Positions 1-41,320 of a stretch of 41,320 bases of DNA are shown here, piece by piece. The position numbers were made by a program, and so were the translations under genes. Source of the DNA: an uncultured Methylomarinum sp. (GTDB lineage Bacteria; Pseudomonadota; Gammaproteobacteria; Methylococcales; Methylomonadaceae); NCBI GenBank assembly GCA_964568245.1, contig CAZMQH010000001.1, positions 1 through 41,320 on the forward strand, in the 5' to 3' direction. Under the pieces are notes generated by a model. The model did not search any database and was not told where the DNA came from. It was given only the letters and a program-made list of their open reading frames with translations. Numbering within the stretch: position 1 is the stretch's first letter; each line of letters begins with the position of its first letter.

Positions 1-86
1 TTTGATGACTCTAAAACATGCCCTAATGAAGTGCCTTTCGGTATTTCAGTAAAGTTTATTTTTTCAATGCGTTTATCTAATTTAAA

Positions 87-455
87 TTAAGCTCCACTCA
101 CAGGCTTAGCTGACTGCTGATATTTTAAATAGGCTTGAGTCATAGATTTTAACTTTTCAGATAAGTTGATATCTTGGCTTTGTATTTCGATATATTGACG
201 CTGCCAGGCACAACCATTTTGCTTATTATTGATGCGGTCTAAAATGATAGATAAGAAAACTTCTGCATCACAAGTGGAAATGCCAAAAGACTTTAAACCG
301 AGAATTGCGCGAGGGATAAGTTCAGTCCTTAATAGAGATTGTAAACGGTGTTTTTGGCCATCAAGCCAGATGATATGGCTGTCTAATCCGTATCTTGAGG
401 CTTGGTGAAAATTATCTTTGGCTTGAGCGAAAGGAAGTTTAATGCCTTTTTTCAT
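87..455 (-). CDS. hypothetical protein (122 aa), family not recognised
   Basis: Uninterrupted 122-codon ORF with an ATG start. It looks soluble, with no TM helix or signal peptide. It diverges from the 610..1020 ORF across a 154-bp AT-rich spacer. I see no diagnostic motif. Confidence 0.5.
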   Translation of the reverse strand: MKKGIKLPFAQAKDNFHQASRYGLDSHIIWLDGQKHRLQSLLRTELIPRAILGLKSFGISTCDAEVFLSIILDRINNKQNGCAWQRQYIEIQSQDINLSEKLKSMTQAYLKYQQSAKPVSGA

Positions 456-609
456 TATTTTATCAGATATATTTTTAGTCTGGCCATAAAAAAGGCAACA
501 ATAGAATAGTAGAAATGTGAGCTTATCTACAGAGTGGGGGAAGTTTTACACGTTTCTTAATTTTTTGAAATTGATTTTCTGAAAGAAAAGGTTATACTCA
601 AAAAAACTT

Positions 610-1020
610 ATGATAAATGAGCTATATATGAATATTTTATTTAAAAATATCCCTATAGGAACTACAGGGTATGCGTTAGCTGATTTCGTTGAGTCAGAAT
701 TTAATTTACATTCAACGGAGGAAAAGGAACTTTCGGTGGCTGTCTGCTGTATTGAGATGCTAGAAAAACAAGATCATTTCTGTCATCCGATTGAACAGTA
801 TGGCATTGTAAGAATTTCCCCTCCTAGTCTTGCTAGAAAAGTAATGAGACAGTTAGATGGTTGTTTGTTTAAGAAGCTTAATTTAACCGTTAGGGAGTAT
901 TGTACTCGCTCGACCATTAATGATCCAAGGTTAAACCATATTGATACACATGAAGTGATTTTAGAAAAAAGAGTTAAGGATAGAAGAGAGCATTCTTTGA
1001 TTTATTCTAGACAAATTTAG
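610..1020 (+). CDS. hypothetical protein, possibly a degenerate RRM-like fold with a basic tail
   Basis: 136-codon ORF. From the internal Met at 628 (MNILFKNIP...) it reads like a ferredoxin-like/RRM fold (ILFKNI ... YGIVRI ... LNLTVREY), followed by a basic tail (EKRVKDRRE). A candidate promoter lies upstream: TTGATT (571-576), 16 bp, TATACT (593-598). The start codon (610 or 628) is uncertain. Confidence 0.5.
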   Translation: MINELYMNILFKNIPIGTTGYALADFVESEFNLHSTEEKELSVAVCCIEMLEKQDHFCHPIEQYGIVRISPPSLARKVMRQLDGCLFKKLNLTVREYCTRSTINDPRLNHIDTHEVILEKRVKDRREHSLIYSRQI

Positions 1021-1206
1021 GTATTATCTTACTATTTTTCTGGTATTATAATTTATTTATCAATCGTATTAAAAATATTTTGACGAATGTTTTGGTTAAA
1101 ATAAGCTCCTCACTGATTTTCCTTTTTGTTTTCTGATATGCGCCTTGTTCTTTTTTAACTATGTGGTTTAATAGAAACTAGTAAAAATTAAGTAACAGAG
1201 GAAGGG

Positions 1207-3195
1207 ATGACACAGCAAGCAAAAATTGAGTATATATCTACTCCAGACGTCTCGTACACGTTTCAACCACCCTCTTCTAATGGTAAAGAAAACTTAAGAG
1301 TCAAAATTTTTGTTTTAACTTTTGTAGTTTCTTTAATTATCGGAATAAGTATTAATTATTCCAGACCTGCTGTTTATTTAAGTCGTGCAACTTTATTAAC
1401 CTCTGCTGCTACCGCAGTCGATAAAAGCAGTCAAGATGTTGATTTTCAGCATGTGACTATCCAAAAACAAAAACTTTTAGGGCTGGAGTTATTAACAGAA
1501 ACTATTACTAGAGTTAAGGCACTAGATAATGAATTGGAATTGTCGGGGATTACATTGTCAGATGTCCGGCAGATGTTAATCGTTGAGCCGATTGAAGATA
1601 CTAATCTTCTTACTATGTCTGCTCAAGGTTCATCACCTGAGATGTTGCCTGTTGTTATTAATACCTGGATTGATGTTTATCTTGAGGCTAGAGCAGAGAG
1701 TGTTAAAAATGCAGCTGATAATACAGTGGAGCGTATTGATAATGAATTAACTGAACTTGGCATAAGGATTAACCAAACCCGAACTGAAATAGATTTGTTC
1801 AGGAAAAAACATGATATTAGTTCTATTGCTAGAGAAGAAAATGAGCTACCAGCAACACTTATAGGCTTAACAAAAGTTTTGAATGATGCAAATGAAAATT
1901 TGTTAAAAAGCAAAGCAAAATTTGATGCTGTTAATCGGGCTATCGCAAATGGCCGAGCTGTTGTTCCGCAATACGAGCAAACTGGATTAACTGAGCTTGA
2001 AAAAGAATATCGTGAGTTAGTTGCACAAATGGCTGAGTTTGATAAACATTTTACTCGTGATTATTTGCAGTATCAAGGGACAATGAAATATATACCTGAG
2101 CAAATAAAGTTATTGGAACAGAAAATAAAGCTTAAACGTAAACGCGGTAAAAGTATTGTTAGAACGGAAGCGAGTCAAGAGTATTATGCTGCTAAACAGG
2201 TGGTAGAGAAAGTTAGGTTGCAACTTGATCAGCATAAAATAAAAGCTGCAAATTTCACTACTTTATTCTCTAAGCACCAGAAATTATTGGATGATATGGA
2301 GTCACTGGAAGCTATGACCCGAGAAACTCAGGATCGCTTGATTAAAATACAAAGTACACAATTTGAAAAATATCCACAAGTTGATGTGGTAGAACGGGCC
2401 AGTGTTAATCTGCAAGCGATTAGCCCAGATTATAAAATGGGACTGTATATTGTTTTGATAACATCACTCTGTCTAGCTTTTTTTGCAGTATGGCTTAGAC
2501 AATTTTTGATGCCAGCCCCTATATCTAAAGGGGAAAATATCCCTGAAGTTCCTATGGCAACGTGGTTTGGTACTGGGGCTATACAGAAAAATAAAGAAAT
2601 TGAGCAACAGCATGAGTCCTCTTTTATTGAGCAAAAAAAGTCTAATGGTTTGCCGAATTTACCTGTTTATAAGAAAATTTCTGAAGCGGATATACAATTA
2701 ATATTAAAGCATGGCGATGATAATACTCAGCAATTAATTTTATTGTTATTGTCAGGCATGGACCTAGAGGAAATATCTAAACTGACTTTAGAACAAATAA
2801 ATAGTGAGCTTTCAACGATCCATTTTTTTGAATCGTCTTCTCGTGTTATTCCTATTGGCCGTGTGTTACTGGAAAAATTAAATAAATCTCTCCAAAGTGA
2901 CCGCTTATGGCAAGCAAAAGATAATTTATCGATAGACGATATGAATGCGATGCTTTATTGCTCGGCTATTGATATTGGGTTTGATAACTTAGGCGAGCCA
3001 TTGTCAGAAATTTTGCGAAAAAGTTATATTATTTATTTAGTGGAGCAAGGCGTTCGGTTGACAGAGTTGGCTAAAATTATTGGTGAGCGATCTCCTGTTG
3101 AGTTAGCTGGCTATGCTGATTTTTCACCCATTGGCGGAGGCTGCGATATGGATCAAATTCAAGTTGTATATCCTTTATGCCAAAAAAATGATTAA
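1207..3195 (+). CDS. Wzz/GumC-type polysaccharide co-polymerase (PCP) N-terminal module fused to a C-terminal tyrosine-recombinase-like domain lacking key catalytic residues
   Basis: 662-codon ORF with GAGGA 4 nt upstream of the ATG. TM1 is VKIFVLTFVVSLIIGISINY, followed by a Wzz-like RPAVYLSRATLL segment and a long coiled-coil region. A GNVR-like segment (YPQVDVVERASVNLQAISPDYKMG) precedes TM2 (LYIVLITSLCLAFFAVWL). The ~225-aa cytoplasmic tail has no Walker motifs. It resembles integrase box I (LLLLLSGMDLEEISKLTLEQIN) and box II (EILRKSYIIYLVEQGVRLTELAKIIGERSPVELAGYADF). Confidence 0.6.
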   Translation: MTQQAKIEYISTPDVSYTFQPPSSNGKENLRVKIFVLTFVVSLIIGISINYSRPAVYLSRATLLTSAATAVDKSSQDVDFQHVTIQKQKLLGLELLTETITRVKALDNELELSGITLSDVRQMLIVEPIEDTNLLTMSAQGSSPEMLPVVINTWIDVYLEARAESVKNAADNTVERIDNELTELGIRINQTRTEIDLFRKKHDISSIAREENELPATLIGLTKVLNDANENLLKSKAKFDAVNRAIANGRAVVPQYEQTGLTELEKEYRELVAQMAEFDKHFTRDYLQYQGTMKYIPEQIKLLEQKIKLKRKRGKSIVRTEASQEYYAAKQVVEKVRLQLDQHKIKAANFTTLFSKHQKLLDDMESLEAMTRETQDRLIKIQSTQFEKYPQVDVVERASVNLQAISPDYKMGLYIVLITSLCLAFFAVWLRQFLMPAPISKGENIPEVPMATWFGTGAIQKNKEIEQQHESSFIEQKKSNGLPNLPVYKKISEADIQLILKHGDDNTQQLILLLLSGMDLEEISKLTLEQINSELSTIHFFESSSRVIPIGRVLLEKLNKSLQSDRLWQAKDNLSIDDMNAMLYCSAIDIGFDNLGEPLSEILRKSYIIYLVEQGVRLTELAKIIGERSPVELAGYADFSPIGGGCDMDQIQVVYPLCQKND

Positions 3196-3213
3196 TCTAA
3201 AGTGAGGAATGTG

Positions 3214-3597
3214 ATGAGTTGGAGAAAAGTGGGTCATGATGATACCTATAGTGATGAACAAGTTGAGTTGCGCTTGAAAGAACAATTACCGCATTGGTAT
3301 TTAGAAAAAGGCTGGATACGTCGAAAATATAAAACCAGTGGGTGGAAATCAACATTAATGGTAGTTAATACGGTAGGTCATCTTGCTGAATCAGCTTTTC
3401 ACCATCCAGACTTAAGCGTATCTTATGCCTTTGTGATTGTTAAATTAATGAATCATGCGGCAAAAGGTATTACCAATAAGGATTTTGAGCTAGCATCTAA
3501 AATTGAAGAGGTAGTTATGTGGCAACCTGGTTTAGACCAAGGGGCTTTGGAAGGAACACCATCTGATCCTAGGTTTAAGTATATAAAATATGATTAG
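3214..3597 (+). CDS. phhB: pterin-4-alpha-carbinolamine dehydratase (PCD/DCoH family)
   Basis: The full PCD signature [DE]-x3-H-H-P-x5-[YW]-x9-H-x8-D is present in AESAFHHPDLSVSYAFVIVKLMNHAAKGITNKD. GAGGA lies 5 nt upstream of the ATG at 3214. The ORF track's GTG at 3202 is a less likely start. Confidence 0.85.
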   Translation: MSWRKVGHDDTYSDEQVELRLKEQLPHWYLEKGWIRRKYKTSGWKSTLMVVNTVGHLAESAFHHPDLSVSYAFVIVKLMNHAAKGITNKDFELASKIEEVVMWQPGLDQGALEGTPSDPRFKYIKYD

Positions 3598-3630
3598 TGA
3601 TGGCTTTGTTAAATAGGGAGGGATAAGTAT

Positions 3631-3776
3631 CTGAGTATATTTAATTTAACAGAATGTTGTAGGAGTGTCCGCCCTCGGCGCGAATAAAATAATGCTCTTT
3701 TCTCTAATAAATCGCGCTGAGGGCAGGGACTCCTGCAAACTATGATTAATCTGTCAGAATAATTAAAATACTCACT
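3631..3776. repeat. REP/MITE-like nested palindromic element (copy A)
   Basis: The inner arms TGTAGGAGTGTCCGCCCTCGGCGCGA (3658-3683) and TCGCGCTGAGGGCAGGGACTCCTGCA (3712-3737) are complementary at 21 of 26 positions. The outer arms CTGAGTATATTTAATTTAACAGA (3631-3653) and TCTGTCAGAATAATTAAAATACTCAC (3750-3775) are also inverted. The element fills the convergent spacer between phhB and recN. It shares the 16-mer TCCGCCCTCGGCGCGA with copy B at 11835. Confidence 0.8.
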
Positions 3777-3796
3777 GATATTTTGAAAATATTAAT

Positions 3797-5470
3797 TTAA
3801 TGGCTGATATTATCACCTAACATTTCTTTAGCATGGGCTAAGGTCTGTTCAGTCATGTTTACTCCACCTAGCATTCTTGCAACTTCCTCTACTCGTTGGT
3901 TAGAATTTAACTGGCTAACCGTTGAAGATGTAGTTTCTGATTGTTCCTTTTTAACAAATAAATGTTGATGGGCTTGTGATGCTACCTGAGGTAAATGAGT
4001 GACACAAAGCACTTGTTTGTTATGACTTAAGCTGCGTAATTTTTGCCCTACAATTTCTGCAATACCCCCACCAATACCCGAATCAACTTCATCAAAAATC
4101 ATGGTTGGGGTTGTCTTATCAGTGCTGGTTGTCACTTGTATTGCTAAACTGATGCGGGATAATTCCCCCCCTGAGGCAACTTTAGCTAATGGCTTTGGAG
4201 GCAGTCCAGGGTTAGCACTAATTAAAAATTCGATTTTATCATTACCATTTAGCTTAGGTGTTTCATTATTTTGATAGCTAAGGTCTACCAAAAAATCACC
4301 TTGTGGCATACCAAGTTCTTTTATCATTTTAGAAATATTACCCGCTAATTTTTTAGCATTGCTACTGCGGTTGTCTGATAGTTTTAAACTGAGCTGTTGA
4401 TATTTTTTGAGTAGCTCTTGAGATTGTATGGTTAACTCATCAATACGCTCGCTACTATGGCTAATATTATTAAGTTCTTGCTCTAGCGTTATCGCTAATT
4501 CAGGTATTTTTTCAGCTGAAACCTGATGTTTACGGCTAATATCTTGAATCACTCCAATTTGGCTTTCCAGCCACTCTAAACGTACAGGGTCAGCCTCTTG
4601 AGTTTCTAAAAAATTTCTTAATTGGTGTGCAGCTTCTTCAACTTGAATTTGAGCGCTGGAAATAAGTTCATTTATTTCACTGAGTTCGGTGGAAAATTGA
4701 GCTAAATGAGTGAATGCAGAAATGCTGTGATTTAGTATTTGATTAACCGATTGCTGGTCGTTTTCGTAAAGAGTATCTAATTGAGCTTGTCCTTCTATTA
4801 AAATTTGTCCTAAGTGAGCTAGTTTATTGTGTTCATCAGAAAGTTCAGAATAGTCATAACTGTCTAAATCCAGTTGTTGTAGCTCTTCTAGTTGATAGCG
4901 AATTAACGCTTCTCGCTCGGATTGATCTGAGCTGGATTTGATTAATGTATTTAATTCATTGTTAGTTTTTTTCCAGCTTAGATAAGCTTGATTTAGCTTA
5001 TCTAACAAACTTTTATTGTTAGCAAAAACATCCAGTAAATGACGCTGTTGATCAAGGTCTAGCAAAGTAAGATGAGCATGTTGACCGTGTATTTCAACCA
5101 ACAGGCTACTAAGTTGCTTTAATGACTGTAGGGTAACAGGGCGGTTATTAATATAAGCTTTAGATCCACCATCTTGATTTACAATGCGACGAATAAAACA
5201 TTGTTGCTCATCATCAAGATCATTATCTTCTAACCATTGTTGTGCTAGAGGCGCATTGGTTAAATCAAAGTCTAGGTTGATTTCTGCTCGTTTGCAGCCG
5301 GGACGTACATAGCCAGAATCGGCTCTATTACCTAAAGCGAGTCCAAGGGCAGTCAATAATATAGATTTACCTGCACCTGTTTCACCTGTTAGAACTGACA
5401 TGCCTCTTTTAAGGTCAAGGTTCAGAGATTTTACAATCGCAAGATCAATTATGTTGAGATTTAATAGCAT
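3797..5470 (-). CDS. recN: DNA repair protein RecN
   Basis: 557 aa with Walker A GETGAGKS, a long central coiled coil, the SMC-type signature ASGGELSRISLA and Walker B MIFDEVDSGIGG. Confidence 0.95.
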   Translation of the reverse strand: MLLNLNIIDLAIVKSLNLDLKRGMSVLTGETGAGKSILLTALGLALGNRADSGYVRPGCKRAEINLDFDLTNAPLAQQWLEDNDLDDEQQCFIRRIVNQDGGSKAYINNRPVTLQSLKQLSSLLVEIHGQHAHLTLLDLDQQRHLLDVFANNKSLLDKLNQAYLSWKKTNNELNTLIKSSSDQSEREALIRYQLEELQQLDLDSYDYSELSDEHNKLAHLGQILIEGQAQLDTLYENDQQSVNQILNHSISAFTHLAQFSTELSEINELISSAQIQVEEAAHQLRNFLETQEADPVRLEWLESQIGVIQDISRKHQVSAEKIPELAITLEQELNNISHSSERIDELTIQSQELLKKYQQLSLKLSDNRSSNAKKLAGNISKMIKELGMPQGDFLVDLSYQNNETPKLNGNDKIEFLISANPGLPPKPLAKVASGGELSRISLAIQVTTSTDKTTPTMIFDEVDSGIGGGIAEIVGQKLRSLSHNKQVLCVTHLPQVASQAHQHLFVKKEQSETTSSTVSQLNSNQRVEEVARMLGGVNMTEQTLAHAKEMLGDNISH

Positions 5471-5472
5471 AT

Positions 5473-6357
5473 CTAATTGTGGTAGCCACTACTCCAGTTT
5501 AGTTTTTTTCGAAGGGTGTTAAAAAAATCATGATCTTCTGGGTGCAGTATTCTAATTGGAATGGGAAGTTTTTTAATTAAAATTTTATCGTTAATAGAAA
5601 CTTTAGGTATTTCTAAATGATCACAAGTGACTAATGCATTGATTTGGTTGGCCTGACAAAAACTGATTTCAATTTCTGATGAGTCATCAATAACAATGGG
5701 TCTATTAGATAAAGTATGGGGATTGAGAGGAACTAAAATTAATGCATTAAGAGAGGGGTGTAAAATGGGGCCGCCAGCGGATAAGGAGTAAGCAGTTGAC
5801 CCAGTTGGCGTAGAAATAATGAGGCCATCAGAGCGTTGAGAATTTAAATAAACACCGTTAATATGGGTTACAATTTCAATCATGCTTGGAGTTATCCAGC
5901 GATGAACAACCACTTCATTGACCGCTGTTTCTTGATGAATAACTTTATCGTCACGAATTATTTTAGCTTGTAGTAGATATCGTTTTTCCTCTACATATTT
6001 ACCTTGTAAAATATCATTTAATTTATATTGAATTTGATCAGGTGAAATATCGACTAAAAAACCAAGCCTCCCTAAATTAATACCGACTAAAGGAATGTTA
6101 AAGTCAACAATTGCACGAGTTGCGGCTAAAAATGTACCATCCCCCCCAATAGCAATGACTAAATCACAATATTCCCCCAAACATTGAATGGCAGATGATT
6201 CAATGTTTGGCTGGGATAAAACCGTAGCGCTTTTTGAATCAATAATAACTCTATAATTCTCTCGGATTAAAAAATCATGTACACAGGTAATGGTTTTGGC
6301 TATGCGAGGATCTTTGTGTTTCCCAATGATGCCAATGGTTTTAAATAGAGAGTGCAT
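5473..6357 (-). CDS. nadK: NAD(+) kinase
   Basis: 294 aa with the GGDGT motif (VIAIGGDGTFL), NLGRLGFL and STPTGSTAYSLSAGGPI. It sits 2 bp upstream of recN on the same strand. Confidence 0.93.
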   Translation of the reverse strand: MHSLFKTIGIIGKHKDPRIAKTITCVHDFLIRENYRVIIDSKSATVLSQPNIESSAIQCLGEYCDLVIAIGGDGTFLAATRAIVDFNIPLVGINLGRLGFLVDISPDQIQYKLNDILQGKYVEEKRYLLQAKIIRDDKVIHQETAVNEVVVHRWITPSMIEIVTHINGVYLNSQRSDGLIISTPTGSTAYSLSAGGPILHPSLNALILVPLNPHTLSNRPIVIDDSSEIEISFCQANQINALVTCDHLEIPKVSINDKILIKKLPIPIRILHPEDHDFFNTLRKKLNWSSGYHN

Positions 6358-6636
6358 AGCTGTGATAAATTAAGATTGGTCGTGTAAAATTTAAGTTATG
6401 TAAGTGTATATTAATTATTGTTCAAAAGGGTTTTTTTATAAGAACTTTGTATGATTTAGTTTGTAGAAAACTACAAAATTACAGCAGAGTTATTTCTAGT
6501 AGTTAAATAAAAGAGTCACAGCTTAAAAGGGGTTCAGCCTGAAAATAAATGATTGAGTTGATGGGGAATGCTGGCGATTAAGCCTTAGCAATTGAAGTTG
6601 AGTTTCAAAAGTATGAGCTAGGATTTTAAAAAAGTT

Positions 6637-6664
6637 TTGCAATATTAAATAAAGGAATTATAAT
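6637..6664 (+). promoter_or_regulatory. candidate sigma70 promoter of the rpsF operon
   Basis: TTGCAA (6637-6642), a 16-bp spacer, then TATAAT (6659-6664). This lies about 85 nt upstream of the rpsF ATG. Confidence 0.5.
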
Positions 6665-6747
6665 GGGTGATTCATCGGAGATTTAACTCCGTCCTTGCTT
6701 TACCATTTTGATAGGCAAAATGGGAGGCTTAACCGAAAGGAGAAAAT

Positions 6748-7221
6748 ATGCGACATTATGAAATTGTCTTTTTAGTCCACCCTGACCAAAGTTCACAGGT
6801 TCAGGCTATGGTTGATCGTTACAAAGCTATTATTGAAGATGCTTCTGGTACTGTGCACCGTCTTGAAGATTGGGGCCGTAGACATTTAGCTTATCCAATC
6901 AAAAAAATTCATAAAGCACATTATGTGTTAATGAATGTTGAATGTGATCAAGCAACGCTTGATGAGTTGGAAAGTGGCTTTCGTTTTAACGATGCTATTT
7001 TACGTAGCATGACTTTGTTAAAGAAAGAAGCGGTTACTGAACCTTCTCTTATTGCATCTGCAAATGTAGAGGAAGCTAAGGCTACTGAAGCAAAAGAAGC
7101 GGCTGATAAAGCAGCAGAAAAAGCGGCTGAAGCAAAGGCAGTAGCCGCAAAAACTGAAGCAAAGGTAGCAGCTGCAAAAACTGAAGCAAAAGAAGAAAAA
7201 GCTTCTGAAACTTCTGAATAA
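6748..7221 (+). CDS. rpsF: 30S ribosomal protein S6 with a long Ala/Lys/Glu-rich C-terminal tail
   Basis: The N-terminus [15 protein letters not shown]...[14 protein letters not shown] is typical of S6. An AGGAG RBS lies upstream. The C-terminal ~55 aa are low-complexity. Confidence 0.95.
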
Positions 7222-7239
7222 CGATTAGAGAGGATTATC

Positions 7240-7467
7240 ATGGCAAGTAACATGAGACGTAAAAAAATGAGTAGCTTTGGTGTTGAAGGCGCTCCAGAGA
7301 TTGATTATAAAAATCTTGATTTGTTAAGTGAATATGTAACAGAAACAGGAAAAATTGTTCCTAGTCGTATTACTGGAACACCTGCGAAGTATCAAAGACA
7401 ACTGTCAACAGCAATCAAGCAAGCACGTTATGTTGCCTTGTTGGCATTTTGCGACGCACATAAATAA
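7240..7467 (+). CDS. rpsR: 30S ribosomal protein S18
   Basis: The S18 hallmark [45 protein letters not shown] is present. The gene starts 18 bp after rpsF. Confidence 0.95.
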
Positions 7468-7491
7468 TTAATTAGACAGGGATTAGATTAA

Positions 7492-8403
7492 GTGAAGTTT
7501 TTAGCAGCATTTATAATGAAGGGTCGGATGCAAGCCATGATGGTTGCATCGTCTTTAGCGTTGTTGTCTTTACTTTTTCCTCCTGTAAGCATTGTAAGTT
7601 CAGCATCAGTTGCATTAGTCACTTTAAGGCGAGGCGCAAATGAAGGGCTTTATGTTCTCATCTTCTCTTGTCTTTCTGCCGCTGTATTAGGGTTTTTCCT
7701 TTTTGGAAATGTACAATTTGCGATACTTTATGGTGCCGTTTTATGGCTACCTATTTGGGTTATTTCAATTGTATTAAGAGAAGGGAAACATTTGTCTGTA
7801 GCGATACAGATGGCTGTATTATTTGGAATGATAGGCGTTATAGGCTTTTATCTTTTTGTTAATGATCCTGCTATTTTGTGGCAGTCTGTGCTAAATGTGA
7901 TGGCCCAACCTATGTTGGCAAATAATCCTGATGTGCCGGTTGAAGAGGTACAAAAATCAATAAAAGTATTTTCCCATTTTATGACGGGAGCTATTACAGC
8001 TGCAACAGTATATGGATTGCTTTTTGGTTTGTTTTTAGCTAGATGGTGGCAAGCAGTACTCTATAACCCCGGTGGTTTTAGAGAGGAATATTTATCAATT
8101 AGAGTTCATTCTAAAGTGGCAACGGCGAGTCTTTTTCTGGTTGCTGTCGCTTGGTTCTCATCAGGATCTGTGGCTGAGGTTTGTTGGAATATTTCGGTTT
8201 TATTGATTGTTTTATATGCATTTGTGGGGATGGCAGTATTACATGTTTCTTTTTCAGAAATGAAAATCAAACGATTTGCTGTTCCTTTTTTGTATATAAC
8301 CTTAGTGCTGGTTCCTCATGTTATAGCCATTGTTGTTATTGTTGGTGTCGTTGATGCTTGGCTGGACTTACGAAGTAAAATTTTAAATAAAAAGAACAGT
8401 TAA
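7492..8403 (+). CDS. polytopic inner-membrane protein (DUF2232-like) embedded in the ribosomal protein operon
   Basis: 303 aa, hydrophobic throughout, with about 8 predicted TM helices. It sits between rpsR and rplI. The start is GTG, with AGGGA 9-10 nt upstream. The exact start is uncertain. Confidence 0.7.
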   Translation: MKFLAAFIMKGRMQAMMVASSLALLSLLFPPVSIVSSASVALVTLRRGANEGLYVLIFSCLSAAVLGFFLFGNVQFAILYGAVLWLPIWVISIVLREGKHLSVAIQMAVLFGMIGVIGFYLFVNDPAILWQSVLNVMAQPMLANNPDVPVEEVQKSIKVFSHFMTGAITAATVYGLLFGLFLARWWQAVLYNPGGFREEYLSIRVHSKVATASLFLVAVAWFSSGSVAEVCWNISVLLIVLYAFVGMAVLHVSFSEMKIKRFAVPFLYITLVLVPHVIAIVVIVGVVDAWLDLRSKILNKKNS

Positions 8404-8449
8404 CTGTTCTTGTAATTCGATGGAAATCGATTTAAAAGGGGTATAAAAG

Positions 8450-8899
8450 ATGGAAGTTATTCTTCTTGAAAAAGTAGCTAATCTAGGAAACCTAGGTGAT
8501 AAAGTTACTATTAAGTCAGGTTACGGTAGAAATTATCTTGTTCCTCAAGGTAAAGCCGTTGCTGCAACAGCAGAAAAAATTAAAGAATTTGAAGCACGTC
8601 GTGCTGAGCTTGAAAAAGTAGCAGCAGAAAAATTAGCAGCTGCTAATAAACGTGGAGCTGCTTTAGAAAAATTAACTATTGTTATTTCGCATAAAGCGGG
8701 TGACGAAGGTAAATTATTTGGTTCTGTTGGAACACAAAATATTGCTGATGCAATTACTGAAGCAGGTGCTAAAGTTGAGAAACACGAAATCAGAATGCCT
8801 GATGGCGTGATTCGTAACATTGGTACTTATGCTATTGATGTAAATCTGCATACTGATGTTGTGAAAACAATGTCAATTGAGATTGCAGCTGAGGCATAA
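8450..8899 (+). CDS. rplI: 50S ribosomal protein L9
   Basis: The L9 N-domain [36 protein letters not shown] is present, in a 149-aa protein. Confidence 0.95.
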
Positions 8900-8904
8900 G
8901 TAAT

Positions 8905-9849
8905 ATGATCATCGTAACCGGAGGTGCTGGCTTTATAGGTAGTAACCTAGTACTGGGATTAAATCGGCGCGGTTACGATGACATTATTGTGGTAGATGAT
9001 CTGACGAATGGAGTTAAATATAAAAACTTGGTAGATTGTCAGATTGCAGATTATCTGGACAAAAAAGATTTTTTGCAAAAGATTCAGCAAGGTTATTTTC
9101 CAGCTGAACAAATAGACGCTATTTTTCATCAAGGGGCTTGTTCAGCCACAACAGAGTGGAATGGCCAGTACATGATGGAAAATAACTATGAGTACACTAA
9201 GATTTTATTTCATTATTGTCAGGCGCATAAAATCCCTCTGATTTATGCATCCAGTGCCGCGGTGTATGGATCTGATAATAATTTCAAAGAAAAACTAGAA
9301 TTTGAAGGGCCATTGAATGTTTATGGCTATTCAAAATTTCAATTCGATCAATATTTACGTAGACAGCAAGAAAAATTGACGGCACAAGTGGTTGGCTTGC
9401 GTTATTTTAATGTTTACGGTCCCCATGAAGAGCACAAAGGCAGTATGGCAAGTGTAGCTTTTCATCTAAATAATCAAATAAAAGAATCAGATACTATTCG
9501 CCTTTTTGAAGGCTGGGATGGCTATGAAAATGGTGAGCAACAGCGTGATTTTGTTTATGTGCAAGATGTTGTTGATATAAATTTATGGTTTTTAGATAAT
9601 CCACAAGTTTCAGGTATCTACAACACAGGAACAGGGCGTAGCCAGACATTTAATGATGTAGCTAATGCAGTGTTGGTCTACCACCAGAAAGGCACGTTAG
9701 AATACATTCCTTTCCCCGAGCATTTAAAAGGTTGTTATCAAAGTTTTACTGAAGCAAATTTAGAAAACTTAAGACAGGCTGGTTGTGATCATCAATTCAA
9801 ATCCGTTGAAGAAGGTGTTCATTTATATATGGAATGGCTGAATAAGTAA
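8905..9849 (+). CDS. hldD: ADP-L-glycero-D-manno-heptose 6-epimerase
   Basis: [14 protein letters not shown] Rossmann motif, YGYSK catalytic YxxxK, and a length of 314 aa typical of HldD/RfaD. Confidence 0.92.
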
Positions 9850-9873
9850 CCTAATTTCACATTATGGTGTTTT

Positions 9874-11142
9874 ATGCGGTTGGTATATACGTTATTGTTT
9901 TATCTTCTAACACCTTTTATTCTATTACGCCTGTTTTGGCGTGGCTTTAAGGCTCCGAAATATAGGAAGCGCTGGAAAGAACGTTTAGCAATTTATCCTA
10001 AAAAATTGCCAAACAATGTCATCTGGATTCATGCTGTCTCAGTAGGAGAGGCTGAAGCTGTATTTCCTTTGATTAAGCGATTACAACAGCAATTCCCTTT
10101 AGATAAATTTCTAGTTACCACTACCACACCGACTGGTTCTGCACGCGTTCAAGCGGTTTTAGCTGATTCAGTTAGTCATGTATATTTCCCTTATGATCTG
10201 CCCTGTGTGGTGAAGCGTTTTTTAACTGTTTTTAAGCCAAAGATTGCTATTGTTATGGAAAAAGAAATCTGGCCAAACCTTTATGCTAGCTGTGAAAAAT
10301 TCCAAATTCCTTTAATGATTATTAACGCAAGGTTATCGGCTAATTCTGCTAAAGGCTATAAAAAAATACCGGCTTTGGTTAAGCCAGCATTAGCCGCAGT
10401 AACATGGATAGCCACTCAAACAGAAGAAGATAAGCAACGTTTTATTGAAATTGGTGCGAGAGAAAATAGTACGACAGTGACTGGGAATTTGAAGTTTGAT
10501 TTAGCAATAGATGAACTGATTTTTCAGCAGGCTGCAGTTATTAAAAAACAACTGTTTATAGATCGTTTTGTATGGATTGTTGCGAGTACGCACGATAAGG
10601 AAGAACAGCTATTTTTTGATATTTACCCTAAATTAAAAAAGCAAATTCCAGAATTGTTATTAATGATTGTTCCTAGGCATCCCGAGCGGTTTTTAGTGGT
10701 AAAACAACTTGCTGAAAAAATGCAACTACAAACCTGTATGCGTAGTTTGAAGCAGCCATGTGTGGCAGAAACCGATGTCTATATTGCAGATACCATGGGG
10801 GAATTAAAACTACTTTATGCTACAGCAGATATTTGTTTTGTAGGGGGGAGTATGGTGCCCGTTGGCGGTCACAATATTTTAGAACCCGCAGCACTCGGAA
10901 CACCCATTATGTTTGGGCCGTATATGGTCAACTTTAAACAAATTACCAAAAATGTATTAGATTTAGAGGCAGCAATCCAGTGTGCTGATGAGAATGCTAT
11001 TAGCGATGTGGTGATACGATTATATGGTGATAATAAAGATAGAGCTGATATGGCAAATAAAGCCAAGCAGTTTGTAATCAGTAATCAAGGAGCAACAAAA
11101 AATACTGTGGAAATTATTGATAAGTTGATTTCTAAGGCCTAA
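9874..11142 (+). CDS. waaA: 3-deoxy-D-manno-octulosonic acid (Kdo) transferase
   Basis: 422 aa with an N-terminal membrane anchor, the WIHAVSVGE motif and a C-terminal GGSMVPVGGHNILEPAALGTPIMFGP segment characteristic of GT30 WaaA/KdtA. Confidence 0.92.
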   Translation: MRLVYTLLFYLLTPFILLRLFWRGFKAPKYRKRWKERLAIYPKKLPNNVIWIHAVSVGEAEAVFPLIKRLQQQFPLDKFLVTTTTPTGSARVQAVLADSVSHVYFPYDLPCVVKRFLTVFKPKIAIVMEKEIWPNLYASCEKFQIPLMIINARLSANSAKGYKKIPALVKPALAAVTWIATQTEEDKQRFIEIGARENSTTVTGNLKFDLAIDELIFQQAAVIKKQLFIDRFVWIVASTHDKEEQLFFDIYPKLKKQIPELLLMIVPRHPERFLVVKQLAEKMQLQTCMRSLKQPCVAETDVYIADTMGELKLLYATADICFVGGSMVPVGGHNILEPAALGTPIMFGPYMVNFKQITKNVLDLEAAIQCADENAISDVVIRLYGDNKDRADMANKAKQFVISNQGATKNTVEIIDKLISKA

Positions 11143-11158
11143 AAATAATTGGGATTGA

Positions 11159-11623
11159 TTAGTGGTTCATTACAAATATTAAGGTCATAAAAAATAGAAT
11201 TTCAAAGGAGAGGATGCGGCCTTGAATTTCAAGAATAGCTTGTTTGGCTGATGTTTGGGAATTGCTGGCTTTATGTTCACAATAAATGATTCCAATCAAT
11301 CCACTTGTTATCAAAAAAAACAAGAAATGATAGAGGTCTTCTCTATGGTGAAAAAGTAGGTCGGAAATTAAATGTGAAAGGATAAAGCCAAAAAAACTGG
11401 TGCTTACAAGCCACATACTGAATTCCATCGGGTAATACTTTATATGGAATGCCTCTTTGTTTTTTAAGTGATGCAGAATGTTAATTCTTGATGTTGCATA
11501 AAGAATAGGAAGATAGTAATAAAAAATAACGGCACTTAATGGATACATAGCAAAAGAAATATGCTTCATAAAAGATAATCCAAAGGCAATAATAATAGCT
11601 ATAAATAATGGAATAGAATGCAT
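11159..11623 (-). CDS. hypothetical small integral membrane protein (154 aa)
   Basis: ORF with 4-5 hydrophobic helices and several His residues (HHLKNKEAFH, LFHHRED). It converges on waaA. No family was recognised. Confidence 0.5.
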   Translation of the reverse strand: MHSIPLFIAIIIAFGLSFMKHISFAMYPLSAVIFYYYLPILYATSRINILHHLKNKEAFHIKYYPMEFSMWLVSTSFFGFILSHLISDLLFHHREDLYHFLFFLITSGLIGIIYCEHKASNSQTSAKQAILEIQGRILSFEILFFMTLIFVMNH

Positions 11624-11821
11624 AGTTGTTTTTAAACTAAAAAATGAGTGTTGGATAGAAGGTTTTTTTGAGCGATACAGATTAGGTTTGTATCGTGGTT
11701 TTAGTAGTCAATACATTGACTTGCTTGCTTATATTAACCATTATAGCTGATGCTGATAAATTGGCTATAATTTGCGATTTGATGGGGGTTTTATATCAGC
11801 GGAATAGGTGAAATCATGCCT

Positions 11822-11940
11822 TATAACTGCATGATGTAGGAACCTCCGCCCTCGGCGCGATTGATAATAGATTATTTTTAAAGAAAAGAGCATAACTTTA
11901 TTCGCGTGAAGGGTGGATGCTCCTACAAAGTACAGTTATT
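11822..11940. repeat. REP/MITE-like palindromic element (copy B)
   Basis: The arms TGTAGGAACCTCCGCCCTCGGCGCGA (11835-11860) and TCGCGTGAAGGGTGGATGCTCCTACA (11902-11927) are complementary at about 20 of 26 positions. The short flanking inverted repeat is ATAACTGCAT / GTACAGTTAT. The core 16-mer is identical to copy A, and the loop segment AGAAAAGAGCAT is the reverse complement of ATGCTCTTTTCT in copy A. Confidence 0.8.
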
Positions 11941-12003
11941 TAAAGACACTAATAATCACCCAGTTTTTTAATATAAATTAAAGAAGAGATAAAGAAAAGA
12001 GTA

Positions 12004-13290
12004 ATGAAACAAATTATATTGATAGTATTAGGGCTATTTCAAATTAACATGGTCTGTGCCAAATCTATTCAGACTATTAAAATTAGTTACATTACTCAGG
12101 AGCAAGAAATTCCATCAGCTTTATCAAATCTAGATGTTTTTATTCAAAATAAAGGCCTGATGGGTGCTAATATTGGCGTTGATGATAATAATACAACTGG
12201 ACAGTTTACCGGACAGAAATTTGAATTAAATAGAATTATTGTTCCTGTTGGGGCTGATGTTGTTCAGCTATTTGAGCAGCAGGTAGCTGATGATATACCT
12301 TTTATCATTACCAATTTACCTAAGCAGCAATTAAAGCAGCTGGCAGATCTATATTCGGCACAAGATAAGCTTTTTTTTGATGCCAGCACTACAGATGATG
12401 AATTAAGAAATAAACAGTGCAGGGATAATGTACTGCATATGCTGCCGAGTCGTGCGATGAGGGCAGATGCTCTTGCTCAGTATATGATGAAGAAAAAATG
12501 GACTCAGTGGTTTTTAGTCACCGGCATGACTGAAGAAGACCGGCTTTATGCAGAATCTTTAAAGCGAGCGGCCAAACGGTTTGGTATGAATATTGTTGCT
12601 GAAAAACAATGGACTCATACTTATGATGCACGTAGAACGGCTCAATCAGATGTGCCTGTTTTTACGCAAGGTGTAGATTATGATGTGCTGGTCGTTGCTG
12701 ATGAACAGGGCTTATTTGGTGAATACTTTGAGTACCGTAGTTGGAAACCTCGGCCCATTGTGGGTACTCAAGGTTTAGTGGCTACTGCATGGCATAAAAC
12801 GCATGAGCAATGGGGTGCGGTACAAATACAAAACCGTTTCAAGGTGTTGGCGGGACGCAGAATGCAAGAACAAGATTACGCGGCTTATTTAGCGGCTCGA
12901 TCAATAGGTGAGGCGGCGGTTAGAACTAAATCTAATAAAATGCAGGTGGTAAAAGATTATTTACTGGGTGATGAATTTGCATTGCAAGGGTATAAAGGAA
13001 AACCTTTATCTTTTAGGTCTTGGAATGGGCAGTTAAGACAGCCAGTATTATTGGCAGCAGCGAGATCCTTAGTGGCTGTTGCTCCTATTGATGGTTTTTT
13101 ACACCCTAAGACCGCATTAGATACCTTAGGTTTTGATCAGCCCGAATCAAGTTGTAATCGTGAACTATCAGCTGACAATGATACCTTATCAACAACACAA
13201 AATAATACCACGGCTGAAACTGAACTCACAATGGATAAACTTATTCAGCAGCTTAAAAATTACTATAATCGTTTAAATGGAAATAAATAA
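12004..13290 (+). CDS. periplasmic substrate-binding protein (LivK-like fold), PQQ-dehydrogenase-system associated type (PedA1-like)
   Basis: 428 aa with a signal peptide (MKQIILIVLGLFQINMVCA). It is the first gene of the binding protein / YVTN propeller / ABC ATPase / ABC-2 permease order that defines the PQQ-alcohol-dehydrogenase-associated transporter set. Confidence 0.7.
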   Translation: MKQIILIVLGLFQINMVCAKSIQTIKISYITQEQEIPSALSNLDVFIQNKGLMGANIGVDDNNTTGQFTGQKFELNRIIVPVGADVVQLFEQQVADDIPFIITNLPKQQLKQLADLYSAQDKLFFDASTTDDELRNKQCRDNVLHMLPSRAMRADALAQYMMKKKWTQWFLVTGMTEEDRLYAESLKRAAKRFGMNIVAEKQWTHTYDARRTAQSDVPVFTQGVDYDVLVVADEQGLFGEYFEYRSWKPRPIVGTQGLVATAWHKTHEQWGAVQIQNRFKVLAGRRMQEQDYAAYLAARSIGEAAVRTKSNKMQVVKDYLLGDEFALQGYKGKPLSFRSWNGQLRQPVLLAAARSLVAVAPIDGFLHPKTALDTLGFDQPESSCNRELSADNDTLSTTQNNTTAETELTMDKLIQQLKNYYNRLNGNK

Positions 13291-13291
13291 A

Positions 13292-14260
13292 ATGAAGCGA
13301 AGTCTATTAGGTGTTGTATTGGTACTGTCTACTTGTTTGAGTTTGGCGGTTCAAGCTGAACGCGTGATTGTGACTTTGGAAAAGGATAATGCATTGGCAA
13401 TCATTGACCCGATTGCAGGCAAGCTTATTAAAACGGTAGCTATAGGGCAGCGGCCAAGAGGTATCGCTTTGAGTCCTGATAATAAATATTTGTATGTTGC
13501 TACCAGTGATGATAATACGGTTAAGATTATTGATGCAGAGACTTATGAAGTTATAGGTCAATTACCATCAGGTGAAGATCCCGAAACCTTTGCATTAAGT
13601 CCAGCAGGTGACAGGTTATATGTTTCCAATGAAGATGATCATTTGGTTACGGTTATTGATATTGTTAACAAAAAGAAAATTGCTCAAATTAAAGTAGGAA
13701 TAGAGCCGGAAGGGATTGCAGTCAGTTCTGATAATCAATGGGTTGTTAGTGCATCTGAAACAACCAATATGATTCATTGGATTGATGTAAAAACAAATCA
13801 GATTGTTGAAAATACATTGGTTGATGCGCGGCCTCGGGCGGCTCAGTTTACCGCTGATAATACTCAGTTATGGGTCACTTCAGAAATGGCAGGTACCTTG
13901 ATGATATTAGATGTTGCTAGCAAGAAAATTATCAAAAAAATAAAGCTAGATATTCAAGGCTTAAGCACAGACAAAATTCAACCTGTGGGTGTAGTGATTG
14001 ATAAAGATAGGCGGTGGGGGTATGTGGCGATAGGTCCTGCTAATCGAGTTGCAGTAATTGATGCTCAAACATTAGAGGTTGAAAAGTTTTTATTGGTTGG
14101 GCAGCGTGTTTGGAATCTGGCTTTTTCACCTGATCAGAAAAGATTGTATACCACTAATGGACGAAGTAATGATATTTCAATCATTGATCTGGAAAATCAT
14201 AAAGTAATGAAATCGGTTGCTGTCGGGCGATTTCCTTGGGGAGTAGTTTCAAAGCCATGA
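13292..14260 (+). CDS. YVTN-family beta-propeller repeat protein (PedA2-like)
   Basis: Signal peptide MKRSLLGVVLVLSTCLSLAVQA. At least five repeats follow the pattern P.GIA.SPD...LYV.....N.V.VID, for example RPRGIALSPDNKYLYVATSDDNTVKIID and DPETFALSPAGDRLYVSNEDDHLVTVID. An alternative ATG at 13277 overlaps the preceding gene. Confidence 0.8.
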   Translation: MKRSLLGVVLVLSTCLSLAVQAERVIVTLEKDNALAIIDPIAGKLIKTVAIGQRPRGIALSPDNKYLYVATSDDNTVKIIDAETYEVIGQLPSGEDPETFALSPAGDRLYVSNEDDHLVTVIDIVNKKKIAQIKVGIEPEGIAVSSDNQWVVSASETTNMIHWIDVKTNQIVENTLVDARPRAAQFTADNTQLWVTSEMAGTLMILDVASKKIIKKIKLDIQGLSTDKIQPVGVVIDKDRRWGYVAIGPANRVAVIDAQTLEVEKFLLVGQRVWNLAFSPDQKRLYTTNGRSNDISIIDLENHKVMKSVAVGRFPWGVVSKP

Positions 14261-15006
14261 GTGATAAACAAAAGCCAGCATCACTTGAAGTTACAGATTT
14301 AAGTTTTTCCTACAGTGGAAAAAAAGCACTGGATAACGTGAGTTTTGTGGTAAATTCGGCGGAATGTACTATTTTATTAGGTCCTAATGGGGCGGGTAAG
14401 AGTACCTTGTTTTCTCTTATTACCCGTTTATATGACTCACGAATAGGTAAAATAAATCTTTGTGGCTTTGATATAAAGCAGCAAACACGAGAGGCATTGT
14501 CTAGCTTAGGTGTTGTGTTTCAGCAGACTACATTAGATTTGGATTTAACGGTTATGCAAAACCTGCGTTATCACACCGCACTTCATGGAATGAGTAGGAA
14601 ACAAGCTGATTTGAGAATTCAACAAGAGTTAGAAAGGTTGTCAATGTATGATCGGCGGTCGGAGAAAGTACGCCAATTGAATGGTGGGCATAAACGACGT
14701 GTTGAAATTGCTAGAGCATTATTGCATAAGCCTGCTCTATTGTTATTAGATGAACCTACGATAGGGCTTGATGTCCCAAGTAGGCAGTCTATTGTTGAAC
14801 ATCTACATAACTTAGTGAATGATCATGGTTTGTCTGTGCTTTGGGCAACCCATTTGATTGATGAAATTTATCCAAATGATAAGTTGATTGTGTTAGATAA
14901 AGGTCAAATAAAGTTTAATGGAGCCGTAGAGGGTGTATTAAAAGCTACAGAAACAAGCTCAATCAATGATGCTTTTAAGGTATTAACTCAAGGAGTGAGA
15001 GGATGA
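14257..15006 (+). CDS. ABC transporter ATP-binding protein (PedB-like)
   Basis: Walker A GPNGAGKST, signature LNGGHKRRVEIA and Walker B LLLLDEPT. The ATG at 14257 overlaps the upstream stop codon (ATGA). The ORF-track TTG at 14236 is less likely. Confidence 0.88.
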   Translation: MSDKQKPASLEVTDLSFSYSGKKALDNVSFVVNSAECTILLGPNGAGKSTLFSLITRLYDSRIGKINLCGFDIKQQTREALSSLGVVFQQTTLDLDLTVMQNLRYHTALHGMSRKQADLRIQQELERLSMYDRRSEKVRQLNGGHKRRVEIARALLHKPALLLLDEPTIGLDVPSRQSIVEHLHNLVNDHGLSVLWATHLIDEIYPNDKLIVLDKGQIKFNGAVEGVLKATETSSINDAFKVLTQGVRG

Positions 15007-15806
15007 ATATTGTTCATTATTGGCGGGCAATGTGGGGCATTATTGGGCGAGAGCTTTGGCGTTTCGTTAAGCAGCGAGAGCGGTTTGTTTCAGCTTTAGT
15101 GCGACCTTTAGTTTGGCTGTTTATTTTTGCAGCTGGTTTTAGAGCGGCGTTAGGGCTAGCAATTACACCACCTTATGAAACCTATATTTTATACGAAGTA
15201 TATATTACTCCAGGTTTGATGGGGATGATTCAGCTTTTTAATGGTATGCAAAGTTCTTTATCAATGGTTTATGACAGAGAGATGGGGAGTATGCGAATTT
15301 TAATGGTTTGCCCGTTACCTCGTTGGTTTTTATTAATGAGTAAGTTAATAGCAGGAGTCGCTGTTTCAATTTTACAAGTTTATGTGTTTTTGTTAGTAGC
15401 CTGGTTTTATGATATTGAGGCACCTTTAGAGGGTTATTTTTATGTGCTTCCTGCCTTAATGCTTGCTGGAGCCATGCTGGGAGCTTTAGGGTTATTGCTG
15501 TCATCTTTTATTAAGCAATTAGAGAATTTTTCTGGTGTGATGAATTTTGTGATTTTTCCTATGTTTTTTATGTCTACTGCCTTATATCCCTTATGGAAAA
15601 TGAAAGAATCAAGTGAATGGTTGCATCACCTTGCTTTTTTTAATCCTTTTTCTCAGGCCGTTGAATTAATAAGGTTTGCTTTCTATGGACAATTTAATAG
15701 CTTTGCTTTTACTTACACTTTAGTTGCTTTTTTGGTTTTTATGACGATTGCTGTTGTGGGGTACAATCCATCAAAAGGTATGATGATGAAAAAAGGAGGA
15801 AGGTAG
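15003..15806 (+). CDS. ABC-2 type transporter permease (PedC-like)
   Basis: 267 aa with six hydrophobic helices. An ATGA overlap links it to the ATPase gene. Confidence 0.85.
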   Translation: MNIVHYWRAMWGIIGRELWRFVKQRERFVSALVRPLVWLFIFAAGFRAALGLAITPPYETYILYEVYITPGLMGMIQLFNGMQSSLSMVYDREMGSMRILMVCPLPRWFLLMSKLIAGVAVSILQVYVFLLVAWFYDIEAPLEGYFYVLPALMLAGAMLGALGLLLSSFIKQLENFSGVMNFVIFPMFFMSTALYPLWKMKESSEWLHHLAFFNPFSQAVELIRFAFYGQFNSFAFTYTLVAFLVFMTIAVVGYNPSKGMMMKKGGR

Positions 15807-15890
15807 TATAAGTGATTGAAAATAAAGGTGATATATCTAAAAAATAGTCTAAACTGAATCCATCTCATCGTAAAATTTATTAGGTAATTT

Positions 15891-17480
15891 GTGAAAAACT
15901 CTTTTTTTCTAATCATTCCTGCGCAGCAAGATAGTCCAGACTTGCTGTTGCCTTATGAAAAAGAAAGAGTTAATCAATGGCTTCAAGAATTGCCAACGGC
16001 AAACCCTAGTTTATCAACGCGATTGTTTTTTGATTTTCTTGAGGGTTTTAACAAAGTTACTATGCCTGCTCAACAAAGGCTTGATATTTTGGAGTTATTA
16101 AGGCCTTCTTTTTTACTTATTGAGGATTTTTTGCGTTCACGATTATTAGTTGCGGGATTCCCCAAGGGTAGTAATGAGCAGAAAGTTTTTAATGTACTTG
16201 TGTTAATAGAAAAAAATATGACGATAGGCTATTGGATGGTTATTCGTGAGTTAACACATCGTGATGCTGGGTGGTTTCAAGGTAAGAATATTGCTTTAGC
16301 GCTTCAGCGAACTATTAAAGGCCTAAGTGAAATTGTCGTGACTCATTATATGATGTTCCGAATTGTGCCAGACTGGGTTTGGATAGATTTACATTCGCTC
16401 TATAGATTAAGTGTAAAAGCAAAAAAAGAAGCAACAAAAGTCGCTGATAGTACACGATTACCCTCTAAAGTAAGCTCAGCTGAAGAATGTTACAAGCAAG
16501 TCTTACTTTTAAGTTTGGCAGATCCTTCAGGTTTAATGCAAAAAGAAATTACCCAAGTTTATAGTTTTATTGCGAACCTTTGCCAATTTGTAAAGATAGA
16601 AATGCAGGAAATTGAATCTCAAAAACAGCAGTGTATTATTTTAATGGATGAAGATACGGCGCCATTTTGGAGGCGGCGGGATGATCAGACTGATTCGTCA
16701 ATGATGTACTTTGATTTGTTGAAGTTATATAAAATCTTACAATCACCTGATAAGTTTATTGATAGTCAAGAGGCTAGGTTTAGTTCTTTGCATAAAAGAA
16801 ATAATGCTTCTGAGGAAATGTCCGTTAGTTTGTTTTTATACCTACAACAAAGTTGGGCGGGGGAGGTCTGTGCGGGAGGAGATTTCTTTACGGATAGATT
16901 GGATCGGTGTATTGCAATAGGATTAGATGCTACGCATTCATTACAAAGTAACAAAAAAAATAAAGATGTGGCATCGTTAGAGTTTTTGGCTGAATCTTTT
17001 TCTGATAGAGAGTTGGCCTGTACTTTTGAGCATGAAGGTGTTTTATCCATTGGAAGTCTTGTTAGTTTTAGAAAAACCAATGAGTCCGAAACAAAACGTA
17101 TATTGAGTATTGTAAAAAAAATAACGATCCTTAAGCAGAGTGAGAAAATAATTTTTGAGTTATCTGCGATTACTCCTGTATCTTATGCTGTGAGTTATAC
17201 CAACCTTGATACAGGTACTAATGAGGTGGGTAATGAACAACATAAAGCATTACTCTACGGTGTAAAAGACAAGAAGGCAGAAAGAAGTTTTATTATTATG
17301 GAGTCTTTTATGCATAAAAATGAGGATGGGTTAAGGCTTTTTATGGGGAAAGATATTTTTCCAATTGTTTTGGGGAATAGGAAAAATATAGGGTTAGGTT
17401 ATTGGCAATTTGAATGTAGAAAAATCGAAGAGCAGCAAGTAGAACAAATAATAAAGAAAAAAGGATATGATTTTATTTAG
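15891..17480 (+). CDS. large conserved hypothetical protein, possibly with a PilZ-like C-terminal beta-barrel (weak)
   Basis: 529-codon ORF with a GTG start and no strong RBS. The N-terminal half is helical (QWLQELPTANPSLSTRLFFDFLEGFNKV...RLDILELLRPSFLLIEDFL). The C-terminal ~150 aa look beta-rich (GSLVSFRK...RILSIVKKI...HKALLYGV...SFIIMESF). No canonical RxxxR / DxSxxG pair was found. Confidence 0.55.
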   Translation: MKNSFFLIIPAQQDSPDLLLPYEKERVNQWLQELPTANPSLSTRLFFDFLEGFNKVTMPAQQRLDILELLRPSFLLIEDFLRSRLLVAGFPKGSNEQKVFNVLVLIEKNMTIGYWMVIRELTHRDAGWFQGKNIALALQRTIKGLSEIVVTHYMMFRIVPDWVWIDLHSLYRLSVKAKKEATKVADSTRLPSKVSSAEECYKQVLLLSLADPSGLMQKEITQVYSFIANLCQFVKIEMQEIESQKQQCIILMDEDTAPFWRRRDDQTDSSMMYFDLLKLYKILQSPDKFIDSQEARFSSLHKRNNASEEMSVSLFLYLQQSWAGEVCAGGDFFTDRLDRCIAIGLDATHSLQSNKKNKDVASLEFLAESFSDRELACTFEHEGVLSIGSLVSFRKTNESETKRILSIVKKITILKQSEKIIFELSAITPVSYAVSYTNLDTGTNEVGNEQHKALLYGVKDKKAERSFIIMESFMHKNEDGLRLFMGKDIFPIVLGNRKNIGLGYWQFECRKIEEQQVEQIIKKKGYDFI

Positions 17481-17952
17481 GAGTGTGTAGGGAATAACTT
17501 GAACAGCTATCTCTTTTTACCTCTGTTTTATCGTCAATTGTATGCTCTAATGCATTGTAGGTTTACTGCGAGCCTAATGAAATTATCTTATTTATAGTAA
17601 ATTTTGAGTTATAATTTTGGGCAGTTATTCTGGGCGGGCGTGCGGCCTTAAGTGCTTGAGCATATTAATCTAACATTTTACTGGTCTTTTTTCCATATTC
17701 TGTGTTGTATAAACAATTATGTAACTGGCTATGCGCCTTGAATATAAAAAACAATTCTGCGTAAAATTAATTAAATTAATTATGCACAGCTACTTAGCAA
17801 GCTATTGTTTTTTATTTAGATAATAATGACTTGAAAAGATTTGTTATCATGGTACATTTAACGGTCAAATTATAATAATAAAGAAACGTATATAGAAAAT
17901 GTGTAAAGATTCTTTGCGTTTTGTAAGTTTTTAATTGAAGAGGAGAGTTAGT

Positions 17953-18531
17953 GTGAGTAATGACGAAAATTCTAATGATATAAAAGAAACAGTAGAAGCA
18001 GTGAAAGAGGCTGTAGAGGAAGCTGTGGATACAGTTAAAGATACTGTGGAAGATGCTGTTGATGCTGCGAAAGAGACTGTAGATAATATTGTTGAAGATA
18101 ATGGAAATGCTGTTTCAAAAATAATGGATCTTAAAGAATCAAACCCTAAAGCATTTTTTGGTGCTATTGCTGGTTTGGTTGTTGTTATTCTTTACATGTT
18201 TATGGGAGGTGGTAGTAATGCTCCTATTCAGCAATATAAACAAGTTAATCTTTCAATCGGAAATACTTATACCTTAAAAGGTGTGAATTCTTATAGTGAC
18301 GAGGTTAAGGTTAGATTGGTTTCAGTGCCTGGATCAATGGCTGCTTATGATGAAAGTAAAGAGGGCGGTGCTACTGTTGATAAATGTAAGCGTATGGATC
18401 AAGGTACAAAAGTTAAATTACTTCAAATTCAAGAAGCTTTTGGTGGCACAGTATTTGCCCAAGTTGAAATCCTTGGTTCAAGTGGCTGTGCAGGTAGAAC
18501 TGCTTGGGCGACAGCAAGTAATTTAAACTAG
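17953..18531 (+). CDS. single-pass membrane protein with an acidic repeat N-terminus and an SH3-like C-terminal domain
   Basis: GAGGAGAG lies 5-6 nt upstream of the GTG at 17953 (the ORF track starts at TTG 17935). The N-terminus is a quasi-repeat, ETVEAVKEAVEEAVDTVKDTVEDAVDAAKETVDNIVED. The TM helix is AFFGAIAGLVVVILYMFMGG. The C-terminus has an SH3b-like pattern (QGTKVKLLQIQEAFGGTVFAQVEILGSSGCAGRTAWATASNL). Confidence 0.6.
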   Translation: MSNDENSNDIKETVEAVKEAVEEAVDTVKDTVEDAVDAAKETVDNIVEDNGNAVSKIMDLKESNPKAFFGAIAGLVVVILYMFMGGGSNAPIQQYKQVNLSIGNTYTLKGVNSYSDEVKVRLVSVPGSMAAYDESKEGGATVDKCKRMDQGTKVKLLQIQEAFGGTVFAQVEILGSSGCAGRTAWATASNLN

Positions 18532-18534
18532 TTA

Positions 18535-18562
18535 TTGACAGTTTGTAAATATTGGTTATAAT
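18535..18562 (+). promoter_or_regulatory. near-consensus sigma70 promoter for tRNA-Gly
   Basis: TTGACA (18535-18540), a 16-bp spacer, then TATAAT (18557-18562). This lies 18 nt upstream of the tRNA 5' end. Confidence 0.6.
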
Positions 18563-18580
18563 ACATAGATAAATTGATTA

Positions 18581-18655
18581 GCGGGAATAGCTCAGTGGTA
18601 GAGCACAACCTTGCCAAGGTTGGGGTCGCGAGTTCGAGCCTCGTTTCCCGCTCCA
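18581..18655 (+). tRNA. tRNA-Gly (anticodon GCC)
   Basis: The acceptor stem GCGGGAA/TTCCCGC, anticodon loop CTTGCCAAG, T-arm GGTCGCGAGTTCGAGCCTCG and encoded CCA are all present. It is nearly identical to E. coli tRNA-Gly(GCC). Confidence 0.97.
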
Positions 18656-18663
18656 ACATTTCA

Positions 18664-18692
18664 AAAAAAGCCGCGTTATTCGCGGCTTTTTT
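18664..18692. terminator. intrinsic (potentially bidirectional) terminator hairpin
   Basis: An A-run precedes the stem GCCGCG (18670-18675), loop TTATT, stem CGCGGC (18681-18686) and a TTTTTT run (18687-18692). Confidence 0.75.
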
Positions 18693-18717
18693 ATTGACAA
18701 CAATTTAATATCTTTTC

Positions 18718-18791
18718 GGCTGCTTAGCAAAATGGTTATGCAGTGGATTGCAAATCCATCTATGGCGGTTCGATTCCGCCAGCAGCCTCCA
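18718..18791 (+). tRNA. tRNA-Cys (anticodon GCA)
   Basis: 74 nt with the acceptor stem GGCTGCT/AGCAGCC, anticodon loop ATTGCAAAT and encoded CCA. It is colinear with E. coli tRNA-Cys. Confidence 0.96.
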
Positions 18792-18810
18792 TATTTTTAA
18801 GAATATATTA

Positions 18811-18885
18811 GCGGGAATAGCTCAGTGGTAGAGCACAACCTTGCCAAGGTTGGGGTCGCGAGTTCGAGCCTCGTTTCCCGCTCCA
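18811..18885 (+). tRNA. tRNA-Gly (anticodon GCC), second identical copy
   Basis: The 75-nt sequence is identical to 18581-18655. Confidence 0.97.
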
Positions 18886-19150
18886 ATATATTTTAAAAAA
18901 CTTATTTTGTATCCGTTTTTATCTTCCTGTGCTGGGTTTTAAATATATTTCTAGCTTTAGTGCCTCCATATTCTGTTAAAATCAGTCTTGGTTTTTATTG
19001 CAAGATATTGAGATTTCTTTCCTTTTGGAGTGTGCTTGAGCCGTGTTTTTATTATAGGCAGATAGGTATGCTGGATAGGAATAACTTTTTTATACTTAAA
19101 GATTTTAACTGACAAGGTATAATATTAGATTTTCTTAATCATCTCAAGTA

Positions 19151-22100
19151 ATGTCAAAACATTCAATTTTTTCCCCTGAATTACCCTTAGGTGTTGATCA
19201 GCCTTTATTCTGGTCTGGGTTAAAAGGTTGTGCCGATTCTCTGGTCATTGCTTCTGCGATTAAAAATGAAAACCGTTTGTTTGTTATTATTACTTCAGAC
19301 AATCAAACAGCACTTCGACTTGAGCATGAATTATCATTTTTTTTAAATGATGAATATCCCATTTTACATTTTCCTGACTGGGAGACGTTGCCTTATGACG
19401 TGTTTTCCCCGCTACCAGAAATAATATCTGAGCGCTTAAAAACCTTAGCGGTGTTGCCAGAAACTAAAAGAGGGGCGTTAGTTGTTTCCGTAGCCACTTT
19501 AATGCATCGCCTTGCACCGAGAGAGCATGTTTTAGCACATAGCTTTGCTCTTGAGGTGGGCGGTGTATTTAACATGGATTTAAACCGTATTAAGCTAGAG
19601 AGTGTTGGCTACCAATGTGTCTCACAAGTGTATCAGCATGCGGAATTTGCCATAAGAGGCTCCATTGTTGATTTGTTTCCGATGGGGAGCAAGTTACCTT
19701 ATCGTATTGAATTATTTGATGATGATATTGAATCAATTCGCACCTTTGATCCCGATACCCAAAGATCACTGGAAAAGATAGATAAGATCCAGTTATTTCC
19801 TGCCCGAGAATTCCCTTTTACTGACGATGCAATTAAGCATTTTCGACAAGCATTTAGAAATCAATTCCCTGAAGTATCCCCTAAAAATATATTGTATCTA
19901 GATGTGAGTAAAGGTATTGCTCCCGGAGGAATTGAATACTATTTCCCTTTATTTGTAGATAAAACAGAAACCTTATTTGATTATTTGCCTGCTGCTACTG
20001 CGTTGGTATTACCTGATTTTGTAAGTGATTCAGCTAGGAGGTTTTATGGGGAAGCTGAAGAGCGATTTCAACAGCGTAAATATGATGTTGATAGACCCTT
20101 GTTAGAGCCTACTCAGATTTTTTTATCAGCTGATGAATTGCAGCAGAAAATTGCAAGCTTTTCTCGGGTGGTCTTGGCTGAGCAAGTTGACAATTCAACA
20201 GGTTTTTGTTGCCAGTCTTTACCCGATTTGACTATTGATATTCGGCTAAAGGACCCTGCCAATCGAATTTTAGCCTTCTTGAAGGAGTTTGCAGGAAAGG
20301 TGCTATTTGTTGCTGAAACAGCAGGGCGTAGAGAAGGTTTAATTGATAAGTTAAAAAGTTTTAAAATTAGTTTGAAACAAGTGAGTACTTGGCAAGCGTT
20401 TTTAGAAGAAGATAAATCACCGTGTATTTTAATTGCACCGATGGATCATGGTTTATTGTTAGATGACCCTACCATTGCAGTCATTACTGAAAGGCAGTTA
20501 AGTGGTGAGAAGGTTCAGCAGCGTCGAAGACGGAAAAAGTCAGCGGCTAAAGAGCTAGAAAATATCTTCAATAACTTAAATGAATTAACTATTGGTTCTC
20601 CAGTTGTTCATCAGGAGCATGGGGTGGGAAGATACCTTGGCTTGCAAACCCTTGACCGAGGGGGAGTTACCACTGAATTTTTAACCTTAGAATACGCTAA
20701 TAATGACAAGTTATATGTGCCGGTTTCATCTTTACAGCTCATTGGTCGATATAGTGGAGCCAGTGCAGAAAATGCGCCATTACATAAGCTAGGCAGTGAC
20801 CGATGGAATAAGGCTAAGAAAAAAGCCATGGAGCGTGCGCGAGATGTGGCGGCAGAGTTATTAGATATTCATGCTAAAAGGGCGGCTAAAGGGGGGCATG
20901 CTTTTAAAGTTGATGATTCAGAATACTTAACTTTTGCAGATGCATTTCCTTTTGAGGAAACGCCAGATCAAAAAACTGCAATTGAAGCGCTTTATCAGGA
21001 TATGCTAAGTCCGCAGCCTATGGACCGGGTTATTTGTGGGGATGTGGGGTTTGGTAAAACCGAAGTGGCAATGCGTGCTGCTTTTGTTGCTGTGCAAAGT
21101 GGTAAGCAGGTAGCTGTTTTAGTGCCAACGACCTTATTGGCGCAACAACATTATCAAAATTTTAGGGATAGATTTGCAGATTGGCCGGTACGGATTGAAG
21201 TGATGTCACGGTTTGTCACAGCCAAACAACAAAAAATCACTGTCGAAGCGCTTGGTGATGGCAAAGTCGATATTGTTATCGGTACTCATAAATTATTGTC
21301 AAAAGAGTTAAAGTACAAATCATTAGGCTTGGTTATTATTGATGAAGAGCACCGTTTTGGTGTGCGTCAAAAAGAGCATTTTAAAAAATTACGTCATGAA
21401 TTGGATTTGCTGACATTAACAGCAACCCCTATTCCTAGAACTTTAAATATGGCGATGGCTGGACTAAGAGATATTTCAATTATTGCTAGCCCTCCACCCA
21501 ATCGCCATCCGATTAAGACTTTTATTAGTGAATGGATGGACGTACAGATTCAAGAGGCGTGTCAGCGAGAGATAAAACGCGGTGGTCAGGTATTCTTTTT
21601 ACATAATGATGTAAAGTCTATGGGTAAAATGGCCCGAGAAATAGAAAAATTGGTGCCTGAAGCGCGAGTACAAATTGCTCATGGCCAAATGCCTGAGCGA
21701 GAACTTGAGCAAATTATGCTGGATTTTTATCATCAGCGCTTTAATCTATTATTAAGTACCACTATTATTGAAAGTGGGATTGATATACCTACAGCAAACA
21801 CTATTGTTATTAATCGTGCTGATAAATTAGGCTTGGCGCAGTTGCATCAATTGCGTGGACGGGTAGGGCGCTCACATCACCGTGCTTATGCCTATTTTAT
21901 TGTGCCGCCAAAAGCATTAATGAGTAAAGATGCAATTAAGCGATTAGAAGCGTTAGATACTTCGGGTGAGATAGGGGCAGGGTTTATGTTGTCATCACAT
22001 GATATGGAAATTAGAGGGGCTGGGGAATTACTGGGTGATGGGCAAAGTGGTCAAATTCAGGAAATAGGCTTTACTTTATATACTGAATTGTTAGAACGAG

Positions 22101-22594
22101 CCGTTAACGCGTTAAAATCTGGTAAACAGCCAGAGCTGGATGCGCCGATGGAGACAGGCCCTGAAGTTGATTTGCAAGCACAAGCTTTGATACCTGAGGA
22201 TTATTTACCTGATATCCATGCCCGTTTGGTTTTATATAAGCGTATTTCCAGTGCAGAAAATAGCGAAGAATTGCGTGCTTTAAAAGTTGAAATGATTGAT
22301 CGATTTGGGTTGTTGCCCGATGCGGTTAAGGTTTTGTTTAGTATTGCTGAGTTAAAACAGTTGGCAGAACCTTTAGGAATTAAAAAAATAGATGCGCATG
22401 TAGCGGGTGGGCGCATTATTTTTACGGCTGCTCCTAAAATTAATACAGAGCAATTAATAAGCATAATTCAAACTCAAGCTCAGTGCTATCAATTTGATGG
22501 GGCTGATAAATTACGCTTTACTCAAGCATTTGAATCGGTAGAACAAAAAATTACGTTTTTGACAGCATTGTTGAACCAGTTAACACCTGCTTAA
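19151..22594 (+). CDS. mfd: transcription-repair coupling factor
   Basis: 1147 aa with Walker A GDVGFGKTEVA, the DEEHRFGV box, TATPIPRT, QLHQLRGRVGRS and a UvrB-homology N-terminal region. Confidence 0.96.
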   Translation: MSKHSIFSPELPLGVDQPLFWSGLKGCADSLVIASAIKNENRLFVIITSDNQTALRLEHELSFFLNDEYPILHFPDWETLPYDVFSPLPEIISERLKTLAVLPETKRGALVVSVATLMHRLAPREHVLAHSFALEVGGVFNMDLNRIKLESVGYQCVSQVYQHAEFAIRGSIVDLFPMGSKLPYRIELFDDDIESIRTFDPDTQRSLEKIDKIQLFPAREFPFTDDAIKHFRQAFRNQFPEVSPKNILYLDVSKGIAPGGIEYYFPLFVDKTETLFDYLPAATALVLPDFVSDSARRFYGEAEERFQQRKYDVDRPLLEPTQIFLSADELQQKIASFSRVVLAEQVDNSTGFCCQSLPDLTIDIRLKDPANRILAFLKEFAGKVLFVAETAGRREGLIDKLKSFKISLKQVSTWQAFLEEDKSPCILIAPMDHGLLLDDPTIAVITERQLSGEKVQQRRRRKKSAAKELENIFNNLNELTIGSPVVHQEHGVGRYLGLQTLDRGGVTTEFLTLEYANNDKLYVPVSSLQLIGRYSGASAENAPLHKLGSDRWNKAKKKAMERARDVAAELLDIHAKRAAKGGHAFKVDDSEYLTFADAFPFEETPDQKTAIEALYQDMLSPQPMDRVICGDVGFGKTEVAMRAAFVAVQSGKQVAVLVPTTLLAQQHYQNFRDRFADWPVRIEVMSRFVTAKQQKITVEALGDGKVDIVIGTHKLLSKELKYKSLGLVIIDEEHRFGVRQKEHFKKLRHELDLLTLTATPIPRTLNMAMAGLRDISIIASPPPNRHPIKTFISEWMDVQIQEACQREIKRGGQVFFLHNDVKSMGKMAREIEKLVPEARVQIAHGQMPERELEQIMLDFYHQRFNLLLSTTIIESGIDIPTANTIVINRADKLGLAQLHQLRGRVGRSHHRAYAYFIVPPKALMSKDAIKRLEALDTSGEIGAGFMLSSHDMEIRGAGELLGDGQSGQIQEIGFTLYTELLERAVNALKSGKQPELDAPMETGPEVDLQAQALIPEDYLPDIHARLVLYKRISSAENSEELRALKVEMIDRFGLLPDAVKVLFSIAELKQLAEPLGIKKIDAHVAGGRIIFTAAPKINTEQLISIIQTQAQCYQFDGADKLRFTQAFESVEQKITFLTALLNQLTPA

Positions 22595-22613
22595 CTCAGG
22601 TTAGGGATGAAAA

Positions 22614-23126
22614 ATGAGAAAAATGAATAGATTGTGTTTTTTATTGGTACTAAGCCTTATTAGTCTTAATGTATCCGCAGCTGGGCGTTCATATAAAATT
22701 GAATTGCTTATTTTTGCTCAAGATATGCCGAATACGGAAGTGTTTGATCAAACTGAAAGTCAAATTCAATGGCCAAGAAGACTGTCTGATTTGTCGGCAT
22801 ATAATGTGGGAGGAAAGCGCTTAAATGGCAGTTATGCTAAATTGGCACGAAGCTATAAGTATCAACCTTTAATGCATGTTGCTTGGATTCAAACTGTTCA
22901 ATCAAATAGCAGGGGACGTGCTGTAAAAATTTCTAACCCTGAGGGCACTATTAATGGTTTTTTTCAAATACAGCGCGGTCATCTTGTTCACTTGAAAGCA
23001 GATTTTGAGTATTCAATAGGGTCTGTTATTTATCGCTTGAATGAAAAACGACGCTTTAAATTGAATGAAACACATTATCTTGATCATCCAAAGTTTGGTG
23101 TGATTGCAAGAGTATCCCCACTATAA
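22614..23126 (+). CDS. CsiV-like periplasmic peptidoglycan-binding protein
   Basis: The signal peptide is followed by SYKIELLIFAQ, and the C-terminus is YLDHPKFGVIARVSPL. Both are typical of the CsiV family. The position directly downstream of mfd matches Vibrio. Confidence 0.65.
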   Translation: MRKMNRLCFLLVLSLISLNVSAAGRSYKIELLIFAQDMPNTEVFDQTESQIQWPRRLSDLSAYNVGGKRLNGSYAKLARSYKYQPLMHVAWIQTVQSNSRGRAVKISNPEGTINGFFQIQRGHLVHLKADFEYSIGSVIYRLNEKRRFKLNETHYLDHPKFGVIARVSPL

Positions 23127-23131
23127 AATCA

Positions 23132-23329
23132 ATGGATTTAGAAATGGGTCAAGACCAGAGTAAAATAGAATCACCTTGTGTCCGAAATTGTTGTTTAAAT
23201 GAATACGATGTCTGTTTAGGGTGTTTTCGAACTTTAACCGAAATAAAGCAATGGACATTGGTTGATGATGCTATGCGATTAATTTACTTGAGTGAGGCTG
23301 TTAAACGTAAAGTCGCTAATAAAGGCTAG
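23132..23329 (+). CDS. DUF1289 (YdhL-like) Cys-rich small protein
   Basis: SPCVRNCCLNEYDVCLGCFRTLTEIKQW matches the SPC..C......C.GC.RT..EI..W pattern of DUF1289. The start may instead be the internal Met at 23144. Confidence 0.7.
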   Translation: MDLEMGQDQSKIESPCVRNCCLNEYDVCLGCFRTLTEIKQWTLVDDAMRLIYLSEAVKRKVANKG

Positions 23330-23441
23330 GTTTTTGATATAGGTGCGGAGCTTGGGTTATAATATATCCCACCTTTTTACTCAGCTAGAATGGTTGGGTT
23401 TATTAAAAGTAGATTAAAATGGGAGTATCTACAAAACGAAT

Positions 23442-24794
23442 ATGGCGCAAAAACTTTTTATACAGACTAATGGCTGTCAAATGAATGAGTACGATTCCGA
23501 TAAAATGCGGGATGTACTGCAAGCTTCTCATCAGATGGAGATGACAGAAACTCCAGAAGAAGCGAATGTTTTAATATTGAACACTTGTTCTATTAGAGAA
23601 AAAGCTCAGGAAAAAGTTTTTTCTGCGATAGGGCGCTGGCGTAAAATTAAAAATAAATGCCCCGATATCATCATTGCTGTTGGTGGCTGTGTAGCAAGCC
23701 AAGAAGGGGCGGCTATCCAAAAGCGAGCGCCTTATGTAGACATTGTCTTTGGCCCTCAAACCCTACACCGATTACCAGAATTATTGGATGAGGCACGCAA
23801 AACACATAAACGCGTGGTTGATATTTCATTCCCTGAAATTGAAAAGTTTGATGCCTTGCCAGAACCAAGAGCTGAAGGACCAAAAGCTTTTGTTTCAATT
23901 ATGGAAGGCTGTAGTAAATATTGTACTTTTTGTGTGGTTCCTTATACCCGGGGAGAAGAAATTAGCCGTCCATTGCATGATGTAATTGCTGAAATATCTT
24001 CTTTAGCTGAACAAGGTGTTCGTGAAATCAATTTATTAGGGCAAAATGTAAATGCATATCGAGGAGAAATGGAAGATGGCGAGATAGCTGAATTTGCATT
24101 GCTTTTGCATTACGTTGCTGCGGTTGATGGAATTGATAGAATACGCTTTACCACATCGCATCCAGCTGAATATACAGATGAAATTATCCAGGCATTTGCT
24201 GAAATTCCAGAATTGGTCAGCCATTTACATCTGCCAGTACAAAGTGGCAGTGATAATATTTTAGAGAATATGAAACGGGGATATACTCGCTCTGATTATC
24301 TGGAAATAATGGATAAAATGAAAGCTGTTCGCCCAGGCATTAGTTTATCCTCTGATTTTATTATTGGTTTTCCTGGGGAAACAGAGGAAGAGTTTGAAGA
24401 TACTATGGCCTTAATTGAGCAAGTAGGCTTTGATTTTTCCTATAGTTTTATTTACAGTGCGCGCCCAGGAACACCTGCGGCTGAACTGGCGGATGATGTT
24501 TCTGACGATGTTAAAAAACAACGTCTTAAAAAATTAAAAATGCGACTTGATGAAATGACTCAGGATATTTCAAAAGCTATGATTGATACGGTTCAAACAG
24601 TGTTGGTTGATGGCGTGTCAAAGAAAAACCCGTTACAAATGACTGGACGCACAGAGAATAATCGCGTGGTTAACTTTACCGCCCATCCTAGATTGGTCGG
24701 CCAGTTTGTTGATGTGATGATTACAGAAGCATTACCCAATTCATTAAGGGCTCGATTGGTCGAGTCTTCAGTTGATAAAATCTTAAATAAATAG
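23442..24794 (+). CDS. miaB: tRNA-2-methylthio-N6-dimethylallyladenosine synthase
   Basis: The N-terminal cluster Cys residues lie in NGCQMN and NTCSIREKA. The radical-SAM motif is [13 protein letters not shown]-terminal TRAM domain is present. Confidence 0.95.
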
Positions 24795-24804
24795 CCTTAA
24801 TACC

Positions 24805-25791
24805 TTGTCAGAATTACAAATATCTAAAGAAATTACCTTATTACCCGATGATAACCGTCGTTTAGCCAACTTTTGTGGCGCGTTTGATGCGCATTTGCGT
24901 CAAATTGAGCAACGACTCAAAGTAGAAATAGCTAATCGGGGTAATCAATTTAAAGTATCAGGGCTTGCCGATGCAGTAAAAGCTGCCAGTGTCCTTATAA
25001 ATAACATGTTTGATGCCACAATTGATGAACTCATAACCCCAGAATATCTACACTTAGCTATGCAAGATTCAAGTATTCAACAATTAGTAGAGATAACGCC
25101 AGCAAATGAGGCGGAAATTGAACCAGTCTCGATTAAAACTAAACGTGGAGTGATAAAGGGGCGGGGCAAAAATCAACAAGATTATTTGCAATGTATTAAA
25201 GCCAATGATATTAACTTTGGGGTTGGCCCCGCAGGAACGGGGAAAACTTATTTAGCAGTTGCTTGCGCGGTCGATGCACTTCAAGCTGAAACGGTGAGAC
25301 GAATTATTTTAGTCAGACCCGCAGTAGAGGCAGGGGAAAAATTAGGTTTTTTACCGGGTGATATGGCGCAAAAAGTGGATCCTTATTTACGCCCTTTATA
25401 TGACGCTTTGTATGATATGCTGGGTTTTGAGAAAGTTGAAAAACTATTAGAAAAAAATGTCATTGAAGTGGCTCCTTTAGCTTTTATGCGGGGTAGAACC
25501 TTAAATGACTCTTTTATTATTTTAGATGAAGCACAAAATACCACAGTAGAACAAATTAAAATGTTTTTAACTCGGGTGGGCTTTGGTTCAACCGCCGTGA
25601 TAACGGGTGATGTGACTCAAATTGATTTACCTAGTGATAAAATGTCTGGTCTTAAACATGTTTTAAAAGTACTAAAAGATGTGGAGGGTATTAGTTTTAC
25701 CTTATTTGGTGCAAAGGATGTGGTTAGGCATCCTTTAGTTCAGCGAATAGTTGTGGCTTATGAGCGCTACGAGAAGCTGCAAGCCAAATGA
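24805..25791 (+). CDS. ybeZ: PhoH-like ATPase
   Basis: Walker A GPAGTGKT and Walker B IILDEAQN. The ORF has a TTG start, and the exact start is uncertain. It belongs to the conserved miaB-ybeZ-ybeY-corC block. Confidence 0.9.
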   Translation: MSELQISKEITLLPDDNRRLANFCGAFDAHLRQIEQRLKVEIANRGNQFKVSGLADAVKAASVLINNMFDATIDELITPEYLHLAMQDSSIQQLVEITPANEAEIEPVSIKTKRGVIKGRGKNQQDYLQCIKANDINFGVGPAGTGKTYLAVACAVDALQAETVRRIILVRPAVEAGEKLGFLPGDMAQKVDPYLRPLYDALYDMLGFEKVEKLLEKNVIEVAPLAFMRGRTLNDSFIILDEAQNTTVEQIKMFLTRVGFGSTAVITGDVTQIDLPSDKMSGLKHVLKVLKDVEGISFTLFGAKDVVRHPLVQRIVVAYERYEKLQAK

Positions 25792-26252
25792 ATTTTTTAG
25801 ATTTTCAGGTTGTATCGGAATCACAGCAGCTGCCAACACCAGAACAATTTAAAATATGGGTTGATGCCGTATTAACAGATACATCCCAAGATTCGGAAAT
25901 TGTGATTCGAATCGTTGATGAAGCTGAAATGATTCAATTTAATGAGCAATATCGTGGTAAAAAAGGGGCGACTAATATACTTAGCTTTCCTTTCGATTCA
26001 CCTGAAGGTGCTGATAGTCAATTGTTAGGTGATTTGTTAGTGTGCGCTCCCATTGTTGAACTAGAAGCTAAGCAGCAAAATAAAGCTTTAGATCATCATT
26101 GGGCACATATGATTATTCATGGTGTGCTGCATTTGATAGGGTATGATCATATTAATGATATGGATGCTGAAGAAATGGAAGCTTTAGAAATTAAAATATT
26201 AATAAAAATAAAAATAGATAATCCGTATGAGGAGCAAGTAAGCAATGAGTGA
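25788..26252 (+). CDS. ybeY: rRNA maturation endoribonuclease YbeY
   Basis: The zinc-binding motif HGVLHLIGYDH is present. An ATGA overlap links it to ybeZ. Confidence 0.93.
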   Translation: MNFLDFQVVSESQQLPTPEQFKIWVDAVLTDTSQDSEIVIRIVDEAEMIQFNEQYRGKKGATNILSFPFDSPEGADSQLLGDLLVCAPIVELEAKQQNKALDHHWAHMIIHGVLHLIGYDHINDMDAEEMEALEIKILIKIKIDNPYEEQVSNE

Positions 26253-27096
26253 CGATAAACCACCAAGTAGACAGCCTCAACAGAAAGGGTTAATCGACCG
26301 AATAGGTCAATTTCTGTCGGGGGAGCCACAAGATCAAAATGATTTATTAGATATTTTAAAAGATGCTCAAGAAAAGCATTTATTAGATGCTGAAGCACTA
26401 TCAATGATAGAAGGGGTTTTACAATTTTCTGAAATGCGGGTTAGAGATGTGATGGTTCCTCGTATTCAGATGCACGTAATATCGAAAGATGATTTGTTAG
26501 AAACTATTTTTCCTTTGGTTTTAGAGTTTGGTCATTCTAGATTTCCGGTTATTGAAGATGATCGAAGTAATGTTGTGGGTGTTTTGTTAGCAAAAGATTT
26601 GTTGTCGTACACATTAGATGCTAAAAACTTAACGGTAAAGGATGTAATGAGAACCGTTAGTGTTGTGCCTGAAAGTAAACGATTGAATGTTTTATTAAAA
26701 GAGTTCAGAACAAACAGAAACCACATGGCAATAGTGGTTGATGAATATGGTATGACGGCTGGCTTAGTCACCATTGAAGATGTTTTAGAAGAGATTGTGG
26801 GTGAAATTGAAGATGAACATGATGCTAAAGAAGAGCAATATGTTCAAAAAGCCAATGGTACTAAGTTTACCCTCAAAGCTTTAATGCCTATTGATGAATT
26901 TAATGGATACTTTTCGGCTGATTTACAAGATGATGAGCATGAAACAATCGGTGGGTTTGTTGTTCATCAGTTAGGATATATGCCTAAAAAAGGTGATAAG
27001 CTTGAGTTCGAAAGATTTCGTTTTGAAATTCTACATGCAGATGACAGACGTGTTTTCTTATTGAAATTAAAATTAATTGATGCAAGTGAAAAATAG
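26245..27096 (+). CDS. corC: CBS-pair / CorC_HlyC domain magnesium-cobalt efflux accessory protein
   Basis: 283 aa. A CBS pair (RVRDVMVPR..., VKDVMR...) is followed by a CorC/HlyC C-terminal transporter-associated domain. It overlaps ybeY by 8 nt. Confidence 0.9.
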   Translation: MSDDKPPSRQPQQKGLIDRIGQFLSGEPQDQNDLLDILKDAQEKHLLDAEALSMIEGVLQFSEMRVRDVMVPRIQMHVISKDDLLETIFPLVLEFGHSRFPVIEDDRSNVVGVLLAKDLLSYTLDAKNLTVKDVMRTVSVVPESKRLNVLLKEFRTNRNHMAIVVDEYGMTAGLVTIEDVLEEIVGEIEDEHDAKEEQYVQKANGTKFTLKALMPIDEFNGYFSADLQDDEHETIGGFVVHQLGYMPKKGDKLEFERFRFEILHADDRRVFLLKLKLIDASEK

Positions 27097-27247
27097 CGAC
27101 TGTTTTTTCTGCGCTAAATTCTAATCGACTTAATTAGAGCTTCCTTAACTTCAGACTTTCATGCTCCTATTCAGCTTGTTGTTTGGAAACTTATATATAT
27201 GTCTACATATAACTATATCAAGTCTCTTTTCAATTTGTTAGAGTTCT

Positions 27248-28057
27248 TCATTGAGCTTTATCAACTTTAATTAATATTTTCATACTTTTATCTGTTGTTG
27301 AATATCGATGAGATAAAGTGCCGTATCTAGTATGCTGGCTCTGTTGATCAGTTCCACCAATTTCCACCCATTGTCCAAGCCTAACCCTGATTGTAGTATG
27401 TCCACTTTGGGTGCTGAATTCACCAGAATTATTGATTTTATCAGACCAAGGACTAACTTCTAGGGTCACTTGTTTTCCAGATAAACGAGGCGTCACCATA
27501 AAACCTGTACTCGCTTCAATAAGTTGTGTGTTGGTGGAAATAACAGGGTAGCCGTAGCCAGATGGGTAGATATTAATATTTTGTACGGGGTGTATTTGTC
27601 CTATTTTTATATAAGCAGGTTTCCCATCAAGTGTCTGAATTTGTTGCTGGCTGTTTGAGTGGTTTAAGCTTTCTGTATTGGCAAAGCGACCTCTGAATCT
27701 ATAGGGAAGGCTAGATGGTCTACTTGTACGAATATTAACTCTATTATTGGCAGAGGCATTAAGTGATTCTGCTGACTCAGTGTTACTTTGTATTACCGTT
27801 ATAGTTAAATTGTTTAAACGTGAATCAAGCTGGTCAATTAACTTTTTGATCTCTTTTTGTCTTGCAGGCGTAGCTTTAACGATAAGGCTGGAGCGGTTAG
27901 CAACAATGCGTTCTGAATTTTCAAGAAATGGACTAATTAAAGGCTGAAGCTCTGAAGCAAAGCGATTATTAAGAGGCACTACTTTCATGACTAGATCATC
28001 AGCAGTGCTGTCAGTAGTAAAAAAAACACTAAGGAATAAAAATAATATTTTAAGCAT
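27248..28057 (-). CDS. short secretin-like protein (secretin N-domain plus truncated secretin core), orphan
   Basis: Signal peptide MLKILFLFLSVFFTTDSTA. MKVVPLNNRFASELQPLISPFL...NRSSLIVKATPARQKEIKKLIDQLD fits the Secretin_N/NolW pattern. LDGKPAYIKIGQ...STGFMVTPRLSGKQVTLEVSPWSD...TTIRVRLGQWVEIGGT...MKILIKV fits the secretin core pattern. The protein is only 269 aa. Confidence 0.6.
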   Translation of the reverse strand: MLKILFLFLSVFFTTDSTADDLVMKVVPLNNRFASELQPLISPFLENSERIVANRSSLIVKATPARQKEIKKLIDQLDSRLNNLTITVIQSNTESAESLNASANNRVNIRTSRPSSLPYRFRGRFANTESLNHSNSQQQIQTLDGKPAYIKIGQIHPVQNINIYPSGYGYPVISTNTQLIEASTGFMVTPRLSGKQVTLEVSPWSDKINNSGEFSTQSGHTTIRVRLGQWVEIGGTDQQSQHTRYGTLSHRYSTTDKSMKILIKVDKAQ

Positions 28058-28122
28058 TGGCCCCTCACTAAATTGGAACAGCAGCAGGAAAGAAGTTGAG
28101 TTAGCCTTTCACCTGCTCTTAA

Positions 28123-29556
28123 TCAAATCTCTTCGTATAAAGTCAAATATTGTTTAGCACTATTTTCCCATGAAAAGTCTTTTTTCATGGCGGCTACCTG
28201 TATTTTCTTCCAGGATTTTTTGTCATTGTATAGCAAGATGGCGCGTTTAATAGCTTCTAATAAAGCACCCGAACTCGCTTGTTTAAATGAAATGCCTGTT
28301 GCGGTGTTTTTGGCAAGGCTTTTAGGTAAAGCATCTTCGATAGTATCAGCTAATCCACCTGTTTCCCTTACAATAGGGATGGTTCCATAACGTTGGCTAT
28401 ACATTTGATTTAAGCCGCAAGGTTCAAATCTTGATGGCATTAAGAAAATGTCTACCCCAGCTTCAATTTGATGAGCAAGTCCTTCGTTATAACCGATAGT
28501 AACTGAAACCTTTTTTGGATAAAGCCTAGCAAAATCAAGTAATTTTTGCTCAACACTTTTATCTCCACTGCCTAATAAAACAAATTGCAGTGGCATTTCA
28601 ACCATTTCTTTTAAACAGTCAAGAATAAGGTCAATACCTTTTTGATCAACCAGTCTGCTGATTAACCCAAAGAGGGGGACTGACTTGTTGACTGGCAGAG
28701 ATGATCTAGCTTGCAATGAGGTTTTGTTGATTATCTTTTTTTCTAAGCTATCAACGCCGTAGGGTTCGCTAATACTGGTATCTGTTTCTGGGTTCCATTG
28801 GTCCAAGTCCAGGCCATTGATGATGCCACTTAAAATGTTATATTTATGGCTTAACAAACCTTCTAAGCCATAGCCGTATTCAGAGGTTTGTATTTCAAGT
28901 GCATAAGTTGGGCTCACGGTTGTTATGCGACTTGAATATGACAGGCCACCTTTAATAAAAGATAGCATGTCATGGAACTCAACACCATTAGGGTGCCATA
29001 GTTGACGAGGTAAATTTAAATCTAAAAATACACTTTCAGGAAACATGCCTTGGTACGCCATATTATGAATGGTGAAGACCGTGGCTGGTTTATTATCTTC
29101 GATAGATAATAGAGCTGGGACTAGGCCTGTTTGCCAGTCATTACAGTGGACTACATCCGCAGACCAATCTAAATGTGCTCTATTCATGGCAACTTCAACC
29201 ACAATACGGCAGAACAAAGTGAAGCGGTCGGCTATATTGGGCCAGCTATTTCCTGATTCATCTACATAGGGGTTTCCAGGTACGTCAAAAAGAGCAGGGC
29301 AATCCACTAACCAGACAATAACATCACTGTTAGGTAGTTTGGTTTCCAAAATGTTGGCATCTTGGTTGTTGACTCGAACTGAGCTGATAAATCTGACTTC
29401 CTCAGTGTTTTTAATAGACTGGTAGTTAGGTAGGATGATTCTAATATCTTGTGATAACTCGGCTAAAGCACGTGGCAAACTGCCCGCAACATCAGCTAAC
29501 CCACCTGTTTTAATTAAGGGGTGAACTTCACTGGCTGCAAATAGTATTTTTTTCAT
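28123..29556 (-). CDS. glgA: glycogen synthase (ADP-glucose type)
   Basis: The KTGGLADV motif is present ([17 protein letters not shown]). The protein is a 477-aa GT5 enzyme with a C-terminal [10 protein letters not shown] segment. Confidence 0.95.
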
Positions 29557-31784
29557 AATTTTAGAATAATGCCTGCTAATGGAGGAAGCGTTAGGTTAAC
29601 TGAATGGGGTAAGTTCATCCAAGGTGTGGGTTCAGATGGAATGCTACCATTGCCTTTATTGCTACCATTGTAATAACTGGAATCCGAGTTAAAAATTTCA
29701 GTGTAATTACCTTCAGATGGCACGCCTATACGGTAGTTTTCTCTGACTACTGGAGTAAAGTTCAAAATAATAATCAATTCTTCGTCTGCGGTTTTACGGC
29801 GGTAACTAATGATAGAGTGACTTACATCATGGCAATCGATCCATTCAAAACCTTCGTGCTCGAAATCGTGTTGAAAGAGTGATGGGTGACTTGTATAGAC
29901 ATGATTAAGGTCTTTAACTAAGGTTTTAATACCATTGTGTTGAGGGTAGTCTAGTGTATACCAGTCTAAACCTTGATTAAAATTCCACTCAGACCCTTGG
30001 CCAAATTCACAGCCCATAAATAATAATTTTTTACCTGGATAGGTAAACATAAAGGTGTAAAGCAGGCGCAAGTTGGCAAAGCGCTGCCATTCATCACCTG
30101 GCATTTTGTTAATCATGGAGCCTTTACCATGAACCACTTCATCATGGGAAAAAGGCAGCACGAAATTTTCAGAAAAAGCGTACAGCATGCCAAAAGTTAG
30201 ATTGTCATGATGATGCATTCTATGTACAGGGTCTTGTTGCATATAAGAAAGCATGTCGTGCATCCAGCCCATATTCCATTTCATGGAAAAACCTAATCCA
30301 CCAGTCCAAGTTGGGCGGGTAACTTGAGGCCATGAGGTGGATTCTTCGGCAATGATGACAGTACCTGGGTGTTGTTCGTGAGTGATTGAGTTCATATGTC
30401 TCATGAAATCAATAGCCTCAAGATTCTCGTTGCCTCCATACATATTTGGAATCCAGTCATCTGCTTCGCGAGAATAATCTAGATATAACATAGAAGCAAC
30501 GGCATCAACTCTTAGACCATCAAGATGAAACTCTTCTAGCCAGAAATTAGCGCTGGCTAATAAAAAGTTTTTAACTTCATTACGGCTGTAGTTATAAATA
30601 AGCGTGCCCCAATCCCTATGTTCGCCTTTGCGAGGATCTTCATGTTCATATAGAGCTGTTCCATCAAATTTTGCTAGTGCAAAAGCATCTTTGGGGAAGT
30701 GGGCGGGTACCCAGTCAAGAATGACACCAATATTATTTTTGTGACATACATCAACAAAATATTTGAAGTCGTCAGGTGTTCCATGCCGACTTGTAGGTGC
30801 AAAGTACCCTGTTGTTTGGTATCCCCAAGAATCATCAAGAGGGTGTTCAGTAATAGGCAGAAGTTCAATGTGAGTAAAGCCCAGTTCTTTCACATAATCA
30901 ACTAGCTCTATGGCCAGTTCTCTATAGCTCAGGTAATTTCCTTGAGAGTCTCTTCGCCAAGAGCCAAGGTGGACTTCATATATGGACATGGCCTCATGTA
31001 TCCAGTCATGCTCTTTACGATGCGTCATCCATTGATTATCTAGCCATTTATAATGATTTTCATCCGTTACAATAGAGGCGGTTTGAGGGCGAAATTCAAA
31101 TTGTTGGCCGTAAGGGTCTGTTTTGAGTAAAATCTCATTTGTTTGGCTATTGAGTATTTCAAATTTATATTTGCAGCCTGTATTAAGATTGGGTATAAAA
31201 ATTTCCCAGATACCGCTACCACTAAGGTTTCTCATTGGAGTACAGCGGCCATCCCAATGGTTAAAGTCACCTACAACACTAATACGGTGGGCATTGGGGG
31301 CCCAAACTGCAAAATAAACCCCTTTAATACCATCAATAGTTCGTAAATGAGAGCCTAAGTGGTTATATATATGCCAATGGTTGCCAGAGGAAAATAGGTG
31401 CTGATCAAATTCGGGTAATATGGAACCAAAGTCATAAGGATCGTAAGTGAGAATTATATTACCTTCTTTATCAACTTGAGCTAGTTGGTAATGTTCTGGC
31501 AAGTTATCTTGTGATGTTTGGTACTGAAAAAAATCAGAGTTTGGGATTCTATAGAAAGCGGGGCCTTCGGTGCCAAGGTTAATACTTTCAGTGTATGGGG
31601 CATAGACTGTAATAGTAGTTAAGGCATTGTTTTTATGACGACCTAAAATAGAAAAGACATCGTTATGTCTTGCTTCACTAATACGAATTAAATCATTATT
31701 TAGCTGTTTTTCTTCAGGCTCAAGTGCTTTTTTAGTACTGGATTGATTCTTTTTTATTTTTTTGTTCACTTTGCAATGCCCCAT
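29553..31784 (-). CDS. glgB: 1,4-alpha-glucan branching enzyme
   Basis: The GH13 motifs [26 protein letters not shown] and [10 protein letters not shown] are present. Its stop codon overlaps the glgA start (ATGA on the minus strand). Confidence 0.95.
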
Positions 31785-31937
31785 TGTTGTGGATTGTAGT
31801 AGAATATCTACCCATGAATATTAGCAAATTTCTGAGATAAATAATGAATTAATTGTTTTTTCAATTTTTGTTTAGTATTTTGGTATATTCGCATTTGAAA
31901 GGGATGATGCTTTGTATAATAACAATAAGAGGTAAAT

Positions 31938-33215
31938 ATGTCGGTTTCAGAAAATTCACATCATGAGCGTTTTGTTAGTCAGTTGACAAGAAATACGGTC
32001 GCTTTGATTTTAGCTGGTGGGCGTGGCACGCGACTGAAACAAATGACGGATTGGCGAGCGAAGCCAGCTGTTCCTTTTGGTGGTAAATTTAGAATCATTG
32101 ACTTTCCTTTGTCAAATTGTATTAATTCTGGAATACGAAAAATAGGTATTTTGACTCAATACAAGGCAGACCCACTTATAAAGCATATTCAGCAAGGTTG
32201 GGGTTTCCTAAGAGGTGAGTTTGGTGAATTTGTAAATTTGATGCCTGCACAACAAACTGCGCAAGGTGGTGGTTGGTATGAAGGTACAGCCGATGCAATT
32301 TATCAAAGTATTGATATGCTTCGCCGTGAAAATTCTGAATATGTATTAATACTTGCAGGTGACCATATTTATAAAATGGATTATGGTTCCATGTTGGCAG
32401 ATCATTTTGATAAAAATGCTGATTTAACCATTGGTTGCCTTGAAGTATCATTAGATGAAGCTAAAGAATTTGGTGTTATGCATGTTAATGAAAACAGACA
32501 AGTTCAAGAGTTTGTAGAAAAACCAGTAAATCCGCCCTGTATTCCTGGGCGCGATGATGTTGCCTTGGCTTCTATGGGAATTTATATTTTTAATACTCAA
32601 TTCCTTATTGAACAGTTGATTAAAGATGCTGAAACAGCGGGATCAACTAGAGATTTTGGACATGATATTATTCCCTCAGTTATTAATCAACACACGGTTA
32701 ATGCCTACCCTTTCTTAAATTTACAAGGTGAGCAAAGTTATTGGCGTGATGTAGGTACATTGGATGCATACTGGTCAGCCAATATGGAGTTGATTGGTGT
32801 TAACCCTGATTTGAATTTATATGATAAAACATGGCCTATCTGGACTTATCAGGCGCAAAATCCGCCTGCAAAATTTATTTTTGATGATGAAGATAGACGA
32901 GGTCAGGCAATTGACTCAATGATCTCAGGTGGTTGTATTATTTCTGGTGCAACAGTAAAACATTCTCTAGTGTTTTCTGATGTTAAAGTGAATTCATATA
33001 CTACGGTAACGGATTCCGTTATTTTGCCAGAAGCTATCATTGGCAGAAATTGCCGTATCAATAAGGCCATTATTGAAAAAGGCTGTCATGTGCCTGAAGG
33101 TACAGTTATTGGTGAAAATAAAGCCGATGATGAAAAAAGATTTGAAGTGAGTCCAGGAGGGATTGTTCTAGTCACTCCTGAAATGCTTGGTCAGCAGAGA
33201 CATCTTATAAGATGA
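31938..33215 (+). CDS. glgC: glucose-1-phosphate adenylyltransferase
   Basis: LILAGGRGTRLKQMT and FVEKP motifs plus a left-handed beta-helix C-terminus, in a 425-aa protein. Confidence 0.95.
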   Translation: MSVSENSHHERFVSQLTRNTVALILAGGRGTRLKQMTDWRAKPAVPFGGKFRIIDFPLSNCINSGIRKIGILTQYKADPLIKHIQQGWGFLRGEFGEFVNLMPAQQTAQGGGWYEGTADAIYQSIDMLRRENSEYVLILAGDHIYKMDYGSMLADHFDKNADLTIGCLEVSLDEAKEFGVMHVNENRQVQEFVEKPVNPPCIPGRDDVALASMGIYIFNTQFLIEQLIKDAETAGSTRDFGHDIIPSVINQHTVNAYPFLNLQGEQSYWRDVGTLDAYWSANMELIGVNPDLNLYDKTWPIWTYQAQNPPAKFIFDDEDRRGQAIDSMISGGCIISGATVKHSLVFSDVKVNSYTTVTDSVILPEAIIGRNCRINKAIIEKGCHVPEGTVIGENKADDEKRFEVSPGGIVLVTPEMLGQQRHLIR

Positions 33216-33291
33216 ATTCTATTAAAGCCTCTCTTTATACTGAAAAGTCGGGCTTTATTCTGATATATTTCAAAAAAATAATTTTTATAAT

Positions 33292-34764
33292 ATGAGTAAC
33301 CCTTTAAATACACGAAGAGCAGGAATACTGCTTCACATTTCTTCTTTGCCAAGTGCTGGTGACTCAGGTGATCTGGGGCAGGAAGCCTATAATTTTGTGA
33401 ATTTTCTTCATGATTCAGGCGTTACTGTGTGGCAAACACTTCCTTTGGGTATGCCGCATAGTGATGGTTCGCCTTATCAGTGCTTATCTGCGCATGCAGG
33501 TAATCCTATGTTTATTGATACTCGTTGGTTGGAGAAAAAAGGTTGGTTGGAAGCAAGAGAGTCGTGTACTGATAGTCATGCCGGTGATGGTTTTAGTAAG
33601 ACATGCTTGTTAGCCAAAGCGTTTACTGGATTTAAAGGCTTAGCTAGTAAAGAGGATAAGGAAAGCTTTTTTCAATTTTGTCAGGATAATGGGAGTTGGT
33701 TAGATGACTTTTCATTATTTTATTCACTCAGACAAGAGTTTGGTAGTCAATGTTGGAACCAGTGGCCTGAAGCATTAAAAAACAGACAACCCAAAGCGAT
33801 AAAAGAAGCACATCAGAGATTAAGTTCTTTGGTTGAAGGGGCTAAATTTGAACAGTTTGTTTTCTTTACCCAGTGGGCTGAATTAAAGCACTATGCTAAA
33901 GAACGGAATGTGCTTTTATTTGGTGACATTCCTATTTTTGTTTCTTACGATAGTTCTGATGTTTGGGCTAATAGAGAAGTTTTTAAGCTAGATAAAGACG
34001 GTGAAATGTCAGTTGTTGCAGGTGTTCCTCCTGATTATTTCTCTGAAACTGGGCAGCGATGGGGAAATCCACATTATAATTGGAAATATTTAAAGAAAAC
34101 TGGGTTTAAATGGTGGATTGATAGAGTTAAAACTCAAGGTGAGCTTTTTGATATTGTCAGAATTGATCACTTTAGAGGCTTTGAGTCAGCTTGGGAGATT
34201 CCAGCAGATGAAGATACGGCAATTAACGGTCAATGGGTGGCAGCTCCTGGTAAAGCCTTATTAAAGGCGATTGCCAAAGAATGTGGCTCTGTGTCTTTGG
34301 TGGCGGAAGATTTAGGGATTATAACTGAAGAAGTGGATGAGCTTAGGAGCGAGTTCAATTTACCAGGTATGAAGATTCTGCAGTTCGCTTTTGATGGCAG
34401 CTCAGATAATTTATATTTGCCGCATAATCACGAGCAAAATAGTGTTGTCTATACCGGGACGCACGATAATGATACAACTTTAGGTTGGTTTAATGCATTA
34501 AGTGATCATGAAAAGCATCGTGTGTATGAATATTTGGGCTTTTCTAAAACATCAATGCCTTCTACACTAGTTGGTGTTGCTTTTGCCTCGGTTGCAAATT
34601 TAGCTATTGTCCCGATGCAAGATATTCTTGAATTAGGGTCTGAGGACAGAATGAATATTCCTGGAACCTGTGAGGGGAACTGGATGTGGCGCTTTTCTTG
34701 GGAGCGGTTAACCGCTGAAAGAGCGGGTAGATTGGCTCATTTAGTTAAGTTGTTTGGGCGCTAG
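33292..34764 (+). CDS. malQ: 4-alpha-glucanotransferase (amylomaltase, GH77)
   Basis: The motifs RIDHFRGF, VAEDLG and YTGTHDNDT are present, in a 490-aa protein. Confidence 0.93.
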   Translation: MSNPLNTRRAGILLHISSLPSAGDSGDLGQEAYNFVNFLHDSGVTVWQTLPLGMPHSDGSPYQCLSAHAGNPMFIDTRWLEKKGWLEARESCTDSHAGDGFSKTCLLAKAFTGFKGLASKEDKESFFQFCQDNGSWLDDFSLFYSLRQEFGSQCWNQWPEALKNRQPKAIKEAHQRLSSLVEGAKFEQFVFFTQWAELKHYAKERNVLLFGDIPIFVSYDSSDVWANREVFKLDKDGEMSVVAGVPPDYFSETGQRWGNPHYNWKYLKKTGFKWWIDRVKTQGELFDIVRIDHFRGFESAWEIPADEDTAINGQWVAAPGKALLKAIAKECGSVSLVAEDLGIITEEVDELRSEFNLPGMKILQFAFDGSSDNLYLPHNHEQNSVVYTGTHDNDTTLGWFNALSDHEKHRVYEYLGFSKTSMPSTLVGVAFASVANLAIVPMQDILELGSEDRMNIPGTCEGNWMWRFSWERLTAERAGRLAHLVKLFGR

Positions 34765-34900
34765 TTTAACCTTGTTAAAAAACTAAAATATTTTGTAGGA
34801 CGGGCTTGAATCGGTCCAGAGTATATTGGCTTTGTTTCAATTGCAGGCTGAAATTGTTAGCGCTATTTTTTGCGTTGTAATGAAGGTGAGTTTAATTTTT

Positions 34901-34954
34901 TTGATTTACCTAATCAATGGCATACCTTACAATTCAATGGTAGACCATTATAAT
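34901..34954 (+). promoter_or_regulatory. candidate ccp promoter with upstream inverted and direct repeats
   Basis: TTACAA (34927-34932), a 16-bp spacer, then TATAAT (34949-34954). The inverted repeat TTGATT-N5-AATCAA lies at 34901-34917. The direct repeats TCAATGGCATACC (34914-34926) and TCAATGGTAGACC (34934-34946) are 20 bp apart. Confidence 0.4.
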
Positions 34955-34973
34955 AATACCTTGGAGGGTAGTT

Positions 34974-35981
34974 ATGTTTAAAATTCGTTCGCTAGTTACT
35001 GCTTTGGCACTTGCTGGTTCAGCTTCTGTTGTATTTGCTCAGGCATTGCCGACAAAAGCACCAGCACCAGCAGATAATCCTACCACTGCTGAAAAAGTAG
35101 CTTTAGGTAAAATGTTGTATCATGATCCTCGTTTATCATCGTCTGGCACGGTGTCTTGTGCATCTTGCCATAATACAATGTTAGGTGGTGAAGATAATCG
35201 TGCTGGCTCAGTGGGTGTAGAAGGTCAGGTTGGTGGACGTAGTGCGCCAACAGTTTGGAACTCTGCATTTAATAAAGTTCAATTCTGGGACGGTCGTGCG
35301 GCTAGTTTAGAAGAGCAAGCTGCAGGCCCAGTAACAAATCCTATTGAAATGGGAATGAAAAGCTGGGATGAGGTAGTTGTTCGTTTGGAAGCGATTGAAG
35401 GCTATCAAGTAGCTTTTGCTAAGGCTTTTGGTAAAAATGCAATTTCTAAAGATACAGCGACTAAAGCGATTGCTGCTTACGAAAGAACATTAATTACTCC
35501 GAATAGTCCTTATGATAAGTATGTAAAAGGTAATAAGTCAGCGATGACTAAGCAGCAAATTCGTGGTATGAATAAAGCGGTTGAATTAGGGTGTGTTGCT
35601 TGCCATAGTGGTCCTGCTTTTAATGGTCCGGGTGTATTCCAAAAATTCCCAGTAATCAGTAATGGTTATTTTGAAGCGCAATACGGCTTTAAAGATGATA
35701 AAGGTTTAGCTGAGGTTACTAAAAATGCAGCTGATGAGCATATGTGGAAAGTGCCTACATTGCGAAATATTGCTTTAACTGCACCCTATTTCCATAATGG
35801 TAGTGTTAAAACTTTAGAGAAAGCAGTTAAATTAATGGCTAAATTACAATTAGGTCAAGATTTACCTAAATCTGATATTGCTGATATTGTTGCTTTCTTA
35901 GATGCGTTAACAGGTGAGTTCCCTAAGCAAGAAATGCCTGTATTGCCTGTTGGTACAATAGGAACTACATTTAATAAATAA
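34974..35981 (+). CDS. ccp: di-haem cytochrome c peroxidase (CCP/MauG family)
   Basis: It has a signal peptide and two CxxCH motifs (CASCH, CVACH). The PTLRN and APYFHNGS motifs are also present. Confidence 0.92.
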   Translation: MFKIRSLVTALALAGSASVVFAQALPTKAPAPADNPTTAEKVALGKMLYHDPRLSSSGTVSCASCHNTMLGGEDNRAGSVGVEGQVGGRSAPTVWNSAFNKVQFWDGRAASLEEQAAGPVTNPIEMGMKSWDEVVVRLEAIEGYQVAFAKAFGKNAISKDTATKAIAAYERTLITPNSPYDKYVKGNKSAMTKQQIRGMNKAVELGCVACHSGPAFNGPGVFQKFPVISNGYFEAQYGFKDDKGLAEVTKNAADEHMWKVPTLRNIALTAPYFHNGSVKTLEKAVKLMAKLQLGQDLPKSDIADIVAFLDALTGEFPKQEMPVLPVGTIGTTFNK

Positions 35982-35990
35982 TTGTTGGTT

Positions 35991-36018
35991 GTAGAGACAA
36001 GGCATGTCTTGTCTCTAC
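35991..36018. terminator. perfect 11-bp stem-loop between convergent ccp and the ppdK relic (REP-like, possible terminator)
   Basis: GTAGAGACAAG (35991-36001), a 6-nt loop, then CTTGTCTCTAC (36008-36018). No T-run follows, so this is not a canonical intrinsic terminator. Confidence 0.35.
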
Positions 36019-36031
36019 CTCGAAACTGGGC

Positions 36032-36885
36032 TTAATGCTTGGTTTCAAGAAGCTTAGCATGTGCTGTTGCTAATCTGGCAATTGGTATCCTCGGTGCAGA
36101 GCATGAGGCATAATCAAGTTTTATATCGTGACAAAAATTAATTGATTTAGGGTGTCCGCCCTGTTCACCACCTATTCGATGCTTATATCTGGCCGAGTTC
36201 CCCAGCCTAGATTAACCGTTAATTTCATTAATTCGCCAGCGCCTTTGATATCAAGAACTTCAAAAGGATTGTCTTATAAAAGTTTGGCATTTTCATATAA
36301 AGGTAGAAATTTGTTTTCTGCATTTTCACGAGAGAATGAAAATGTTGCCTAGATTAAATTATTCGTACCAAAGGAAAATAATTCAGCTTCTTCAGCTAAA
36401 TGTCCTGCCCTAGTGCATACACAAACAGTCTCAATCATTGAGCCAAATTTTCATCATTAATATTAAGAGCAACTTTGCCAAATAAGTGAATGAATCGTCT
36501 ATATGCATCATAAGTAAATCTAGGATTGTTGGTTTGCGATATAAGGCTTGTTAGTGAGTCCTAGGTTTAAAACCGTATCCATCATCCCAGGCATTGAAAT
36601 GGCTGAGCCTGAGTGAACTGAAACTAGAAGAGGGTCATTGCTTCCTCCAAAGGTTTTTCCAGTTTGTTTTTCAATGTTTTGAATTTGTTGCTTAATTTCA
36701 GTTATCAGGGGGAGATAAAGCATTGCTCAGTATGTAGCTTAGGCAAGTGTCGGTACTGATAATAAATCATGGGGGATATTAAGGCTGGTTTATGCCATTT
36801 CGCTAAGGTGGTCACCTTTGCCACCTAGTAAAGCTTTGTTTTTGCCAGCACCTTCAAGGAAAGAATAGCAATGTACGGAAGATAT
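36032..36885 (-). pseudogene. ppdK: pyruvate, phosphate dikinase relic with a large internal deletion, in-frame stops and a frameshift
   Basis: The minus-strand translation gives YSFLEGAGKNKALLGGKGDHLSEMA*..., then ...GKTFGGSNDPLLVSVHSGSAISMPGMMDTVLNLGL... and FTYDAYRRFI. These match PPDK residues ~1-165. It then jumps to MIETVCVCTRAGHLAEEAELFSFGTNNLI*ATFSFSRENAENKFL...DNPFEVLDIKGAGELMKL. After a frameshift it continues IGGEQGGHPKSINFCHDIKLDYASCSAPRIPIARLATAHA, the PPDK C-terminus. Only about 0.85 kb remains, whereas intact ppdK genes are roughly 2.7 kb. Confidence 0.85.
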
Positions 36886-36910
36886 GATATTTACCTGTTG
36901 ATAATAAGGA

Positions 36911-37060
36911 ACTTACAAGTAATAAATATACCCACCTTGCTTGTCTTTTTGTTTCTGCTTGAATTATCTCAATCGTTGCATAGAATAACTATGCGCCTCT
37001 TGAGATAATTCAAGCAGAAACAAAAACCTTTCATATTGTGAGTATATTTATTAATTGCAA
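36911..37060. repeat. ~150-bp nested palindromic element (copy C) with a perfect 27-bp inverted repeat
   Basis: TTTTTGTTTCTGCTTGAATTATCTCAA (36946-36972) and TTGAGATAATTCAAGCAGAAACAAAAA (37000-37026) are perfectly complementary around a 27-nt loop. The outer arms CTTACAAGTAATAAATATACCCAC (36912-36935) and GTGAGTATATTTATTAATTGCAAG (37038-37061) match at about 21 of 24 positions. Confidence 0.8.
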
Positions 37061-37214
37061 GCCCCTGAGTGAAATAGGTTGCTAGTGACGGGTGTTGGTC
37101 TATGCTAATACTAATTGAGTATATTTTAATTTAACTCAATTTAGATGATTTTAATGGGGTTTTTATAATTGATGTTTTTGAAGGGTTGATTGATTGAGAA
37201 AAAACCCCAAATTG

Positions 37215-37223
37215 TGGTATAAT
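37215..37223 (+). promoter_or_regulatory. candidate extended -10 promoter for the nqr operon
   Basis: TGGTATAAT fits the TGnTATAAT pattern and lies 87 nt upstream of the nqrA ATG. No good -35 element is visible. Confidence 0.4.
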
Positions 37224-37243
37224 AGAAGAGTTTTACGTCTTAA

Positions 37244-38655
<1,412 letters not shown>

Positions 38656-38656
<1 letters not shown>

Positions 38657-39858
38657 TGTCGGCTAGAGATATTTTAGATAGCATAGAGCCGCATTTTACG
38701 AAAGGCGGTAAACTAGAAAGGTACTATGGTCTGTATGAGATGGTAGATACTTTTATATACACACCGTCTGATGTAACACGCGGCACAACACATGTTCGTG
38801 ATGGTAATGACCTGAAACGTACAATGACATTTGTTGTAATCGCAACATTGTTTTGTATTTTAATGGCAATGTATAACACAGGTTACCAAGCTAACTTGGC
38901 GATAGAAGCTATGGGCTTAGCTGAAACAACAAGCTGGCGTAGTATTCCTATGTCACTATTAGGCTATAACCCAATGAACCCGTTTTCTAATATGGTTCAT
39001 GGCGCGTTATTCTTTTTACCTATTTACCTTGTTACTTTAGCTGTCGGTGGTATTTGGGAAGTTTTATTTGCTACCGTTCGTGGTCATGAAGTAAACGAAG
39101 GGTTTTTGGTTTCATCAATGTTATACACATTGATTCTGCCACCTGATATTCCTTTATGGCAAGTTGCCCTGGGTATTTCTTTCGGTATTGTTATTGGTAA
39201 AGAAGTGTTCGGTGGAACAGGTAAAAACTTTTTAAACCCAGCTTTAACGGGTCGTGCATTTTTATTCTTTGCCTACCCAGCAGCGATTTCAGGTGATATG
39301 GCTTGGGTTGGTGTTGATGGCTACACCATGGCAACACCTTTAGGTCTTGCGGCTCAAGGTGGTTTAGATGCAGTTAATGCAGCAGGTTATTCTTGGTTTC
39401 AATCTTTCCTAGGTTTTATTCCAGGATCAATTGGTGAAACATCTACCCTAGCGATCTTTATTGGCGCAGCGTTTTTACTTTATACCCGTATTGCTTCATA
39501 CAGAATTATGGGGGGGGTATTGCTAGGCATGATTGCAACATCAGTGATGTTCAATATGATTGGTAGTGATACTAACCCTATGTTTGCATTTCCTTTCTAC
39601 TGGCATTTAACGGTTGGTGGTTTTGCTTTTGGTATGGTTTATATGGCGACTGACCCAGTAGGCGCAGCAATGACTGATACAGGTCGTTGGATTTTTGGCG
39701 CATTAATTGGTGTGATGGTTGTATTAGTTCGTGTGGTAAATCCAGCTTTCCCAGAAGGCATGATGTTGTCGATTTTATTTGCCAATATGTTTGCCCCTGT
39801 TATTGATTATTTTGTCGTTCAGGCAAATATTAAGAGAAGGATGAATCGTCATGTCTAA
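38656..39858 (+). CDS. nqrB: Na(+)-translocating NADH-quinone reductase subunit B
   Basis: 400-aa polytopic protein with the [17 protein letters not shown] motif. The FMN-attachment region is [15 protein letters not shown] overlap links it to nqrA. Confidence 0.95.
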
Positions 39859-40708
39859 TGGAATAAAAGAACGCTTAGATAAGTGTGAGCATTACCAAAA
39901 GTTTGATGCTTATAAAGAAAAAATTTTAGCACTGGGCAATGATAGTTTAGAAAAAACCATTGCTGTTGCGTTAGCGCTTTGTTTTGTTTGTGCTATTTTG
40001 GTTTCATTTGCAGCGGTTGCTTTAAGACCGTTACAAATTGAAAACAAAGCCTTGGATATGAAGAAGAATATTCTTGAAGTTGCAGGCCTGTTAGAAGAAG
40101 GTACAGATATTAATAAAGCTTTCGCGAGTAAAATCGAAGAAAAGCTAGTTGATATTGAAACAGGTGACTATGTTGAAGGGTTGGATGTAGCAACTTACGA
40201 TCAACGTAAGGCAGCTAAAGATCCAGCACAAAACATTAATATTGCAACAGCAGATGATATAGCCAGTATTAAACGTAAAGCTAAAATAGCTAAAGTTTAT
40301 TTGGTTAAAAATGGTGATGCAATTGAGTCAATTATCTTACCTATGCATGGCTATGGTTTATGGTCAACAATGTATGGTTTCCTAGCTTTAGAAGCTGATG
40401 GTCAAACAGTTAAAAGCATTAACTTTTACGATCAAGCGGAAACACCTGGGCTGGGCGGGGAAGTTGTTAACCCTAATTGGCGTGCATTGTGGAAAGGTAA
40501 AAAAGTTTACGCAGAATCAGGTGAAGTTGAGCTGGGCTTGATTAAAGGTGTTGTTAATACATCAAGACCAGGTTCTGAATATAATGTTGATGGTTTAGCT
40601 GGTGCAACACTAACGAGTTTAGGTGTTTCTAATCTTGTTAAGTATTGGATGAGTAATCAAGGTTTCTCTACTTATCTTGATAAAGTCAGAACTAAAGGGG
40701 AGGGCTGA
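39851..40708 (+). CDS. nqrC: Na(+)-translocating NADH-quinone reductase subunit C
   Basis: It has a single TM helix ([22 protein letters not shown]) and the FMN-attachment motif GLAGATLTS. It overlaps nqrB by 8 nt. The N-terminus is about 25 aa longer than I recall for Vibrio NqrC. Confidence 0.92.
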
Positions 40709-40710
40709 TC

Positions 40711-41320
40711 ATGAGTGAAGCTATAGATACTAAAAAAATATTGACCGATCCACTGGTCAATAACAACCCGATTACCTTACAAGTACTGGGGATTTGTTCG
40801 GCGTTGGCGGTAACTTCGCAAATGTCTACATCGTTAATTATGGCGGTTGCTTTAACAGCAGTAACAGCCTGTTCAAGTGCTGCGATTAGCTCGATTAGAA
40901 ATCATATTCCAGGCAGTATTCGTATTATTGTACAAATGACAATTATTGCTTCATTAGTAATTGTTGTTGATCAAGTGCTTAAAGCCTTTGCTTATGATGT
41001 TAGCAAGCAACTATCAGTATTTGTTGGTTTGATTATTACCAACTGTATTGTTATGGGTAGAGCTGAAGCCTATGCGATGAAAAACCCACCGATGGCCAGC
41101 TTTATTGATGGTATTGGTAACGGTGCAGGTTATAGTTTAATCTTAATTATTGTTGCATTTTTTAGAGAGTTGTTTGGTTCAGGTAAATTGTTGGGAATAG
41201 AGATTTTTCCATTAACAAAAGATGGCGGTTGGTACGAACCAAACGGTCTTATGTTATTACCACCCAGTGCATTCTTTATTATTGGCATATTGATCTGGTC
41301 TTTCCGTCAATGGAAACCAG
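40711..41320 (+). CDS. nqrD: Na(+)-translocating NADH-quinone reductase subunit D (3' end cut by the window)
   Basis: The ATG at 40711 lies 2 nt after the nqrC stop. The open frame runs to the window end and reads [36 protein letters not shown]...[17 protein letters not shown], typical of NqrD/RnfE. It is missing from the ORF track because no stop codon is reached. Confidence 0.92.

Follow-up and report, generated by a model that had tools for sequence, protein, structure and literature searches.

The window, a 41,320-nt stretch of contig CAZMQH010000001.1 from an uncultured Methylomarinum sp., contains on its plus strand an ORF (1207..3195; 662 aa) that homologue searches identify as a PCP-2-like polysaccharide co-polymerase with a pseudo-tyrosine-recombinase domain. 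Start and stop are exactly as first read, and the N-terminus of the encoded protein agrees with those of its homologues in alignment. A purine-rich, Shine-Dalgarno-like stretch read from the sequence, GAGGAAGGG (1198..1206, plus strand), lies directly 5′ of the ATG. Scans for promoters and terminators around the gene yielded sites no more frequent than in shuffled sequence.

The contig offers only 1.2 kb of sequence before the gene. The first-pass annotation had named an RRM-like ORF and a PCD gene as its neighbours; profile searches gave no family match for the upstream ORF, and the downstream gene was recognized as PCD (PF01329, E 2e-24). The same annotation had listed no flanking Wza, Wzx/Wzy or glycosyltransferase genes, and we likewise found no Wza/OPX, Wzx, Wzy or glycosyltransferase gene in the 38 kb of the window downstream of the gene. 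A role in a defence system was also considered and rejected, as the PADLOC models gave no match to the protein at E ≤ 0.01.

The membrane-anchored co-polymerase part

Hydropathy indicates two transmembrane (TM) segments at about residues 31–51 and 411–432. The protein begins with a disordered segment (aa 1–26; 1207..1284; pLDDT <50) that would be cytoplasmic, like its counterpart in Wzc, if the topology follows from PCP homology. TM1 (aa 27–52; 1285..1362) combines a hydropathy peak at 29–52 with an AF2 helix at 27–52; for TM2 (aa 409–434; 2431..2508) peak and helix have the same limits. Between the two lies the periplasmic PCP domain (aa 53–408; 1363..2430), assigned from TIGR03007, the Wzc profile and Foldseek and made of an alpha/beta base (56–141), a long helical hairpin (146–383) and beta strands just before TM2 (392–406). 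These features, and all those described below, are on the plus strand. The hairpin, previously taken for a coiled coil of ~330 aa, is about 240 aa long.

Pfam searches with the window protein alone produced nothing relevant (none of PF02706, PF13807 and PF00589, the profiles proposed at the outset, was matched), so family profiles and structure were needed. The protein matches TIGR03007, the model of XrtA/PEP-CTERM chain length determinants, with E 6e-10 over aa 34–372. Among 27 family members tested, TIGR03007 matches all 27 (best 3e-22), EpsF (TIGR03017) 22 and eps_transp_fam 18, the first two giving the highest scores of any curated PCP model in all or most members. The family profile finds Wzc (7nhr) with E 4e-9. 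In Foldseek searches the PCP part retrieved Wzc (9r68, 5.5e-9), Wzz (6rbg), KpsE (8tsh) and WzzE (8p3p), and its structural neighbours are all polysaccharide co-polymerases. The TM-scores of these matches are low (0.2–0.3), which reflects the flexibility of long helices modelled as a monomer; the pTM of the full-length model is also low (0.36). Conservation peaks in the segments adjoining TM1 and preceding TM2, as is typical of PCPs. The inter-TM part is thus a PCP fold of the PCP-2 superfamily, in agreement with the initial reading of residues ~1–440 as a PCP architecture. As all PCP family scores in the 27 members are far under the curated equivalog cutoffs (for the window protein, 38 bits against a TIGR03007 cutoff of 279), the homology indicates membership of the superfamily only. 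The TIGR03007 and TIGR03017 proteins themselves are about 500 aa long, are not known to carry a folded C-terminal domain and are encoded in EPS loci that have a separate kinase.

The PCP-2a protein Wzc of E. coli K30 (PDB 7nhr, 9r62) has the same two TM helices, the same periplasmic alpha/beta base with a long hairpin and a folded domain after TM2. In Wzc, however, the latter is a P-loop BY-kinase, whereas in the window family it has a tyrosine-recombinase fold; nor is the family encoded together with Wza, Wzb, Wzx or Wzy. The BY-kinase domain that characterizes PCP-2a proteins (Walker A/A′/B motifs and a Tyr cluster) is missing: a motif scan of the 662-aa protein bore out the earlier statement that there is no Walker motif (Walker A), and a C-terminal Tyr cluster of the BY-kinase type is absent as well. 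By analogy with PCP-2 proteins, the window protein may assemble into a ring that controls chain length or export.

Fold, active-site positions and charge of the cytoplasmic tail

The tail had been described as an integrase-like region of ~225 aa; the fold was recovered, and the 228 aa that follow TM2 turned out to be divided between a disordered linker of ~50 aa and a folded domain of ~170 aa. The linker (aa 435–492; 2509..2682) is variable, with aa 438–483 disordered (pLDDT <50). The pseudo-tyrosine-recombinase catalytic domain (aa 493–660; 2683..3186), delimited by AF2, Foldseek and profiles, is modelled with pLDDT 91.8 and pTM 0.90. In Foldseek it matches XerA (5hxy) with E 4e-7, TMq 0.69 and prob 1.00, and each of the best 47 matches is either a tyrosine recombinase or YopR/MrpR, repressors built on a dead recombinase. 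The tail family profile aligns with XerA over the entire catalytic domain (E 8.5e-12); this value and the Foldseek probability place the likeness far beyond chance. Of the tyrosine-recombinase models, XerA-like ones give the highest scores. PF00589 is matched by 23 of 27 tails and not by that of the window protein, whose second-best NCBIfam match is NF002685 (streptococcal ‘XerD-like’), a family whose members are probably catalytically degenerate. The alignment of boxes I and II, originally made by eye, was reproduced by HMMER and hhalign. Three outcomes had been named in advance as speaking against the whole reading, a tail with no integrase-like fold, a tail of some clearly different fold and an N-terminal part foreign to PCP families, and none of them occurred; the searches returned only tyrosine-recombinase folds for the tail and PCP families, by profile and by fold, for the N-terminal part.

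Residues were counted in 223 full-length members, with positions D519, E522, E601, R604, E627 and Y636 assigned from the HMMER/hhalign alignments. At the Arg-I position the window protein has D519 (2761..2763); the residue is lost across the family (T in 92 members, S in 71, A in 15, N in 14, D in 12), Arg being found in only 6 of the 223. The His-II position is likewise lost (E601, 3007..3009; E in 116, D in 53, A in 19, H in 4), and the His/Trp-III position is variable (E627, 3085..3087; Y in 94, P in 29, T in 19, H in 16, and others). The catalytic hairpin Lys, expected before R546, is missing from the window protein, and in 179 of the 223 members the hairpin window is without Lys. Three positions are kept: Arg-II (R604, 3016..3018; R in 207/223), the nucleophile Tyr (Y636, 3112..3114; Y in 200/223) and E522 (2770..2772; E in 215/223), the equivalent of Cre Glu176, which is the organising Glu of the active site (PMC2943603). 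R546 (2842..2844) is the invariant Arg of the ‘PRxIPI’ strand (R in 220/223). The complete catalytic set (Arg-I, Lys, His-II, Arg-II, His/Trp-III, Tyr) occurs in none of the 223 members. What the first-pass annotation had noted for one protein, Asp at Arg-I, Glu at His-II and at His/Trp-III with Arg-II and Tyr retained, is therefore a pattern of retention and loss that extends family-wide, and on the residues counted the tail domain is an inactivated recombinase, not a recombinase.

Mean identity among the 223 members is 44% in the N-terminal part, 17% in the linker and 35% in the tail. G517, R546, D589, Y607, Q614 and P656 are invariant in the tail, while the adjoining linker drifts freely; judged by this juxtaposition, the tail is under purifying selection. 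A C-terminal segment of the form ‘I..I..(Y/H)P’ is conserved too. Compared with XerA, XerD and the P2/HP1 integrases (PF00589), the family shares the catalytic fold with detectable homology and keeps the Glu, Arg-II and Tyr, but it has lost Arg-I, Lys, His-II and His/Trp-III, and its tail is membrane-anchored and acidic rather than basic. The core-binding (SAM-like) domain is absent; in the AF2 model only TM2 and the disordered linker precede the tail domain.

The charge of the tail bears on what the dead domain could still do. The calculated pI, which reflects bulk charge only, is 4.2–6.4 in all 221 tails scored, with a median net charge of −8; the catalytic domains of XerA, P2 Int and a methanotroph integrase have pI values of 9.9, 9.9 and 8.7. 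In the XerA alignment the basic segment KRKRKDK...KKYGRKAG before box II faces an acidic family consensus. Canonical clamping of DNA by the tail is unlikely, because the tails are acidic and have no core-binding domain. It is conceivable that the domain recognises DNA all the same, as does the SPbeta repressor MrpR/YopR, and that the protein is a membrane-tethered DNA binder, either tethering a chromosomal site to an envelope machine or acting as a ToxR-like membrane-bound regulator. The structures of YopR (8bj6) and MrpR (8a0a) are among the Foldseek matches, MrpR being a non-catalytic recombinase-fold repressor and MrpR/YopR having the tyrosine-recombinase fold without recombination (PMC10516654); Arg-II and Tyr are retained, a long flexible linker could reach the nucleoid, and in two Alteromonadales-type loci the next gene encodes a small MGMT-like DNA-binding protein. 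Set against this are the acidity of every tail, the missing core-binding domain, the loss of Arg-I and the hairpin Lys, the acidic residues in place of the DNA-facing basic segment of XerA and the confinement of the MGMT-like neighbour to one clade. MrpR/YopR and the NF002685 proteins differ from the window family in being soluble, none being fused to a membrane protein, and MrpR binds DNA. We regard a DNA-binding tail as very unlikely. The first-pass annotation had offered two functions; since all tails are acidic and without a core-binding domain, the data agree better with the first of these, a module that binds a partner, than with DNA binding at the membrane.

Distribution and genomic setting of the fusion

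Searches yielded 214 full-length homologues, and 428 cluster representatives at E ≤ 1e-10; by homology, several hundred lineages of Proteobacteria share the conserved fusion. The best 150 matches of the tail are all full-length fusions or collinear N-truncated fragments, and no stand-alone or otherwise fused tail was seen, all 66 short matches being collinear N-truncated fragments of the same architecture. Carriers belong to Methylococcales, Nitrosomonadaceae, Cellvibrionales, Alteromonadales, Chromatiales and Pseudomonadales. The best 80 genome matches are all from Methylococcales or Nitrosomonadaceae; the idea that only methane or ammonia oxidisers possessing intracytoplasmic membranes carry the family was nevertheless rejected in view of divergent members in Pseudomaricurvus, Paraglaciecola and MAGs of Chromatiales and Pseudomonadales.

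Database entries name these proteins ‘GumC family protein’, ‘integrase’, ‘phage integrase’ or ‘tyrosine-type recombinase/integrase’. Several records with integrase names could be taken to mean that the protein is an active integrase, or an artefact in which a frameshift or misassembly joined a PCP gene to a neighbouring integrase gene. The 640–700 aa architecture, however, is repeated in over 200 independent sequences, drawn from both isolates and MAGs, no member has the full catalytic set or a core-binding domain, and no att-like or mobile context was seen. Searches of phage and plasmid sequences found no copies of the family, and a mobile-element origin was rejected on that ground. The gene is chromosomal and stand-alone; an artefact or active integrase has a negligible probability, both being refuted by sequence conservation.

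No neighbouring gene is conserved in 84 related loci and nine long contexts, which makes the orphan status reported for the window gene a property of the family. All-versus-all clustering of 1663 flanking ORFs detected no neighbour in more than 22 of the 84 loci, and the most widespread ones reflect within-genus synteny only, so that a conserved operon partner was rejected. In tblastn searches of the same loci the upstream ORF of the window appeared only in L005 and the PCD gene only in L006; these neighbours, whose conservation the first-pass annotation had proposed to check, are not conserved beyond the closest relatives. In none of ~90 contexts does a Wza/OPX, Wzx, Wzy, glycosyltransferase or kinase gene accompany the family gene.

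With no pathway genes linked in these contexts, we infer a role in polysaccharide assembly from homology of the N-terminal part only. A complete orphan across six proteobacterial groups, with all PCP scores under family cutoffs, might instead be an envelope-spanning coiled-coil scaffold whose function is unrelated to polysaccharides. The structural neighbours of its N-terminal part, all of them polysaccharide co-polymerases, and the strongest conservation in the PCP-typical segments by TM1 and before TM2 argue otherwise, and we consider such a scaffold quite unlikely.

Possible roles of the fusion protein

The cycling of PCP-2 proteins between oligomeric states is believed to depend on a cytoplasmic BY-kinase or BY-pseudokinase. 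The best explanation of the fusion, to which we give about an even chance, is a PCP-2-like co-polymerase with the dead recombinase domain as a non-catalytic scaffold or regulator replacing the BY-kinase. A domesticated tyrosine-recombinase catalytic domain sits in the kinase's place, after TM2 and the ~50-aa linker. The protein would assemble as a ring, like other PCP-2 proteins, and the ring would work with a polysaccharide pathway of the Wzx/Wzy type, or a related one, whose genes lie elsewhere in the genome; the tail module would set the oligomeric state or recruit a partner, the part played by BY-kinases and by the BY-pseudokinases EcpK/GumC in other PCP-2 systems. GumC and EpsV with the BY-pseudokinase EcpK are phosphorylation-independent PCP-2 systems with a non-catalytic cytoplasmic module, a proposed scaffold, so that PCP-2 function can depend on a pseudo-enzyme in this position (PMC12004946, PMC9800525). 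They are the closest functional analogy to the window family, with the difference that in them the pseudo-enzyme is descended from the P-loop fold of BY-kinases, whereas in the window family it comes from an unrelated DNA-recombinase fold and is covalently fused. On this analogy the fusion probably functions through a non-catalytic scaffold or regulatory module in the kinase position.

A pure scaffold role does not account for the fact that about 90% of members keep Arg-II and Tyr. Together with the retained Glu, these two residues may line a pocket that accepts a phosphate-bearing ligand or a residue of a partner. The fuller history is tentative and on balance doubtful: a recombinase domain that was domesticated a single time, gave up its DNA-binding charge along with most of its catalytic residues and became fixed in a stand-alone co-polymerase as its cytoplasmic ring or regulatory module, with the surviving Arg-II/Tyr/Glu pocket possibly binding a phospho-ligand or partner.

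The same residues lend themselves to a further reading, in which the tail either serves a separately encoded BY-kinase or phosphatase as a docking or substrate platform, in a split arrangement like that of PCP-2b, or senses a small ligand that contains phosphate, with the Tyr/Arg pocket as phospho-acceptor or ligand site. The best-matching PCP models, TIGR03007 and EpsF, describe proteins from systems with a separately encoded kinase; Y607, Y610 and Y636 are, with R604 and R546, invariant or nearly so; and two loci have an HD-GYP gene as the second gene downstream. The known activators of PCP-2b proteins, by contrast, are not folded domains but short peptides at the C-terminus. None of the contexts examined contains a linked gene for a kinase or phosphatase, and the one candidate for a BY-kinase next door, a ParA-like ATPase neighbour in Chromatiales (L088), scores best as ParA and was rejected. 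BY-kinases are reported to phosphorylate the tyrosine recombinase HK022 Int, according to the work as cited in PMC9800525, which favours docking. Weighing these points, we hold the docking or sensor reading to be unlikely.

No paper on a PCP/recombinase-fold fusion turned up in literature searches by concept and accession, in line with the initial remark that none was known as described. If the domesticated-module reading is true, the family would provide the first case of a recombinase-fold pseudo-enzyme at work in envelope polysaccharide assembly, and also the first that is anchored in a membrane; PCP-2 machines would then have a third type of cytoplasmic control module. An unrelated dead fold in the kinase position would show that what PCP-2 proteins require is a scaffold under regulation and not the kinase fold as such, and would extend the few domesticated tyrosine recombinases by one whose use does not involve DNA. 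The carriers include environmentally important methane and ammonia oxidisers and genetically tractable Methylotuvimicrobium strains, among them M. buryatense 5GB1C (WP_017841747.1) and M. alcaliphilum 20Z (CCE25437.1), which makes the reading directly testable. Several hundred database entries carry integrase-type names that are misleading and could inflate mobile-element counts in the genomes of carriers.

Two folds in one protein

The fusion gene runs from 1207 to 3195 on the forward strand, exactly where the first-pass annotation placed it, and encodes 662 aa from an ATG start preceded by a purine-rich Shine–Dalgarno-like stretch (1198-1206). The G+C content of the window is 31-42%. The N-terminus of the product is collinear with homologues, the closest of which (identity up to 75%) come from Methylomonas and Methylomarinum MAGs, which makes a member of the Methylococcales the most likely source. 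Kyte–Doolittle hydropathy gives two TM segments (∼29-52 and ∼409-434). In the full-length AF2 model (pLDDT 77, pTM only 0.36), TM1 (aa 27-52) leads into an alpha/beta base (56-141) and a hairpin of helices (146-383); short strands (392-406) come before TM2 (409-434), after which a disordered linker (438-483) precedes a compact domain at the C-terminus (493-660). The helical region is ∼240 aa long, shorter than the ∼330-aa coiled coil originally proposed; a Walker A motif is absent from the protein, as had been noted by eye.

Pfam PCP (polysaccharide co-polymerase) models do not match the window protein searched alone; among other family members PF02706 and PF13807 give weak matches in a few. 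NCBIfam model TIGR03007 (XrtA-system chain length determinant) matches the window protein at aa 34-372 (E 6e-10) and all 27 members of a diverse family set (best 3e-22), while EpsF matches 22 and eps_transp_fam 18 of the 27, with scores for all three models far under the equivalog cutoffs. The family profile matches E. coli Wzc structures (E 4e-9), and Foldseek matches to the full-length model are Wzc (5.5e-9), Wzz, KpsE and WzzE, a range spanning PCP classes 1, 2 and 3, and then recombinases for the tail. Because of these family-profile, NCBIfam and Foldseek matches, the assignment of the N-terminal part as a PCP holds at the superfamily level.

The tail of the window protein alone matches XerA (4a8e, E 1e-3) and NCBIfam NF002685 (1e-7). 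A profile of 27 tails (A2) matches XerA with an E-value of 8.5e-12 over the whole catalytic domain, followed by P2 Int, IntI4, HP1 Int, XerD and Tn1549 Int; PF00589 matches 23 of the 27 tails. The AF2 model of the isolated tail is confident (pLDDT 91.8, pTM 0.90), and its top 47 Foldseek PDB matches, led by XerA 5hxy (E 4e-7, TMq 0.69), are all tyrosine recombinases or YopR/MrpR, repressors with a non-catalytic recombinase fold. The hhalign alignment to a bona fide integrase of Methylotuvimicrobium alcaliphilum has a register identical to that with XerA. The fusion is a PCP-2 in which a domesticated pseudo-enzyme of recombinase fold replaces a BY-(pseudo)kinase, and the first-pass interpretation was correct.

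Members are named in databases ‘GumC family protein’, ‘integrase’, ‘phage integrase’, ‘tyrosine-type recombinase/integrase’, ‘ExoP’ or ‘hypothetical protein’, so each half is already recognised by automatic pipelines. Searches by concept and by accession found no paper on a PCP/recombinase fusion, in agreement with the earlier statement, in a literature whose coverage is incomplete, so that absence is not proof.

Catalytic residues and charge of the tail

Catalytic positions were placed with HMMER and hhalign and counted over 223 full-length members. The Arg-I position is D519 in the window protein (T92, S71, A15, N14, D12 and R6 in the family), the His-II position is E601 (E116, D53, A19, H4) and the His/Trp-III position is E627 (Y94, P29, T19, H16, others); the hairpin has no Lys here, nor in 179 members. 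Retained are the equivalent of Cre Glu176 (E522; E in 215), Arg-II (R604; R in 207) and the Tyr nucleophile position (Y636; Y in 200). The by-eye alignment, with Asp at Arg-I, Glu at His-II and His/Trp-III, and Arg-II and Tyr kept, is confirmed. The complete catalytic set was found in none of the 223 members. Substitutions of Arg-I and Lys are among the least tolerated in Cre. Gibb et al. reported that ∼9% of tyrosine-recombinase sequences have no Arg-I and suggested that these may be inactive proteins still keeping Arg-II and Tyr (PMC2943603), a description that the fusion family fits.

Residues G517, R546, D589, Y607, Q614, G626 and P656 are essentially invariant in the tails, and mean identity is 17% in the linker, 35% in the tail and 44% in the N-terminal part. 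Purifying selection acts on the tail, and the linker drifts freely.

All 221 scored tails are acidic (pI 4.2-6.4, median net charge −8); the catalytic domains compared have pI values of 9.9 (XerA), 9.9 (P2 Int) and 8.7 (a methanotroph integrase). The strongly basic XerA stretch before box II aligns to an acidic family consensus, and a core-binding domain is absent from the AF2 model of the window protein. These observations bear on a rival explanation, DNA tethering by the tail, which has the recombinase fold in its favour; DNA binding in the canonical mode is unlikely, as judged from bulk rather than surface charge.

Distribution of the family and a proposed role

The first homology search with the window protein gave 214 matches, the best 120 of which, all close to full length (603-687 aa), are from Methylococcales and Nitrosomonadaceae. 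Among 185,579 species genomes scanned, 152 relatives turned up; the best 80 belong to the same two groups or to MAGs labelled only at higher rank (Gammaproteobacteria, beta proteobacterium, Burkholderiales, Pseudomonadota). Divergent members occur in Pseudomaricurvus (Cellvibrionales), Paraglaciecola (Alteromonadales) and Chromatiales and Pseudomonadales MAGs. An exhaustive tail-profile search yielded 428 cluster representatives at E<=1e-10; the best 150 are full-length fusions (625-703 aa) or collinear N-truncated fragments, with no stand-alone or otherwise fused tail among them. Plasmid and phage collections contained no family match, and PADLOC gave none. With this fixed architecture and the lost catalytic set, an artefact or an active integrase is effectively excluded, the only rival that we grade so.

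Clustering of all flanking ORFs at 84 loci showed no neighbour conserved beyond within-genus synteny, and the gene is indeed an orphan, as first described. Its neighbours vary from locus to locus, for example an SNF2 helicase with GT2, an FGE-sulfatase, sdhCD with thiS, an SSF transporter with DUF6851/VCPO_2nd, URO-D with a PEP-utilising enzyme, an MGMT-like gene with HD-GYP, or ParA-like with TIM. Housekeeping genes fill the other 38 kb of the window (recN, nadK, rpsF/rpsR/rplI, waaA, mfd, miaB, phoH, ybeY, glgABC, malQ, nqrABC), with no Wza, Wzx or Wzy among them.

The data show the two folds and their order, the lost catalytic residues, the acidic charge, the conservation and the orphan setting; the role set out next is an inference. 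PCP-2 function hinges on oligomeric states set by the cytoplasmic BY-kinase, which can be replaced by pseudokinase scaffolds, as in EcpK with EpsV and arguably GumC (PMC12004946; PMC9800525). The dead recombinase domain, on its flexible tether, occupies exactly the BY-kinase position. On the most economical reading, it would serve a PCP ring as a scaffold or as a regulatory module without catalytic activity, and the ring would work for a polysaccharide pathway encoded elsewhere. A rival role outside polysaccharide synthesis would suit the orphan setting; the PCP fold speaks for the pathway. A pure scaffold leaves the retention of Glu, Arg-II and Tyr unexplained; since they are retained, a surviving pocket for a ligand, phospho-group or partner is suggested. 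Alternatively, the tail might be where a separate BY-kinase docks, or its substrate; the kept Tyr speaks for this rival, and the lack of a linked kinase gene in the contexts compared speaks against it. The family is conserved and amenable to testing in tractable methanotrophs.

Features of individual loci

The pterin-4a-carbinolamine dehydratase (PCD) gene recognised earlier (3202-3597, +; PF01329, E 2e-24) begins 7 nt past the fusion-gene stop, and because of this short gap the two may be co-transcribed in the window. The pairing recurs in one relative only (L006, 65% identity). Upstream, a 136-aa ORF (610-1020, +) had been called RRM-like; it has no Pfam, NCBIfam or PADLOC match. It is probably a real gene, since a counterpart with 79.5% identity precedes the orthologue in one locus only (L005). 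Neither neighbour recurs beyond the two closest relatives.

Long antisense ORFs lie within the coiled-coil-coding part (window 1677-1913, −; in related loci, e.g. M. alcaliphilum 20Z locus L001 10213-10725, −), and one cluster of them recurs in 39 of 84 loci; they are probably not genes but a by-product of the repetitive codon usage, rich in Glu, Lys and Leu. Elsewhere in the window, four consecutive genes at 12004-15806 (+) encode a periplasmic binding protein, a YNCE-type beta-propeller, an ABC ATPase and an ABC-2 permease, presumably resembling the ABC system tied to PQQ-dependent alcohol dehydrogenases in methylotrophs. A 269-aa ORF (27248-28057, −) adjoining glgA and glgB has weak Secretin_N and Secretin matches (∼5e-8) and is far shorter than usual secretins. 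ORFs of 529 aa (15891-17480, +) and 154 aa (11159-11623, −) have no Pfam match at E<=1e-3, and one of 198 aa (17935-18531, +) has none at the E<=1e-6 threshold, the only one applied to it.

In two Paraglaciecola-type loci (L087 11994-13612, L089 12007-13632), a gene for a small MGMT-like DNA-binding protein (PF01035, 112-114 aa; 47.5 bits, above the TIGR00589 ogt cutoff of 46.4) follows the fusion gene by 9-17 bp; a DUF3391/HD-GYP protein comes next, and a 7TMR-DISM hybrid histidine kinase lies upstream. These neighbours may form a clade-specific regulatory link. In a Chromatiales MAG (L088 9026-9805, −), a divergent ParA/MinD-type P-loop ATPase gene lies upstream, 196 bp from the fusion gene; ParA scores best and BY-kinase models are weak. 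In M. alcaliphilum 20Z (L001 3067-4068, 6331-9648), a SWIM/SNF2 helicase lies just upstream of the fusion gene and an intact integrase with all motifs lies 6 kb away; this integrase served as the positive control for charge and alignment.
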